In this document: positions 1 through 64,000 of the stretch, in pieces | Layout of the letters: each line of letters opens with the position of its first letter | Position numbering within the stretch: the first letter of the stretch is position 1 | Assembly (NCBI GenBank): GCA_965219345.1 | Contig: OZ244732.1 | Span: 1,807,225-1,871,224 of the forward strand | Direction of reading: 5' to 3' | Length of the DNA stretch: 64,000 nucleotides | From: Nitrosopumilus sp. | Lineage (GTDB): Archaea; Thermoproteota; Nitrososphaeria; Nitrososphaerales; Nitrosopumilaceae | The notes under the pieces: model-generated | What the model saw: the letters and a program-made list of their open reading frames with translations, nothing else | What the model was told of the DNA's origin: nothing | Databases searched by the model: none | Translations under genes and position numbers: made by a program

Positions 1-172
1 TCATCATTATCACATATTCTAATTTGCTCGACTAGATCCTCTTGTTCGATCTCATAACAATTTAAGATATCTCGGGAATCTTTGAAAATCAAAAATGCCT
101 TGTTCTTAAATATACAATGATATAGTTTTTCTTTTTCCATTTTCTCAGGTTTTAAATTAACACCATTTTCAT
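1..172 (-). CDS. hypothetical protein, runs off window start
   Basis: Manual translation MKMVFNLKPEKMEKEKLYHCIFKNKAFLIFKD..., open to position 1. Confidence 0.5.
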
Positions 173-266
173 CTGCTGAAACAGGATAAACCACAAAAAC
201 AATGGAACTGTTCAGTATTTAGATTAATACACAATATAGTAATAATCAAAAGAGCTAAGAACAGTA

Positions 267-1361
267 TTGGAAACAAAAGTAGTTTTTCACATAGATTTTG
301 ATTATTTTTATGCTCAATGCGAAGAGATAAGATCCCCTGAACTAAGATCAAAACCAGTATGTGTTTGTGTCTTTTCGGATAGGGGTGGAGACAGTGGTGC
401 TATTGCCACAGCTAACTATACTGCAAGAAAATATGGAGCCAAGTCAGGAATACCCATAATCTTTGCAAAAAAAATACTTGAGGAGAGAAAAGATGCAGTG
501 TTCTTACCAATAGATTTCGACTACTATTTCGAAATATCTGAAAAGGCTATGAAGATAATGGAAGATAATGCAGATGTTTTTGAATATGTAGGAAAAGATG
601 AAGCATATTTGGATGTAACAAAAAAAGTTGAAGCTAATTTTGAAAAAGCAAGTCATCTTGCACAACAAATTAAAAATTCAATTAGAGACAAGACAAAACT
701 TAGCTGTTCTGTAGGGATCTCACCAAACAAGTTAATTTCAAAAATAGCATCAGATTTTCAAAAACCAAATGGTCTTACAATTGTGTCTCCAGATAAAGTT
801 GATGAATTTTTGGAACCATTAAAAATTAGATCAATACCAGGAATTGGAAAAAAGACTGAGAAAAGATTTTCAGAAATGAATCTAGAAACAATTCAAGATT
901 TAAAAAAATTAGATATTTTTACTTTAAACAAAGAATTTGGGAGAAAGAGTGGAACTTACATCTATAATGCAGTCAGAGGGATAGACAATGAACCAGTTAA
1001 GGAAAGAGAAGCTAGAACACAATACAGTAAAATCGTAACTTTGAAAAAAGATTCAAAAGAGTATCAATTTCTATCTGAAAATCTAATAAAATTATGCAAG
1101 GAAGTACATGATGTTGTTATGAAAAATAATATTATGTTCAAATCAATTGGAATACATTTTGTTCAGTCAGATTTATCAAGCAAGTCAAAATCAAGAATGT
1201 TAAGAAATCCAACTTCAAATCTTAAAGAACTAGAAAAAAATGCTGATCAATTACTAAAAGAAGCCCTAGAAAACCAAGCAATCACAATTAGAAGACTAGG
1301 GGTCAAAGTTTCCGAACTTTCAGAAGTTCAAGGGCAAAGCGACATTACAAACTATTTCTAG
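267..1361 (+). CDS. dinB: Y-family DNA polymerase IV (DinB/Dpo4)
   Basis: HIDFDYFYAQCE, ATANYTAR, DEAYLD and KIASDFQKPNG motifs. Confidence 0.95.
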   Translation: METKVVFHIDFDYFYAQCEEIRSPELRSKPVCVCVFSDRGGDSGAIATANYTARKYGAKSGIPIIFAKKILEERKDAVFLPIDFDYYFEISEKAMKIMEDNADVFEYVGKDEAYLDVTKKVEANFEKASHLAQQIKNSIRDKTKLSCSVGISPNKLISKIASDFQKPNGLTIVSPDKVDEFLEPLKIRSIPGIGKKTEKRFSEMNLETIQDLKKLDIFTLNKEFGRKSGTYIYNAVRGIDNEPVKEREARTQYSKIVTLKKDSKEYQFLSENLIKLCKEVHDVVMKNNIMFKSIGIHFVQSDLSSKSKSRMLRNPTSNLKELEKNADQLLKEALENQAITIRRLGVKVSELSEVQGQSDITNYF

Positions 1362-2316
1362 GCGGGGCTTTTCCTGTAGATTCCAACTTCTTTAGACGTC
1401 TAGATTCTATCATTATTACAACTAGGATAAATGCAAAGAGCCACGGCAAAAACATAATTTCGCCTGCAATTTTGTGAAATTCTTCCCATGCCACAGGATC
1501 CGTAGTAACTTTTAGGGCATACCAAGATAACGAAAAAATTCTGATTAAATTTACAATAATTGTGCCAATAATTCCTAAAACAAAATACACAGCTTTTCTG
1601 TTTCTAGGAATATTCATCTTTAACATGAATGCACCAATTACCAAAGAGAAGATGATAATGCTGTGAACTCCTGCAGATGGCCAAAATACTTGAAGTGCCA
1701 TTGAACCATGTTCACCTCGTAAGAACATCACGTTATCTCTAGCTACTGCAGTTCCAAGATCAAGTATGGTAATTAACCATACATTTGCCTGTACAAAATA
1801 AGGAACAACGTATTGTAATGGACCAAGAGTGTCATATGGGAAAAATGCATCAAGTGAAAGAATTATTGCAGTTCCAGATAGAAAGATGGGTCCTGCAGGA
1901 GCAATTCTAATCCACCGCTTCCCAAAGAAGATATGCAATGCAACAATGGCAAAAATTGCCATCACAACAAAGTCCCACATCCACATCCATGAATAAATTA
2001 ATTGTACATCAAATTGTTCTGCAGATTCTATAATGTAATCTCTTAACCCATATTCTAATGAAATTAGATACAAGATAGTAACGAGTGCCATAGGAATTAC
2101 TGCAAACAGTCGTTTTTTTGAAATGACAATTTTAAGACCAATGAGCTCAGCCACTAGAAAAACAACTGCAAAAAGATAACCTCCTCTTCCTTCATTCCAA
2201 CTAAAAGATATAGAATCTGGAAATGCAATCATTGCAAAAAGAATTGGACTGGAAATAATCAAAATTCCAAATATAAGATTCCAATTCCACATCATGTTTA
2301 ACCTAAAAAATGGCAA
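1345..2316 (-). CDS. artG: thaumarchaeosortase (exosortase/archaeosortase family)
   Basis: Multi-TM protein; VFWPSAGVHS (Ser at the catalytic Cys position), VNLIRI, FH motifs. Confidence 0.85.
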   Translation of the reverse strand: MPFFRLNMMWNWNLIFGILIISSPILFAMIAFPDSISFSWNEGRGGYLFAVVFLVAELIGLKIVISKKRLFAVIPMALVTILYLISLEYGLRDYIIESAEQFDVQLIYSWMWMWDFVVMAIFAIVALHIFFGKRWIRIAPAGPIFLSGTAIILSLDAFFPYDTLGPLQYVVPYFVQANVWLITILDLGTAVARDNVMFLRGEHGSMALQVFWPSAGVHSIIIFSLVIGAFMLKMNIPRNRKAVYFVLGIIGTIIVNLIRIFSLSWYALKVTTDPVAWEEFHKIAGEIMFLPWLFAFILVVIMIESRRLKKLESTGKAPPRNSL

Positions 2317-2539
2317 ATAAATATCTCAACTTTACAAGGTCTAAAAATTCTTTAGTTCATCATAGAAATTGAGAAAAAGATGTTAATCCTCTATATCTTC
2401 TATTTCATCAGCTTCTGGATCTCGTTTATGAGGTCTAATTGGAACATAAATGAATGTCACAATAATTATTCAAACGACTCAGAGATACATTCCAAGGTTA
2501 CAAAAATTTGTCTAATTAGTAATTTCTAATACATCAAGG

Positions 2540-3019
2540 TCAATGATTGAGATTACATTCAACTTTAAGGGATTTGACAGTTGTAAAATACGTAACAGTC
2601 AGAATTACAATAGCTATTATTCTAATTGGGATCTCATAATTGGTTAGAAACGCAGTAGCAGTAGCCCCAACAGAACCAAATGTGGAGATTACTGCAAACC
2701 CAACGGGTCCACAGCTGCATACACCGGAAGCAGCACCAATAATTGAACCAAAAATTCCACCTCCCATTTTTTGTTTTGAACTTTTGAGGATATTTATCCT
2801 AAAAATGTTCATTGGGATAACCAATGCAGATGACGCCGAAAGTATTACAATTAGGATAAAGCCAAATTCACTTCCAGAAGGAAGATGAGCAACAACATAA
2901 GGTTCTAAGAAAATATATTCGGATAATATCAATAAACCAACTAACATCGATACAAAAATTACAGATGATAAGAGAACATATTTGGAATTAGAGTATACGA
3001 GTTTAGTTGTTTGTACCAT
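2540..3019 (-). CDS. membrane protein with CxC motif, next to DsbA
   Basis: 4 hydrophobic segments, GVCSCGP. Confidence 0.65.
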   Translation of the reverse strand: MVQTTKLVYSNSKYVLLSSVIFVSMLVGLLILSEYIFLEPYVVAHLPSGSEFGFILIVILSASSALVIPMNIFRINILKSSKQKMGGGIFGSIIGAASGVCSCGPVGFAVISTFGSVGATATAFLTNYEIPIRIIAIVILTVTYFTTVKSLKVECNLNH

Positions 3020-3679
3020 TTAGATCATAGGATCCAATATTTGTTTAAAGACAGAGAAGGGTTGTGCTCCGCCAATTTGTTGTTGTCCATTAGGGCCAAC
3101 AATGAAGAATCCAGGAGTTCCTTTTACACCATTTTCTCTTGCTTGTTGTATGTTATACTGTACACGTTTAGAATATTTTCCAGAATCAAGACAACTTTCA
3201 AACAGTTCCATATCAAGTTCTAAGCTATCTGCAAAAGCTTTGAGTCTTTCAGAATTTGCCCATCCATTATCTACATGTTCTTGAAAATTGTATAGGACGT
3301 CGTGGTATTCCCAATACATTCCTTGGTCTTCAGCACAATATGATGCTTGAGCTGCCCTCGGAGAATCTTTTCCCAAGAATGCCAAATCAACAAATACTAG
3401 ATTTGCTTTTCCAGTATCAATATAATCTAGGACTATTGCGGATTTTGTATTATGAAACCATGCATAACATTGTTCACATTGATAATCACCAAATTCAACA
3501 ATAGTAATTGTGGCAGATGGATCACCTAAAATTGGCGAGCCCATAGCCGTAGAAATAGTACCATGGGTTCGGCCCATATCAAGATTTACAGTTTCAGATG
3601 AAGGTAATGAGTATGATGCAGCTATTCCAACAACAATTGCTGCAACAATGACGCCTATAATTACACCATTCTTATTCAT
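3020..3679 (-). CDS. DsbA-family thioredoxin-fold oxidoreductase
   Basis: N-terminal anchor, EFGDYQCEQC, GVKGTPGF. Confidence 0.9.
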   Translation of the reverse strand: MNKNGVIIGVIVAAIVVGIAASYSLPSSETVNLDMGRTHGTISTAMGSPILGDPSATITIVEFGDYQCEQCYAWFHNTKSAIVLDYIDTGKANLVFVDLAFLGKDSPRAAQASYCAEDQGMYWEYHDVLYNFQEHVDNGWANSERLKAFADSLELDMELFESCLDSGKYSKRVQYNIQQARENGVKGTPGFFIVGPNGQQQIGGAQPFSVFKQILDPMI

Positions 3680-3710
3680 AATCTAAAACAGTAAAAATGG
3701 CTAAAAAAAC

Positions 3711-3908
3711 TTATTCCAAATTTCTGGACGATTTTCGTTTAAAAATATTTACAAATTTTGAGATAACAGTATCAATTGGACACACCTCGCAAGCAACATT
3801 TGATGAATGTCGGTCAAAATGCTTTTCAAATTTTTCTCGTGATTCAAAAATTAAATCACATCTAGTACAATAAACCTTGGTTACATTATGTTTTGATGCT
3901 CTTTTCAT
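3711..3908 (-). CDS. small C2H2 zinc-finger protein
   Basis: CTRC...HFDRH plus CEVC. Confidence 0.7.
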   Translation of the reverse strand: MKRASKHNVTKVYCTRCDLIFESREKFEKHFDRHSSNVACEVCPIDTVISKFVNIFKRKSSRNLE

Positions 3909-3995
3909 AATTAACTTCTGCGATTAGTGCTTATAAAGATCCTGTATAGTTATAGAAATATCAAAAATTAAAAGAAACACAATTTTTAAACAGAT

Positions 3996-4364
3996 TTAAA
4001 GATAATGTATTCGCATGTGGACATTAAGTTCAACTTCATATCTTGTTACAAATCCACAATGTGTACATGAAAACATATCAGATTGAGGTGCGGTATCTCT
4101 CTCTATGGTTTTACCAGAGATTGATTTAATACTTATAATTTCATTATTGGCGATTACAGCAAAATTGTTACCTTCTCCAATTGAATCTAAAAATTCTTTA
4201 ATTGAAGTGATAACTGTATTAGTATCAATAACTTCATCATCGTCTAAAGTAGATAGAGTAAATTGATGATGCTTTAGAGTTGGAATAGCGGCAGCTTGAT
4301 CCGAAACATAAACAAGTAATTCATTTTTTATTGATAAAACATCCTTGCAATCAATTGTAAGCAT
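3996..4364 (-). CDS. protein with C-terminal C2H2 zinc finger
   Basis: CTHCGF...HMRIH. Confidence 0.75.
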   Translation of the reverse strand: MLTIDCKDVLSIKNELLVYVSDQAAAIPTLKHHQFTLSTLDDDEVIDTNTVITSIKEFLDSIGEGNNFAVIANNEIISIKSISGKTIERDTAPQSDMFSCTHCGFVTRYEVELNVHMRIHYL

Positions 4365-4436
4365 GAAATTTCAGGGTCAAATCAGTATTTTAGTTTAACA
4401 ATGATTATTATGGTTTGACATAGTAAAATTTACTAG

Positions 4437-4823
4437 ATGGCAATTTCAGAAACATTTGGAATTGAGAAAGGTCAGGGGGAAGAAGTCATTACATGGCTAA
4501 ATGGGCAAGCAAAATCTCAAGGTACAAAACTGGAAGCAAGACTATATGGTTATGATATTTCCACTAAAAATTTTGGAGATTTTGAAATGTTTTCATGGAT
4601 AGGAGATGTGCAAATTGCAAGAAAGTTGATCATCAAAGCAAGTAAACGATTCAGGATAAAAATTATTGAAGGAGGATACAAACCAAAAGAAAAAGTGTTT
4701 AGAATGAGGAAATTTGATTATGCAAAAGTCAAAAGAGGGGATAAAACAATAGGGCAGTTAGAATTCGTAGTATCAAGACTAGGAAATAATCAATGGGAAG
4801 TTCAAAATGAAGAACGCCATTAA
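4437..4823 (+). CDS. hypothetical protein
   Basis: 128-aa ORF with host-like composition, in operon context. Confidence 0.7.
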   Translation: MAISETFGIEKGQGEEVITWLNGQAKSQGTKLEARLYGYDISTKNFGDFEMFSWIGDVQIARKLIIKASKRFRIKIIEGGYKPKEKVFRMRKFDYAKVKRGDKTIGQLEFVVSRLGNNQWEVQNEERH

Positions 4824-4835
4824 ACTTACAATTGT

Positions 4836-5729
4836 ATGGAACAAGAAAAGATGAAAAAAATAGGAATTATTGGACTTGGAATATTAGGAAATGCAGTTGC
4901 CTTACATTTACTTAATTCAGGTTTTGAAGTGACAGTTTACAATAGAACAGAAGAAAAAACAATACAAGTAAGAGAAAAAGGAGCAAAAGTTGTAACATCA
5001 CCAAAAGAGGTTGCAAAGAATTCAGAATTAATCATTATAGTAGTAAAAGATGCAACAGCAGTGAAAGAAATTTCATTTGGAAAAGACGGAATCATAGAAG
5101 GAAAATATGAGAAATTAATTGTTGCAGATATGAGTACTATCGATCCATCAGAATCTAAAAATATTTCAAAAAAATTTCATGAACATAATATCAATAAATT
5201 AGATATTCCTGTAATGGGTGGGCCAAATGTTGCCATCACAGGAAATTTGGTCATGATGGTATCAGGAAACAAAGAAAGTTTTGATTATTGTAAAAATGTC
5301 TTTGAAAAAATTGCAAACAAAGTATTTTTTCTAGGAGAAAGTGGTGTAGCCCACTCTATTAAACTAGCCATGAATCTACAAATAACTATGCTTGCACTAG
5401 CGTTATCTGAAGGAATTACTCTTGTCAAAAAGGCAGATGTAGATCCAAAAATTTTTCTTGAAGTTTTAAACTCCACATATTTCAAAACTGGAATGAGTGA
5501 AAAAAAGGCATTCAAGATGATTGATGGGAACTATGAAACTACATTCACACTTAGTAATCTAAAAAAAGACATTAACACAATAACAAGTGCTGCAAAATCA
5601 TTAGGAATTGAACTTCCAATGGTCAAAAAAGCAGAACAAGTGTATGAAAAGGCCGTAAAAGAGGGATTTGGGAAAATAGACTATACAGGAATTATCGAAT
5701 ACATCAAAAAAATTAATGATCTCAAATAA
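4836..5729 (+). CDS. NAD(P)-dependent 3-hydroxyisobutyrate/6-phosphogluconate dehydrogenase family
   Basis: IGIIGLGILG, VYNRT, DIPVMGG, IKLAMN. Confidence 0.9.
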   Translation: MEQEKMKKIGIIGLGILGNAVALHLLNSGFEVTVYNRTEEKTIQVREKGAKVVTSPKEVAKNSELIIIVVKDATAVKEISFGKDGIIEGKYEKLIVADMSTIDPSESKNISKKFHEHNINKLDIPVMGGPNVAITGNLVMMVSGNKESFDYCKNVFEKIANKVFFLGESGVAHSIKLAMNLQITMLALALSEGITLVKKADVDPKIFLEVLNSTYFKTGMSEKKAFKMIDGNYETTFTLSNLKKDINTITSAAKSLGIELPMVKKAEQVYEKAVKEGFGKIDYTGIIEYIKKINDLK

Positions 5730-5790
5730 AATCAAAATTACGAATGGATCTAAACAAAAATTCTATAAGTTATGACAATAACACAATTTT

Positions 5791-6552
5791 ATGCGATTAA
5801 AGGATAAAGTTGTAATTGTCACAGGAGCATCAAGTGATATAGGCAAAGGAATTGTAAAGAGGTTTGTAGAAGAAGGTGCCAAAGTTGTTCTAGTTGCAAG
5901 AAATCTAGAAGGATTAGAAAAAACTAGAAAAGAAGTAGGAAATGATGAGCCTACTACATCAATTACCTGTGATTTGAAGGATGAATTACAAGTGTTACAA
6001 GCTGTAAATCAAATTATGGATACATATGGCAAAATTGATATTTTGGTGAACAGTGCAGGAGCAATTAATGATCCGGTACATTTTCACGATATGAGGGATT
6101 CAGAAATTAAAAAACTCATTGACATAAACTTGTTAGGTGTATTTCACATGACAAAGGCAGTGCTTTCAAAAATGTCAGATGTCAAAAGTGGGTCAATTGT
6201 AAACATTGGTTCCATTTCAAGTGAAAGGGCAATTCCAAGAGTTCATTTGGCTGTATATTCTGCCACTAAGGCGGCAATTTCGATGTTTACAAAATCAATT
6301 GCTATAGAATATGCAAGAAGACATATCAGATGCAATTGTGTTAATCCAGGGATTATCAATTCAGGAATGATAAAGCCATATCTTGATGATCCTCAAGCAA
6401 GAAAAGTTCTAGAGGAAAGATTACCACTCGCCAGAATAGGAGAACCAGTAGATGTTGCAAATGCAGCACTCTATTTAGCTTCAGATGAGGCAAGTTGGGT
6501 TACAGGAATTATTCTGAATGTTGATGGCGGTAAAACAGCTTCAGAAGGATAA
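5791..6552 (+). CDS. short-chain dehydrogenase/reductase
   Basis: [23 protein letters not shown]. Confidence 0.92.
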
Positions 6553-7122
6553 TCATTTCTGAAGTAATGTTTTTGCAAGTAATTGTGATACTCGTATAGG
6601 TTCTGGAACAGAACCATGTAATGTTAATTTATTCAGAAGATGTTTTACATCTACTAAAGTACAACCCTCTTTTCTAACAAAAACATCATAAGAAGTGTTT
6701 AAAGAAATTTTTTCGCGTTTATCTAATTTTTGGTATGCAGAAATTTTTGATTCAAACGAATTTGGAAAATGATTCTTGATAGCATCTTCAATCCCTTCAG
6801 ATGCATTGTATGATATTCCAATTATCGGAATTCTTAGAGAATCGTATAATTTTTTAATGTTTATGATATTATACATAGATACTATCAAACCAGAAATCAA
6901 AACATAACTAATATCAGGTCTTTGAAGTTCATCATACATCTCCAATATTGTGTCAGTGGCATCATCCCCTTCTAAGGTAGCACTTCCAAAGACAAACCCA
7001 TCGATCACAAAATCTCGTCGCATTACAATTCCAGCAAAGATAGATTTTGAAGAATTTTGTTTGAAGCTTTCAGCAATTGCGAGTCCACGTAACCCCTTTT
7101 TCTCAAGATGAAGAGATCTCAT
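6553..7122 (-). CDS. DUF99 family (endonuclease V-like) protein
   Basis: GIVMRRDFVIDG, GDDAT, VPEPIRV. Confidence 0.8.
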   Translation of the reverse strand: MRSLHLEKKGLRGLAIAESFKQNSSKSIFAGIVMRRDFVIDGFVFGSATLEGDDATDTILEMYDELQRPDISYVLISGLIVSMYNIINIKKLYDSLRIPIIGISYNASEGIEDAIKNHFPNSFESKISAYQKLDKREKISLNTSYDVFVRKEGCTLVDVKHLLNKLTLHGSVPEPIRVSQLLAKTLLQK

Positions 7123-7334
7123 GATTCTTTCTCCTCAGATATACACGATAACTTAGTCCAGTAACTATCATAATAATTCCAGTTACCACTGACCACATTA
7201 CAAGAGATGAGATTGCAGATTCATCCACAATGAATTATGAATTCCTAAACATCTAAAGTTTCGGTTAACTAGGAATAAATAATTTTCATGACAAAATCTG
7301 AAACATCTAAATAGATTTAATACGGACTGAATTC

Positions 7335-7544
7335 ATGCCTGAATTCATATGTCCTGATTGTGGAAAACGACTATTTCATGAAAATGAAACTACATTAGAC
7401 ATAGAAAAAACAGTTCATTCAAAATTCTGTAGAAAGGAAGAGGGGGAAACTCACAGTTTTATGCACAGAGACCCTGCACATATGCAAACTTTTGATTCAG
7501 AAAGAAAAAATGATACAGCAGGCGCTGCTATTTTGAAAAAATAG
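7335..7544 (+). CDS. small zinc-binding protein
   Basis: CPDCG...HSKFC. Confidence 0.6.
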   Translation: MPEFICPDCGKRLFHENETTLDIEKTVHSKFCRKEEGETHSFMHRDPAHMQTFDSERKNDTAGAAILKK

Positions 7545-7595
7545 TTCCTACAACACACCTCAAAATTATATTCTAGGTAGGATGATTCAAGTTAA

Positions 7596-8810
7596 TTGTC
7601 GGAAGAATGTCATTATGATTTAGTAGTTGTAGGCGGGGGTCCAGCAGGATCATCTGCAGCGATGGTAGCGGCAAAAAATGGAATCAAAGTTGCATTGCTT
7701 GAAAAAGAAAGTTCTATTGCAGAGACAGTTAGAACTAGTGGAGTAACATGGATTCAAAGTATCAAAGAATTTGGAATTCCAGAGGATTGTTTTAATCCAA
7801 TTAGAAATTTTTCATTTTGTTCACCAAATAATGAAATTACTATCAATGACTCAGTCCCCAGAGCGGCAGTTTTAGATGTAAGAAAAACATACAGATGGTT
7901 AGCACATGAAGCAGAAAAAGCTGGTGCAGATATTTTTCTTAAAATTAATGTCAATCAGGTAATAAAAAATGACAAAGGAGACATCGTAGGGGTAAGTGGA
8001 GTTGGACCCAATGGAAAAATAACATTTCATTCCAAAGTAGTAATTGACGCAAGTGGATTTCCTTCAACAGTTTGTAAAGCAATGGGTTTTGTAACTCAAT
8101 GGGAAAGATTTGGTGCAGGAGCTGAATATGAAGCAAAAGTGGGGAATGTAGATTCTGAAACATGGTGGTTAATGGTAGGAAAACAATATTCGCCAGCAGG
8201 ATATGCGTGGATTTTTCCTTTAGGAAACAATATTGTAAGAATTGGAGTAGGCATAGGTAAACCAGAATCAAATGTTGACCCAACACAAAGACTAGAAGAA
8301 CTAATGAAAAAACAACTGGGTCCGATTAAAAAACTAGGAAAAATAACACCATTAGAATTTCATTATGGACTAATCCCAAATGACGGATTATCAAGAAAAA
8401 CAGTCTTTAACAATTTGATACTTGTTGGAGATTCAGCTGGACAGGCAAATCCTCTTGTTTTAGAAGGAATTAGATACGCAATAAAATTTGGGAGAGTAGC
8501 AGGAAAGGTATCATCAGACGCCATTAAATCTGGAAAGACAGATGAGACTGTACTTTATTCATACGAAAAAAATTGGAGAAATGAGATTGAGTCAAAAATC
8601 AAATCTGCAGGAAAAGTCCAGGACAGATGGATTGGTCTATCAGATGAGGAATGGGACAAAGAATTAGATATTATCAAAGAATTAAAAGCTGAAGAATTTC
8701 TTGATTTCATAAAAGCTGATTTTGGGTTATCTAATATGGTTAAATTAGCAACACATCATCCAAAACTTGCTGTAAGACAACTCTTCAATTTAGTTAAAGG
8801 AAAAAACTAA
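7596..8810 (+). CDS. geranylgeranyl reductase family FAD oxidoreductase
   Basis: VVGGGPAGS, GYAWIFP, VGDSAG...EGI. Confidence 0.9.
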   Translation: MSEECHYDLVVVGGGPAGSSAAMVAAKNGIKVALLEKESSIAETVRTSGVTWIQSIKEFGIPEDCFNPIRNFSFCSPNNEITINDSVPRAAVLDVRKTYRWLAHEAEKAGADIFLKINVNQVIKNDKGDIVGVSGVGPNGKITFHSKVVIDASGFPSTVCKAMGFVTQWERFGAGAEYEAKVGNVDSETWWLMVGKQYSPAGYAWIFPLGNNIVRIGVGIGKPESNVDPTQRLEELMKKQLGPIKKLGKITPLEFHYGLIPNDGLSRKTVFNNLILVGDSAGQANPLVLEGIRYAIKFGRVAGKVSSDAIKSGKTDETVLYSYEKNWRNEIESKIKSAGKVQDRWIGLSDEEWDKELDIIKELKAEEFLDFIKADFGLSNMVKLATHHPKLAVRQLFNLVKGKN

Positions 8811-11768
8811 TTATCTTACATTAAAAAAGTCAGTTACTATCATATCATGATACTGTAACTGAGCAACATAAACTCCAGAATCAAATGGTTTTGACAATAC
8901 TTCAGTAAATAATCCTGAAGAATTATCTTTTAGTGCAATCTCTTCAATCAGAGTACCTCTTTGATCATATACATCAACAAAAAGATCCTCTCTAAACGCG
9001 ATAGTCTTTTGAACGGCACCAGATACTATCAATTTATCATTGTCATAACTTGCTTCAATCACTGCAACACGTGATCTTATAGGAAGATATCTTTCAATAA
9101 TTGTTTTGAGTTCATTTAGATCATCATCTACATTTTCAGCATTCCTGTTACTAAAACTAGACTTGATTTCATTAATTACGGAAACAAATCTAGGATTTTC
9201 ATAAAAATTCTCCCCGCCGAATTCTTTTGCAAATGACTTTAATTCCTCAAATTCGCGTGCTAGATCAACCATGTTCAAATCAGATTGGCCGTATTCATAA
9301 TCAAACTTCTCTTCAATATGAACAATCTGAGTGGCCTTTGAATTTTGATATTGTAACATCACAACATAAAGGCCAGGATCTGTTGGTGCAGCCCACTGGG
9401 TGTAAAAGTTGCCCTGTTTAGTATCAGTGAATTCCAAACTACTATGAGCACTGCCATCCATATTGTAAACAGTGACATGCAGATTTTTTCTCTTTTCAAA
9501 TATTGGTTTGTCAGTAGCTCCTTTGATGATCCAAATGTCTTTTTCAGTATCAAATGAGATATCATAGATAATTTTAGGATTATGAAGAACCAAATATTCA
9601 CTAAGATAATCTCCAATCTCCAAAATCTTAGATTCCGCATCAACAAAATTTGTTATCTCAATTAACTCATAGGCATCGTCCATCATCATATTATAGCCAT
9701 CAACGTGTGCAGAGAATTCGCTATTATAGAAAGTAGAAACTGTATTTGAGAATGCATCTAGTTTTTCACGGAATTCAATACGTTTGATTTCATCTACACT
9801 GTATCCTACATCAGAACCATGTGGATTATCAGCATATGCTTTAGAAACAAGAGTCCATTCACTAAACAGGTCACGGACTTGAGCGTCGGCTTGATCAAGA
9901 TCATTTTTGATTACTAGATCTCTCACATCATCAATTTTTTCATTAATTGTCTCAGTAAATTCAATATAATTTGGTAAAAAGCGATTCTTAGTCAGACTTA
10001 GTTCAACAAGATTTTCAAGTGATTTTGCTCTCTGTAAAACATCACTAGCACGAACTTTGAATGCATCTTTGTTATAAGAATCCAAATCTGTTTTAATTTG
10101 AGGAGCTTTTTCACTGACCCATGTTAACAAAACCTCAATTCTATCAATTCTAGTAATTGAGGGATTTCCAGATTCCATTTGTTTAGCAGTATCTAAAATT
10201 TTTAAAGCATTATCAATTAAAAACAGATTTTCATAGTCTGCTTGAAGTTCAGCCTTCTCTTTCATGGTTTTATATTGAAATTCCAAAATGAACAAAGGAT
10301 TTCGTTTCTCTCGTAGTTCAGTTATTGATTGATCAAACATTGAAATAGTTTCTAAAATCTCGCCCACTGATTCTGCATTTCCAACTCTTTCCAAAAGCAA
10401 TTTCCATTCATCTACAAGGGCAGAACCAGCACCGCTTGTCTGTGAAATCTGAATACTTTTACTAATTCGTGATGAGATCTCTATAATCTGAGTCATTTGA
10501 TGAATTTCAGATTCAGATTCCAAAATATCCTCAACTGAAGTTGCAAATACCAAATCAGATTCTAATTTGCTCCAATCAGGCATTATCAAATTTGCAAGGT
10601 CGCTATTTTCTTGAGAATTAGAAGAAACAAATCTATCAACTGTATCTAGCTGTCGCAAAAGTATTGCTGCTTTATGTAATTCCGATACAGAAGTCTTTGA
10701 TGCAATTAATTCCGAAATAGATTCTTTTCCCTCTAATGAAGGCTTGATAGTTTCCCAATTATTTTGAACAAGTCTGTAAAGATCACTTTGCTTTCGTGAC
10801 ACAACATCAAGATATCTCGATTTTGTAAGAATATCAATGAGTTCAGTGATTTCGTCAGAGTAAATTGGAGCCGTGCCTCTAGCAAAGATAAAGCCAATTT
10901 CATTTTTTACAGACTTGCTCATTATCGTATCAGATTTTTTCATCAAGTTTAGTAATGTTTCTTCTAATTCATCAAAAGTTGGCGCTCTTGTACTAGTTAT
11001 TTTTTCAGGATTAGCATTTCTAATATCAACAAAGACATCAGTTAACAAATCAATAGCTTTTACTTTGTCACCAATTTCATAATAAAATACTGCTGCAAAA
11101 ATTGTTCTGTCGATAGACTTTGCAACATCAAAAGATATCTCATCTTCATTTAATAATTGCTCTACAGAGTCTAATGATGAAGATACTGCAGGTCTGATTA
11201 ATGGTTCTATTTCAATAATCAAATCATCTATAAAGAATTCATCCCACAAATCAACATAAACAGATTCCAACTCAGACAAATTAGCAGAAGTTTGATTTGA
11301 TATTGGAGATGAAATGCCAAATATTTCACTAATTAACGATGCATGATCTGATACCAAGTTTTGTGCTAAAGAAATCTTTTGGCTATTATTTTGTTCAGCA
11401 AAAAAATCAGAAGAAACATTGAAGGCAGTAGATTTTGAATAATTGCCATAGAATAATTTAATTTCATATTCACCAGAAATCCCACAAATTCTACCTTTTA
11501 ATGGGATTATATCTGTGATAAAAACACCATTTGGTAATGGCATGAGTTGTTGGATTTGACACAGATCACCAAGAGGATTAATTATTTGCATTATCAGAAA
11601 AGAATCATCTGAGATGTTTGCAACTTGGCCATAAATGAATAGAGGTGCACCATGGTCATAATTACCAAAATTTTCAATAATTATGATCCTATCTGGACTT
11701 TGAGCAGAAGCATATACTGGCATTAAAAGAATGACAATCATGCTTAAAACAACAGGAATTTGTCTCAC
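8811..11768 (-). CDS. large secreted/surface protein
   Basis: Signal peptide, helical core, Ig-like termini (PGLYVV, GVYVAQLQY). Confidence 0.75.
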   Translation of the reverse strand: MRQIPVVLSMIVILLMPVYASAQSPDRIIIIENFGNYDHGAPLFIYGQVANISDDSFLIMQIINPLGDLCQIQQLMPLPNGVFITDIIPLKGRICGISGEYEIKLFYGNYSKSTAFNVSSDFFAEQNNSQKISLAQNLVSDHASLISEIFGISSPISNQTSANLSELESVYVDLWDEFFIDDLIIEIEPLIRPAVSSSLDSVEQLLNEDEISFDVAKSIDRTIFAAVFYYEIGDKVKAIDLLTDVFVDIRNANPEKITSTRAPTFDELEETLLNLMKKSDTIMSKSVKNEIGFIFARGTAPIYSDEITELIDILTKSRYLDVVSRKQSDLYRLVQNNWETIKPSLEGKESISELIASKTSVSELHKAAILLRQLDTVDRFVSSNSQENSDLANLIMPDWSKLESDLVFATSVEDILESESEIHQMTQIIEISSRISKSIQISQTSGAGSALVDEWKLLLERVGNAESVGEILETISMFDQSITELREKRNPLFILEFQYKTMKEKAELQADYENLFLIDNALKILDTAKQMESGNPSITRIDRIEVLLTWVSEKAPQIKTDLDSYNKDAFKVRASDVLQRAKSLENLVELSLTKNRFLPNYIEFTETINEKIDDVRDLVIKNDLDQADAQVRDLFSEWTLVSKAYADNPHGSDVGYSVDEIKRIEFREKLDAFSNTVSTFYNSEFSAHVDGYNMMMDDAYELIEITNFVDAESKILEIGDYLSEYLVLHNPKIIYDISFDTEKDIWIIKGATDKPIFEKRKNLHVTVYNMDGSAHSSLEFTDTKQGNFYTQWAAPTDPGLYVVMLQYQNSKATQIVHIEEKFDYEYGQSDLNMVDLAREFEELKSFAKEFGGENFYENPRFVSVINEIKSSFSNRNAENVDDDLNELKTIIERYLPIRSRVAVIEASYDNDKLIVSGAVQKTIAFREDLFVDVYDQRGTLIEEIALKDNSSGLFTEVLSKPFDSGVYVAQLQYHDMIVTDFFNVR

Positions 11769-11876
11769 AAATATCCAAATCGATGCTCATCTTACTTAAA
11801 AGATAGGCAGCTATACTACGAATATTTTTGATTTGAAAAAATCAAGGTTATAATGGAAATATAAAAATAAAAAATC

Positions 11877-12506
11877 ATGGATGGGGTTAAAAAAACGTTT
11901 GACAAATGGGCTGAAAATGGCAGGGCAGAATTAATGGAGAAAGAGCATGGGAATAATGTCTCGAAATTTTTGCAAACGATATCATTTGATAAAGCATTTA
12001 CATTTCTTGATGTTGGATGTGGTAATGGGTGGGTAGTAAGAAAAATTGCAAAAGAAAATAATTGCAAAAAATCTATGGGGATTGATATTAGTAAGAAGAT
12101 GATTACTCAAGCTAAAAAGAAAAAGGAAGATAACAAAGAAGAGTTTTTTCATACAGATGTTGAATCTTGGAATTATAAAGGAAAGTTTAATTTCATTTTC
12201 TCAATGGAATCACTTTACTATGTAGACTCGATTGAAATGACACTTGATAAAATCTACAAATTATTGAAGCCTAATGGACAATTTTTCTGTGGAACAGATT
12301 TTTACTCAGACAACATTGCAACCGCAAGATGGGCAAACATTATGAAAATACAGATGCATCTTCATTCAAAAAAAGAATGGAAAAAGTTTTTTCAAAATGC
12401 AGGGTTTGTAGTAAAAACAAAACACATCAAAGACATGAAAAACAAAAAGAAGTGGAAAAGAGATTTTGGGACTTTATTCATAATAGGCACAAAACCTGAA
12501 AAGTAA
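11877..12506 (+). CDS. class I SAM-dependent methyltransferase
   Basis: FLDVGCGNG, GIDIS, LLKPNG. Confidence 0.9.
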   Translation: MDGVKKTFDKWAENGRAELMEKEHGNNVSKFLQTISFDKAFTFLDVGCGNGWVVRKIAKENNCKKSMGIDISKKMITQAKKKKEDNKEEFFHTDVESWNYKGKFNFIFSMESLYYVDSIEMTLDKIYKLLKPNGQFFCGTDFYSDNIATARWANIMKIQMHLHSKKEWKKFFQNAGFVVKTKHIKDMKNKKKWKRDFGTLFIIGTKPEK

Positions 12507-12537
12507 AACTCAAATGCAATAAAGGAATGTTATTTTC

Positions 12538-12820
12538 ATGTGAGCTGGAGCACGACACGCTGCTACGGCAGAGGAAACTCCTCCCTCCATGCAGGAAATG
12601 TGATCCGGAGATGGATAATCAGAGATGATTGGCAACGGAACAGAAAAAAATCCAATATGGCGCACAATGATGGCAAAACCTGAGATTTCCATAAAAGGAA
12701 TGAAAAAGCCGACCCACATGGAGCAAGGCCAAACAGAACTCAAGGTTCCTGTACTAAGTTCAGGTAGGCTGCAAAGCGAAATATCGTGAAAACAGAAGGA
12801 GGGTTACTCCCAGCACACAT
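12538..12820 (+). ncRNA. rnpB: archaeal RNase P RNA
   Basis: GAGGAAACTCC near 5' end and AACAGAAGGAGGGTTA near 3' end (P4 conserved regions); complementary termini ATGTGAGCTGGAG / CTCCCAGCACACAT. Confidence 0.9.
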
Positions 12821-12862
12821 AATTTTTTTTAAAAATTAAAAATTAGATTGTAATTAAATGTC

Positions 12863-14320
12863 TTAGGACAATTGTCCTACAGCTTCTTTACATACGTCGG
12901 TTGAACATTTGCAATCTGCACTGCATATACAAGCGCCTTGCATTGCACAGTCACATGCATAATCAGGATCACCACTATCTGCTTCGCATCCACAGGCTTG
13001 ATCTGTCATGGTAGAGGGTACTGTTTGCGGTGTAGGACTCTGTTGCTGAGTTTCTTCATAAACACTTCTGGTTTGTTGATAACTGGAATCATCTTTTAAT
13101 TGTGCCTCACCTCTATTGGTTTGATAACCGCCAGATGATGCGCTGGTTTGATAACCTACTAATCTATTAGGATCAATTCCCTGTTGACCTTGTGCTTCCT
13201 TTTTGAGCGATCTGTTACTGAAAATAAAAAATCCAATTCCTGCAACAGCTGCAAGTCCTGCCATACCATAAACTATCATTATTGGAAAGCCGCCAGTTGA
13301 AGTTGTTGCATATCCTTCTGGTGGAGTTGGAGTTATACCTGCAATTTCAAGTCCTTCTAATCTGTCCAATGCACCAAAACCAATTGCTGCCAAGTTACCT
13401 GCATCAGCTGATTGTACACTTCTAACAACATAATTTTCGTCAGACACTATTTCAGCTTCAAGGATTTTTTCAATTTGAATTCCTTCTCTGAGGCTACTTT
13501 CACCCATAGTCCAGCTAGAGATAACAAATCCTTGAATGCTTTGATCCAGCCCGAATGTTTCCGCATCTGAAGTAATTCCTGTTGGATCAAACAAAAAGTG
13601 CCAGTTAGTCATTGGTTGCTCTAAAATAAAGTCTGCATTAATGAGAGGTTTGTTAAGAATATCTTCTGCTTCAGTTCCAACAAGGAACGTATAGACATCA
13701 GGTTCTTGGTCTTTAAGTAGGTTTAATGGAATATTGATATCTAGACCATCAATTACAACTTCACCATCAGCAGAGAGTCCCCTCCAACCCAAATCAATCA
13801 AAGTTCTCTGAGAATCTTTTGTAATTACATAATTAGTTAATGTTCCTTCCAAGAGTACTTTGTAATCAATAGATGTGTTGATGTTTCTTGCTTTAAGGTG
13901 AAAATCATAAGTGATATTCAAGTCTGAGACTCTTGCTTGGCTCCCATCAGAAATAATTTTTTCATTAAGTTTAGCTAGAAGTTCTTGAACCCCAGGATTT
14001 GATAAATCAGCAGTGCCAGACACAGTCCATGTTTTCCCACGTAATTCATCAAATAGGTTTCCGCCATTTGGATATTCGATAAATATAGTTTTTAGATAAC
14101 TCATTTTAAATGGGGATGAGTCATTATTGGGATTAATTCTAGCATCTAATTGTGCAGCCCATGCAGGAGCACTTGTACCTACTAGAATAAGACCTGCCAG
14201 CATAATTGTTAAAATTATGATCCTAGACACGAGAAAAATCATGCCCATTAAAGTAATAAACTTATCCAAAATAATGATCGCAATTTTTTGAAAAAGTAAT
14301 ATTGAGTGATGCAAGAACAC
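12863..14320 (-). CDS. single-pass surface protein with Cys-rich C-terminal tail (true start likely ~14230-14246)
   Basis: Signal peptide, C-proximal TM (IVYGMAGLAAVAGIGFFIF), tail CGC..CDC..CIC..CKC..C. Confidence 0.7.
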   Translation of the reverse strand: MFLHHSILLFQKIAIIILDKFITLMGMIFLVSRIIILTIMLAGLILVGTSAPAWAAQLDARINPNNDSSPFKMSYLKTIFIEYPNGGNLFDELRGKTWTVSGTADLSNPGVQELLAKLNEKIISDGSQARVSDLNITYDFHLKARNINTSIDYKVLLEGTLTNYVITKDSQRTLIDLGWRGLSADGEVVIDGLDINIPLNLLKDQEPDVYTFLVGTEAEDILNKPLINADFILEQPMTNWHFLFDPTGITSDAETFGLDQSIQGFVISSWTMGESSLREGIQIEKILEAEIVSDENYVVRSVQSADAGNLAAIGFGALDRLEGLEIAGITPTPPEGYATTSTGGFPIMIVYGMAGLAAVAGIGFFIFSNRSLKKEAQGQQGIDPNRLVGYQTSASSGGYQTNRGEAQLKDDSSYQQTRSVYEETQQQSPTPQTVPSTMTDQACGCEADSGDPDYACDCAMQGACICSADCKCSTDVCKEAVGQLS

Positions 14321-14343
14321 TTTGCAGTTTTAGGAGAAATGGC

Positions 14344-15264
14344 ATGATTACGATTTTAGCAGGTGGGACAGGTTCAGTTAAGCTAGTCAGAGGATTGGTC
14401 TCTCAAGAACCCAAAGTCAATGTAATCAGCAACGTTGGAGATAATTATTGGCTTTATGGGCTCTATGTATGCCCGGACATAGATACAATTGTTTATGGCT
14501 TGTCAGATTTACTTGATCAAGAAAAAGGTTGGGGGATTAAAAAAGATACATTCAACTTTTTGCGTCAAATGGAAGTTTTTGGAGAACCAACCTGGTTTAG
14601 AATAGGAGACAGAGATGCTGCAACACATTTGATTAGAACAAACATGCTAAAGAATGGGAAAAATTTAAGCGATATTACAAAATGGATGTGTGAGAAATTT
14701 GCAGTTGCTGCAAATATCATACCAGTTACAGATAACACTATCGAGACAAGAATAACTACAGATAAGGGAGAATTACATTTGCAAGAATATTGGGTTAAGC
14801 ATAGGGGAAAAGACACCATTACAGGAATTCAATATATTGGGGCAGAGAAATCTCGTCCAAATCCCGAAGCTGTGAATGCAATACATGATGCAGACATGGT
14901 AATTTTAGCCCCAGGAAATCCACTTACATCAATTGGGCCAATGCTTCAGATTAAAGGAATCAGAAAAGAGTTATCAAAGATAAAGAAAAAAGTTGTAGCA
15001 GTTAGTCCATTAATTGGAGATAATGCAATTAGTGGGCCCGCTGCAAAATACATGCAAGCAGCAGGGATAGAATCAAACGCATATGGATTAGCAAAAATGT
15101 ATTCGGATGTTTGTTCAAACATCATTGTAGATAGCAAAGATAGAATGCTGATAAAGAAAATTCAGAGTTTAGATATGAAAGTTTTTGAAACAAAAATTAC
15201 TATGAAAAATAAATTAGCTGAAGATGCATTAGCAAATTTCATCTTAAAGCAAGTACACGTATAA
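14344..15264 (+). CDS. cofD: 2-phospho-L-lactate transferase (F420 biosynthesis)
   Basis: MITILAGGTG, CPDIDT, IGDRD, PGNPLTSI, SGPA. Confidence 0.93.
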   Translation: MITILAGGTGSVKLVRGLVSQEPKVNVISNVGDNYWLYGLYVCPDIDTIVYGLSDLLDQEKGWGIKKDTFNFLRQMEVFGEPTWFRIGDRDAATHLIRTNMLKNGKNLSDITKWMCEKFAVAANIIPVTDNTIETRITTDKGELHLQEYWVKHRGKDTITGIQYIGAEKSRPNPEAVNAIHDADMVILAPGNPLTSIGPMLQIKGIRKELSKIKKKVVAVSPLIGDNAISGPAAKYMQAAGIESNAYGLAKMYSDVCSNIIVDSKDRMLIKKIQSLDMKVFETKITMKNKLAEDALANFILKQVHV

Positions 15265-15265
15265 C

Positions 15266-15904
15266 TTGAAAATAGCTGCAATTGTTCCTGTAAAGACTTT
15301 CTCTAATGCAAAGACACGTTTAGATTTATCTCCAAATCAAATAGAAGACTTGTGCCAAGTAATGTTAGAAGAAATTCTATATACAATATCAATATCTCCA
15401 CAAATTGAAAAATCAATCTTAGTAACAAAAGAGGAAAAAGCAATTGAGATTGGAAAAAAATTTAACACAATTACCATAATTGATGAAAAAGAAGAAAGTG
15501 TTAACAGTGCAGTTGCGCTTGCAGATAAGTATCTTTTAGAGAATAATTTTGATGCTTCGATCGTGTTTCCTCAGGACATCCCATACATCAAAACCCAGGA
15601 TATTGACTTTGTGTTGAACTACAAGACGCCACCAAATTTTGCAATAGTTGTGCCATCAAGGAGGTTTGATGGAACGAATGCGCTTGTAAGGATGCCCATA
15701 GATCTAATGGAAACGCATTATGACGAGGACAGTTACAAAATTCATATGAATACTGCCAAAGGACACACACGAAATGTAGCAATGGTTTTCGTAAAAAGAA
15801 TTATGTGGGATGTAGACAATACGGAAGATCTAGAATTTCTCTTAGAACAAAATGAAAAGCCCATGATTGCAGAAAAAATCAAAAAAATTTTAGGCGTGAA
15901 TTAA
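15266..15904 (+). CDS. cofC: 2-phospho-L-lactate guanylyltransferase
   Basis: IVPVK...AKTRL, DGTNAL, DVDNTEDL; follows cofD. Confidence 0.92.
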   Translation: MKIAAIVPVKTFSNAKTRLDLSPNQIEDLCQVMLEEILYTISISPQIEKSILVTKEEKAIEIGKKFNTITIIDEKEESVNSAVALADKYLLENNFDASIVFPQDIPYIKTQDIDFVLNYKTPPNFAIVVPSRRFDGTNALVRMPIDLMETHYDEDSYKIHMNTAKGHTRNVAMVFVKRIMWDVDNTEDLEFLLEQNEKPMIAEKIKKILGVN

Positions 15905-15977
15905 TGGAATATATCAAAAAATAGCATAATCGGCGCGCGGTCATATGAAATGATCGACACTTAAGAATACGTGACAT

Positions 15978-16209
15978 GGTTCTGGTAAATTCTGGTGATC
16001 TGCACCATAAATCATCAGATATAGTTCTTCTCCGAACTGCTCTTTGAAACCCTGGGATAACCAGTACCTAGTAACTTTCTTGAGATTATCTATCACAACC
16101 CTGCTGTGATAACCCCCTTTGAGCCATCACATAAACTTGGCACAAAACTGCAAAGTGCAATTCAGAGAAGATCCATATTTCACTCAGATCACTGGAATTT
16201 GCCAGATCC
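15978..16209. mobile_element. MITE-like element 1 (IS6-type ends)
   Basis: Terminal inverted repeats GGTTCTGGTAAATTCTGGTGATCTG / revcomp GGATCTGGCAAATTCCAGTGATCTG; segments recur at 17513-17751 and 19419-19837. Confidence 0.65.
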
Positions 16210-16271
16210 TCCTAAAATTGAACACCCATTTTGATCGCTATTCTTTTATCCAGCTATGTAATCGTAGATTA

Positions 16272-17501
16272 TTGAATTTTAGCAATAAACTGACAATTCC
16301 AGTCATTGTGGTTGCAGCATTGGTTCTGTTGGGGCTGGCAGCTTTGTCCATGACGAATTCTGGCAACATGACAGAATATGCTGCAATTCCCAAAGACATT
16401 GTCACGGGCAACAACGACTTTGCAGTAGACTTTTACGGACAGGTATCGGGCAACGATGACAACATCTTCTTCTCACCTACAAGCATGTACATAGCATTCT
16501 CCATGCTGTACGAGGGAGCGCGTGAAAATACGGCACGGCAGATTCAGCAGGTCTTCGGATTTGATCCCAACGAGGCCCTGCGTCACAACGCAACTGCGCA
16601 CATAATGGCATCTGTCAATCAGGACGACCCGCATGTAACGCTTAACCTGGCAAATGCCATCTGGATTGCCAACTGGTTTGCCCCGTACGACTCATACACT
16701 GACATAATACGCAAGACGTATCTTGCCAAGGCCGAACGCGTCGGTTTTCCGGGCGATGGTGTAGATAAGATAAACGCGTGGGCATCTGAGAAAACGCACG
16801 GCAAGATAAAGAGGGTGTTAGCACCTAATGATGTAAGTGGCCTTACTGCGATGGTTCTGGCAAACGCCATATACTTCAAGGGAACTTGGGTGACGCAGTT
16901 CTCGGTAGAGGATACGCGCGAGTCGGACTTTTGGACAAGCAGTAACAGCATCAGGACTGACTTTATGAACATGCGTGGAACATTCAACTACACCGAAGGC
17001 GACGGCGTGCAGATCCTAAAGATGCCCTACAAGGGCGACAGGCTCTCCATGCTGGTGGTTCTTCCCTCGGAGAGGGATGGCATAAGGGAGCTACAGAAGA
17101 CGCTTTCATCAGAACTCATGCAGAAATGGCAACAGGGCCTAACGGAAAAGGAGGTGATAGTGTCGATTCCAAAGTTTGAGATGAATACACATTATGAGAT
17201 TGGTGATTCTTTGTGGCATCTTGGAATGACAGATGTCTTTAAAGCAGAAACAGCAGACCTCTCAGGTATTGCAGACGTATCAGCGAGAAACTTGTATGTC
17301 TCAAAGGCGATTCAGGACGCATACGTAAAGGTAAACGAGGAGGGAACAGAGGCCGCAGCTGTGACTACCATAGTGATTCTGGCAGATAGCCTGCCACCCC
17401 CACCACCAAGATTTATCGCAGATCATCCATTCATCTTTGTCATACAGGACGATGAGAGCGGCATCATCCTGTTCATGGGACGGGTGTCAGACCCGTCATA
17501 G
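16272..17501 (+). CDS. serpin A, N-terminal signal/anchor (TTG start; the ORF-track extension from 16119 begins inside the MITE)
   Basis: NIFFSPTS, NAIYFKGTW, VSIPKF, hinge EEGTEAAA, FIADHPF, LFMGRV. Confidence 0.93.
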   Translation: MNFSNKLTIPVIVVAALVLLGLAALSMTNSGNMTEYAAIPKDIVTGNNDFAVDFYGQVSGNDDNIFFSPTSMYIAFSMLYEGARENTARQIQQVFGFDPNEALRHNATAHIMASVNQDDPHVTLNLANAIWIANWFAPYDSYTDIIRKTYLAKAERVGFPGDGVDKINAWASEKTHGKIKRVLAPNDVSGLTAMVLANAIYFKGTWVTQFSVEDTRESDFWTSSNSIRTDFMNMRGTFNYTEGDGVQILKMPYKGDRLSMLVVLPSERDGIRELQKTLSSELMQKWQQGLTEKEVIVSIPKFEMNTHYEIGDSLWHLGMTDVFKAETADLSGIADVSARNLYVSKAIQDAYVKVNEEGTEAAAVTTIVILADSLPPPPPRFIADHPFIFVIQDDESGIILFMGRVSDPS

Positions 17502-17512
17502 ACGAGCCCATC

Positions 17513-17751
17513 GGTTCTGGTGAAAAACGGTGATCAGGACCACCAGAATTTAACAGCAGAGTTGTGATGGATAATTTCGAGAAAGTTACCAGGTACTGGT
17601 TATTCCAGGGTTTCAAAGAGCGGTTCGGAGAATAACTATGTCTGATGATTTATGGTGCCAAGGTGCAAGAACAACTGTGGCAGCAGGACTGTTCGGAGAA
17701 GAACTATGTCTGATGATTTATGGTGCAGATCACCAGAATTTATCAGAATCC
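17513..17751. mobile_element. MITE-like element 2
   Basis: Ends GGTTCTGGTGAAAAACGGTGATC ... GATCACCAGAATTTATCAGAATCC; closely similar to 19605-19837. Confidence 0.65.
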
Positions 17752-18024
17752 TGATGCATGTATCGCATACGCAGAACCACCGGCAGTGCTACGGTCCTCA
17801 TTTTCATTGCAGTGGCTTCAATTATGATACTTCTGTACTCAAACGGCAATGCGGTACATGCATATGAAGATACAAGGATTACCTAGATCCACAAAAATGG
17901 CGGCCTGTCAATCACAGACTGAACAGATTGAATGGTACAAAGCCAATGGAGTAGTAGAGAATATGCACCACAATCCAAATTGTGCATGTACTTACACGAG
18001 CCACTAACTAATGGATGGGCCCGC

Positions 18025-19356
18025 CTATGACGGGTCTGACACCCTTCCCATGAACAGGATGATGCCGCTCTCATCGTCCTGTATGATAAAGATGAATGGA
18101 TGGTCGGCGATAAATCTTGGTGGTGGGGGTGGCAGACTATCTTCCATAACCACTATGGTAGTCACAGCTGCGGCCTCTGTTCCCTCCTCGTTTACCTTTA
18201 CGTATGCGTCCTGAGATGCCTTGTCAACGTACAGATTTCTGTCCGGTTCCACCTTTGCTATGCCAGTCAGGTTGGCACCGCGTGGTTTAAAGGCGTCTTC
18301 CATACCCATGGCAATGAGTAACTCATTCAGTTTATAATTTACACGGGTCTCAAACTTTGGAACCGAGACTGTGACTTCCTGGTTTCTCAGGCCTGCCATC
18401 CATCGCTCTATCTGCCCTGCTGATAGAGTCTCTTCAAGCTGCCGTATCCCGTCTGCGTCGTGCGGCAGCAGGATCAGCATCGAGAGTCGGCCCCCGTCGT
18501 ACGGCATCCTGAGCACCTGGACACCATCCATGCTGGAATAGTCAAACATGTTATGCACGTTCATAAAGTCTGTGCTTGTACTCTCAGCACCGTTACCGTA
18601 AAAGTCAGATTTCTTTGTGTCCTCTGCAGGAAACTGCGTCAGCCACGTTCCCTTGAAGTATATGGCGCTGTTGATCACCATTGCGGTGTCCTTGTTGACA
18701 TCTTTTTTTATGATTACTTTGTCAATCTTGCCCTGAGTGTTCTCTGATGCCCATTTGTTTATCCTCTTTATGCCGTCATTCTTATCCAGAAAATCTACCT
18801 TTTCCGCACTTGCAAGGTATGTGTTGCGTATTATGTCAGTGTATGAGTCGTACGGGGCAAACCAGTCGGCAATCCAGATGGCATTTGCCAGGTTAAGCGT
18901 TGCATGCGGGTCGTCCTGATTGACAGATGCCATTATGTGCGCAGTTGCGTTGTGACGCAGGGCCTCGTTGGGATCAAATCCGAAGACCTGCTGAATCTGC
19001 CGTGCCGTATTTTCACGCGCTCCCTCGTACAGCATGGAGAATGCCATGTACATGCTTGTAGGTGAGAAGAAGATGTTGTTGTCGTTGTCTGATATCTGCC
19101 TGTAAAAGTCTACTGCAAAGTCGTTGTTGCCCGTGACAATGTCTTTGGGAATTGCAGCATGTTCTGTCATGTTGCCAGAATTTGTCTTGATGTCTGAAAC
19201 TGAAACAGCGGGGTCGTATAGAGTTGCCGCAGGCTCAGTCTGCGGGCTGTCAGTTGCAGAGTACGGCATGACCACCATGGACAAAGCTGCCAGCCCCAAC
19301 AGAACCAATGCTGCAACCACAATGGCTGGAATTGTCAGTTTATTGCTAAAATTCAA
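18025..19356 (-). CDS. serpin B, paralog of serpin A
   Basis: Same serpin motifs; extra 30-aa linker after the signal/anchor; RCL EEGTEAAAVTTIVVMEDSLPP. Confidence 0.93.
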   Translation of the reverse strand: MNFSNKLTIPAIVVAALVLLGLAALSMVVMPYSATDSPQTEPAATLYDPAVSVSDIKTNSGNMTEHAAIPKDIVTGNNDFAVDFYRQISDNDNNIFFSPTSMYMAFSMLYEGARENTARQIQQVFGFDPNEALRHNATAHIMASVNQDDPHATLNLANAIWIADWFAPYDSYTDIIRNTYLASAEKVDFLDKNDGIKRINKWASENTQGKIDKVIIKKDVNKDTAMVINSAIYFKGTWLTQFPAEDTKKSDFYGNGAESTSTDFMNVHNMFDYSSMDGVQVLRMPYDGGRLSMLILLPHDADGIRQLEETLSAGQIERWMAGLRNQEVTVSVPKFETRVNYKLNELLIAMGMEDAFKPRGANLTGIAKVEPDRNLYVDKASQDAYVKVNEEGTEAAAVTTIVVMEDSLPPPPPRFIADHPFIFIIQDDESGIILFMGRVSDPS

Positions 19357-19418
19357 TAATCTACGATTACATAGCCGGATAAAAGAATAGCGATCAAAAT
19401 GAGTGTTCAATTTTAGGA

Positions 19419-19575
19419 GGATCTGGCAAATTCTGGTGATCTGAGTGAAATATGGATCTTCTCTGAATTGCACTTTGCAGTTTTGTGCCAAGTTTATGTG
19501 ATGGCTCAAAGGGAGTTATCACAGCAGGCCCTGCTGTTAAATTCTGGTGATCTCGCCCAATCTTCTGCCAAATCC
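19419..19575. mobile_element. MITE-like element 3
   Basis: Inverted copy of ~16100-16209 followed by a degenerate second end (..TCTTCTGCCAAATCC). Confidence 0.55.
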
Positions 19576-19604
19576 CAATCCCGTTAGACAGTTGCACAGT
19601 CAGG

Positions 19605-19837
19605 GGTTCCGGTAAAAAATGGTGATCAGGACCGCCAGAATTTAACAGCAGGGTTGTGATGGATATTTCGAGAAAGTTACAGGTACTGGTTATCCCAGGA
19701 TTTCAAAGAGCGGTTCGGGGAAGAACCATGTCTGATGATTTATTTTCTGAACGTTGGTATGATGCGGTTGCAGTAAACTTTGGAGAAGAACCATGTCTGA
19801 TGATTTATGGTATAAATCACCAGAATTTGCCGGAACC
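19605..19837. mobile_element. MITE-like element 4
   Basis: Ends GGTTCCGGTAAA ... TTTGCCGGAACC; body matches element 2. Confidence 0.65.
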
Positions 19838-19858
19838 GTATTTATGAATAAGAAATAA

Positions 19859-20394
19859 TTGCCTTCATTATTGAATGACAAGCAGATCAGTTTAGAAATT
19901 CTACTTGATTGTCATAAGGCATCAAGAAATCAAACAACGGTTCCACGCCAAAAAGAGAATGAAAAATTAAAAGACATGGATCAGAAAGATTATCATTTTA
20001 ACTGTATGTGCCTAAAGGAGCATGATTTATTGCATGGCACTATTACCGCACACGGCCTGGTACCATTTGTGCAATTAGTGGAACAACCGGAACTGGAATG
20101 GATATTGTAGAGTCCTTTATTGATGAGTGCATAGAAAAAACCAAAGATAAGATTACTGGCAAAGCTGTTCATATTCAGATAAGATTCCCGACTTGCCAAT
20201 ATCCGGACTTCAAACTGAGTTGTGTCAACAAGTTGGGAATTACTATCGTCTCTAATTTCATAAAATGCCTATCTCCATACGTGACACCGGACCCCGAATG
20301 TAACGGCACTGAAAACCCCAAGATGTACAGCGCAACACTAACCCCAAATGTCCCGGGTTTAGGACGCAAAAACGACATCACATGCCATACTTGA
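19859..20394 (+). pseudogene. probable frameshifted wHTH-like gene
   Basis: Two overlapping + ORFs that join near 20070 (..HGTITAHG / ..ISGTTGTGMDIVE). Confidence 0.35.
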
Positions 20395-20614
20395 ATGGCC
20401 TGGCCAGCCTGTACCGGCCGTCATTGGACCTTACAAAGTAGACTGGCTTTTTCTGCGGATTGCCCCTTCGGTATCTGGAAGGATACCTTGATGCGGCACT
20501 TGCAGAAATGCGGCACGCCTTTACCAGGTCATTTGGATAAAACGGCTCTTTTAGCTTCCTTGATTTTACCGCCCTGACTATCTTGGCATATGTTGGGTGT
20601 GGGTTTTTTCTCAT
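20378..20614 (-). CDS. small basic putative DNA-binding protein
   Basis: 78 aa, K/R rich, wHTH-like end (FVRSNDGRYRL). Confidence 0.5.
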   Translation of the reverse strand: MRKNPHPTYAKIVRAVKSRKLKEPFYPNDLVKACRISASAASRYPSRYRRGNPQKKPVYFVRSNDGRYRLARPFKYGM

Positions 20615-20797
20615 GTCAAAGAATGGGTTTCTGCCTGTTTTTTAGTTTTTGTTTTAGTGTTTTGTTAACTCATCAGTCTCATCAAAAGTACTGACAGTTA
20701 ACATGGAGAAGATACGCCCACAAAGTTACCAGTCCCAAATGATCAACAGACTTATAAGTAATGAATTAGAAAATGTTAAATATTATCATAAAAGGTT

Positions 20798-21721
20798 TTG
20801 GTGAATATAAGAATGGTTAAGACAGTAAATGTGAAGGATAAATGCCCTAGATGTGGACAGGGTTCTTTAGTTACGGATGCCAATACTGGTGAAAATTTTT
20901 GTGGAAAATGTGGATTTGTAATTACAGATAAAGTAGAAGAGTCTGGTCCTGAGTGGAGATCATTTTCAAATGAGGGTGAAAACAAAAGCAGAGCAGGAGT
21001 TCCAACTTCACTTGCAATGCATGATATGGGATTAGCAACTGTCATCAATCCTCAAAATAGAGACGCAACTGGAAAACCACTTACTGCTTCTATGAAGAGT
21101 ACTATTGAGAGATTAAGAACATGGGATAGCAGAAGCCAAGTTCACGAACCTGTAGATAGAAACTTTAGACAAGCATTTAGTGAATTGGATAGATTAAAAG
21201 ATAAGCTTGCAGTAGGGGACGCAGTTATTGAAAAAGCAGCTTATATTTATAGAAAAGCACTTGAAAAGGGACTTGTCAGAGGACGTTCTATTTCAGCATT
21301 GATTGCATCAGCACTATATGCAGCATGTAGAGATACAGAAACTCCTAGAACGTTAAAAGATATCGGACAGGCAAGTAATATTAAAAGAAAAGACATTGCT
21401 AGATGTTATCGTCTGTTATTAAGAGAATTGAATTTGAAAATGCCAGTGGTTGATCCAGTAAAATGTATTTCACGAATTGCAAGTAAAGCTGGATTATCTG
21501 AAAAAACTAAAAGAAAAGCAACAAAAATTTTGCAGACGGCTGAAGAACTCAAAATTTCTGCAGGAAAAGATCCAATGGGATTAGCAGCTGCTGCACTTTA
21601 TGTTGCATGTGTAACAAATGGTGAAAATAAAACACAGCGAGATGTGGCTGAAGCAGCAGGAGTAACTGAGGTTACAATCAGAAATAGATACAAAGGCTTG
21701 AAAGTAGCCTTAGATCTCTAA
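20798..21721 (+). CDS. tfb: transcription initiation factor IIB
   Basis: Zn ribbon CPRC..CGKCG, GPEWRSF, cyclin repeats, GVTEVTIRNRY. Confidence 0.97.
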   Translation: MVNIRMVKTVNVKDKCPRCGQGSLVTDANTGENFCGKCGFVITDKVEESGPEWRSFSNEGENKSRAGVPTSLAMHDMGLATVINPQNRDATGKPLTASMKSTIERLRTWDSRSQVHEPVDRNFRQAFSELDRLKDKLAVGDAVIEKAAYIYRKALEKGLVRGRSISALIASALYAACRDTETPRTLKDIGQASNIKRKDIARCYRLLLRELNLKMPVVDPVKCISRIASKAGLSEKTKRKATKILQTAEELKISAGKDPMGLAAAALYVACVTNGENKTQRDVAEAAGVTEVTIRNRYKGLKVALDL

Positions 21722-22699
21722 ATCAGATACTTTTTTAGAATAAAATCTACTAACTAACAATATACAAATTGACAGAGAACCGGTAACCAAGAACAATAGT
21801 TCTAATGATGACATTAATGAATGAGAAAATGCATCCTCAATTGAAATTAAATTTAACTGAGAAATAAAACTTGCATATGAAAATATGAAATAATTTGTAG
21901 CCCAATGAATCAAAAGAGAAGCTACAAAACCATATCTGAGATATACCCATCCTAAAATAATTCCACTTGCTGCAGCTTGAACAAATTTACCTTCACTCCA
22001 AGGCTCACCTAAAGCAATATGTGCAAATCCAAAAACAACCCCAACAAAAACAATCAAGAAAATTGCTTTTTTAGAATTATGAATATCTAAAGAACCTGGA
22101 TTCCATAAACATTTGATAAAATATGTTATGGAAGATTTGTGAGAATAAAAAACAAATAATGGAACCCCAATTAAGATTAAACGGAATCCAAATTCTTCTA
22201 TCAATGGAGCAAGACTTACATAAAAAAATTGGATAAGATCATTATCAGCAATTGGAGGAATAGTCACAATATCAAATTGCTCTTGAATGAAATTAATTAA
22301 TATAGAAATTAAAACCAAAATAGAAAACCACTTTATTATACTAATCAGATAGTTTGAATTAGTGCCATATTTTCCAAAAGATATTATCGATGAAAGGGAT
22401 TTCAAAAATCCATGTTTTGGTCCCAATATTGCAATTACAAAGATTATAAGATAAAAAGTCCACAAAATAACAAACACATCACCAATGCTTACATCAATTG
22501 GAGCTTGATACATTCCCGTTCCAATAAAAAGTTCTAAATGAGTAAGAGGGTACTCATAATTAATGTCACCTCCAATTTCACTTTCAAAAACAACAAAAAT
22601 TCCAATTGGAAATGAAACAAGAAGCAAACCAAAAATTACAGATAACAATGCTGTGAAAGGAACTCCAAGAGCTTGAGGAATTTTATTTGAATTTTGCAA
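21710..22699 (-). CDS. CPBP (CAAX/Abi) intramembrane metalloprotease
   Basis: APLIEEFGFR, FGFAH, LIHWATN. Confidence 0.88.
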   Translation of the reverse strand: MQNSNKIPQALGVPFTALLSVIFGLLLVSFPIGIFVVFESEIGGDINYEYPLTHLELFIGTGMYQAPIDVSIGDVFVILWTFYLIIFVIAILGPKHGFLKSLSSIISFGKYGTNSNYLISIIKWFSILVLISILINFIQEQFDIVTIPPIADNDLIQFFYVSLAPLIEEFGFRLILIGVPLFVFYSHKSSITYFIKCLWNPGSLDIHNSKKAIFLIVFVGVVFGFAHIALGEPWSEGKFVQAAASGIILGWVYLRYGFVASLLIHWATNYFIFSYASFISQLNLISIEDAFSHSLMSSLELLFLVTGSLSICILLVSRFYSKKVSDLEI

Positions 22700-22705
22700 T
22701 TTGTT

Positions 22706-23014
22706 CTAATGTAGTTCTATACTATCTTCAGAAAATCCTAATCCAACCAAAGTATCTTTGATAGTATCTCTATGATCACCTTGTAAGAAAATATATCCTT
22801 CTTTTGCAGTTCCGCCACAAGCATATTTATTTTTGAGATCTCTAGCAACGGATTCCAAATTATTTAGTTTCGGATCTAACCCTTCTATCATAGTACCCTT
22901 TTTTCTAAATCGTCTGGTTTCTAATCGAATTATAATTTTTGTACTATCTTTGGCAAGCTCACCACAAGCACACAAGTCATCTGGAAGACCACATGTATTA
23001 CAAATTACTGCCAT
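22706..23014 (-). CDS. sui1: translation initiation factor SUI1/aIF1
   Basis: LKNKYACGGT, LQGDHR. Confidence 0.93.
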   Translation of the reverse strand: MAVICNTCGLPDDLCACGELAKDSTKIIIRLETRRFRKKGTMIEGLDPKLNNLESVARDLKNKYACGGTAKEGYIFLQGDHRDTIKDTLVGLGFSEDSIELH

Positions 23015-23118
23015 TCGTTCGAAATCAATTCAATTCTACGCACTATTAAGCCTTGTTTGGATGGTAGTTAGAAATTGAAAATAATCAAATTTTTTAGATA
23101 GAAAATTAAAGAAAGAAA

Positions 23119-23451
23119 GTGTCAAAAGACCTCACAAAAAAAGCTGCTGAGATGTTGCTAAAAGGTGCAACATTACTTAGTGAACATTGCCCATATTGTA
23201 AGGGGGTGAGAGTCATGAAAGATGGACATGCATTATGTGTCAGTTGTGGGCGTGAACCTGAAAAAAAAGAGATTCTGAAAGAAAAACCCATACAAAGCAC
23301 AAGATCACATTTGGAAGAAACTCTGGAAAAAAAGCTTGAATCCATATCAAAAGACCTTGAACAAGAAAATAACCATGAAAAACAACAAGAGATTCTAAAA
23401 TCGATCAATCTGTTATTGGAAACCATTGCAAAAATAAAGAATAGACAATAA
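23119..23451 (+). CDS. UPF0148/SSSCA1-like zinc-ribbon protein
   Basis: MLLKGATLLSEHCPYC...CVSC. Confidence 0.85.
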   Translation: MSKDLTKKAAEMLLKGATLLSEHCPYCKGVRVMKDGHALCVSCGREPEKKEILKEKPIQSTRSHLEETLEKKLESISKDLEQENNHEKQQEILKSINLLLETIAKIKNRQ

Positions 23452-23486
23452 GGTTTTTATGTTAAAATTTGGATTTCTGAATTGTT

Positions 23487-23651
23487 ATGAGCAGTAAGAA
23501 GGCAGCACCACTTCCAGCATCAAGTGGTGGCCTCATGAGATTCTTTGAGGATGAAACAAAGGGATTCAGAATAGATCCAAAAATTGTAGTATCAATTCCT
23601 ATCAGTTTAATTGTAGTTTCATGGTTGATTGATATATTTCTAGCCCCGTGA
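23487..23651 (+). CDS. secG: preprotein translocase subunit Sec61beta (not in ORF track)
   Basis: Manual translation MSSKKAAPLPASSGGLMRFFEDETKGFRIDPKIVV + TM. Confidence 0.88.
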   Translation: MSSKKAAPLPASSGGLMRFFEDETKGFRIDPKIVVSIPISLIVVSWLIDIFLAP

Positions 23652-23658
23652 AAAGATA

Positions 23659-25398
23659 ATGGAAGAAACTCCAGATGATGTTTCAAATATACACAATAGG
23701 TTTTCTCTTACTCTGATTAATCCATCCTCACATTATTTTTCCTTAGTTGCCTCATTAATTGTTGCGGCAGTGATTACAGTTATAACGTATTTGTGGTATC
23801 TTAGTTCTGAAGATTTCTGGTTTAGAATTCCTCTTGTGATAATGGTTTTAGCAATCACACAATTATTAGACACTAGATTTACAAAAAAGAAAGAATATTC
23901 TAAAGCGCTTCATGTGTCACTTTTTGCAAACTTGTTATGGGTAGCAACTCTGCTTATGGGATTATTAGCAAGTTTTGTCTTATCAAAAGAAGTATCATTA
24001 TTTTTTGTAACATTTGGAATATTTTTGTTCGCAAGTATAAGAATCGGTATTTTTACAACTACTCTAGGACTTAGCATCAAAAAGGCTTGGGCAATTTGTT
24101 TTGTACAGCCACTTGCAATGTTTCTAATATTAATTCCACAAGATATGTGGATTCCAATGCTTACAAACCCAATGTCATTAGGATATGGAACAGCATTTTT
24201 GATCATTGCTAGTGTTTGGTCTGCATTAACAGATAAAGCTGGAAAACCAGGAATGAAAAGTACACATAAAACAATTCAAGCATATTTGGCTTCACAAAAA
24301 AATGACTTTACTGATGCAGAGGAGTTAATGGAGCAAAGATCAAGTAAGACAAAAGTGTCAACATCTCAAATCAGACTGATATCATCTAATGGAAATACAG
24401 AATTTAGAATGGTTTTGCCAGAAATCCATCCGGGACCATATCACCCAGTAGGAGGCAGCAACATACCTTATCTCATTTACAAAAATTTCAATTCATCAGC
24501 AATGGTATTACATAGTATCTCAGACCATGCACTAAACCTACCCTCAAAAAATGAAGTTGAGAATTATCTAAAAAATCTAGAAAATAGTCAAATCCAAGAA
24601 GAGGGACTTGTTTGTACAGAACCCGTAATAGTTCAAATAAACAAAGCTAGGGTAACGGGGTTACTATTTGGAAAAAATCCAGTATTATTTTTATCATTAT
24701 CACCACATGGAATGGAAGACATCCCAAGTTACATGAAAACAGAAATTGAACAGTATGCAAAAAATCGAGGTTACATAAGGACAATGATTATCGATAGTCA
24801 CAATGCAATGGGTTCTGAAATTTCAAAAGAAGACGGGGAAGACATGCTAAAAGCAACAAAGTCTTGTTTAGATTCACTAATAACAAAAGAAAATTATCCG
24901 ATTGAATTCGGGTATGCAAATTCTGATAACATGGATGTTTGGACTGAAGATTTAGGAATGGGAGGTCTTGGAATAATATGTCTAAAAATAAATAATAAAA
25001 AATACTTCATAGGTTGGGCCGATGCTAATAATATGGAAAATGGGGTAAGAGAAAAGATTGTAGAAAATTTTGCCAAAACAAACTATAATCTTTTAGAGAT
25101 TTGTACATCTGATACCCATTATGCCCCAGTCAAAGCTAGAAACAGGAATGGGTATTATCAATTAGGTTTGATTACAGGTTCTGAAAAATTATCAAAATGG
25201 TTTTTGGGCATTGCCAAAAATGCTGAGCAAAAAACAACATCTGCAAAGTATGAAATTTTGGAAAACCAAACAGATGTAAAAATCATGGGGCAGGGAATAT
25301 TTGAGGACTATTCGAGAGCACTTGACAACTCTTTGAAAATATCAAAAGTATTCATGATTGGTAGTGTCTGTCTTTTCATAACTAGTTTGTTTGTATAG
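23659..25398 (+). CDS. DUF2070 family membrane protein
   Basis: N-terminal TMs, IHPGP, DSHN, DANNM, TSDTH. Confidence 0.85.
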   Translation: MEETPDDVSNIHNRFSLTLINPSSHYFSLVASLIVAAVITVITYLWYLSSEDFWFRIPLVIMVLAITQLLDTRFTKKKEYSKALHVSLFANLLWVATLLMGLLASFVLSKEVSLFFVTFGIFLFASIRIGIFTTTLGLSIKKAWAICFVQPLAMFLILIPQDMWIPMLTNPMSLGYGTAFLIIASVWSALTDKAGKPGMKSTHKTIQAYLASQKNDFTDAEELMEQRSSKTKVSTSQIRLISSNGNTEFRMVLPEIHPGPYHPVGGSNIPYLIYKNFNSSAMVLHSISDHALNLPSKNEVENYLKNLENSQIQEEGLVCTEPVIVQINKARVTGLLFGKNPVLFLSLSPHGMEDIPSYMKTEIEQYAKNRGYIRTMIIDSHNAMGSEISKEDGEDMLKATKSCLDSLITKENYPIEFGYANSDNMDVWTEDLGMGGLGIICLKINNKKYFIGWADANNMENGVREKIVENFAKTNYNLLEICTSDTHYAPVKARNRNGYYQLGLITGSEKLSKWFLGIAKNAEQKTTSAKYEILENQTDVKIMGQGIFEDYSRALDNSLKISKVFMIGSVCLFITSLFV

Positions 25399-25401
25399 TC
25401 T
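25375..25401 (+). repeat. 27-bp direct repeat, left of sulfotransferase cassette
   Basis: TTCATAACTAGTTTGTTTGTATAGTCT, identical at 26466-26492. Confidence 0.9.
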
Positions 25402-25522
25402 AAAATTTTTGAATATATTTGCCATTTTTATCTCTTTTTTGTGGTACTAATTAGATTAAAAGAACCTAAAATTTGTTCCGTTTTTTTATCTATAAAATCA
25501 ATATCTTCCTGAGTAAGATAAT

Positions 25523-26272
25523 CTACATACCCCCGGCCTTTCCCTTTCTGGTCTTGAATGAATTACTATCATTTACATCAACTGGTTTTAAGAGATCTGT
25601 TTTGAACTCATTACTCTTTTCCATTCTGTGCATGTTATCAAAACTGGAAAATTCAATTGCTTGTGATATTTTTATTTCATCAAGACCTATACCTAAGAAG
25701 CAAAGAAGTTTTTCAAACTCTTTATGCTGATTTTTATGAAAATCATTGTAATTCAAAAGGTAAAAGTCATCAAAATTTTGCTTTTCATCAAACCAATATT
25801 TGTAAAAGTGAAGAAATGTTTCTAGCCCACCAATATCACTATGGATGTATTCAGAAATGGAGCCCTTAAAATTTGGATGACCACCTTGACTCGCCCTTTT
25901 TGTTTTCTGGAAATATGCAGAAACCATAGTATCTTTTGGATCACGAAAAAGTAAAACTATTTTTTTTCCGTAAAACCTTTTCTTCTCTTTTGAAAGATCT
26001 TGAACTGTACACCATATAGGCTTGATAAAATCATGGGTGAAAATTATTTTTGGAGCGTTAGGATGTAAGGTTAGAAAATTGAAGTTAGTTGGATCTAATA
26101 GTAAATTATAATACAGTTGGCAATATCTCATTAGCAGAACTCTAAACCAAGTCCTACCTGTCTTTGCAAATGACGTGAAAATAACATCACTTTGTTTCAA
26201 TGCAAGATTATCAAGATAGTATTTTCCGCTTTCAGTCTTTTTCAGAATTTTTTTAATGAATGACTTGCTCAA
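25523..26272 (-). CDS. PAPS-dependent sulfotransferase, C-terminus apparently frameshifted
   Basis: SFAKTGRTW (5'PSB), RDPKDTMVS (3'PB), SSFDNM, RKGKAGG. Confidence 0.85.
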   Translation of the reverse strand: MSKSFIKKILKKTESGKYYLDNLALKQSDVIFTSFAKTGRTWFRVLLMRYCQLYYNLLLDPTNFNFLTLHPNAPKIIFTHDFIKPIWCTVQDLSKEKKRFYGKKIVLLFRDPKDTMVSAYFQKTKRASQGGHPNFKGSISEYIHSDIGGLETFLHFYKYWFDEKQNFDDFYLLNYNDFHKNQHKEFEKLLCFLGIGLDEIKISQAIEFSSFDNMHRMEKSNEFKTDLLKPVDVNDSNSFKTRKGKAGGM

Positions 26273-26465
26273 TATTTCTCACCTTTTGCTGTCTATTCAT
26301 CAAAAATTCTTTTTTAATCATCTTTAATACAATTCCTGAGACTTACCATTATACAAATGCTTTATTCACGTCCCTATTTAGAAAAATAAAACTACATTTT
26401 TCTTTCAAGTTTTTCTAAATTTACATTGGGCTTTTACACCACTTAATGCTTGCTTTAATCCCATC

Positions 26466-26492
26466 TTCATAACTAGTTTGTTTGTATAGTCT
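26466..26492 (+). repeat. 27-bp direct repeat, right of sulfotransferase cassette
   Basis: Identical to 25375-25401. Confidence 0.9.
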
Positions 26493-27126
26493 TCATCTGA
26501 TCAATGTTCCCATAAAATTCATCAATAAATGAAGAAAATTGGAAAATAGGAACTATGGGTACGCTTTGAATAAAATCTACTTTATCTTGATATAGTGTAA
26601 CAATTACAGGTACAGCGATTGCCCCCCGAGTTTTTTCAACGTAGTGTTTTGTTCTTTCAATCTGTTTTTTGACAACAGTTGTTAATGATGAAACGCTGTA
26701 ACGCTTCCAATGCTTACAATCAATTAAAATTGCAATACCCAATCGAATACCAATAATATCAATTTCCATTCTAGGTTTGGTCAAAATCATGTTCTTGATT
26801 ACTGCAAAATCTTTTGAAGCCAAAATTGCTGCAGTCAAACCTTCAAAATCTTTCCAATCTAATGCAACCGAAATTTCATCGATAGGAAATCCGTTTTCAA
26901 GTAATGCAGCAGCAATTTTTAATTTATCACCATCTTCAAAATAATATGAATTATCTTGTTTTGTTCCAATATTGTTTTTTGTGAATTCATCTAAAATTAT
27001 TTCAGAGTCTATAACATTCAGTTTTGTAACAGCAGAAAAATCTTCAACTGAAATTCCGCCTGAAATAATTCCTTGTAACCCAATAATCATTTTAGGATGA
27101 ATTTTCAACTCCATATTTTGATTCAT
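26473..27126 (-). CDS. Mrr-like PD-(D/E)XK endonuclease-domain protein
   Basis: LDWKDFE, EIDIIG...IDCKHW. Confidence 0.75.
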   Translation of the reverse strand: MNQNMELKIHPKMIIGLQGIISGGISVEDFSAVTKLNVIDSEIILDEFTKNNIGTKQDNSYYFEDGDKLKIAAALLENGFPIDEISVALDWKDFEGLTAAILASKDFAVIKNMILTKPRMEIDIIGIRLGIAILIDCKHWKRYSVSSLTTVVKKQIERTKHYVEKTRGAIAVPVIVTLYQDKVDFIQSVPIVPIFQFSSFIDEFYGNIDQMKTIQTN

Positions 27127-27207
27127 ACGGGCGATATAGGTTTTATGAGCTAATAACTTCAGAGTGTTATGATATAGATTTTATTACAAGCATTTTAAAT
27201 TAGGATT

Positions 27208-29664
27208 ATGAAAAAATTGCTAGTTCTCATACTAGCTCTTTCAATTGTAACTATAATGTATAATGAGTCATTTGCAGAAAAAAGCACATTTTTTGATTCA
27301 GTGAAATTCATTCAGTATCTAGATGAAAATACAGCATTAGAAGAAGTACGAAATGGAAATCTAGATGTTTACTATTACACAATTTCATCAGACAGATTAG
27401 AAAATTATAAGGCAAGAGAGGGGTTACAGGTTTTTGATTCTACAGGAGGGTCATATAGTATTCTAGTTAATCCTGCAGAATCTGAAGAATTCAATCCATT
27501 TTCAAGCAGAGATATCAGATTTGCTCTAAATTATTTGATAGATAGAAAGTTAATTGTAAATGAGTTGATGGGCGGATACGGATCTCCAATCATTTCTTAC
27601 TATAGCCCATCAGACCCAGAATATCTTACAGTTATCGAACAGCTAGAGGCATTTAATTTCAAATATAATCCTGTCCTTGCAGAAGAAATCATCTCCAGAG
27701 TACTAAAAGAAAAAGGAGCTGTCAAAATTGATGATAAATGGCATATTGATGCAAGCCCAATAGAAATTACAATTTTCATTAGAAGTGATGATACTGTTAG
27801 AAAATCAATAGGTGAGATTTTGGCAGCTGAATTACAAAAAATTGGATTTACAATCAAGAAGGATTTTGGAGATCTTAACAAAGCATTTGTTGTCGTATAT
27901 GGTTCAAATCCTTCTGATTTGAAGTGGAGTTTATACACTGAAGGTTGGGGACGTTCTGCATTTGTAAGATATGATTCTGTAGGACTAGGACAAATGTATT
28001 CTCCATGGTTTTCAACCATGCCAGGATTTAATGATCCATCATACTGGAATTACAAAAATGATAGAATAGATGCACTAACTCAGAAAATATACACGGGAGG
28101 TTTTGAGTCATCAGAAAAAAGATCACAGTTAATTCAAGAGGCAGTTGTTGAAGGAGTCAATGAATCTGTTAGAATTTTTTTGGCAAGTAAAATTGATCAA
28201 TATGTCGCAAATGAAAAAGTTGAGGGGATAGTTAATGACTTTGGCGCAGGAGTTCCAAGTAGATTTACTCCCATTAATGCTCAAAGTAATAACGATGAGT
28301 TTGTAATCGGCGTAAAGCAAATCTATCAAGGCGCATGGAATCCAGTCATGGGGCTGACCGATAGTTATAGTAGACATATTTGGGGAATAATTTCAGATCC
28401 TGGAACATTCAAGCATCCTTTTACAGGAGAAACATTCCCTATTAGAGCAGAATGGCAAGTTGAAACTGCAGGACCAGATGAGAAACTAACTGTTCCTCCA
28501 GAGGCAATAATTTGGAATCCTTATTTTCAAAAATGGGACAGTATTACTGCAGGTACACTTGCAACAAGTAAAGTAACATTTGATTTTAAATTCAGTAACT
28601 GGCATAATGGACAAAAGATGGATATCAATGATATTCTACATTCACTATATTTCACAATAGAATGGGGAACTCAAACTGATGAGAATGATAGAACTTTTGA
28701 CACAGAATTTACTCCAAGAACTTCGCAAATCATTCAAGCAATCATTGGAGTGAATCCAATTGATGATGATACAATTGAAGTTTACGTGGATTATTGGCAT
28801 TTTGATGAGGGGGAAATAGCGGATTGGGCAGTACTGTGGAATTCAATGCCATGGGAAATTTCATCTGCGATGGAGAAAGCAGTCACAGATGGAAAAGTGT
28901 CATTTTCGAGATCTGGTGCTACAAGTAAAAATGTAAACTGGTTATCACTGATTATTCCAACAGATGCAAATCTTATCAAAGAGTATTTGCAAGAATTCAA
29001 AGATTCCAACTACATTCCCGAATCATTAAAAGAAAATTATCAGAATTCTCAATACTTTCAAAACAGATATGATTCTTCAATAAAATGGATTGAAGCGAAC
29101 AATCATGCAGTGATTAGTAATGGTCCATTTTATCTAAAATCATATTCACCAGAATCACGAACAATTTCAGTCAGTGCATTCAATGATGATTCATACCCAT
29201 TTAAGATTGGAGAATGGGCAGAATTTGAAAAAGCTGAGTTCCCAACCATCAAGAACATAGAAATGAAAAATATCATTCAAAGGGGAGAAGAATTGGAAAT
29301 TGGAGTAGAAGCTGAACACTCAGATTCAATTCTATACTTTTTGATTAATAGTGAAGGAAGGGTGATATCATCAGAGACGCTCAAAATTGATGCAAATAGT
29401 AATACCATTACTGTGCCATCAGAGAATACGAAAGATTTCGGAATAGGGGCAAACAATGTCAAGATATTTGCAATTTCAAATTCTGTGCTAAAACCAGATT
29501 TTTATGAATCAAGTTTTCTTGTGACAGATGCCAAAGCAGAATTACCAACTAGTTTGTCTACCAACATAGAATTTACTGAAGACAAATCAGAGTATTGGAT
29601 TTGGATAATACTAATACCGTTCTTGATTGGTATAGGGATTTATCTTAAGAAGAGACATCTATAG
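27208..29664 (+). CDS. ABC transporter substrate-binding protein (family 5, peptide/nickel)
   Basis: Signal peptide, NPFSSRDIRFALNYLIDR, WHNG, SNGPFYL, C-terminal TM. Confidence 0.88.
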   Translation: MKKLLVLILALSIVTIMYNESFAEKSTFFDSVKFIQYLDENTALEEVRNGNLDVYYYTISSDRLENYKAREGLQVFDSTGGSYSILVNPAESEEFNPFSSRDIRFALNYLIDRKLIVNELMGGYGSPIISYYSPSDPEYLTVIEQLEAFNFKYNPVLAEEIISRVLKEKGAVKIDDKWHIDASPIEITIFIRSDDTVRKSIGEILAAELQKIGFTIKKDFGDLNKAFVVVYGSNPSDLKWSLYTEGWGRSAFVRYDSVGLGQMYSPWFSTMPGFNDPSYWNYKNDRIDALTQKIYTGGFESSEKRSQLIQEAVVEGVNESVRIFLASKIDQYVANEKVEGIVNDFGAGVPSRFTPINAQSNNDEFVIGVKQIYQGAWNPVMGLTDSYSRHIWGIISDPGTFKHPFTGETFPIRAEWQVETAGPDEKLTVPPEAIIWNPYFQKWDSITAGTLATSKVTFDFKFSNWHNGQKMDINDILHSLYFTIEWGTQTDENDRTFDTEFTPRTSQIIQAIIGVNPIDDDTIEVYVDYWHFDEGEIADWAVLWNSMPWEISSAMEKAVTDGKVSFSRSGATSKNVNWLSLIIPTDANLIKEYLQEFKDSNYIPESLKENYQNSQYFQNRYDSSIKWIEANNHAVISNGPFYLKSYSPESRTISVSAFNDDSYPFKIGEWAEFEKAEFPTIKNIEMKNIIQRGEELEIGVEAEHSDSILYFLINSEGRVISSETLKIDANSNTITVPSENTKDFGIGANNVKIFAISNSVLKPDFYESSFLVTDAKAELPTSLSTNIEFTEDKSEYWIWIILIPFLIGIGIYLKKRHL

Positions 29665-30159
29665 TAATCCAAAATCTTTTAAAATTGATTCTATTTGATC
29701 TTCACTTTCAAGTTTTGAATATTCATCCAAGAGATTTTGATTAAGTTCGTAGAAAGTATGTCCCCATTTGAATTTATCAAGTAATTCTAGACCTTGTTCT
29801 TTGAAACCTAAAATAAATAATGAAGCAGATAATGCTTCTGCAGTTGTCAGTTTGTTAGGTTTTGTATAATTCACAGGATTTCCTGCAAGTAATGGTGGAA
29901 GTTTTCGTTTAATGCCATTAAATTTTTTAGAAAATATTTGATCTGTCCGATTCCAGGAGCAATCAATTCCAACAATAGAGTTAATTAAAAATTTATCTTT
30001 AGGCAGCAGGATCTTTTCAGAAAAAGGATCTAAAACTAATCCTTTTTTACCAATCTTTTTGATGTTTTGAGCAAGGCCAAATTTCACCATCTTTGCGGCT
30101 GTACACTTTTTTGGATCATCTTGAAAAAACATTAAAACTTGTAACTTCATGTCACTCAA
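29659..30159 (-). CDS. tsr3: 16S rRNA aminocarboxypropyltransferase (DUF367)
   Basis: QDDPKKCT, DCSW, LPPLLAGNPVNY, FKWGHTF. Confidence 0.9.
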   Translation of the reverse strand: MSDMKLQVLMFFQDDPKKCTAAKMVKFGLAQNIKKIGKKGLVLDPFSEKILLPKDKFLINSIVGIDCSWNRTDQIFSKKFNGIKRKLPPLLAGNPVNYTKPNKLTTAEALSASLFILGFKEQGLELLDKFKWGHTFYELNQNLLDEYSKLESEDQIESILKDFGLL

Positions 30160-30184
30160 GTATGAAATGAATGATATTTTGAAT

Positions 30185-33100
30185 TTACTCTAGAGTTTTG
30201 TATGTGACTTTATAATAGAATCGTGAAACTTGATCATCCTTGATGACTTCAATGTTCCAATTTGCGTCAGGCAAAAATTCTGTGGAGGATTCAGGTAGAA
30301 TGCTGAATTTTTCTAGGCGTACATCTGGACCGCTATATCTAACATTAAGGCTAATTCCATCAACTTCAACAACATCATAGATTTGGCCTTGTTTTCTTGT
30401 AGATTCTTTAACTAAACAATCAACATCAGGGCCAATAATACATGTACCAGTTGCAGATGATATCTTAAGATTAACATTTGATTCATCTGTCCTTGAAGTT
30501 GTCAACAAAGAACCAGAAAGAACTCTAGGGGCAATACTTGAATTATCAGCAATTTTTTCCTCAGCGAATATAGAAATTATTTTTTCAGAGATTCGGTTTT
30601 CTTTTTCAATCACAGTATTCAATTTTAGAGTTTGAGGTTTTTCAATTACATCAAATTGGATTCGCTTTATCTCAAATCCAGCATCAACGGTTACTTCATA
30701 CGACCCAACAGCAGATACAGAATTAGGAATTACAAATTCATGAGTAAATGAAACAGAAGGACTTGGAAGGATTGAAGTTACAGGACCAGCATGTATTCCA
30801 CAGCTATAATTAGTACATGTAATCTCAGTGTCTGCTTTTTGAATAATACTTACGTCAAATTTTTCAAGATAGGTTGGGTTGTTTGGGATTCCACTAATTA
30901 TTACTGTGTCACCAGTATGATATTCTGATTTATCCGTAAAAACTAAAAGAGTCAATGGATCATCAGGATTAAAAACAAGATCATTAGCTACACCAAATGT
31001 TGCTTCAGCACTAGTAGTGGTGTAAAGTGCTTTTACAGTATAGGTTCCTTCAGTAAAAATTGTAAGAGGTAATTCAAAGATACTTGAGAACTCACCACCA
31101 TGGTTTGGATAAACAGAAGATTCATGAATTTGGGCATATGGGAAAGTACCATCAAGCACTCTGATATGTACTCTTTCTGGAACAACCAATCCTTGATCAC
31201 CTTGTTCACGTTGGATAAGATTTCCAATTACTTTTAATTTTTCACCAGCCTTGTACAATGGCTTTTCTGTAGTTACAATGAGAGGTGTTTTTGAAAGGGA
31301 GTCATTTTCAGGATCTAAAGAAACTTTGAAGAGAAGATCCATATCAAGGGAGTCAGCTGTAATCTTAATTTTGTAAATTCCAAAGTTTGATTTTGTTACA
31401 TCTCTTCCATCATCAGTTTTAATGATTTTTTCAATTAAAGGAGTAGTCCAGGACCATGAGATACGTTGGTCATCAATAATAGTGCCAGAATGTATCATAG
31501 TTCCATCAGACTTTGTCAACAAAATATCAAGATGTCTCGCACCAGTAGAAGGAAGTAATCCAGTTAGAAGTACAGTTTCACCAGGACCGTACACTTCCTT
31601 ATCAAGTGAAACATACTCATTCAAATCAGGATCAAAGACTGTAAAAGTTTTTGTTGCAGTCTCATCCAAATATTGGGCCTTTACAACATAGTTTCCATCG
31701 GCAAAGATATTTTTAGCAACATCGATTTGAACTGAATATTTTCCTGAAGTTTCAGGAATTGCTGTATAGCCAAGGGCAACATCAAAGCTGCCAGTTGATA
31801 ACGATTGTTCTTTTGACCAGCCGGAAATTTCTAGAGGGGCACCATCTTCATGATTAATGGAAAGTTTTACAAAAGCTCCAGTTTCATAATTTGTATTTGA
31901 AAATGGATCTTTGATAAATCCACTAATGGCCATTACATCATCAATTTCATAAATTTCTTTATCAGAAAGGATTGTCAATGGTTCATCAGAAGCAACAAAT
32001 TCATCAGGGTTAGTAACTACATGAATAATTTTAGTTGCAGAACCAACATTCTTTGAGACACTAATTTTGTAATCACCTAATCTAATCTCATCGTTTGGAA
32101 GTGTGAAAGAGTAACTAAAAGAGCTATCCCCCATAACTGTTAATTCTGCTTGTATTTTAAATCCAGATGCACTTCCAGAAGATGAAGTTACAACTGCAGA
32201 TTGTTTCGTATCTATAATCTCCAAGTTTAATGAATTAACCCAAACTTGGTTAACTCTACCAGTAATTTTTACTTCTTCGCCTAGACCATAAGCCTCTTTA
32301 TCAGTCCAAAGTGAAATTGGTACGGATTCTTTAAAGTCCTCGACTACGTCGAAAGTTGTTAAAGCAGCTTTATCAAAATATTCAGCAACAATCTCATAAG
32401 TTCCATAGTTAGGTTTTACAGTTGTAAGGAAAACACTAGTTGTAAATTCGCCGTTAGTTGGAAAGAGAGTTCCGGTATAGATTATTTGGTTCTGGGAATC
32501 TTTGACAGAAAATTTCATTCCCTGAAATGGAATTATTTCTGTGGCAACACCAGTTATCGAAACTTGTTGTCCTGGAAGGTATTGAGTTTCATCAGTGGCG
32601 ATACTAAATGAACCAGCTTCTTTTGTTTCTTGTTCAACTATTTCAGTACCTACTGAGAAATTTGTGTTTGTTGTAGATCCAGCATAGTTAACAGATACAT
32701 CAAAAGTTCCTTCTTCGATTCCAAGAACTTGATGTAAACTAACTGTTGTCTCATAATTTAGATTTAGATCAGGATACAGAGATACGATGTCGTAAAAGTT
32801 ACCGCCAGAGATAGTAACTGTAATTGGTTCAGGTTTAAACTCTGGTTTTACAGGAGTAGATACTTCTGAAACACTTCCTGCAATAATTGCTACATCACCA
32901 AATAGATAAGAAGATTTGTCTGATGAAACTGTTACAGTAATTTCTTTGGATTCTTGCATTTCGATTAGTTTTCCATTTGATAGCCCCGCCGTAGATTGCG
33001 CAAATTTCCAATCATCAGAACTATCCGAGTCATAACCATCATAGATTCTCTGCCATGATGTAATGTCACTTTGAATATCAGAAATTAAAGGAGTTTTATC

Positions 33101-33454
33101 AATAACAATTCCATTTTCATCTCTGAGTTCAACAGATTCACCATTATCTGTAAACCAAACTTTTGCATAAGGATATGTTAAGAATTCTCCTGACTTAATT
33201 ATTGTACCAGAAGAGATGGTCATTGTTTTTTTAAGAACAGTTGTAGATGCAATTTCCCAACCACCTAAATCAATATCAGAATCAGTAGGATTGTAAAGTT
33301 CAACCCATTCAGATATAGTTGCCGCATCATTTCCAAGGGGGTTAGTGTCTACCTCATTAATTACAACATTTTCAGGATTTGCCTGAGCGTATGCAGGAAC
33401 TATAACTCCTACAAGTAAGAACATAGAAAATACAATTGACAGGTTCCGATTCAT
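30185..33454 (-). CDS. secreted lamin-tail-domain protein with repeated Ig-like modules
   Basis: VVINEV..EWVELYNPT..IDLGGW; repeated TDKxxYxxG(E/D)xVxI(S/T)G. Confidence 0.85.
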   Translation of the reverse strand: MNRNLSIVFSMFLLVGVIVPAYAQANPENVVINEVDTNPLGNDAATISEWVELYNPTDSDIDLGGWEIASTTVLKKTMTISSGTIIKSGEFLTYPYAKVWFTDNGESVELRDENGIVIDKTPLISDIQSDITSWQRIYDGYDSDSSDDWKFAQSTAGLSNGKLIEMQESKEITVTVSSDKSSYLFGDVAIIAGSVSEVSTPVKPEFKPEPITVTISGGNFYDIVSLYPDLNLNYETTVSLHQVLGIEEGTFDVSVNYAGSTTNTNFSVGTEIVEQETKEAGSFSIATDETQYLPGQQVSITGVATEIIPFQGMKFSVKDSQNQIIYTGTLFPTNGEFTTSVFLTTVKPNYGTYEIVAEYFDKAALTTFDVVEDFKESVPISLWTDKEAYGLGEEVKITGRVNQVWVNSLNLEIIDTKQSAVVTSSSGSASGFKIQAELTVMGDSSFSYSFTLPNDEIRLGDYKISVSKNVGSATKIIHVVTNPDEFVASDEPLTILSDKEIYEIDDVMAISGFIKDPFSNTNYETGAFVKLSINHEDGAPLEISGWSKEQSLSTGSFDVALGYTAIPETSGKYSVQIDVAKNIFADGNYVVKAQYLDETATKTFTVFDPDLNEYVSLDKEVYGPGETVLLTGLLPSTGARHLDILLTKSDGTMIHSGTIIDDQRISWSWTTPLIEKIIKTDDGRDVTKSNFGIYKIKITADSLDMDLLFKVSLDPENDSLSKTPLIVTTEKPLYKAGEKLKVIGNLIQREQGDQGLVVPERVHIRVLDGTFPYAQIHESSVYPNHGGEFSSIFELPLTIFTEGTYTVKALYTTTSAEATFGVANDLVFNPDDPLTLLVFTDKSEYHTGDTVIISGIPNNPTYLEKFDVSIIQKADTEITCTNYSCGIHAGPVTSILPSPSVSFTHEFVIPNSVSAVGSYEVTVDAGFEIKRIQFDVIEKPQTLKLNTVIEKENRISEKIISIFAEEKIADNSSIAPRVLSGSLLTTSRTDESNVNLKISSATGTCIIGPDVDCLVKESTRKQGQIYDVVEVDGISLNVRYSGPDVRLEKFSILPESSTEFLPDANWNIEVIKDDQVSRFYYKVTYKTLE

Positions 33455-33860
33455 TACTGTTTCCTGATTTGTTTGGCTAAAGGACTCATTTTAGAATGAA
33501 ATTGAGGAAAAGTTGAGCTTATTGTTAAAGTTGACCTCAAAAATCTAACTTTATGGGCATTTTTTATGCGTAAAATAGGTGTTTTTTGCCTTATATGAGA
33601 TCCGTAGGAATAATTCTTGAATATTCAAGTTTTTAATTCTTTTTTTGATTTCATTCATTTCTATAAATGTAGATTCTATTCTTTTTTCAATGTCCTCAAA
33701 ATCTTTTTTGTTAATTTGTTTTTTCAATTATAACTTGCCGAACTGTGGGAATCACATCACATAAAAATCACATGTGTTGTTGGAACAGGTTTTTAGATAT
33801 ATCCTATTTAATTATAGTCTCTATATCCTATTTTTCTCTTCCAAAGGAAGAAAATAAATC

Positions 33861-34085
33861 TTAGATATTTTTAATTTTTTCCAAAACGACGTTAAAATCA
33901 AAGGGTTTTGGAATAAAAGTAGAAGCACCAGCTGCAAGGCAATCATCAACCATCTTCTTGCTGTCAGCTGCACTCAACATGATTATCTTGGCATTTGGAT
34001 CGGTTTCTTTGATTTCTTTGAGAGCTGTCAAACCATCTTTCTTTGGCATTGTCAAATCTAGTAACAAAACGTCAGGCTTGAGGGA
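33861..34085 (-). pseudogene. 5'-truncated CheY-like response regulator
   Basis: KPDVLLLDLTMPKKDG...IIMLSA...FIPKPF; upstream residues are not receiver-like. Confidence 0.75.
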
Positions 34086-34241
34086 AGTAGACTTTATGCG
34101 TAATCGCACTTCCAAATTTTTCGAAAGATTTAGATCCGCCTTGATCGCCGCCACATGCAATGGAGTCCCCCGAACAGAGCCTCCACGCATTCTGCACGAA
34201 CAATTACGTGCTGGAAAATATGGTGAAACAAAAAAAATCAT

Positions 34242-35285
34242 TGTAGTATATGAAAAGTCGGTCCGCTAGTCATCTGTGTCCCTCTCCATCCATTGCGGGT
34301 CGCTTTTCCTGATCGTATCGGTAGCCGTCTTGTCCGAGAACGCCATAAGTGGCGTCTGGTAGTTGTCTATGTCAAGGGAGAAGTGCAGCCTCTCCCCGTT
34401 GTAGTATTCCATGTACGCAGACAGGCTCTCGTAGTGCCACAGCTCGTCCTCGACTGTCCTGTGGAACCGCTCCAGTTTCCCGTTGGTCTGCGGGTGGTGC
34501 GGCCTGGAGTTTATCAGCTCGATTCCGCGGTCCAACAGCTCTGCCTCAAAGGCAGTCGGCTTCCACGATTTCGCGGGCGGCACCTTGCGGCGGCCTCCCC
34601 GGCCCACAAAGCACGAGCCATTGTCAGAGAGTATGGTCGCAGGCGTGCCAAAGCACCCTATTGCCTTCCTGAGAACAGCCACGGCGTTCTCAGACGTGGC
34701 CTGTGTGAATACCTGCGAGGCCACTATGCACCTTGAGGCGTCGTCCAGGTATGTGACCAGCTGCAGGCCCCTGAACCTGGGCTCCTTCATCTCGTGCCAG
34801 TCGACGTGCCACATGGCGTTGGAATACCTGCGCTCATAGCGTACCCATTTCCGCTTCCTGGATTTTGCAGCAGAGTGCACCACTGAACCGTTCTTGCTCA
34901 ATATCCGGTATACTGTCTGGTAGCTTATATCATGGCTCTTCCTGAGGCTCCTAGCCGTGCGCACCACCCCGACTGGCCTTCTCCCGTGCTCCTCCGTCAC
35001 CAGCCGCATCTGGGCCGCAGTCGCAAAGGCGCGGGGCCTGCCCATCCTTGCGCGCGTGGTTCCGGTCCCGAGGAACCTTGCCCACAGCCTCCTCACGTGC
35101 CTTGCAGTGATGCCGAGGTCAGCTGCCACCTTGGACGGTGCCGCCCCGTTTTTGCGCTGCCTTACTAGGTAGCGCCTGGATTCATCCGTAAGTCTCTTTA
35201 CCATGGGCTTTCGTGATCGGTACAGCCTAAAATAGTCAGATACCGTCCTCTTGATCCTGCGCGGACCTACTTTCCGTACAATTGA
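34242..35285 (-). mobile_element. IS481-family insertion sequence
   Basis: Imperfect 24-bp IRs (..AAAGTCGGTCCG / ..AAAGTAGGTCCG); flanking 16-bp direct repeat AAACAAAAAAAATCAT. Confidence 0.85.
34266..35204 (-). CDS. IS481-family DDE transposase, apparently intact
   Basis: HTH, WHVDW, LDDASR, SDNGS, PQTNGKLERFHRT, YYNGERLH. Confidence 0.92.
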   Translation of the reverse strand: MVKRLTDESRRYLVRQRKNGAAPSKVAADLGITARHVRRLWARFLGTGTTRARMGRPRAFATAAQMRLVTEEHGRRPVGVVRTARSLRKSHDISYQTVYRILSKNGSVVHSAAKSRKRKWVRYERRYSNAMWHVDWHEMKEPRFRGLQLVTYLDDASRCIVASQVFTQATSENAVAVLRKAIGCFGTPATILSDNGSCFVGRGGRRKVPPAKSWKPTAFEAELLDRGIELINSRPHHPQTNGKLERFHRTVEDELWHYESLSAYMEYYNGERLHFSLDIDNYQTPLMAFSDKTATDTIRKSDPQWMERDTDD

Positions 35286-35418
35286 AAACAAAAAAAATCA
35301 TCGAAAAAATATTGTATTTGATAAAATGATCCTAATTCACAGGTAAATGCGTCCAATAGTATGGGATGTCACTATTACCAATTTTGGTCTGACCTGATAT
35401 CAAGAAGACATGAACAGT

Positions 35419-35525
35419 GCCAGGAGGATAATGCGAAGGCTGGGCACGTCTGCCAAGACGGGTCCACATAAACAGGGCCAGGGCGGACCAAATCAGAAAG
35501 TGGCAGCGCAACGCAAAGAGGCGCA
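35419..35525 (+). pseudogene. IS630 transposase fragment
   Basis: Closely similar to 39815-39926 in the same orientation. Confidence 0.75.
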
Positions 35526-35545
35526 ATCTCAATCCTAACACGGGG

Positions 35546-36772
35546 TTAGAATGAACTGTTGATAGTCTCATTCCACAATGAAAATCGTTCATAAAGGTTA
35601 AGATAAGCTCGAGTTTGATCTTTTTGAGTAGCGTCTTGATTCGCAGCCATTAATTTCTTAAGAAATCGTGCGGTTCCATGTAAATTTATTTCTTCGACTT
35701 CCTCAATCCTGTTCAAAAGAAAATGCTTGCCTGTTAATTCCAGTTTTCCATCCGTATTATTTTCATCCCTTAAAATATCACAGTACTGGCAGGTACATCG
35801 TTCTAATTCTAACTCATTCTCAATTTCATCCATTCGTGTAAATGGTACCTTTGAGTACAGATGTGTCTGGTAGAATCTAATGATAGATCCGCCACCTCCA
35901 ATAGCAAACGGATTTTTGTGTTCTCCGTAACAAATTGAATGTGAGGTCCCAGCCATGCCTTTGTCTTCAAGTAACAGTGAAAACAAACCGCCATACATGT
36001 TGTAAATTGGTTTTTTATGATCTGCTAACTTTCCAATAAACTCTTGAAAATAGGACAGATCTTGCAGTTTGGCCGAGTTCTCATCCATATCTGCACACCA
36101 TACCATGTATCCGTCCACACCATCAATATCATATTCTGCCACCATCTCGTCAATATCTTTTGCGTGTGGAAGCATCTCTCTGTCCATCATTATCGCCGCA
36201 AAAATCTTTTCGTTCGAATTCTTGTTTTCTACTGCTAACTTGACTGAGTTAATGTTAACCGGACGCCAGTCTCTGCGGCTTGCATTTACGAAAAAATACG
36301 GTGGAATAATCCATTTCGGTTTCAAATCTAAAGTATTCCGGCCTTGTTCCTCGTCAAACTCCTCAAATTCATTAATTTCATCATAAGTTTCTCGAATTCT
36401 TGTTCTTTGATAATTTGTGACGTTTTCAACGAGCTCTTTTAGATTGTTTGTTGACTGTATGTTCTCATCAACAAGTAAATTTGGCAACAGCTCAAAATCA
36501 TTAGGATCATTCATCATACCATCCAAACCATAGATCCCCATAAGCTTGGAAAACCATCGTTTTTCAACAATATGTTCAACATTTAGACCAAATACATATG
36601 TATGAGGATCAATGACATAGGGTCTTTCTAGTTTCGCAAGCATTGATGTGGTTCTTTTTGTCAGGCCTTCCAAGACATTGGCTGGTACTATAACATCATA
36701 ATTCCCTAAATCGCTATCTTCCAACCATGTCATCTCTCTGCCGATGTTGACACGTATCATCAGTTCGGTCAA
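35546..36772 (-). CDS. uncharacterised TIM-barrel-like protein with TGT-type CxCxxC...H zinc motif (beta-protein/sce7725-like)
   Basis: VIDPHTY, IIPPYF, YGGLF, SHSICYGE, CTCQYC...GKHF; AGGAGGT upstream of TTG at 36772. Confidence 0.6.
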   Translation of the reverse strand: MTELMIRVNIGREMTWLEDSDLGNYDVIVPANVLEGLTKRTTSMLAKLERPYVIDPHTYVFGLNVEHIVEKRWFSKLMGIYGLDGMMNDPNDFELLPNLLVDENIQSTNNLKELVENVTNYQRTRIRETYDEINEFEEFDEEQGRNTLDLKPKWIIPPYFFVNASRRDWRPVNINSVKLAVENKNSNEKIFAAIMMDREMLPHAKDIDEMVAEYDIDGVDGYMVWCADMDENSAKLQDLSYFQEFIGKLADHKKPIYNMYGGLFSLLLEDKGMAGTSHSICYGEHKNPFAIGGGGSIIRFYQTHLYSKVPFTRMDEIENELELERCTCQYCDILRDENNTDGKLELTGKHFLLNRIEEVEEINLHGTARFLKKLMAANQDATQKDQTRAYLNLYERFSLWNETINSSF

Positions 36773-37188
36773 GTAGTGATACCTCCTTTTGACTTGCATT
36801 TGTTTTTTGCATAAATCCTGCATCTAGGAATAACCTTCCTTGATCTCTTAGCCTTTGTTATTACTTCACATGAGCCGTTCACTTTCAGTATTCCTATACC
36901 TAAATTTTTAAAGATGTATGTGTCTACATTTGGAACTGTCTTGTGCCATAGTGCTACATATGAATAGTCAGATACATACAGGTTAGAATATGCCTGTTGT
37001 AGTGCTTTTCTCCAGTTGCTGACTTTTACCTCGATCGAAACCAGTTTCCTGTTTTGGAATGTAACCATGTCTATCTTTTTTCTGCTTGTGGCCCAATCAC
37101 CGATTGGGATTTCATAATAGAATGTTTTTTTGGCAAAAAGACCTGTATTCTCAATTGTAGGATACATATCTTTTTCTTTAACAGTCAT
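36769..37188 (-). CDS. small PD-(D/E)XK nuclease-fold protein (MmcB/sce7726-like)
   Basis: EKDM..YEIP..KIDMV..SIEVKVSNWRKALQQA...SDYSYVAL. Confidence 0.65.
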   Translation of the reverse strand: MTVKEKDMYPTIENTGLFAKKTFYYEIPIGDWATSRKKIDMVTFQNRKLVSIEVKVSNWRKALQQAYSNLYVSDYSYVALWHKTVPNVDTYIFKNLGIGILKVNGSCEVITKAKRSRKVIPRCRIYAKNKCKSKGGITT

Positions 37189-37739
37189 GACAGACCATCC
37201 TTGAGTTCTGCTATTTGTTCCCTAAATGAATCATTAATACAAACAAACTTTTTGAGAAAAAAGATGAGAAATACTCCCAATGTTGCACAAATACCCGAGC
37301 ATAAGACTGCCATATGCAGTATACTTACTCCAAACGTGTTGTAAGCTGAATTTATAAACAATTCATTTGTCGCAATATAGGCCATGATCACAGCTGCAAG
37401 GCAAGAAGATGTGAGCAGCGATAATTCCAACATCATGATGATGGATACACCCATTTCACTAACTTTGTTAAATTTGAATATATGTTTACGGTACTGGGAT
37501 AATTTTTGTATGACTTCTGGCGTGTTAAAAAATTCTCTGGGTTTGTATTTTCCTCTCTTACTGCCAAATATTTCTTCTAAGATAGGATCTAAGGTGTGTT
37601 GCTTCAAATATTCATATGCACTTGCAGTGTATGCATCAAGCTTGTCTTGTTTGCTATCCCGTATTCTAAACAAAGTAATTGCTAGTCCTGCAAATATTGA
37701 AAATAATGCTAGAAGAGGTATTATTTCATTTAAAAGCAT
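37185..37739 (-). CDS. membrane protein, 3 predicted TM segments
   Basis: Hydrophobic N-terminus and two C-terminal hydrophobic stretches. Confidence 0.7.
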   Translation of the reverse strand: MLLNEIIPLLALFSIFAGLAITLFRIRDSKQDKLDAYTASAYEYLKQHTLDPILEEIFGSKRGKYKPREFFNTPEVIQKLSQYRKHIFKFNKVSEMGVSIIMMLELSLLTSSCLAAVIMAYIATNELFINSAYNTFGVSILHMAVLCSGICATLGVFLIFFLKKFVCINDSFREQIAELKDGLS

Positions 37740-38191
37740 TATTGTTCTAATACTTTGCCCAGTATTTCTGAGTTTACAGTAAAGTCCGGATATGTTATGT
37801 AGACGTACTTGAGAAGAACATTCAGTTCCTTTTTGCCATATGTTTCTTTGACATCAGATATACGTTTTATCATATCTGCACTAACTCTTTCAAATGTTTT
37901 CTTCTCAAGAAATCTCACTCCTTTGTCTGTGATCTCATATTTTTTTTGATCTCCTTCCTTTACCATTCCAACTGATTTTAAAAAATCCAACTCGTCATAA
38001 ATTTCCATTGACAGAGGGCCGAATCTATCGGGCCCAAAATCAAACTTTATTTCTACATTCTCGGATTTATCCAAAACTTTTTTCTGTGTTAAAAAAACTA
38101 ATTTTTCAAATCTAGTTATCCCCTCAATCGGATATCTGTTGTCCCCATTAAGCAAAAGAAGAATTAAATCTGATTTTTTCATAGATGCCAT
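37739..38191 (-). CDS. Panacea/SocA/YwgA-like wHTH antitoxin-type protein
   Basis: GITRFEKLVFL, FDFGPDRFGPLSMEIYDEL, YEITDKG, LLKYVYITYP. Confidence 0.7.
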   Translation of the reverse strand: MASMKKSDLILLLLNGDNRYPIEGITRFEKLVFLTQKKVLDKSENVEIKFDFGPDRFGPLSMEIYDELDFLKSVGMVKEGDQKKYEITDKGVRFLEKKTFERVSADMIKRISDVKETYGKKELNVLLKYVYITYPDFTVNSEILGKVLEQ

Positions 38192-38334
38192 GATTAATTC
38201 ATAGATATTATAGCGGGGAATAAATAATTATTGCTGCTTTTTTTGATGGCAACTGCTTAATTCCTAGTCTGTTGCACAACCTCCACACCCATGGCTTGGT
38301 GACACCTTACAGTGCAGGTTCACGCCGTGCTACA

Positions 38335-39389
38335 TCAGGCCCATCCTCCCTTTGACGTAATCATGTTGTACGTGGCGACCTTGAGCATGATCTCGTGGAT
38401 CATGTTCTCCCGCTTTGCTGCCATCACATACTCGCCAAATATCCTCTTAAAGGCAGAAAACACGATCTCCACTATCCAGCGCCTTCCGTATCTCACCCTA
38501 CTCTTCCACTTTTTCTGGTTCTCCTCTTTCTGTTTGCTTGTAAGCGTTCCCACGGGCTGACAGGCGACCCTCCAAGCTGATCCCGCACTGCCAGCCCCCA
38601 CGCATCGCCGGATCCCTTGCCGCGTGCAGTGGAGTTGATCCCAAGCCGGATGAGTGGCGTGATGCCGCGGTTCTTACACTCCTTGTGGATATTTCGTGAT
38701 GCATATGCACCGTCCCCCAGGATCGAGATGCCTTTGGGGACGGCGGCCGCCTCGGCATCTGCACCTTTGGCTGCATCCTGTTGTCCTGATCCTGCCGTAC
38801 CAAGCTCCGCCTGGTTCAGCTTGCTGTTGTTGCTGTGTCCTGATCCTGCCGTACTAAGCGCCTGGTTCAGCAGGGGGACAAACGTCTTGGAATCCCCCAC
38901 AGAGCCGTCTGTGATCTTCAGCGAGAGGATCAGCCCCGTGTCGGTGTCTGCCAGCGCGTGCATCTTGATAAACCCGCGCCTGACCTTCCACTTTTTATTT
39001 ATCCACTCCCTCCTGTTGGCCACCTTGATGCCTGTTGTATCGACTGCATAGAACATATGCCTGGTGCCGTCCCTTGCAGTAACGGCAACCATGCTGCCCA
39101 TGACCTGGACGCTGAGATCACGAATTCTCCTGAACATGGTGGCGTGATCCGGTATTGGAACGCCGGGCATCATCTCTGATACCATGCCCCGCAGCTGCCT
39201 GTAGGGTATCTGCGCCATGGATCTTATGATGGCAATTGATACAAACAGGGACTCTGCGTATAGGAACGGCGCCCCGTTCTTGCGGCAGTTTGCAGATTTC
39301 AGCTCTTGCTCCCACCCTGGATCCTGGTGCATGGCAAGCATCCTACCACGCTCCACGTACTTTGCGTTGTCTGTAGATGCCACTGTGTA
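38335..39389 (-). pseudogene. IS5-family transposase, frameshifted near 38550, N-terminus displaced to 45063-45116
   Basis: PDHATMFRR, AVDTTGIKV, GFIKMH, LGDGAY, RWIVEIVFSAFKR. Confidence 0.88.
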
Positions 39390-39466
39390 TACTGACGAGC
39401 AAAAGTTCATGAGATCAAACATGTTAGACGGCAACACATTTTGATCACGTCCCACTACGCATTACA

Positions 39467-39977
39467 ATGCCCGCAGTAAAATCCAAAGACCTGAAGAAGG
39501 CGTACAAGAAGGAAAGGGATCCCAGGGTCAAGATCAGGATGGCCGCAGTAAACATGGTGTACATGAACGGCAGAAGCGTTCGGGAGGCTGCAGACGACCT
39601 GATGCAGTGCCCCAACTAGGTCTCCTTCTGGGTGGAACGCTTCCGGGAGGACGGCATCGACACCCTCCGGGATCTTCCCAGGAGCGGCAGGCCACCGAAG
39701 GTCAGGCTCGAAGACATTGAAGAGACAATATCCGGGGCAGGCAACATCATTACTCCCCCGCAGCTGAGGGAACGTGTCCGCAAGATGCACGGCATAACAT
39801 ACCACATCACAAGCGCCAGGAGGATAATGCGCAGGCTGGACATGTCTGCCAAGACGCAAGGCGCGTCCACATAAACAGGGCAGGGACAGACGAGATCAGA
39901 AGGTGGCAGCACAACGCAAAGAGGCGCGCATATCGCGCCTGGAATCGAGGGGTTTTGCCGTCGTAGTCTTTGACGAG
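39467..39977 (+). pseudogene. IS630 transposase, 5' part (in-frame TAG at ~39617)
   Basis: ERFREDGIDTLRDLPRSGRPPK HTH region; ends at the first catalytic DE. Confidence 0.85.
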
Positions 39978-40080
39978 GATTCTGTAACGTTATCGTTACC
40001 TGAAATACGGATCTTCTCCAGATTGAAAAATTTACATGAAAATTACAAGTTCTAAAACAAAGATTCCTAAAATGATGATA

Positions 40081-41205
40081 TTATTGGTATTGGCTCAAAG
40101 AGGCATTTTGAATGATAGTCTTCCATTTGTTAGAGCCATCTACAAGAATACCCGCACATTCAGCTGGTGTTTTCTTGTCAATCCCGCCATGTTTCTTCGA
40201 GAAATTATAGAATGTCTGGAATCCTACAAATAACGGACTAGACATTTTTTTGATTCCCCTGTATGCAACTTCACGGTCTCTAATTGTTCCATTCAATCTT
40301 TCCATTCTATTGTTATTTTTGTCGCCTTTCATGTGGATATGGCGGATATGTTCAGTTTCTTTCCACAAAAAGTTTTTTGCCTTGTAATTGTCCTTCCAAG
40401 CCTCATGAAAGTTAGCTGCACCATCAGAGATTAATGTAGTTGGTATCTTATCTGCAATCATCATGGCTTCTCTGAACATAGGTCTTACATTTTCCGTACC
40501 CTTTGTGTTTGCCACATACTGGGTAATCATAAATCTGGTCTCATGATCTAGCATTGAATATTGTAATTTTTGAACACCGCTAATTTTCATAAAGATTTCA
40601 TCTGTTCTCCAAGTTTCAGAAACTCTTGGTACAATCCCCTTTACGTAATTACTGGTCATTTTGGAATATTTTTCAATCCATCTGTATATTGTCATGTGAG
40701 ATACCTTGATGTCTTCCTGCTCAAAACAGTCTGCAATATCCCTGACTGACATTCCTGAAAAATACATCTGCAAGGCTCTAGTGATAAGAACATCTTTTGA
40801 TCTCATTTTCTCAAAGCCAAGATTCAAAGTAAATATTTTATTGCAATCTTTGCATCTGTACTGCTGGACATCTCCTTTCTTGTTTTTTCTAATTCCTTTT
40901 TTGATTAATCTGCCAGAATCACAGAACTTGCAAACTTTGATTAATGATCTTTCAATTATACGGAATGGTTGTTTTTCTCCATTATTGTTTCTGATTAAAT
41001 CCAAAACTATCTTGATATGCTTGCAGTCTGATTTTCTTGTGGTATGATCTGAACAATCACATACCAACCCACTGTCAGTCTTGAATACGATATAATGAAT
41101 CTGTGGAATACTTTGTGATCTTACGCTAAATTTTTCAGAACTTAACTGCACTGCACAGTTTGGTAATTCCATCATCTGTGCTACTCTTTGTGTTCTTGCG
41201 TTCAT
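40081..41205 (-). CDS. IS6/IS240-like DDE transposase with N-terminal SWIM and zinc-ribbon domains
   Basis: CDC..CKH (SWIM), CKFC..YRCKDC, VSHMTIYRW, WRTDE, LISDG, NNRMERLNGT. Confidence 0.88.
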   Translation of the reverse strand: MNARTQRVAQMMELPNCAVQLSSEKFSVRSQSIPQIHYIVFKTDSGLVCDCSDHTTRKSDCKHIKIVLDLIRNNNGEKQPFRIIERSLIKVCKFCDSGRLIKKGIRKNKKGDVQQYRCKDCNKIFTLNLGFEKMRSKDVLITRALQMYFSGMSVRDIADCFEQEDIKVSHMTIYRWIEKYSKMTSNYVKGIVPRVSETWRTDEIFMKISGVQKLQYSMLDHETRFMITQYVANTKGTENVRPMFREAMMIADKIPTTLISDGAANFHEAWKDNYKAKNFLWKETEHIRHIHMKGDKNNNRMERLNGTIRDREVAYRGIKKMSSPLFVGFQTFYNFSKKHGGIDKKTPAECAGILVDGSNKWKTIIQNASLSQYQ

Positions 41206-41291
41206 ATCAATATAATATTGATAACATAATATAACTATTATCAATAGAATATGGATAACAAACTAATAAATAACAATAAAAAATTGATACT

Positions 41292-41498
41292 GTGATGGGG
41301 TCGCAGGTTATACGTAGAGTTCGTAATAAAGAGTATCTTTACTATGTTTATTATGATGATAAAGAGAGAAAAGAGTTCTATTGTGGAGTTGTAGGAGATT
41401 CCAAGGCAGAACAGAAAGCAAGAGAAAGTGAGATTAAGGAATTACAGTTACAAAAAGAACGAATTATTGTTAAAATTAAAGAATTGAAAAGTAAATAA
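41292..41498 (+). CDS. small putative DNA-binding protein (beta-sheet + coiled coil), divergent from transposase
   Basis: RVRNKEYLYYVYY...EFYCG followed by a heptad-like tail. Confidence 0.6.
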   Translation: MMGSQVIRRVRNKEYLYYVYYDDKERKEFYCGVVGDSKAEQKARESEIKELQLQKERIIVKIKELKSK

Positions 41499-41581
41499 AC
41501 TTGGATAGTGACTGTTCATAAAAAAATGATGAGTATGAATTATATTACTGTGAATCCATTTCAGTGTTTTGTAGATATAGT

Positions 41582-41717
41582 AGACTTTACAAAGACTTTA
41601 CAAAGACTTTACAAAGACTTTACAAAGACTTTACAAAGACTTTACAAAGACTTTACAAAGACTTTACAAAGACTTTACAAAGACTTTACAAAGACTTTAC
41701 AAAGACTTTACAAAGAC
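41582..41717. repeat. perfect tandem repeat (AGACTTTACAA) x12 plus 4 bp
   Basis: Counted directly from the sequence. Confidence 0.97.
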
Positions 41718-41749
41718 GATAGCTATCAACATCATAAAGGTGCTACCAT

Positions 41750-44470
41750 TTGGTAGCACCAGAAGCACTATCTCAAGATGAGATTAATGTAAATGCTATT
41801 GAATTTTCTAAAAGGTGGAAGGATGAAAAAAATGAAAAATCAGAGGCACAGACATTCATAAACGACTTCTTTCAAGTTTTTGGTTTAGATAGAAAGTCAG
41901 TTGCAAAGCTAGAAGCACACCCTGATGGCTCTGGCGGTTTTATGGACTGTTTTTGGCAAGGCAAGTTTATGATCGAGATGAAAAGTCTTGGAGAAAACCT
42001 TGACAAGGCAATGGATCAGGCTCTTGATTACTATCTACAACTGAAAAAAGATCAAGAACCGAGATACATCCTCGTATGTGATTTCGAGCATTGGTATTTA
42101 CGGGATAAAAAAGAAAATACAGACCATTTCTTTATACTGCCTGAGCTAGTCGAAAATATCGGACTGTTTGGATTCATGACAAACAGATCCAAGCTGATAC
42201 GTGCAGATCCTGTAAACTTGTATGCCTCAGAAATTTTAGGCAAAATCTTTGACATGCTAAAAGCATCAGGCTATGGCACTCACCATGCGGAGTATTTTTT
42301 GACAAGATTGGTATTTTGTCTGTTTGCAGACGATACTGGCATATTTGGAGATCGTGGAAAGTTTCAATCATACATTAAAAATTCCACCCAAGAGGATGGG
42401 TCTGATCTGGGCAGGTATCTGGCATACTTATTCGGCGTATTAAATCAAGAAAGAGAATCACGCTCAAAAACAATGGACCCTAAAACTAGGTCTTTTCCCT
42501 ACATCAATGGTGCATTATTTGAAAAACCAATCGAATTTCCAGACTTTAGTGCCAAGATGAGAGAGTTGCTAATCCATGCGGGGGCATATGACTGGTCCAA
42601 AGTGTCCCCTGCAATCTTTGGCAACATGTTTCAGACGGTCATGAACCAGGATGCCCGTCGTGAGATGGGTGCACATTATACATCAGAGGAAAACATTCTC
42701 AAGGTGATTAGACCACTGTTCCTGGACAAGCTAAATGATGAATATGATGAAATAAACAAAATATCAGATGACACCAAAAAAGACAGGTTCGTAGAGTTTC
42801 AAAACAAGCTAGCCAGCCTAAAGTTTTTAGATCCTGCATGTGGCTCTGGAAATTTTTTAGTTGTTGCATACCGTGAAATTAGAAGACTGGAACACCGTGT
42901 CATAATGAAGATATATGGATATGATGGAAAAAGAACAGACACAGACCAACTATCAAAGGTTGATGTAGACCAGTTTTATGGCATTGAAATTATAGAGTTC
43001 TCATCACGCATTGCAGAGACCTCACTTTGGATGATGGATCATATCATGAATGTCGAATTATCCAACAGATATGGATATAGATTCAGACGTATCCCAATCA
43101 ACAAGAAACCAACCATCGTATACAGGGATGCGTTGGAGTTTGACTGGAACGAACTACTTCCAAGCTCAGAATGTTCATACATCTTGGGAAATCCGCCGTA
43201 TGGTGGTTCGAAGATTATGAAGCGTGAGCAGAGGGAGCAGATCAAAAAAAATGCATGCATTGGAAAAACTGGTGGCACACTGGATTATGTTACTGGTTGG
43301 TTCTTCAAGGCGGTTAGATACATCAAAGGCAGTACTATCATAGGATTTGTGGCCACAAACAGCATATCACAGGGGGAGCAGGTAGGTCAGTTATGGCCAG
43401 CTTTGACCAAGGAGATAGAAATCATATTTGCACACGAGTCATTCAAATGGGGATCAGAAGCAAAGGGAAAGGCAAATGTTCACGTAATAATATTAGGATT
43501 AGTAAAAAAAACAAAAGCCGACGGGCTTACTAAGAGATTATTTTATTATGAAAACGGAGAAGTTTTCGAGAGTAATCCCAAGTACATATCACCATATGTG
43601 TGTAGTACAGAAAAGCTGGATATTATAGTGCATAAATCACCAAAATCATTAAACAATTTGCCTGAGATGATAATGGGTTCCAAACCTATTGATGATGGCA
43701 ACTACATATTCAAACAAGAAGAAGGAGAAGAATTTTTGAAAAAGGAGCCAAACGCAAAGAAATTCATGAAGGAATACATCAGTGCCAAAGATTTCATACA
43801 CGGTAAAAAAAGATGGATTCTGGCACTACATGAAATAGAGCCGTCTGAATTAAAGAATCTACCTGAAATAAAAAAACGTGTGAGGATGGTAAAGGAATTT
43901 AGATTAAAAAGCAAGGATGGTGGGACAAGACAACTTGCAGATACCCCAACAATATATCATCTTAATGTAATTCCCAAAAAACGGTTTTTGGTAATACCCC
44001 GTGTAAGCTCAGAAGAACGAGACTATATTCCTATTGGATACATAACACCACCTGCAATACCTAGTGATGCTACAATGATTATCCAAAATGCCGGTCTTGG
44101 ATTATTTGGACTACTAACATCAAAAATGCACATGGTGTGGTTAAAATCAATCGGTGGCAAATTGGAAACTAGATTAAGATATTCATCAGGAGTGGTATAC
44201 AACACGTTTCCCGTTCCAGATGCTGACATAAAGGTATTGAGAGAATTTGCACAGGAAATACTTGATGCCCGTAAGAATCATTCTGATTCAACTTTGGCCG
44301 ACCTTTATAATCCAGACACAATGCCAGTTGATCTGACAAAGGCACACCAAAAGTTGGACAATGAGGTAGAAAAACTGTACCGAAAAGAACCATTCAGATC
44401 AGATGATGAAAGGCTGGAGTTTCTCTTGAATGAATACCAAAAAATGACATCAAAACAAACTACTCTCTAA
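41750..44470 (+). CDS. MmeI-like type IIL restriction-modification enzyme (REase + m6A MTase + TRD)
   Basis: FMDCFW..IEMKS nuclease motif, GAHYTS, FLDPACGSGNFL, GNPPY, IPRVSSE, RYS..VYNTFP. Confidence 0.9.
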   Translation: MVAPEALSQDEINVNAIEFSKRWKDEKNEKSEAQTFINDFFQVFGLDRKSVAKLEAHPDGSGGFMDCFWQGKFMIEMKSLGENLDKAMDQALDYYLQLKKDQEPRYILVCDFEHWYLRDKKENTDHFFILPELVENIGLFGFMTNRSKLIRADPVNLYASEILGKIFDMLKASGYGTHHAEYFLTRLVFCLFADDTGIFGDRGKFQSYIKNSTQEDGSDLGRYLAYLFGVLNQERESRSKTMDPKTRSFPYINGALFEKPIEFPDFSAKMRELLIHAGAYDWSKVSPAIFGNMFQTVMNQDARREMGAHYTSEENILKVIRPLFLDKLNDEYDEINKISDDTKKDRFVEFQNKLASLKFLDPACGSGNFLVVAYREIRRLEHRVIMKIYGYDGKRTDTDQLSKVDVDQFYGIEIIEFSSRIAETSLWMMDHIMNVELSNRYGYRFRRIPINKKPTIVYRDALEFDWNELLPSSECSYILGNPPYGGSKIMKREQREQIKKNACIGKTGGTLDYVTGWFFKAVRYIKGSTIIGFVATNSISQGEQVGQLWPALTKEIEIIFAHESFKWGSEAKGKANVHVIILGLVKKTKADGLTKRLFYYENGEVFESNPKYISPYVCSTEKLDIIVHKSPKSLNNLPEMIMGSKPIDDGNYIFKQEEGEEFLKKEPNAKKFMKEYISAKDFIHGKKRWILALHEIEPSELKNLPEIKKRVRMVKEFRLKSKDGGTRQLADTPTIYHLNVIPKKRFLVIPRVSSEERDYIPIGYITPPAIPSDATMIIQNAGLGLFGLLTSKMHMVWLKSIGGKLETRLRYSSGVVYNTFPVPDADIKVLREFAQEILDARKNHSDSTLADLYNPDTMPVDLTKAHQKLDNEVEKLYRKEPFRSDDERLEFLLNEYQKMTSKQTTL

Positions 44471-44547
44471 TGGGGCATCTATCAGGCATTAACCGTTCTG
44501 AATCAGGAGAAGATCCATATTTCAGGTAACGATAACGTTACAGAATC

Positions 44548-45051
44548 TTGACGAGTCTATATTTATAGACGACCCGGCATCGGGGACAGTACTGGTCGCC
44601 AAAAGGCCAACCCATAGTCACCACATACAAGGGCCGGCACGGCAGGGTCGTGGCGTACGGTTCCATCGCGACTGACGGCAGGCAGTCCATCAGGACGTAC
44701 GAAAAATTTGACAAGGAGACGGTGCTACGGTACCTGAAGGAGCTTGTAGGACATTTCGGAAAGGTTGCCATAATAATGGACAACGCGCCGCAGCACAAGG
44801 CAAAGACGGTGAGCGAGTTCCCAAAGGCCAACAAGAACGTCAAGGCAGTATGGCTTCCAACCGCAACACCGGAGCTCAGCGTCATGGAGGAGTACTGGCA
44901 CCAGTCAAAGCGCGACGTGCTGGTGTCAGAGTATTATGGAACAATAGGGCAGATGCGCCGCGCAATGTCAGAGTATTTCAGGACGGCGCGGCCGTGGCTT
45001 GACGCAATGAAGTTCATCTGCAGAAAGTCATTTGATCTCAAGAACTTTTGA
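44548..45051 (+). pseudogene. IS630 transposase, 3' (DDE) part
   Basis: DES, IMDNAPQHK, LPTATPELSVMEEYW. Confidence 0.85.
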
Positions 45052-45170
45052 TCGACAGTATATGGTTGGCAGGTTACCTGATCCAAGTGTCTTTTGGCGC
45101 ACCAATGTTTGTCCAATGGTAAAAATTGTTGGCATCAGTCAGGTTTTAGGCGTGGTTGTGCAACAGACTA

Positions 45171-45293
45171 TAATTGTTGTAATTCTTTTAGAGCATGAGA
45201 GTTTCCTTTTAATTCTACTTGTAATTGTTGTATACGATCTAAACTAGATGATGGTTCTTTCTCTTCAATTGTCAGTATTTCATTTTTCACCAT
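45171..45293 (-). pseudogene. 5' fragment of a host gene truncated by IS5
   Basis: MVKNEILTIEEKEPSSSLDRIQQLQVELK... runs into the IS5 inverted repeat. Confidence 0.4.
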
Positions 45294-45385
45294 TTTTAGG
45301 CCTCATGGTAACACTTTGCTCTCAAAATATTTTGTTATAATATTACCCATCAAATTACGGTATGCCTTATTTGATACTCTAGATG

Positions 45386-45619
45386 CTAGCCACAATTTGG
45401 ACATTTCTTATTGAATATTTTGGAACCACATTCCATGCAAATTCCTTCTCCAACATCTTTTTCAATCGATTGTTTTCTCTTTCCCACATACACCTTAATT
45501 CCAAAATACATGATTACCACTATAAGAGCCGCATAAACAGGTGCCATAAATGGTGTCAAGCCAACCATAAAAAGCAAAAGTCCTACAATCAAAAGGATAT
45601 CTCGTCTTTCAAATTTCAT
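45386..45619 (-). CDS. small membrane protein with C-terminal zinc ribbon
   Basis: 2 TM + CMECG..CPNC. Confidence 0.75.
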   Translation of the reverse strand: MKFERRDILLIVGLLLFMVGLTPFMAPVYAALIVVIMYFGIKVYVGKRKQSIEKDVGEGICMECGSKIFNKKCPNCG

Positions 45620-45763
45620 TTAAATCAAGACAACATAGAATTAATAAAAACATGCCGGAGCTCAGAGCCAATTAGTTACTTCATTTCAAAGTCATTACTC
45701 TAACTCTTCTTCATTGCTCGGCAGTAGTATTGTGTAACAATTTGATAATAAGATAATGGTTTG

Positions 45764-45840
45764 TGGTGGGATCGGCGAGATTCGAACGCGCGACCTCTGC
45801 GTCCCAAACGCAGAATCATACCAAGCTAGACCACGATCCC
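45764..45840 (-). tRNA. tRNA-Pro(TGG), CCA encoded
   Basis: GGGATCG acceptor stem, anticodon arm CTGCG-TTTGGGA-CGCAG, TTCGAAT T-loop. Confidence 0.95.
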
Positions 45841-45912
45841 AGTAAATTCTAAAAGTTGCCCAATTTAAGCTTCACAGATAATCATTTTAAAGGCACTCAA
45901 AAGATCAAAAAT

Positions 45913-46809
45913 ATGCAAATCGAAGATTATATCAAAGCAGGAAAGATTGCTGCTGAAGTAAGAGAAATAGTCAGAGTGAAAGACTGGATTGGAAAAACAG
46001 TTTATGAAATTTGTGAAGAAGTTGAAGGGGAGATTAAAAAAAGAGGAGCGAAATGCGCGTTTCCAGTAAATACTAGTATTAATGAAGTTGCAGCTCACTA
46101 TACTGCCGAACCAAATGATCCGATTACAATCAAAGATACAGACTTGGTAAAAATTGATCTAGGTGCACAGATTAATGGCTACATTGCAGATACTGCCGTT
46201 ACTGTTTGTTATAATGCCCAATTTGATGGCTTGGTTCAAGCTGCTGAAGAAGCATTAGGTAATGCAATGTCTATGATAAAATCGGGAGTAAAGGTAAGTG
46301 ATATTGGACGTACTATTGAATCTACAATTAAACAGATGGGATTCAAACCAATTGCAAATCTTAGTGGACATTCATTAGAACAATATACAATACATGCTGG
46401 AAAATCTATTCCAAATATTTGGTCGATTGGGGGATTTTCGCTTTCTGAGAATTCTGCTTATGCATGTGAACCATTTGTAACAACAGACCAAGGTGGAGGA
46501 TTTGTCAGAAACGGACAAATAAAAAATATTTTTGCCATTAATTCACGAAAGAAAACAAAAGACTCTGAAGCAGATAGACTACTTGATTTTATTTGGGAAA
46601 ATTTTAACATGCTGCCATTTGCATTAAGATGGATCACGAAAGAATGGGAAGAAAAGAAAGCAAGGGAGTTACTAGGAATTTTGATTAAGAAAAAAGCAGT
46701 ACAAGCTTATCCTATTCTTATTGAAGTGAATGAGCAAAGAGTTGCTCAGGCTGAACACACATTCATTCCAATTGAAAATGGAGTGACTGTAACAACTATT
46801 GCTCCATAG
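45913..46809 (+). CDS. map: methionine aminopeptidase type II
   Basis: AAHYT, KIDLG..GYIADTA, NLSGH, EPF, AQAEHT. Confidence 0.95.
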   Translation: MQIEDYIKAGKIAAEVREIVRVKDWIGKTVYEICEEVEGEIKKRGAKCAFPVNTSINEVAAHYTAEPNDPITIKDTDLVKIDLGAQINGYIADTAVTVCYNAQFDGLVQAAEEALGNAMSMIKSGVKVSDIGRTIESTIKQMGFKPIANLSGHSLEQYTIHAGKSIPNIWSIGGFSLSENSAYACEPFVTTDQGGGFVRNGQIKNIFAINSRKKTKDSEADRLLDFIWENFNMLPFALRWITKEWEEKKARELLGILIKKKAVQAYPILIEVNEQRVAQAEHTFIPIENGVTVTTIAP

Positions 46810-46978
46810 TTTCGCCAAATATTTTTTCAATATTTGTCATTTCGTCACATGAAGCACATTTTGAGGATTCGGCAAATAAAATATCACCTTCGGTAAACTT
46901 TCTTTTTCTCAACATTCCACATTTTGTACATTTTTCAACAGTATATGCAATAGTGATTTTTTTCTTAGAGAACATCAT
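46796..46978 (-). CDS. small zinc-ribbon protein
   Basis: CTKC...CASC; overlaps DUF1512 stop. Confidence 0.7.
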   Translation of the reverse strand: MMFSKKKITIAYTVEKCTKCGMLRKRKFTEGDILFAESSKCASCDEMTNIEKIFGETMEQ

Positions 46979-48108
46979 TGAGGCACTCCAGCAGTGTTAC
47001 CCACACCAATTATTACTACAGATTGACCTTGTTGGGTGTTTTCTTGAATCATCTCATCAACTTGTAAACGCACATTATCCGATTGATTAGCAATTTCTTG
47101 TGTCATCAAGGTTATTGCTTCCTTGACCGATTGTTTAACCACTATTGAAAAGACTGGGATGTCATTATTAGTTGCAATTGCTTCAATTTGAAATCTCTCA
47201 ACTCCAATTCCACCAATCGCAGCACCAAAGCCTTGGGCAACAGATGCAGAGTCTTCACCTTCCATTTTTAATGCAGCATCAATCATAATTATTGCATCAA
47301 TTTTGTTGCTAGAAACAATTGTTTCTAATGCATCTGCTGGTCTACCTACAGTAGGACTTGGCCCTTCCGCTTTTAAAAGAAACAATTTCCTAGTCTCAAA
47401 TTCAGTTTTTGCGAGAACAGTTTGAAATGCAACTGTTTCTTTTTCACATTCCAACATCATTTTTCCAACAACCATTGGACCAATTCCATCCCCAACAGGT
47501 TGTCCCACTTTAAATGCAGGAATTGCTTCTTTCATCGCCTCGGCTTGTTCCATTACAAAAGGGAGAATCATTTGTAAAGGTAGAATTAATGGATAATTGT
47601 TTTGTTTTTTTGCAGTCAAAAACATGTGATTAACTATTTTGTAAATCATTTGTAATGAAGAAGCTATTTCAAGTATAGTTTGTACTTTGGTTAATTCTAT
47701 ATCACTGATTTCGGGAAAAAGTGATTTTACATGTTCTCTAGTATAATCTTCTCTTGACCTAACAGTATGTCTAACCTTGTCAACTATACCAGTAGGATCC
47801 ATATCAACAGGCATTATAGTAAAGTAATCCAAAAATTGGTCGATTTTTTTTAGCGGGTTATCTTTGGGTTTTAAATTTTTTGTAACATAATCAATTAGTT
47901 CTTTTCTTGATTCGTTTTTAAAACCATCAAGTTTTTTTATTCCTTTTTTGATTTCACCAGAAGTAATGTAAAGTTGAATTCGTTGCCCATAAAATACAAA
48001 GAGAATTATCGGAATTATCCAGATCAGCATCATTATTGGATTTGTATCATCACTCATTGCAAACAGTTGATCAAAATCCAAATTTGTAAAGTTCACTAAA
48101 CTCAGCAT
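46975..48108 (-). CDS. DUF1512 family protein
   Basis: PVGDGIGP, IDAALKMEGE, GVGNT. Confidence 0.85.
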   Translation of the reverse strand: MLSLVNFTNLDFDQLFAMSDDTNPIMMLIWIIPIILFVFYGQRIQLYITSGEIKKGIKKLDGFKNESRKELIDYVTKNLKPKDNPLKKIDQFLDYFTIMPVDMDPTGIVDKVRHTVRSREDYTREHVKSLFPEISDIELTKVQTILEIASSLQMIYKIVNHMFLTAKKQNNYPLILPLQMILPFVMEQAEAMKEAIPAFKVGQPVGDGIGPMVVGKMMLECEKETVAFQTVLAKTEFETRKLFLLKAEGPSPTVGRPADALETIVSSNKIDAIIMIDAALKMEGEDSASVAQGFGAAIGGIGVERFQIEAIATNNDIPVFSIVVKQSVKEAITLMTQEIANQSDNVRLQVDEMIQENTQQGQSVVIIGVGNTAGVPQ

Positions 48109-48201
48109 TTGCCAGATCTAAATTAAATCATTCGTCCTAGTCTCCACAAAGCAAAACAGTGGCGAGTGCTTTTATTATAGTTCAGAGAGAAAAAACCAAA
48201 T

Positions 48202-48762
48202 ATGCCACAAACAAAACCTATCGTAAGCATAGAAAATGTTGTTGCATCAGCTGATGTAGGTCAAAAGATGGACTTGAATGAGATCACTAGAACATTTCCA
48301 GGTGTGGAGTATCATCCTGATCAATTTCCAGGCCTAGTTTTTAGATTAAAGACTCCAAAAACTGCAACGTTGATTTTCACTTCAGGTAAAATGGTATGTA
48401 CGGGTTCCAAATCTTCAGATTTGGCAAGAAAGGCAGTAAAAACAGTTGTACAAAAACTTCGCAAGGGAGGGATTCCAGTAAAAAAGGATGCTACTGTAAC
48501 AATTCAAAATATTGTAGCTTCAATCAATCTAGGTGGAAGAATTCATCTGGAACAAGCAGCAAGAACATTACCTAGAAGTATGTATGAACCAGAACAATTT
48601 CCAGGGCTTATCCATAGAATGTTAGACCCAAAGACAGTAATTTTGTTATTTTCGTCAGGAAAACTTGTTTGTACAGGTGCTAAAAAAGAGCCAGATGTTT
48701 ACAGGTCTGTAAACAACTTACATGCATTGCTGGAAGAAAAAGAACTAATGATTTATGGATAG
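48202..48762 (+). CDS. tbp: TATA-box-binding protein
   Basis: Two repeats IENVVAS..QFPGL..SGKMVCTG. Confidence 0.97.
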   Translation: MPQTKPIVSIENVVASADVGQKMDLNEITRTFPGVEYHPDQFPGLVFRLKTPKTATLIFTSGKMVCTGSKSSDLARKAVKTVVQKLRKGGIPVKKDATVTIQNIVASINLGGRIHLEQAARTLPRSMYEPEQFPGLIHRMLDPKTVILLFSSGKLVCTGAKKEPDVYRSVNNLHALLEEKELMIYG

Positions 48763-48764
48763 TC

Positions 48765-49094
48765 CTATTTGATAGGACTTCCTAAAGGAATATCTTCATT
48801 CACTGTCAACCAAAATGGTTTATCGTCAACATCAGCTGCCAATAACATTGCATTTGATTCAACACCTGCCATCTTTTTTGGTTCTAGATTTGCAATCACA
48901 ATAACAGTTTTTCCTACAATATCTTCAGGTTGATAATATTGAGCACCTCCAATAATCACATCTCGTTGATCATCATTTCCCAGATCAATCCTTCCTTTGA
49001 TAATCCTGGATTTTCCTTCGATTGGTTCGGTTGCAATAATTTTTGCAACTCTAATGTCTAGTTTTGCAAAATCATCATAGGATACATTTGTCAT
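48765..49094 (-). CDS. tRNA-binding OB-fold protein (Trbp111/CsaA)
   Basis: DFAKLDIRV, NLEPKKMAGVES. Confidence 0.9.
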   Translation of the reverse strand: MTNVSYDDFAKLDIRVAKIIATEPIEGKSRIIKGRIDLGNDDQRDVIIGGAQYYQPEDIVGKTVIVIANLEPKKMAGVESNAMLLAADVDDKPFWLTVNEDIPLGSPIK

Positions 49095-49133
49095 AACAAA
49101 TCCTAATTTTTCCTGTTAAAATGAATTTCGAAT

Positions 49134-49355
49134 TTATTGGAGGTCGTTTTTGTCTAATCCACTTGTTTCAATTTCATATTTTAGAGCAGCAGGAAGTTCC
49201 ATGTACTTTTTGTTAACTAGTACAATAATTTGATCTTCTGGAACATTGACTTTTTTTAACAATTTACCTCGTTGATGAGCGTAAGCATTTTTCCAAAACC
49301 CATTACCATCAAAAGTTTCAATTTTTGGCATATATTTTGAGGGTTTCATTTTCAT
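49134..49355 (-). CDS. hypothetical protein
   Basis: 73-aa ORF co-oriented with neighbour. Confidence 0.65.
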   Translation of the reverse strand: MKMKPSKYMPKIETFDGNGFWKNAYAHQRGKLLKKVNVPEDQIIVLVNKKYMELPAALKYEIETSGLDKNDLQ

Positions 49356-49503
49356 TCAAATTTTAATTGACTGTGATGGAAGAATGGCAAATGCCATTGG
49401 AACTGGAGTTACTGTTCCGGATTTTAGGCATGTTGCCCACCACAGTCTATTGAAATAAAATAGTATTCTAATATATTTAATGCGGAATGAATGTTCGTAG
49501 AAC

Positions 49504-49920
49504 ATGGCAACAATTGAGGTTGAAGTAGAAATCAATGCTACAGTTGACAAAGTTTGGGATGTTATTTCAGATATTGACAATGAACCAAAATTTTGGAAAG
49601 GAACTAAACAAGTCAAAAACCTATCCAAAGATGGAAACAAAGTCAATAGAGAGATCACAATTGCATTTAGAGATCAAAAATGCCTGCAAGAAGTAGTACT
49701 CCAACCTAAAGAAAAGATACATGCAAAATTCACAAAAGGGATCATAAGTGGAGAAAAAATCATATCACTTTTTCCTAAGGATGAGAAAACCATACTTTGC
49801 ACAGTGTGGGACATAAAACTAACAGGTATGATGGGAATGTTTACAGGCATGATTAAAAAACACATCAAAAGTGGTACTGAGCAAGCAATGCAAAGTATCA
49901 AAGAAGAAGTCGAGAGATAA
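49504..49920 (+). CDS. SRPBCC/polyketide cyclase family protein
   Basis: INATVDKVWDVISD..PKFW. Confidence 0.85.
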   Translation: MATIEVEVEINATVDKVWDVISDIDNEPKFWKGTKQVKNLSKDGNKVNREITIAFRDQKCLQEVVLQPKEKIHAKFTKGIISGEKIISLFPKDEKTILCTVWDIKLTGMMGMFTGMIKKHIKSGTEQAMQSIKEEVER

Positions 49921-49924
49921 ATTC

Positions 49925-51133
49925 ATGGAATTAATTATTGATGTTTTCAACTATTCATTAACTGCAATTTTGATTGGGGTTTGCGGATCTTGGATATTTC
50001 TTATCAAATCAATGGTTAATTCATTTAAATTTACACCATATCTTGACAAATTTGAAAATACTTCTAAATCATTTCCCAAGGTTTCAATAATTCTTCCAGC
50101 AAGAAATGAAGAAGTATTTATTGGTAAATGTTTAGACTCGTTAACTAAACAAGACTATGAAAAATATGAGATTATAGTAATTGATGATTCATCTGATGAT
50201 GCAACATATAAAATAATTTCAGAATATGCAAAAAAATATTCTAAAATAATTCCAGTTTCTGCGAGACCTAAACCAGAAGGGTGGATGGGTAAAAACTGGG
50301 CATGTATGGAAGGATATAGAAAAGCAACAGGAGAACTCTTGTTGTTTACTGACGCAGATACAAATCATTCTAAAAATATAATATCGCTTGCAGTGGCTCA
50401 TTTAATTTCATTTAATTTAGATGCATTATCTGCAATTCCAAAAATGCTTACGTTTGACTTTTTGACCAAGATTACACTTCCAATGATTTCTACATTTTTA
50501 CATACTAGATTTTCAGCATTGAATGTTAACAATCCATCAAAAAAAACAGGTTATTTCTTTGGAAGTTTTTACATCTTGAAAAAAAAGACATACGAAGAAG
50601 TTGGTATGCATGAAGGAGTAAAACAAGAAATTATCGAAGATGGTGCGCTTGGAAAAAAAGTGAAAGAATTAGGATACAAAATGAAGATGGTAAGAGGAGA
50701 ACATCTAATTGATGCTGCGTGGGCTCGAGACAAAAGCACTTTATGGAATGCGCTAAAAAGACTAATGGTTCCACTATACCTTCAAAATGGAAAGATTGCA
50801 ATTGGCATTTTCTTTGCGGTATTATTTTTGTTGTTTGTTCCATTTCCGATATTTGCTGTATCTGCATTGCTACCAATAGAGACCATATCTGCAAATATAC
50901 TTTGTATTACTGCAGCAATTGCTTCAATTCTAATTTACATAGGTGCAATAATTGAGGCAAAAGTTGGACTTGAATTAAGATTTGTTCATGCACTATTTGC
51001 ACCACTAGGTAGTTTGGTAGTAGTTTTAGGATTTTTGGGAGGACTGCTTCAAGCAAAGAGTACATCGGCTGTTACATGGAAAGAGCGAAGCTATTCAATG
51101 AAAGATCATACTCAAAGTTCAATCAAGGTATAG
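49925..51133 (+). CDS. GT2 glycosyltransferase, membrane-bound
   Basis: ILPARNEE, DDSSDD, GWMGK, FTDAD, IEDG. Confidence 0.9.
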   Translation: MELIIDVFNYSLTAILIGVCGSWIFLIKSMVNSFKFTPYLDKFENTSKSFPKVSIILPARNEEVFIGKCLDSLTKQDYEKYEIIVIDDSSDDATYKIISEYAKKYSKIIPVSARPKPEGWMGKNWACMEGYRKATGELLLFTDADTNHSKNIISLAVAHLISFNLDALSAIPKMLTFDFLTKITLPMISTFLHTRFSALNVNNPSKKTGYFFGSFYILKKKTYEEVGMHEGVKQEIIEDGALGKKVKELGYKMKMVRGEHLIDAAWARDKSTLWNALKRLMVPLYLQNGKIAIGIFFAVLFLLFVPFPIFAVSALLPIETISANILCITAAIASILIYIGAIIEAKVGLELRFVHALFAPLGSLVVVLGFLGGLLQAKSTSAVTWKERSYSMKDHTQSSIKV

Positions 51134-51171
51134 CAATCCTTTTACATAGAAAACTGAGAATAAAAAATCTC

Positions 51172-52314
51172 ATGGCTAATTCAGGTATGTTTGTGGGCGG
51201 TGCTGTGGGAGCTATGATTGTTATTATTGTATTTGCAGTACTATTTGTTTCACCACCAGAATCGATTAAACCAGAGATTGTGGTAAGTAATGGTCATACG
51301 CCAAGTACAGTTGGAGAAGTAACTCCAATTTATTCAAAGAGTTTATCATTAATTGAGATTTTTGAAAAATCTGAATCAGGTGTAGTAAGAGTAAATGTTC
51401 AAAGAAATGAAATTGAGGATGTAGCAAATGGGTTAGGTTCAGGTTTTGTTTTTGATAAAAAAGGACACATCATTACAAATGCTCACGTTGTTGATAATGC
51501 AAAAAAGGTTGTAGTTACATTTCTTGACGGAAGATCATATAATGCAGAAATTATTGGGACAGACCAATTTACAGATCTTGCAGTGATCAAAGTCAATGCA
51601 GACTTGACTCTTTTACACCCATTACCACTTGGTGATTCATCTAATCTCAAAGTGGGAGAAGCAATAGCTGCGATTGGAAACCCATTTGGGTTATCAGGTT
51701 CCATGACTTCAGGGATAGTAAGTCAATTAGGAAGATTACTTCCATCAGGTTTAGGATATTCTATTCCAGATGTAATTCAAACTGATGCAGCCATCAATCC
51801 TGGAAATTCAGGAGGACCGTTACTTAACATGAGAGGAGAGATTGTGGGGATTAACACTGCAATTCAATCAGCAACAGGTGAATTTACAGGAGTAGGATTT
51901 GCAATACCATCACAGACTGTTGTCAAAATTATTCCAACCCTAATTGGAAAAGGAGAATACAAACATCCATGGATTGGGATCTCAGGTAGAGACATTGATC
52001 CAGATTTAGCAAAAGTTTTGGGCCTAAAAGATGCAGTAGGATTTTTGATTGTGACCGTTATAGAAAACAGCCCAGCCTCTAAAGCAGGATTAATTGGGTC
52101 TGAAAAAACCATTGAATTTGAAGGGCTCAATTATCCAATGGGTGGAGACATAATTTTAGCAGTAGACGATATTGAAGTTAGACAGATTGACGATATTTTG
52201 ATACATCTTCAAAGAGGAAAAACAGTTGGAGATGAGATGTTTTTAGAGATTTTAAGAGATGGTAGAACAACAGATATCACAATTGTTCTCCAAGAAAGAC
52301 CAAATGGAAATTAG
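51172..52314 (+). CDS. HtrA/DegP-like serine protease with PDZ domain
   Basis: GSGF, TNAHVV, DLAVIK, QTDAAINPGNSGGPL. Confidence 0.93.
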   Translation: MANSGMFVGGAVGAMIVIIVFAVLFVSPPESIKPEIVVSNGHTPSTVGEVTPIYSKSLSLIEIFEKSESGVVRVNVQRNEIEDVANGLGSGFVFDKKGHIITNAHVVDNAKKVVVTFLDGRSYNAEIIGTDQFTDLAVIKVNADLTLLHPLPLGDSSNLKVGEAIAAIGNPFGLSGSMTSGIVSQLGRLLPSGLGYSIPDVIQTDAAINPGNSGGPLLNMRGEIVGINTAIQSATGEFTGVGFAIPSQTVVKIIPTLIGKGEYKHPWIGISGRDIDPDLAKVLGLKDAVGFLIVTVIENSPASKAGLIGSEKTIEFEGLNYPMGGDIILAVDDIEVRQIDDILIHLQRGKTVGDEMFLEILRDGRTTDITIVLQERPNGN

Positions 52315-52353
52315 TTCAATACAAGCATAAATACTTCAAATCAAGAATCTTTT

Positions 52354-53526
52354 TTGTTGAGTAAGCTTATCTTAAATTCTGAGAGTTTAAACAATGTTTT
52401 AGAGAATAAAGCAATTTCTCGTCAAGACATTATGGGAATTTATCAAAATGCAGTGGAAGATTCTAGTGAGCTTTTTTCAGTTGCACAAAATTTGAGAAAA
52501 AAATTTAAAAAAGATTCAGTTACATTTTCAAAAAAAGCCTTTTTTAACGTAGTTAATCTCTGCAAAGATACTTGCTCTTACTGCACATACAAAGCTGAAC
52601 CGGGAGAGAGAAAACTGTCTTTGATGTCAAAACAACAAATATTTGAATTATTACAACTTGCAAAAAAATACAGATGTGTTGAGGCACTTTTTGTTACAGG
52701 TGAACAACCAGAACAGAAATATCAAGAAGCACGAGATTGGTTAAAGGAAAATGGATTCAAATCAACTGCGGAATATCTCATTCATGCATCGGAGCTAGCA
52801 TTAGAATTAGGATTATTCCCACATACAAATGCAGGTAATCTAAATTTTGAGGAGATGAGAGAACTAAAGAAAACAAATGTGTCAATGGGCATAATGCTTG
52901 AAAATGTCAGTGAAAGACTAACAGAAAAAGGAATGCCACATTATTTAGCTGCAAGCAAAAGACCAAAAGCAAGATTACAAGTCTTAGAAAATTCTGGAAA
53001 GTTAGGAATTCCAATGACAACAGGAATTCTTGTAGGTATTGGTGAGACAGTAGAAGAAATTATTGATTCAATTTTAGCAATTAAACAGTTACACCAAAAA
53101 TATGGAAATATTCAAGAAGTAATTTTGCAAAATTTTCAGCCAAAACCAGATACTATAATGAAGAATACACCATCAGCTGATGAAAAATATTTCAAAACAA
53201 TTGTAGCGTTATCAAGAATCATCATGCCAGAGATGAACATACAGATTCCACCAAATCTATCCCCAAAATCATATCAAAGTTTCTTATCAGTTGGAATTAA
53301 TGACTGGGGAGGAATATCACCATTAACTCCAGATTTCGTTAATCCAGAATTTTCCTGGCCAGAAATTAACAAAGTAGATAAAAATTCAAGAAATGCAGGA
53401 TTTGAATTAAAGTGCAGATTCCCAATATATCCTGAATTCTTTTCTTTTGTCAGTAAAGAGTTAAGAGATAAGATGTCAGTTATTGAAAATGGGGAAGGAT
53501 TGGTAAAAGAGAAGTATTGGAGATGA
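52354..53526 (+). CDS. cofG: FO synthase subunit CofG
   Basis: CKDTCSYC, PHTNAG, EVILQNF, QIPPNL, NDWGGISP. Confidence 0.93.
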   Translation: MLSKLILNSESLNNVLENKAISRQDIMGIYQNAVEDSSELFSVAQNLRKKFKKDSVTFSKKAFFNVVNLCKDTCSYCTYKAEPGERKLSLMSKQQIFELLQLAKKYRCVEALFVTGEQPEQKYQEARDWLKENGFKSTAEYLIHASELALELGLFPHTNAGNLNFEEMRELKKTNVSMGIMLENVSERLTEKGMPHYLAASKRPKARLQVLENSGKLGIPMTTGILVGIGETVEEIIDSILAIKQLHQKYGNIQEVILQNFQPKPDTIMKNTPSADEKYFKTIVALSRIIMPEMNIQIPPNLSPKSYQSFLSVGINDWGGISPLTPDFVNPEFSWPEINKVDKNSRNAGFELKCRFPIYPEFFSFVSKELRDKMSVIENGEGLVKEKYWR

Positions 53527-54773
53527 CTAACATAGATTCACTTTTCAAGAATGCAGACCCATTAGTGTCCAAAATCCTAAACAATGCATTATTAGATAAA
53601 GAGGTTTCTGTAGATGATGCTTTAACATTATACAATACAGCAGGGATTGATTTCCATTTAGTAGGACTTGTTGCAGATGAAATTAGAAGGAGAAGAGTCG
53701 GCGATGTTGTGTCATATGTAGTTAATAGAAATATCAATTTCACAAATGTCTGCATCAAGCAATGCGGTTTTTGTGCATTTAGTAGAGATTTTAGAGAAGA
53801 AGAAGGATATTTCTTACCAACTGAGGAGATTGTACGAAGAGCAAAGGAAGCGCACCAATTAGGTGCAACTGAAGTCTGTGTTCAGGCAGGACTGCCGCCA
53901 GATATGGAGGGGGATTTGTATGAAAACATATGCAGAGAAATCAAAAAAGAGATTCCAGATATCCATATTCATGGATTTTCACCTGAAGAGATTCTATATG
54001 GAGCAACAAGATCAGAGGTATCTATTGAAGAATTTCTAAAGAGAATGAAAGAAGCTGGAGTTAATACACTTCCTGGAACATCTGCCGAAATTCTTGATCA
54101 GAAACTCAGAGATAAAATTTCCCCAGGCAGAATCAGTGTAAAAGATTGGGAGAAAGTTATCAAGACTGCCCACAAAATGGGAATCAACACAACATCAACT
54201 ATGATGTTCGGTCATCTGGAAACACCTGAAGATAGAGTGAAACACATTGCAAAACTAAGAGAAATTCAAAAGGAGACAGGAGGATTTACAGAGTTTGTTC
54301 CCTTGAATTTTATTCCTGAGGAAGCACCAATGTACAAGCATCAGTTGCATGAGGGAATTAGACAAGGAGCAAGTGGAAATGATGTTTTGCTCACACATGC
54401 AATTGCAAGAATTATGTTGAATAATTCTATTAACAATCTTCAGATGTCATGGGTGAAAGAAGGACAAAAGATGTCGCAACTATTACTAATGTGGGGGGCA
54501 AACGATTTTGGAGGAACTCTGATCAATGAAAGCATATCAACATCCGCAGGTTCTGAGCATGGTCAGTTATTAAGACCTAAAGAAATAAGGAGAATGGTAA
54601 GAGAGATTGGAAGAATTCCAGCAGAAAGGGATACTACTTATAATATTCTAAAAAAGTTTGACAATGAAAGTGAAAGTGAACTTGACAAAGTTACAGACAC
54701 TTCTCGATTTGGGTCATATGTAGAATTAATTAAAATTAACAAATTCAATTATAAAAATCCAAGGAGAAAATGA
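53517..54773 (+). CDS. cofH: FO synthase subunit CofH
   Basis: NRNINFTNVCIKQCGFC, PGTSAEIL, FTEFVPL, NDFGGTLINESI. Confidence 0.93.
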   Translation: MEMTNIDSLFKNADPLVSKILNNALLDKEVSVDDALTLYNTAGIDFHLVGLVADEIRRRRVGDVVSYVVNRNINFTNVCIKQCGFCAFSRDFREEEGYFLPTEEIVRRAKEAHQLGATEVCVQAGLPPDMEGDLYENICREIKKEIPDIHIHGFSPEEILYGATRSEVSIEEFLKRMKEAGVNTLPGTSAEILDQKLRDKISPGRISVKDWEKVIKTAHKMGINTTSTMMFGHLETPEDRVKHIAKLREIQKETGGFTEFVPLNFIPEEAPMYKHQLHEGIRQGASGNDVLLTHAIARIMLNNSINNLQMSWVKEGQKMSQLLLMWGANDFGGTLINESISTSAGSEHGQLLRPKEIRRMVREIGRIPAERDTTYNILKKFDNESESELDKVTDTSRFGSYVELIKINKFNYKNPRRK

Positions 54774-56132
54774 TTGTCTGCCTTAGACAAGGCATTAAAC
54801 CATTCAAAGAACATAGGAATCAATGAATGTGAAATAGTTGTTGTTAAAAAAAAGATCATTACTGTTAGAATCACAGACTCGGAGATTGCCGAAATTAAGC
54901 AAAATTTTGATGAAGATTATGGCATAAGATTAATTCATGACAAGAAAATTGCGTCAATTGAAACAACTAACCAGCATGAGATAGAAAAAAAAATTGATAA
55001 TGCGTTTAAAACATCGTCAAAACTCAAGACGAGAGGTTTTTGGGGAGGATTGCCACATAGCACAGCCCTCAAACAACTTGATGGGACATTTGATGAAAGA
55101 TTGGAGAAGATTTCCGGTGCAAAAGCAATGGATATCGCACAAAATATGATAAATTCAGCAAATAATGATAAAGTAAATACGATTACAGGATCGCTAAACA
55201 TAGTTTCAGAAAATTTTGAAATAGCAAATTCAAATGGATTACACCTAAATGAAAAGGCCACGTACATTTCAGGAATCATTAACGCAGAATCAGAACATGG
55301 AACCTTGCCAGTATCAGGAATAGGACATGTCAGTGGTAGAACATTATCAAATTTTTCTGCAGAACAAATTGGAAACGATGCAAAAATTATGTGTATTGAA
55401 TCAATTAATCCACAAAAAATTGATTCAGACAGCTATTCTATAATTTTTGAACCATATTCAGTAGGGGAATTATTAGCGTTTGTTGTTGCATCAAATTTTA
55501 ATTTTAAAACATTTACAGAAAAGAAAAGTTGTTTTTCAAATAATTTTGAGAAGAAAATAGCAATGAATCAACTTAGTTTGATTGATGATCCTCACATCCC
55601 AGAAGGTGTTGGAACAAAATCTGTAGATGATGAAGGAGTTGAAACTCAAAAAAGGAATTTAATTGAAAAAGGAATTTTTAAAAATACTTTTTCGAATCTA
55701 TATGATAGCTACAAAGAAGGGAAACAGTCTTCAGGTAATGCATCTAGATCTGGTTCTCCTATGGGAAGAAGTTCTGAACCAATACCAATTTCAGCACCAC
55801 ATAATCTCAAAATAAATCCAGGAGGTATTTCCCAGGAAGACATGATCAAAGATACAAAACATGGATTGTTAGTTGGAAGATTATGGTATACATATGCAGT
55901 AAATCCAATTAAAGGTGATTTTTCATGTACAGCAAGAAGTGGTGTAAGAATTATTGAAAATGGAGAGATAAAGGGACCTGGAAAATCAGTGAGAATAATT
56001 CACAACCTTCCAACTATGTTAAAAAATATTTCAGAAATTGGAAACAATCAAAAAAATGTAATTCAATGGGCATCACTTCCATCTATTGTGCCATCACTGA
56101 AAGCTGAAAATATTATGACAAATTCTATCTAA
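54774..56132 (+). CDS. TldD/PmbA family protein
   Basis: DDPH..DDEGV, SSGNA, GDFS, IENGEI. Confidence 0.9.
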   Translation: MSALDKALNHSKNIGINECEIVVVKKKIITVRITDSEIAEIKQNFDEDYGIRLIHDKKIASIETTNQHEIEKKIDNAFKTSSKLKTRGFWGGLPHSTALKQLDGTFDERLEKISGAKAMDIAQNMINSANNDKVNTITGSLNIVSENFEIANSNGLHLNEKATYISGIINAESEHGTLPVSGIGHVSGRTLSNFSAEQIGNDAKIMCIESINPQKIDSDSYSIIFEPYSVGELLAFVVASNFNFKTFTEKKSCFSNNFEKKIAMNQLSLIDDPHIPEGVGTKSVDDEGVETQKRNLIEKGIFKNTFSNLYDSYKEGKQSSGNASRSGSPMGRSSEPIPISAPHNLKINPGGISQEDMIKDTKHGLLVGRLWYTYAVNPIKGDFSCTARSGVRIIENGEIKGPGKSVRIIHNLPTMLKNISEIGNNQKNVIQWASLPSIVPSLKAENIMTNSI

Positions 56133-56152
56133 ATGCCAAATTCAGGCACAAA

Positions 56153-57088
56153 TTACTTGAAAAACGTGACTGCAAGATATGCAACATAACCAATAATCAG
56201 ACAAACACCCATGACTCTGTGGATAATTCCAGTTTTCAGGGCAATTAGTAACGAGAGACTAAAGATAATCATTATTGCATAATCGACATAAACATCAGAT
56301 GCAATTATCATGCCACCAAGTGTAGCACCAACTCCCATTATCATCAAGATGTTGTAAATATTACTTCCAATAATAGTTCCAATACCAATATCTGTGTGAC
56401 CTTTTCTAATTGCAATTATTGATGTTATTAATTCTGGAAGAGATGTTCCGATTGCAATTACTGTCAATCCAATAATTTTTTCTGATAGTCCAAACTCTTT
56501 TGCTAAAATTACAGCATTATCAACTGTAAGAATTGCGCCAACATACAAAAGCGCAATACCTATTCCAATTAGCCCTATAGATTTTAGACATATATTTTTT
56601 TTACCGTTTTCAGTTTTCGCTTTGTTTTCTCCTCTTTGTTTCATTGCATCTTTGTATGTATAAAATGCAAATACTCCTAATCCACCAAGTAACAGTATTC
56701 CATCGTACTGAGAAAGTTCACCATCAATTGAGAGTAAAACAAGTAGAAGAGATACTCCTAACATGATAAAAATTTCTTTTCGTAAAACAGATTTTTTTAC
56801 TACAAGAGGAACAAGAATTGCAGCTATGCCAATCACCATTCCAACATTTGCAATATTACTTCCAATTACATTTCCTAAAATAATTGCACTGTGTTCTCCT
56901 GCTGCAGCTATACTGGCAGCAAGTTCTGGAGTTGAAGTACCGTACGCTACAATAGTCATTCCAATTACAAGATTACTTATTCGAAATTTTTTTGCAATAC
57001 CAACACCGCCACTGACTAGCCAATTTCCACCAAAACATAACATCACTAGTCCAACTATAGTTAGAATTGCACTTACTACTACTTCCAC
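56153..57088 (-). CDS. Ca2+/Na+ antiporter (CaCA family)
   Basis: GTSTPE / GTSLPE and GSNI repeats. Confidence 0.92.
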   Translation of the reverse strand: MEVVVSAILTIVGLVMLCFGGNWLVSGGVGIAKKFRISNLVIGMTIVAYGTSTPELAASIAAAGEHSAIILGNVIGSNIANVGMVIGIAAILVPLVVKKSVLRKEIFIMLGVSLLLVLLSIDGELSQYDGILLLGGLGVFAFYTYKDAMKQRGENKAKTENGKKNICLKSIGLIGIGIALLYVGAILTVDNAVILAKEFGLSEKIIGLTVIAIGTSLPELITSIIAIRKGHTDIGIGTIIGSNIYNILMIMGVGATLGGMIIASDVYVDYAIMIIFSLSLLIALKTGIIHRVMGVCLIIGYVAYLAVTFFK

Positions 57089-57263
57089 AAAGAACTTTGA
57101 GATTTTGATAGTTTAAAGGAGATTATTCACTATAATTTCACAATTCTAACAATTGCAATAAACCTGAACTCATCTATTGAAATTCAGGTGTAAAAAAATC
57201 AGCTGGATGGATCAACAAAGCTCAAGTTAAAGACTAATAAAGTAATGTACCGTACTATACGGT

Positions 57264-57611
57264 ATGATGCGAACAAGACTAACATACGTACCACTAGAAG
57301 TGGCAGACCAATTCGAGGATTTTATCATACAAAGAGACGAGCAAATACTTGATGCTGTAAAAGCAAGAACGAGAGATTACAGTACACTATCTCTATTGAA
57401 GTTGCTATATCAGCTCAAAGCAAATCCTATGACGTTTACAGATTTGTATTCAAAGTCAAAGATCAGAATGAAAAAGTCATTTTTGAATTATCTACATCTG
57501 TGTGTGGATTACAACTTTATCAGAAAAGAACCAGTAGGACCAAATATGATCTATTCAATTACAGATAAGGGACGAACCATGTTGAATCTCTTTATGCAGA
57601 AAGGTAATTAG
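57264..57611 (+). CDS. winged-helix protein
   Basis: YSITDKGR wing motif. Confidence 0.75.
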   Translation: MMRTRLTYVPLEVADQFEDFIIQRDEQILDAVKARTRDYSTLSLLKLLYQLKANPMTFTDLYSKSKIRMKKSFLNYLHLCVDYNFIRKEPVGPNMIYSITDKGRTMLNLFMQKGN

Positions 57612-57633
57612 ACAGAAAAAATCGACGTAAACT

Positions 57634-58359
57634 GTGCAGAAAGAATTTCCTGAAGCAGAAGTCTTTGAGACAAAGAAAGTAAAATTAAAGAGCCCAATAA
57701 TTTTTGCAGGTTTTGTTGGAGCAGGTCTTGTAGGTCCTCTTGCAATTAATCACATTATTGAGAAATTAAAGATGGAAGAGATTGGAATGATGAGATCAAA
57801 ATATCTTCCCCCATCAACAGTTTTTATGAGAGGGAGATTACGCCATCCATTTAGATTTTATGCAAACCAAGATGGAACAATTTGCGCAATAATTTGTGAG
57901 ATAACATTGAAGATGGAAGGACTTTGGTGTTTGGTATCATCAATTTTAGATTGGGCAGCAGAAAAAGGATCTAAAGAAATTGTAATTCTAGACGGAGTTG
58001 CAAGTACTGAACATGATGACAAGGCATACTGTGCAGCTGAAGAAGATCTAGTAAGAACAATGGCAGACAAAGACATCAGTATGATTCCTCAGGGATTTAT
58101 CACAGGTATTCCAGGTGGTATACTAAATGAATGTCTGGTAAGAGAAATTCAGGGTTTGACTTTATTGGCAAAAGCAGATAAAATATCACCAGATTCTGCG
58201 GCTGCAGCAACTCTGATTGAAGCGCTAAATCGATTCTATGAAATGGATATAGACACAACAGAGCTTAAAGAAGACAAAGAAAGGATTAGCTCAGAATTCA
58301 GTGAGTTGTCTCAGAAATATGTAGAACATAGAGAAGAGACATCTGGAATGTACATGTAA
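57634..58359 (+). CDS. PAC2-family proteasome assembly chaperone
   Basis: GFVGAGLVG, PFRFY, PDSAAA, C-terminal MYM. Confidence 0.88.
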   Translation: MQKEFPEAEVFETKKVKLKSPIIFAGFVGAGLVGPLAINHIIEKLKMEEIGMMRSKYLPPSTVFMRGRLRHPFRFYANQDGTICAIICEITLKMEGLWCLVSSILDWAAEKGSKEIVILDGVASTEHDDKAYCAAEEDLVRTMADKDISMIPQGFITGIPGGILNECLVREIQGLTLLAKADKISPDSAAAATLIEALNRFYEMDIDTTELKEDKERISSEFSELSQKYVEHREETSGMYM

Positions 58360-58406
58360 TCTAAATAATAGGCAAATTCTTATTCACAGCAAATACGCAT
58401 CAAATT

Positions 58407-59429
58407 ATGGCTCTAACCTACAAAAAAGCAGGTGTAGACATTTCTAAAATCAAACAAAGTCAGGCGGCAATTGGCAAATTAATTTCAACTACTCACAAAA
58501 TTCAGAAGAAAGCAAAGATAGCATACGGGTTTGGACATTATGCAGGAATTGTAGAGATTCCAGGTGGAAAACTTTTGGCCACACATACAGATGGTGTTGG
58601 AACCAAAGTAGTGATTGCAAATATGATGAAAAAATACGATACAATAGGAATTGATTGTGTTGCAATGAATGTTAATGATATAATCTGTATTGGTGCAACA
58701 CCAATCTCATTTGTAGATTATATTGCTGCAAACAAAAATGATGTAAAATTATTCAAAAAAATTGTAGAGGGTTTAGTAAAAGGTGCAAAAAAAGCAGCAG
58801 TTCCTATTGTAGGAGGAGAGACTGCAATTATGCCAGATGTAATTGAAGGAACAGGATTCGCATTTGATTTAGCTGGAATGGTTTTAGGATTGGTTTCAAA
58901 AAAAGAGTTGGTTTTAGGAAATAAGATAAAACCAGGAGATGTAATTATTGGTGTAAAAAGTTCTGGAATCCATTCAAATGGTTATTCGCTTGCAAGAAAA
59001 GCTTTATTGAAAAAGTATTCTTTGAAAGACAAGATCAAGGGAGTGGGTGTATTAGGAAATGCTTTGCTTGCCCCTACAGAAATTTATGTAAAACCAGTTT
59101 TAGAAGCAAATCAAAAATGCAAAGTCAATGGTTTGGCACATATCACTGGTGGTTCATTCACAAAACTACTACGGTTAAAAAATATCGGATATGAGATTGA
59201 TACATTGCCAAAAATTCCACCGGTTATGAAACTCATCGAAGAGCAGGGAGTAAAACCAGAGGAGATGTACAAGACGTTCAACATGGGAATTGGTTTTTGT
59301 TTGATCTCACCACAGAATCAAGTTAAAAAAATAAGAAAGATCTTCAAAAAACACAGAATGGCCACATATGAGATTGGTCGTATCACTAAAAAGAAAGGCG
59401 TCTATGTAAACTCTAAAAAAATAGAATAA
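58407..59429 (+). CDS. purM: phosphoribosylformylglycinamidine cyclo-ligase
   Basis: TDGVGTK, GGETA, SSGIHSNGYS, AHITGG, TFNMGIG. Confidence 0.96.
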   Translation: MALTYKKAGVDISKIKQSQAAIGKLISTTHKIQKKAKIAYGFGHYAGIVEIPGGKLLATHTDGVGTKVVIANMMKKYDTIGIDCVAMNVNDIICIGATPISFVDYIAANKNDVKLFKKIVEGLVKGAKKAAVPIVGGETAIMPDVIEGTGFAFDLAGMVLGLVSKKELVLGNKIKPGDVIIGVKSSGIHSNGYSLARKALLKKYSLKDKIKGVGVLGNALLAPTEIYVKPVLEANQKCKVNGLAHITGGSFTKLLRLKNIGYEIDTLPKIPPVMKLIEEQGVKPEEMYKTFNMGIGFCLISPQNQVKKIRKIFKKHRMATYEIGRITKKKGVYVNSKKIE

Positions 59430-59466
59430 ATAGCCTCAATCACAATCAAAATCGAGTAAGATTAGA

Positions 59467-60885
59467 ATGCTGCAAACAAAAATGATGCCAATAATTGGAA
59501 TTGCGATGGTCGGCATAGTCGTTATGCTGTTCACATTACCACAAATGATTGGTTTAGAGTTTACAATAGCAATGGCGATGACCATGTCAGTTTTGATGGG
59601 AATTTATGTAATTTTGGTGACTGAGGTGATACACAGAACAGCACTTGCGATGATTGGTGCACTCATCATCGTTATTGTTCTAATTTACACTGGCTTAATT
59701 CCTGCACATGATAGTGTTGACTTTGTAATAGGTTCCATTGATTTCAACACAATTGGATTACTTTTGGGAATGATGATAATTGTTGGAATTCTTGGAGAGA
59801 CAGGAATTTTTCAGTATATAGGAATCAAGGCAGCGAAACTGTCCAAGGGAAATGTCTGGAAGCTTCTGTTATTGTTGTCAGTTATTACAGCAGTTGGTTC
59901 TGCATTTTTGGATAATGTCACTATGGTTCTGTTAATAGTTCCTGTAACCATCTCTGTTGCAAGAATTCTGAACATAAACCCATTATCCATAATTCTTGCT
60001 GAAATTTTTGCATCAAACATTGGCGGTGCGGCCACTCTCATTGGTGATCCTCCTAACATCATTATTGGATCTGCTGCGAATCTTGATTTTATGAGTTTTG
60101 CATACCACATGACTCCAGAAGTAGTTATCACATTTTTAGCATCACTAGTGGTTCTTAAAATCTTGTTTAGAAAAGATCTTAAACAAAAACCTGAGAATGT
60201 CGATAAACTTATGCAAATTGATGAAAAAAAGGAAATCAAAGATCCTGCACTGCTTAAAAAAAGTGTAGTAGTTCTTTTTGGAGTAGTTATTGCATTTATG
60301 TTACATGGAACTTTAGATATTGAGGTTTCAATTATTGCATTGGCTGGAGCTGCAATTCTTTTGGTAATTACAAAAATTCATCCAGGAAAAGCATTTGTTC
60401 ATGTAGAATGGCCGACCTTGATGTTTTTCGCAGGATTATTCATTATTGTATCAGGTGTTGAATTAACAGGAGCGCTTGAACTCTTTGCTCATCAAATAGT
60501 TATTGCAACGGGTGGTAATTTTGAAGCAACAGCTGTCATGATTATATGGTCATCGGCATTTGCTTCAGCATTTGTTGACAATATTCCCTATACTGCCACT
60601 ATGATTCCAATTATTGAAAACATTTCACTAGACCCAAACATAGCAAGTTATCTAGAACCTCTCTCATTCAATCCTTTGTGGTATGCTTTAGCAATAGGGG
60701 CAGATTTTGGAGGAAATGGAACTTTAATTGGTGCTAGCGCAAATCTTGTAGCTATTGCAGTTGCTGAAAGGCATGGATATCGCATGATGTTCAAAGATTT
60801 CATCATAAAAGGAATGCCCTATATGACAGCAACGGTAGCAATTGGGACAGGAGTATTTTTGGTAAAATTGATGCTAAATGTATAA
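59467..60885 (+). CDS. ArsB/NhaD/SLC13-family ion transporter
   Basis: SAFLDNVT, TLIGDPPN, SAFVDNIP, GASAN. Confidence 0.9.
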   Translation: MLQTKMMPIIGIAMVGIVVMLFTLPQMIGLEFTIAMAMTMSVLMGIYVILVTEVIHRTALAMIGALIIVIVLIYTGLIPAHDSVDFVIGSIDFNTIGLLLGMMIIVGILGETGIFQYIGIKAAKLSKGNVWKLLLLLSVITAVGSAFLDNVTMVLLIVPVTISVARILNINPLSIILAEIFASNIGGAATLIGDPPNIIIGSAANLDFMSFAYHMTPEVVITFLASLVVLKILFRKDLKQKPENVDKLMQIDEKKEIKDPALLKKSVVVLFGVVIAFMLHGTLDIEVSIIALAGAAILLVITKIHPGKAFVHVEWPTLMFFAGLFIIVSGVELTGALELFAHQIVIATGGNFEATAVMIIWSSAFASAFVDNIPYTATMIPIIENISLDPNIASYLEPLSFNPLWYALAIGADFGGNGTLIGASANLVAIAVAERHGYRMMFKDFIIKGMPYMTATVAIGTGVFLVKLMLNV

Positions 60886-60927
60886 CAATTTCTTTGGCTT
60901 TTTATTTGAGATGGTGAGGTATAAAGT

Positions 60928-61227
60928 ATGGTGTTAGACAAAGAATTCAAAACGAAAATAGGTTCGTTGATTGATGAATGCCTTATCCCCCATGGAATTC
61001 AAACACATGAATGTGGTCAAGAACATTGGAAGTTCAGAAATGAGGATGATTTCAAGTACGGTCACAAAGCGGGCGTATTAATAGGAATAACTCTTGGATA
61101 TTATATTGCAAAATATGGTAAACTTCCTGAAGATGAAGATTTAACGGAAATGACACACATGGTTGAATCACGGAAAGAGGAGATCAAAAAAAGTTTTGCA
61201 GACATACACTTTTTCTACAAAGTATAG
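60928..61227 (+). CDS. hypothetical protein
   Basis: 99-aa ORF with upstream GAGGT. Confidence 0.65.
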   Translation: MVLDKEFKTKIGSLIDECLIPHGIQTHECGQEHWKFRNEDDFKYGHKAGVLIGITLGYYIAKYGKLPEDEDLTEMTHMVESRKEEIKKSFADIHFFYKV

Positions 61228-61355
61228 AATCATTACTATTTTGAATTTATTAGAATAGTCTAGCACTAAAAAATTGTAAATTTAATGAATGTTCAGATGT
61301 TCAAACTACAAGCCATATATTCTTAAATTGTATGAAAAAATTGAGATGACAAGAT

Positions 61356-61847
61356 ATGTCAACTGAAACAAACAATGATGCATTCATAACAAATATGCTT
61401 GCAACAATCAAAGAAATTCAAGGAGAACTAAACCAATTAAAAATTATGAAGAGAGGTATTGTGAAAAGAAAAACTAAGAGAAAACCAGCTAGAAGAACTA
61501 AAGCTAAGAGAAAGACAGCTAAGAGAAAACCAGCTAGAAGAACTAAAGCTAAAAGAAAGACAGCTAAGAGAAAACCAGCTAAAAGAACTAAAGCTAAAAG
61601 AAAGACAGCTAAGAGAAAACCAGCTAGAAGAACTAAAGCTAAAAGAAAGACAGCTAAGAGAAAACCAGCTAGAAGAACTAAAGCTAAAAGAAAGACAGCT
61701 AAGAGAAAACCAGCTAGAAGAACTAAAGCTAAAAGAAAGACAGCTAAGAGAAAACCAGCTAGAAGAACTAAAGCTAAAAGAAAGACAGCTAAGAGAAAAC
61801 CAGCTAGAAGAACTAAAGCTAAAAGAAAGACAGCTAGGCGAAGATAG
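61356..61847 (+). CDS. histone H1-like Lys/Arg-rich repeat protein
   Basis: Short coiled-coil N-terminus + (KRKTAKRKPARRTKA) repeats. Confidence 0.75.
   Translation: MSTETNNDAFITNMLATIKEIQGELNQLKIMKRGIVKRKTKRKPARRTKAKRKTAKRKPARRTKAKRKTAKRKPAKRTKAKRKTAKRKPARRTKAKRKTAKRKPARRTKAKRKTAKRKPARRTKAKRKTAKRKPARRTKAKRKTAKRKPARRTKAKRKTARRR
61464..61844 (+). repeat. 45-bp coding tandem repeat, ~8.5 units
   Basis: AAAAGAAAGACAGCTAAGAGAAAACCAGCTAGAAGAACTAAAGCT units, nearly identical. Confidence 0.95.
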
Positions 61848-61903
61848 ATTTCAACTAAGCCAAGTTATTTAACGAATTTATGTCCAGATTAGTGTGATAA
61901 TTC

Positions 61904-63490
61904 ATGAGTAAACTAGATTCTGTTTTTTCCAAGGCATGTAGTGAAATCACTCAGAATCTACTAACAATTAATGAGCCTAGCAAAAAGCAGGTAAAACAAG
62001 AAATCATAAAAATCTGTGCTAAATATGCACTAGAAAGAATTCCCAGAAACCATGAAATTCTATCAATGGCGAAAGAATCTGATTTTAATAAATTAAGAAA
62101 AGTTTTGTTGAAAAAGCCAGTTAAAACTGCATCAGGAGTAGCAGTGATTGCACTCATGCCAAAACCATATGCATGTCCTCATGGTAGATGCACATATTGT
62201 CCAGGTGGAATTGAATTTAATACTCCAAATAGTTACACGGGAAAAGAACCATCCACACTTAACGCAATTGGAAATGAATATGATCCTAAATTACAAATCA
62301 CATCAAAGATCGACAAGCTGATTGCATTTGGACATGACATATCTAAAATGGAGATTGTAATTGTCGGAGGTACTTTTCTCTTTATGCCAAAAGACTATCA
62401 AGAAAATTTTATCAAATCATGTTATGATGCACTGAATGGAACAGATTCAAAAGATTTGCAAGAAGCCAAATCAAATAACGAGCACGCAGAGATAAGAAAT
62501 GTAGGATTCACAATTGAAACAAAGCCAGACTACTGTAAGAAAGAACATGTAGATTTAATGTTAAACTATGGAATCACAAGAATAGAGATTGGCGTTCAAT
62601 CATTACAAGAACTAGTTTATGAAATAGTTAACAGAGGTCACAACTATAATGACGTAATAGAATCATTTCAGATTTCAAAAGATGCAGGATACAAGATTGT
62701 TGCACACATGATGCCAGGTTTACCTACAATGACTCCAGAAGGAGACATTGCAGATTTTAAAAAACTATTTTCTGATTCGCAGTTACGTCCAGACATGTTA
62801 AAGATTTATCCATCATTAGTAATTGAGAACACTCCACTCTATGAGGATTACAAACAAGGAAAATACACTCCATATTCTGATGAAGACATGATCAGAGTGT
62901 TAACAGAAGCAAAAAAGAATGTTCCAAAATGGGTTAGAATCATGCGTGTACAAAGGGAAATTTCTCCAGGGGAGATCATTGCAGGGCCAAAATCAGGCAA
63001 TCTAAGGCAAATTGTACATCAGAATTTAGCCGGACAGGGACTATCATGTAGGTGTATCAGGTGCAGAGAAGTAGGCCTCTCTAACAAAAAATCAGACGGA
63101 AGAGATGTGAAACTAAACAGAATAGATTATGACTCCTCAGGCGGAAAAGAGGTCTTCTTGTCTTACGAGGACAAAAATGAGTCCATCTATGGATTTTTGA
63201 GATTAAGGAAACCGAGTATTGATGCTCACAGAGACGAGATAGATCAAGACACTTGTATTGTAAGAGAGATTCATGTATATGGAAAATCATTGAAGGTTGG
63301 AGAAAAAGAAGAAAACGAGATTCAACATTCCGGGCTAGGAAAAAATTTGATGAGAGAAGCAGAAAAAATTTCCAAGGAAGAGTTTGATGCAAAGAAAATT
63401 CTAGTAATCAGTGCAATTGGTACAAGAGAATATTATCAAAAGTTAGGGTATTCGTTATATGGACCATACATGTACAAGACGTTGAACTAA
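61904..63490 (+). CDS. elp3: tRNA U34 carboxymethylation radical SAM/GNAT enzyme
   Basis: CPHGRCTYCPGG, ETKPD, KIYP, CRCIRCRE, RE.HVYG, QHSGLG. Confidence 0.95.
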   Translation: MSKLDSVFSKACSEITQNLLTINEPSKKQVKQEIIKICAKYALERIPRNHEILSMAKESDFNKLRKVLLKKPVKTASGVAVIALMPKPYACPHGRCTYCPGGIEFNTPNSYTGKEPSTLNAIGNEYDPKLQITSKIDKLIAFGHDISKMEIVIVGGTFLFMPKDYQENFIKSCYDALNGTDSKDLQEAKSNNEHAEIRNVGFTIETKPDYCKKEHVDLMLNYGITRIEIGVQSLQELVYEIVNRGHNYNDVIESFQISKDAGYKIVAHMMPGLPTMTPEGDIADFKKLFSDSQLRPDMLKIYPSLVIENTPLYEDYKQGKYTPYSDEDMIRVLTEAKKNVPKWVRIMRVQREISPGEIIAGPKSGNLRQIVHQNLAGQGLSCRCIRCREVGLSNKKSDGRDVKLNRIDYDSSGGKEVFLSYEDKNESIYGFLRLRKPSIDAHRDEIDQDTCIVREIHVYGKSLKVGEKEENEIQHSGLGKNLMREAEKISKEEFDAKKILVISAIGTREYYQKLGYSLYGPYMYKTLN

Positions 63491-63499
63491 GGAATAAAA

Positions 63500-64000
63500 A
63501 TGTCAGAGCAAGAAGTTATTGGAAAGGGAACTTGGATAGACAAATTATCTAATGAATTAATTGAACGTGAAAAATCTCTTGAAAGAAATTTAGATATCCT
63601 TAGAGTTGAAAGTGGCCTTGGCGCATCAGGAGTTCCACATATTGGAAGTTTGGGAGATGCAGTAAGGGCATACGGAGTTAAATTAGCATTAGAGAATTTT
63701 GGTTACAAATCAGAACTAATTGCTTATTCGGATGATCTAGATGGATTAAGAAAAATTCCAGAAGGATTTCCAGATTCTCTAGAAGAGCACTTGGCAAAAC
63801 CAGTATCATTAATTCCAGATCCTTTTGGATGTCATGAATCATACGGCATGCATATGAGTAGTATTCTTTTAGATGGACTTGACAAGGTTGGAATAAAATA
63901 TGAGTTTAGAAGAGCTGTTGACACTTACAAGCAAGGGTTGCTAAAAGATCAAATCCACACAATCTTACAAAATAGTACAAAGATCGGAGAAAAAATTGCA
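63500..64000 (+). CDS. lysS: class I lysyl-tRNA synthetase, partial (runs off window end)
   Basis: Manual translation: TWIDK..ESGLGASGVPHIGS..SDDLDGLRKIP..IPDPFGCH. Confidence 0.92.
   Translation, partial: MSEQEVIGKGTWIDKLSNELIEREKSLERNLDILRVESGLGASGVPHIGSLGDAVRAYGVKLALENFGYKSELIAYSDDLDGLRKIPEGFPDSLEEHLAKPVSLIPDPFGCHESYGMHMSSILLDGLDKVGIKYEFRRAVDTYKQGLLKDQIHTILQNSTKIGEKIA

Follow-up and report, generated by a model that had tools for sequence, protein, structure and literature searches.

Which protease is trapped by a serpin that an archaeon carries outside its cell, if the residue offered at P1 is acidic? The question is raised by two convergent genes, A and B, in the window analysed here, a 64,000-nt stretch of contig OZ244732.1 from a Nitrosopumilus sp. 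A sequence-only reading had taken their products for secreted or anchored inhibitors of the caspase/granzyme type, tuned to different Asp-specific host proteases. The features on which the argument turns are as follows.

16272..17501, forward strand: coding sequence of serpin A, 409 aa from TTG at 16272, stop codon at 17499-17501
GTG at 16308, forward strand: alternative start of serpin A
16290..16349, forward strand: hydrophobic N-terminal segment of A, LTIPVIVVAALVLLGLAALS, a predicted signal anchor or signal peptide
17337..17399, forward strand: reactive-centre loop of A, P17-P4', with ILA (P4-P2) at 17376-17384, the predicted P1 Asp at 17385-17387 and P1' Ser at 17388-17390
18127..18189, reverse strand: reactive-centre loop of B, P17-P4', with VME (P4-P2) at 18150-18142, the predicted P1 Asp at 18141-18139 and P1' Ser at 18138-18136
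18025..19356, reverse strand: coding sequence of serpin B, 443 aa from TTG at 19356

Both proteins belong to the serpin superfamily (Pfam PF00079, MEROPS I4). The Pfam model is matched by A over positions 2-370 of 370 (E 7.5e-113) and by B over its whole length (E 1.1e-116), and the invariant serpin core residues are retained in the homologue alignment. B is 71% identical to A and contains a 34-residue Pro/Ser/Thr-rich linker that is absent from A; an NCBIfam search gave no name for serpin A or for a 485-aa neighbour. The full open reading frames (A, 16119..17501, forward; B, 18025..19509, reverse) offer no ATG start, and the starts listed above were chosen from homologue N-termini, the codon list and a 2-bp indel between B and its paralogue C in the equivalent upstream stretch. 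PDB sequence matches of A reach an E value of 9.9e-73. In the AF2 model of A (pLDDT 84.5), P15-P1 forms an inserted strand, residues 358-372, that ends exactly at the Asp, and the top Foldseek matches are serpins in the cleaved or latent state (1hle_A, with an rmsd of 1.6 over 347 columns; TM 0.93 on target for the best serpin matches), with miropin structures also among the structural matches. The modelled strand, taken together with these cleaved and latent matches, suggests that the loop can insert as strand 4 of sheet A.

The loops read EEGTEAAAVTTIVILAD-SLPPPPPRF in A and EEGTEAAAVTTIVVMED-SLPPPPPRF in B, which gives VILAD|S and VVMED|S around the putative scissile bond; the corresponding stretch of C is VVIAE|S, with Glu at P1. 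From P17 to P1, A has 17 residues (E-E-G-T-E-A-A-A-V-T-T-I-V-I-L-A-D), of which EEGTEAAAV is a hinge of the inhibitory type, its Val at P9 being slightly bulky for a hinge of small residues. Between the hinge and P2', HMMER aligns A without gaps to conserpin with the alpha1-antitrypsin loop (6ee5), where the Asp of A lies opposite the loop Met and its Ser opposite Ser. The C-terminal 69 residues of A match antithrombin 361-429 at equal length, with the Asp opposite residue 393, which we take to be the P1 Arg; in the leukocyte elastase inhibitor (4ga7), the Asp lies opposite a Cys that is followed by Met. These alignments place Asp at P1 and Ser at P1' in both A and B, in agreement with the sequence-only reading.

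It is this register that invites comparison with the cytosolic serpins CrmA of cowpox and PI-9 (SERPINB9), whose P4-P1' residues are given as LVADC and VVAEC (PMC2315678). ILAD|S of A can be set beside LVAD|C, and VIAE|S of C beside VVAE|C; the likeness consists of an acidic P1, aliphatic residues at P4-P3 and Ala at P2. On this footing, A, B and C would inhibit Asp-specific cell-death proteases of a host (caspases, granzyme B-like enzymes), a proposal with which a loop that diversifies while P1 stays acidic is also consistent. Iripin-4 (7zbf, a PDB sequence match of A at E 8.8e-52), a secreted tick salivary serpin that shares the acidic P1 in the form of Glu, is described as a no more than weak inhibitor of granzyme B, and is an animal protein directed against a vertebrate host (PMC10167670). 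On the other side, P1' is Ser in all three archaeal copies and Cys in CrmA and PI-9, although the Cys is perhaps not essential. A and B further differ from both in having an N-terminal anchor and a proline run at P3'-P7'.

The anchor bears on where the proteins would act. Its 20-residue hydrophobic segment aligns with the Met-Lys/Arg-hydrophobic N-termini of homologues, and the AF2 model of A has residues 14-25 helical at low confidence. A and B are therefore probably exported, whether anchored or secreted, as had been proposed, and a hydrophobic anchor at the start of each protein would put the site of action outside the cell. CrmA and PI-9 act in the cytosol and have no export signal, whereas A and B have a hydrophobic N-terminus. 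Caspases likewise act in the host cytosol, into which a serpin placed outside the archaeal cell has no evident route; their preference for Asp is strong, and granzymes are enzymes of vertebrates. Neither caspases nor granzymes are mentioned in the main text of either paper dealing with archaeal serpins of this kind in sponge associates (PMC6790972, PMC7848895).

The acidic P1 is no peculiarity of this genome. Of 6912 matches, the best 120 are 53-99% identical, and the named loci among the matches are from Nitrosopumilus, Cenarchaeum or Nitrosopumilaceae MAGs. In the tree, A, B and C group with P0002, P0003 and P0004, and identity to serpins from named MAGs of Nitrosopumilaceae, among them IBTHAUMO2, isolate TS and Cenarchaeum sp., is 47-66%. 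Acidic residues are the commonest P1 state in this clade (68/165 loops; Glu 44, Asp 24), in a set that excludes sequences whose hinge does not fit the search pattern, such as L055 (Thr at P1), L031 and L076 (a degenerate hinge). Ser stands at P1' in 120 of the 165, and Glu-Ser or Asp-Ser at P1-P1' in 55, and the loop met most often in the clade has an acidic P1, then Ser and a run of prolines; Thr, Val and Ile form the second-largest P1 class with 51, and one IBTHAUMO2 serpin has Thr. Acidic P1 occurs in 0/10 outgroup loops outside Nitrosopumilaceae and in 10/138 loops of more distant representatives. Glu is thus more frequent than Asp, and the two interchange at P1 between close paralogues, which argues against tuning to Asp-specific enzymes. 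In a comparison of 48 disjoint close pairs, the scaffold diverges by 7.5% and P5-P1 by 39%, a turnover of these loop residues about 5 times that of the scaffold. P1 takes part in it, with 79 changes on the tree against 78-94 for P2-P4, and one member loses acidity in 6 of the 20 close pairs with an acidic P1.

The same loop turnover can be followed within this genome, where the serpins lie on inserted and duplicated DNA.

15884..20743: inserted island with both serpins, 4.9 kb, GC content 46% (flanking DNA 34%)
15975..16107: 133-nt short repeated element, MITE-like, with more copies or parts at 17513-17753 and 19419-19837
16100..16752: 5' block common to A and B, inverted copy at 18786-19528, 94-98% identical (inverted repeats I1, I2)
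17286..17512: 3' block common to A and B, including the loop, inverted copy at 18014-18240, 91% identical (I3)
17863..20686: segment duplicated at L001 in the same genome (G000:C1, ~1.483 Mb), where the copy carries serpin C
20378..20614, reverse strand: 78-aa basic ORF in the duplicated segment, 100% identical in L001

The duplicated segment matches L001 in three blastn pieces at 98.2-99.5% identity. Serpin C, ~340 kb away, is a 98.7% duplicate of B and scores 394.6 bits against Pfam Serpin. A and B are related in a more patchwork manner: codon windows are 86-99% identical in the 5' block and 53-66% mid-gene, where A resembles P0002/L004 and B resembles P0004, so that gene conversion is the likely origin of the shared 5' block. 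The 3' block, which had been called near-identical, is in fact 91% identical over 227 nt. Within it, the P4-P2 codons differ by three consecutive single-base, non-synonymous changes (ATT/GTT, CTG/ATG and GCA/GAA at 17376-17384 and 18150-18142), just as first noticed. From codon 399 to the end, A and B show 4 synonymous and 4 non-synonymous differences, 3 of the latter at P4-P2; the chance of at least 3 of 4 non-synonymous differences falling within P4-P1 is 0.0011. B and C repeat the pattern with 8 synonymous and 11 non-synonymous differences, of which 3 non-synonymous ones occupy the consecutive P3, P2 and P1 codons (chance of such clustering, 1.3e-4). For this pair, dN is 0.40 in P4-P1 and 0.008 elsewhere, with dS at 0.028. 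Amino acid changes piled into consecutive P4-P1 codons, in A/B and again in B/C, point to diversifying selection on the loop, which bears out the earlier suggestion. Separately, contigs from DNA runs carry a T>G variant at 18143 that changes the P2 residue of B from Glu to Ala and may represent copy C or a P0003-like allele.

The serpins sit on horizontally acquired, repeat-bordered DNA. In a relative (L013), the island is absent, and only 62 bp separate the cofC end (window 15883) from the tfb side (window 20744); GC3 is 57% in the serpins and 19-27% in neighbouring genes, in a genome of 33% GC. Repeat families D1-D4 and I4-I14 occur in the window, and the MITE-like element has 12 matches in its own genome, 7 of them beside serpin loci. 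The 78-aa ORF has no Pfam or NCBIfam match. High-GC spots at 34-41 kb, considered as rRNA, proved to be IS or integrase genes. DNA of this kind, bordered by repeats, could carry decaying or non-inhibitory genes as passengers, a reading to which the missing ATG starts also lend themselves, as does the record of sequencing runs for the region, which lists 12 DNA runs covering parts of it and no RNA run. We find this barely credible, as the reading frames are uninterrupted and cover the Pfam model in full, the invariant core residues are kept, the hinge is of the inhibitory type and dN/dS between B and C outside the loop is ~0.3.

A pointer to a target comes from gene order in relatives. There, an S8 + P-domain ORF ends 40-50 nt upstream of a same-strand serpin ORF in 12 distinct pairs on 6 contigs, and 8 of the 10 counted S8-serpin pairs have an acidic P1. 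In 10 genomes from 5 genera, matches to the P-domain and to serpins are no more than 4 kb from each other and share a strand. Subtilase-serpin pairing in sponge archaea has been published before (PMC6790972). In the genome studied here, the P-domain gave 0 matches at 99.5% completeness, and none of its four S8 loci (~0.17, 0.75, 0.82 and 1.42 Mb) adjoins the serpins (1.48 and 1.82 Mb); a P-domain match is likewise absent in 60 of the 82 serpin-bearing genomes. Lacking an S8 + P-domain subtilase in their own genome, the three serpins would be orphan cassettes. A search of the genome for a Glu-specific S1 protease returned only one Trypsin_2/PDZ (HtrA-like) gene, at 51013-52311.

With the same loops standing behind subtilase genes in relatives, Glu at P1 in C and proteins that are probably extracytoplasmic, tuning to Asp-specific host proteases finds no support. 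The case for caspase or granzyme inhibition is one of loop resemblance, its odds are low, and we hold it to be very improbable. The findings fit a fast-evolving archaeal serpin family, often found beside secreted subtilisin-type proteases, better than they fit caspase blockers. Our first choice, tentative and somewhat short of an even chance, is that A, B and C are exported inhibitory serpins directed at serine proteases outside the cell that accept Asp or Glu as the P1 residue. With the hydrophobic N-terminal segment probably keeping them at the cell surface, they would trap the protease by the suicide-substrate mechanism, with Asp|Ser (A, B) or Glu|Ser (C) as the scissile bond. The leading candidate target would be the large secreted S8 + P-domain subtilase encoded directly upstream in relatives; A, B and C themselves would act on the cell's other S8 proteases or on proteases of neighbours or a host.

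Attempts to read acid specificity from the paired subtilases gave mixed returns. A conserved acidic E-V-D motif lies at the expected propeptide end, with Asp in 12/12; the position two residues earlier holds Glu in 10, with Asp and Ala once each. Gapless back-extension places the first residue of 9ues_B, a shorter solved chain of the Tk type, inside the motif, and the junction is uncertain by a few residues because the alignment was extended across an unaligned stretch. Next to the oxyanion Asn, on its C-terminal side, five of the subtilases have Arg and four have Ser, with Gln, Glu and Gly occurring once each. One Arg-type subtilase pairs with a P1-Val serpin and one Glu-type with a P1-Glu serpin; the residue at this position does not track serpin P1, and the simple S1-pocket test of acid specificity thus failed. 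An AF2 prediction of a subtilase with 80 propeptide residues (A5) reached a pLDDT of 42.7, too low to place the S1-pocket residue, and complex prediction of the L019 S8 catalytic domain with its adjacent serpin (alignments A3 and A4) scored 0.00, which counts neither way. We know of no natural subtilase with Glu/Asp specificity at P1.

Typical subtilisins favour large hydrophobic P1 residues, so a subtilase might cut at P2-P4 instead. Extended to the family, this would mean that elastase- or subtilisin-type enzymes cut at aliphatic P2-P5, while the Asp or Glu deters trypsin- and chymotrypsin-like enzymes from wasting the inhibitor. P5-P2, classed here as aliphatic (V/I/L/A/M) in all three copies, would suit such enzymes, as would the Thr/Val/Ile class at P1; the paired enzymes are subtilases, and some bacterial serpins, miropin among them, are cut at several loop positions. 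We nevertheless judge this improbable. The spacing from hinge to Asp is exactly 17 residues, as in antithrombin and in conserpin with the alpha1-antitrypsin loop, cleavage one to three residues early normally weakens trapping, and the enrichment of acidic residues is specific to the counted P1, with Ser following.

Whether the protease belongs to the archaeon or to an animal is weighed on other evidence. We know of no operon that joins Tk-serpin or Pnserpin to a P-domain subtilase. These two, from hyperthermophilic archaea, are reported to inhibit the cell's own subtilisin- and chymotrypsin-like proteases, and for their group of prokaryotic serpins intracellular housekeeping roles have been proposed (PMC8233489), unlike the probably exported A and B. 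Closer to hand are the serpins of the sponge-associated ammonia-oxidising archaea Ca. Nitrosospongia ianthellae and Cenarchaeum symbiosum, for which protection from host proteases has been proposed (PMC6790972, PMC7848895). They have in common with A and B the Pfam family, the archaeal family, a predicted extracellular location and multiple copies. They differ in that serpins of relatives adjoin S08A subtilases, whereas none is adjacent here, and in that the genes of A and B occupy an inserted island whose GC content is high for this 33%-GC genome. By extension, A, B and C could shield the cell from extracellular or phagosomal serine proteases, digestive or immune, of an animal host that accept an acidic P1, and loop turnover would reflect an arms race with that host. 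The concentration of serpins in sponge-associated ammonia-oxidising archaea that the same two papers report, their predicted extracellular location, the rapid loop change, the cassettes left here with no paired subtilase and nearest relatives that include MAGs named after sponge symbionts (isolate TS, IBTHAUMO2, Cenarchaeum) all speak for this. However, serpins are found in 82 of the family's 401 genomes and 16 of its 27 genera, more widely than the main texts of PMC6790972 and PMC7848895 report. This genome has no known host, and the conserved order of subtilase and serpin genes suggests that the target is a protease which the archaeon itself makes. To our knowledge, sponges have no Asp/Glu-specific host serine protease, and we regard the host shield as doubtful.

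On the preferred reading of A, B and C as inhibitors of extracellular proteases that accept Asp or Glu, a bolder proposal can be framed, which we consider unlikely. The Nitrosopumilaceae S8 + P-domain subtilases would be Glu/Asp-specific, self-processed at the E-V-D motif and held in check by co-transcribed acidic-P1 serpins, and mobile DNA would spread the orphan cassettes as portable shields against such subtilases released by neighbouring archaea.

Genome counts of the serpins of ammonia-oxidising archaea have been made before; the main texts of PMC6790972 and PMC7848895 mention neither the specificity-determining loop nor the acidic P1 or the loop hot spot. Within the Nitrosopumilaceae serpin family, the most frequent loop type combines an acidic P1 with Ser at P1', the loop stands out as a mutational hot spot even where two copies are 98.7% identical, and the genes move on islands. 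These findings turn a vague idea of host interaction into a direct question, namely the identity of the trapped Asp/Glu-accepting protease. Should the paired subtilases be the targets, they would form a specificity class new to S8 enzymes; should the target be an enzyme of a host, it would mark a concrete point of contact between archaeon and animal.

The interval 17337-18190 has its two ends in the hinges of convergent serpin genes, A and B, with intergenic DNA between the genes:

16119..17501, + strand: serpin A ORF, stop to stop (Pfam Serpin, whole model, E 7.5e-113)
18025..19509, - strand: serpin B ORF, stop to stop (Pfam Serpin, whole model, E 1.1e-116)

The two proteins are 71% identical. 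Codons 1-51 of each ORF are probably untranslated, because homologues have a Met-Lys/Arg plus hydrophobic start at the position of codon 48-52, the candidate starts are TTG (codon 52) and GTG (codon 64), and a 2-bp indel (window 19441-19442) separates B from a near-identical third copy, C (locus L001), in the upstream stretch. Counted from TTG, the lengths are 409 residues for A and 443 for B. Both begin with ~20 hydrophobic residues, followed in B and C by a 34-residue Pro/Ser/Thr-rich linker; this N-terminus is a predicted signal anchor or signal peptide, from which we infer export. Extracellular proteases of a host could be the targets, a reading that we consider somewhat unlikely.

The loop of A reads EEGTEAAAVTTIVILAD-SLPPPPPRF and that of B contains VVMED-S. 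The C-terminal 69 residues of A match antithrombin 361-429 in length when aligned, placing the Asp opposite residue 393, which we take to be the antithrombin P1. A HMMER alignment to conserpin with the alpha1-antitrypsin loop (6ee5) is gapless through the loop, with Asp opposite Met and Ser opposite Ser, and in the leukocyte elastase inhibitor alignment a Cys stands opposite the serpin Asp. These three alignments bear out the assignment of Asp to P1 and Ser to P1' in the sequence-only reading. In the AF2 model (pLDDT 84.5), P15-P1 are inserted as a strand with Asp as its very last residue, and serpins in the cleaved or latent state are the closest structural matches. That the acidic residue is not the true P1 we regard as unlikely. 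The hinge is, judged by its residues, of the inhibitory type, and non-functional serpins seem to us barely credible.

Three serpin loci are present in the genome (1.91 Mb, 2 contigs, 99.5% complete). C lies within a 2.8-kb duplicate of window 17863-20686 (identity 98.2-99.5%), and its loop, VVIAE-S, has Glu at P1. Between the coding regions of B and C there are 8 synonymous changes and 11 non-synonymous ones, and the consecutive P3, P2, and P1 codons each carry a single-base non-synonymous change (Met to Ile, Glu to Ala, Asp to Glu). dN is 0.40 in P4-P1 and 0.008 elsewhere, with dS at 0.028; the chance of such clustering in the loop is 1.3e-4. The three consecutive changes at P4-P2 previously noticed between A and B are likewise real, making up three of the four non-synonymous differences of the 3' block alongside 4 synonymous ones (chance of that clustering, 0.0011). 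The loop of P0003, which represents the cluster of B, reads VVMAD, and the corresponding T>G at 18143 is seen in one public run. Over their length A and B are mosaic: identity is 94-98% in the 5' 650 nt, 91% in the 3' 227 nt, and only 53-66% in the middle, with the middle of A like serpin P0002 (locus L004) and that of B like serpin P0004. Gene conversion of the gene ends appears to explain this pattern best.

The surroundings of A and B are as follows:

12540-12818, + strand: archaeal RNase P RNA (Rfam RF00373, 196 bits)
12863-14320, - strand: 485-aa ORF with a hydrophobic segment and Cys-rich C-terminus, no Pfam or NCBIfam match
15975-16107, 17513-17753, 19419-19837: ~130-nt (133-nt) MITE-like repeat with inverted-repeat structure, bordering the serpins
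20378-20614, - strand: 78-aa basic ORF without family match, lying in the duplicated B/C segment and unchanged (100% identity) in L001
34266-35291, 38493-39455, 40081-41244, all - strand: rve integrase, DDE_Tnp_1 transposase, IS240-type DDE
41750-44470, + strand: complete MmeI-type restriction-modification enzyme adjoining IS genes (five MmeI domains, E down to 1.6e-79)

GC content is 46% in the serpin region against 34% around it; the serpin genes themselves reach 49%, and their GC3 is 57% as against 19-27% in cofD and tfb. The cofC-tfb spacing is 62 bp in the relative L013 and 4.86 kb in the window. Of the 12 genome-wide matches to the repeat, 7 fall at serpin loci; apart from the copies in the window, matches lie on contig C1 at ~0.907, 0.914, 0.919, 0.951, 1.483, and 1.502 Mb. 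L004, the nearest orthologue of A (81% identical), is set among IS110 and DDE transposase genes. Taken together, the GC contrast, the 62-bp gap, the repeats, and the setting of L004 suggest that the serpins are cassettes acquired by horizontal movement from a relative with a higher GC content. The serpin of L013 occupies a different nearby site adjoining RNase P RNA, a 2.7-kb cassette just past the equivalent of that RNA (between window 12839 and 13056). The three mobile-element genes explain two other GC-rich spots (50-52% GC), and the stretch is a zone of insertions.

P1 was assigned by counting 17 residues from the hinge in 180 close relatives whose hinge could be recognised (165 once identical ones were dropped), taken from the top 120 of 6912 protein hits, the loci of named Nitrosopumilaceae MAGs, and the window. 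Among the 165, P1 is Glu in 44, Thr in 28, Asp in 24, Ser in 19, Val in 12, Ile in 11, and another residue in 27, and P1' is Ser in 120; in 7 of the 19 loops counted as P1 Ser, Asp or Glu stands one residue earlier. By these counts an acidic P1 leads without being universal, with Glu more frequent than Asp. None of 10 outgroup loops (Woesearchaeota, Methanosarcinales, bacteria) has an acidic P1, the residues being Thr, Lys, or Phe. Among 148 more distant representatives, the counted P1 is acidic in 10 of 138 loops, and 16 more have Glu or Asp then Ser one position earlier. Many of these are tandem two-serpin proteins of 600-1400 aa with two different loops per chain (P0122, P0130, P0131, P0152, P0154, P0160, P0170, P0173, P0174, P0178, P0184, P0217, P0233, P0247). 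On the tree of 165, the acidic state changes 30 times (shuffles: mean 52, minimum 42), and the P1 residue itself is about as changeable as P2-P4. Across 48 disjoint close pairs, divergence is 7.5% in the scaffold versus 39% in P5-P1, and an acidic P1, present in 20 pairs, is kept by both members in 14 of them, with several Asp/Glu swaps.

In relatives, a serpin ORF starts 40-50 nt 3' of a same-strand ORF of 1230-1790 residues in 12 distinct cases on 6 contigs. The upstream ORF combines Peptidase_S8, Ig-like domains, and a proprotein-convertase P-domain. Among the 12 paired serpins, 11 show a normal hinge, and P1 is Asp or Glu in 9 of those; omitting one near-duplicate, an acidic P1 is found in 8/10 paired serpins vs 60/155 others (Fisher p 0.017, kin not being independent). 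Serpin matches occur in 82 of 401 species-level genomes of the family, including the window's own and G340 (flagged unpublished), in 31/98 within the genus, and in 16/27 genera; P-domain matches occur in 37 of the 401. Cross-reading these two separate tables, a serpin is present in 22/37 genomes with a P-domain vs 60/364 without (Fisher p 4e-8, kin again not independent), and the two matches lie <=4 kb apart on one strand in 10 genomes of 5 genera. Near-identical subtilase-serpin units, including a tandem double unit, occur at multiple positions in a single 2.49-Mb Nitrosopumilus MAG (L019 and L021; L024 and L026, on one contig at different positions), indicating recent amplification of the pair. 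The window's genome, searched at 99.5% completeness, gave no P-domain match, and its four S8 loci are all far from serpins. The sole chymotrypsin-fold protease found there is an HtrA-like protein (Trypsin_2 + PDZ):

51013-52311, + strand: HtrA-like protease

The sequence-only reading had proposed loops tuned to caspase/granzyme-type proteases. ILAD-S and VIAE-S do resemble LVAD-C and VVAE-C, and Iripin-4, a tick serpin with P1 Glu, provides an example, but the serpins are probably extracytoplasmic, Glu outnumbers Asp at P1 and the two swap, P1' is Ser and not Cys, and the same loops sit within subtilase operons of relatives. Such tuning is not borne out, and we now hold it to be very unlikely.

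One residue lining the S1 pocket of subtilisins is that following the oxyanion Asn. An alignment to a Savinase-type chain locates it in the 12 paired enzymes, where Arg occurs five times, Ser four times, and Gln, Glu, and Gly once each; no covariation with the partner's P1 was found. All 12 paired subtilases with sequence carry an acidic motif ~31 residues N-terminal of the catalytic Asp, GDGE..V..(E/D)(V/T)D followed by xARxTIxA (loci L005, L014, L017-L019, L024, L039, L040, L047, L054, L076). Its last residue is always Asp, preceded two residues earlier by Glu (10), Asp (1), or Ala (1); the Ala enzyme, at L076, is the only one lacking an acid there, and its partner serpin (L076:5857-7221) has a degenerate, non-inhibitory-looking hinge. 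The first residue of 9ues_B, which is the shorter of the solved chains of the best PDB relative (compared with 3afg_A), maps into the motif by gapless back-extension through an unaligned stretch. The motif is a possible acidic self-processing site.

The serpin family in these archaea and its link to subtilases are already known, colocalisation having been published for Ca. Nitrosospongia ianthellae (PMC6790972). The main texts of PMC6790972 and PMC7848895 do not mention the reactive centre/RCL, scissile, caspase, or granzyme, and three details appear to be new: the bias toward an acidic P1, the mutational hot spot in the loops of nearly identical copies, and the location on a mobile island. 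We tentatively favor, at somewhat under even chances, extracellular serine proteases that accept Asp/Glu as the targets, subtilases foremost. Should the first residue of 9ues_B be the mature N-terminus, the enzyme would process itself at an acidic residue, which would fit an Asp/Glu-accepting enzyme.
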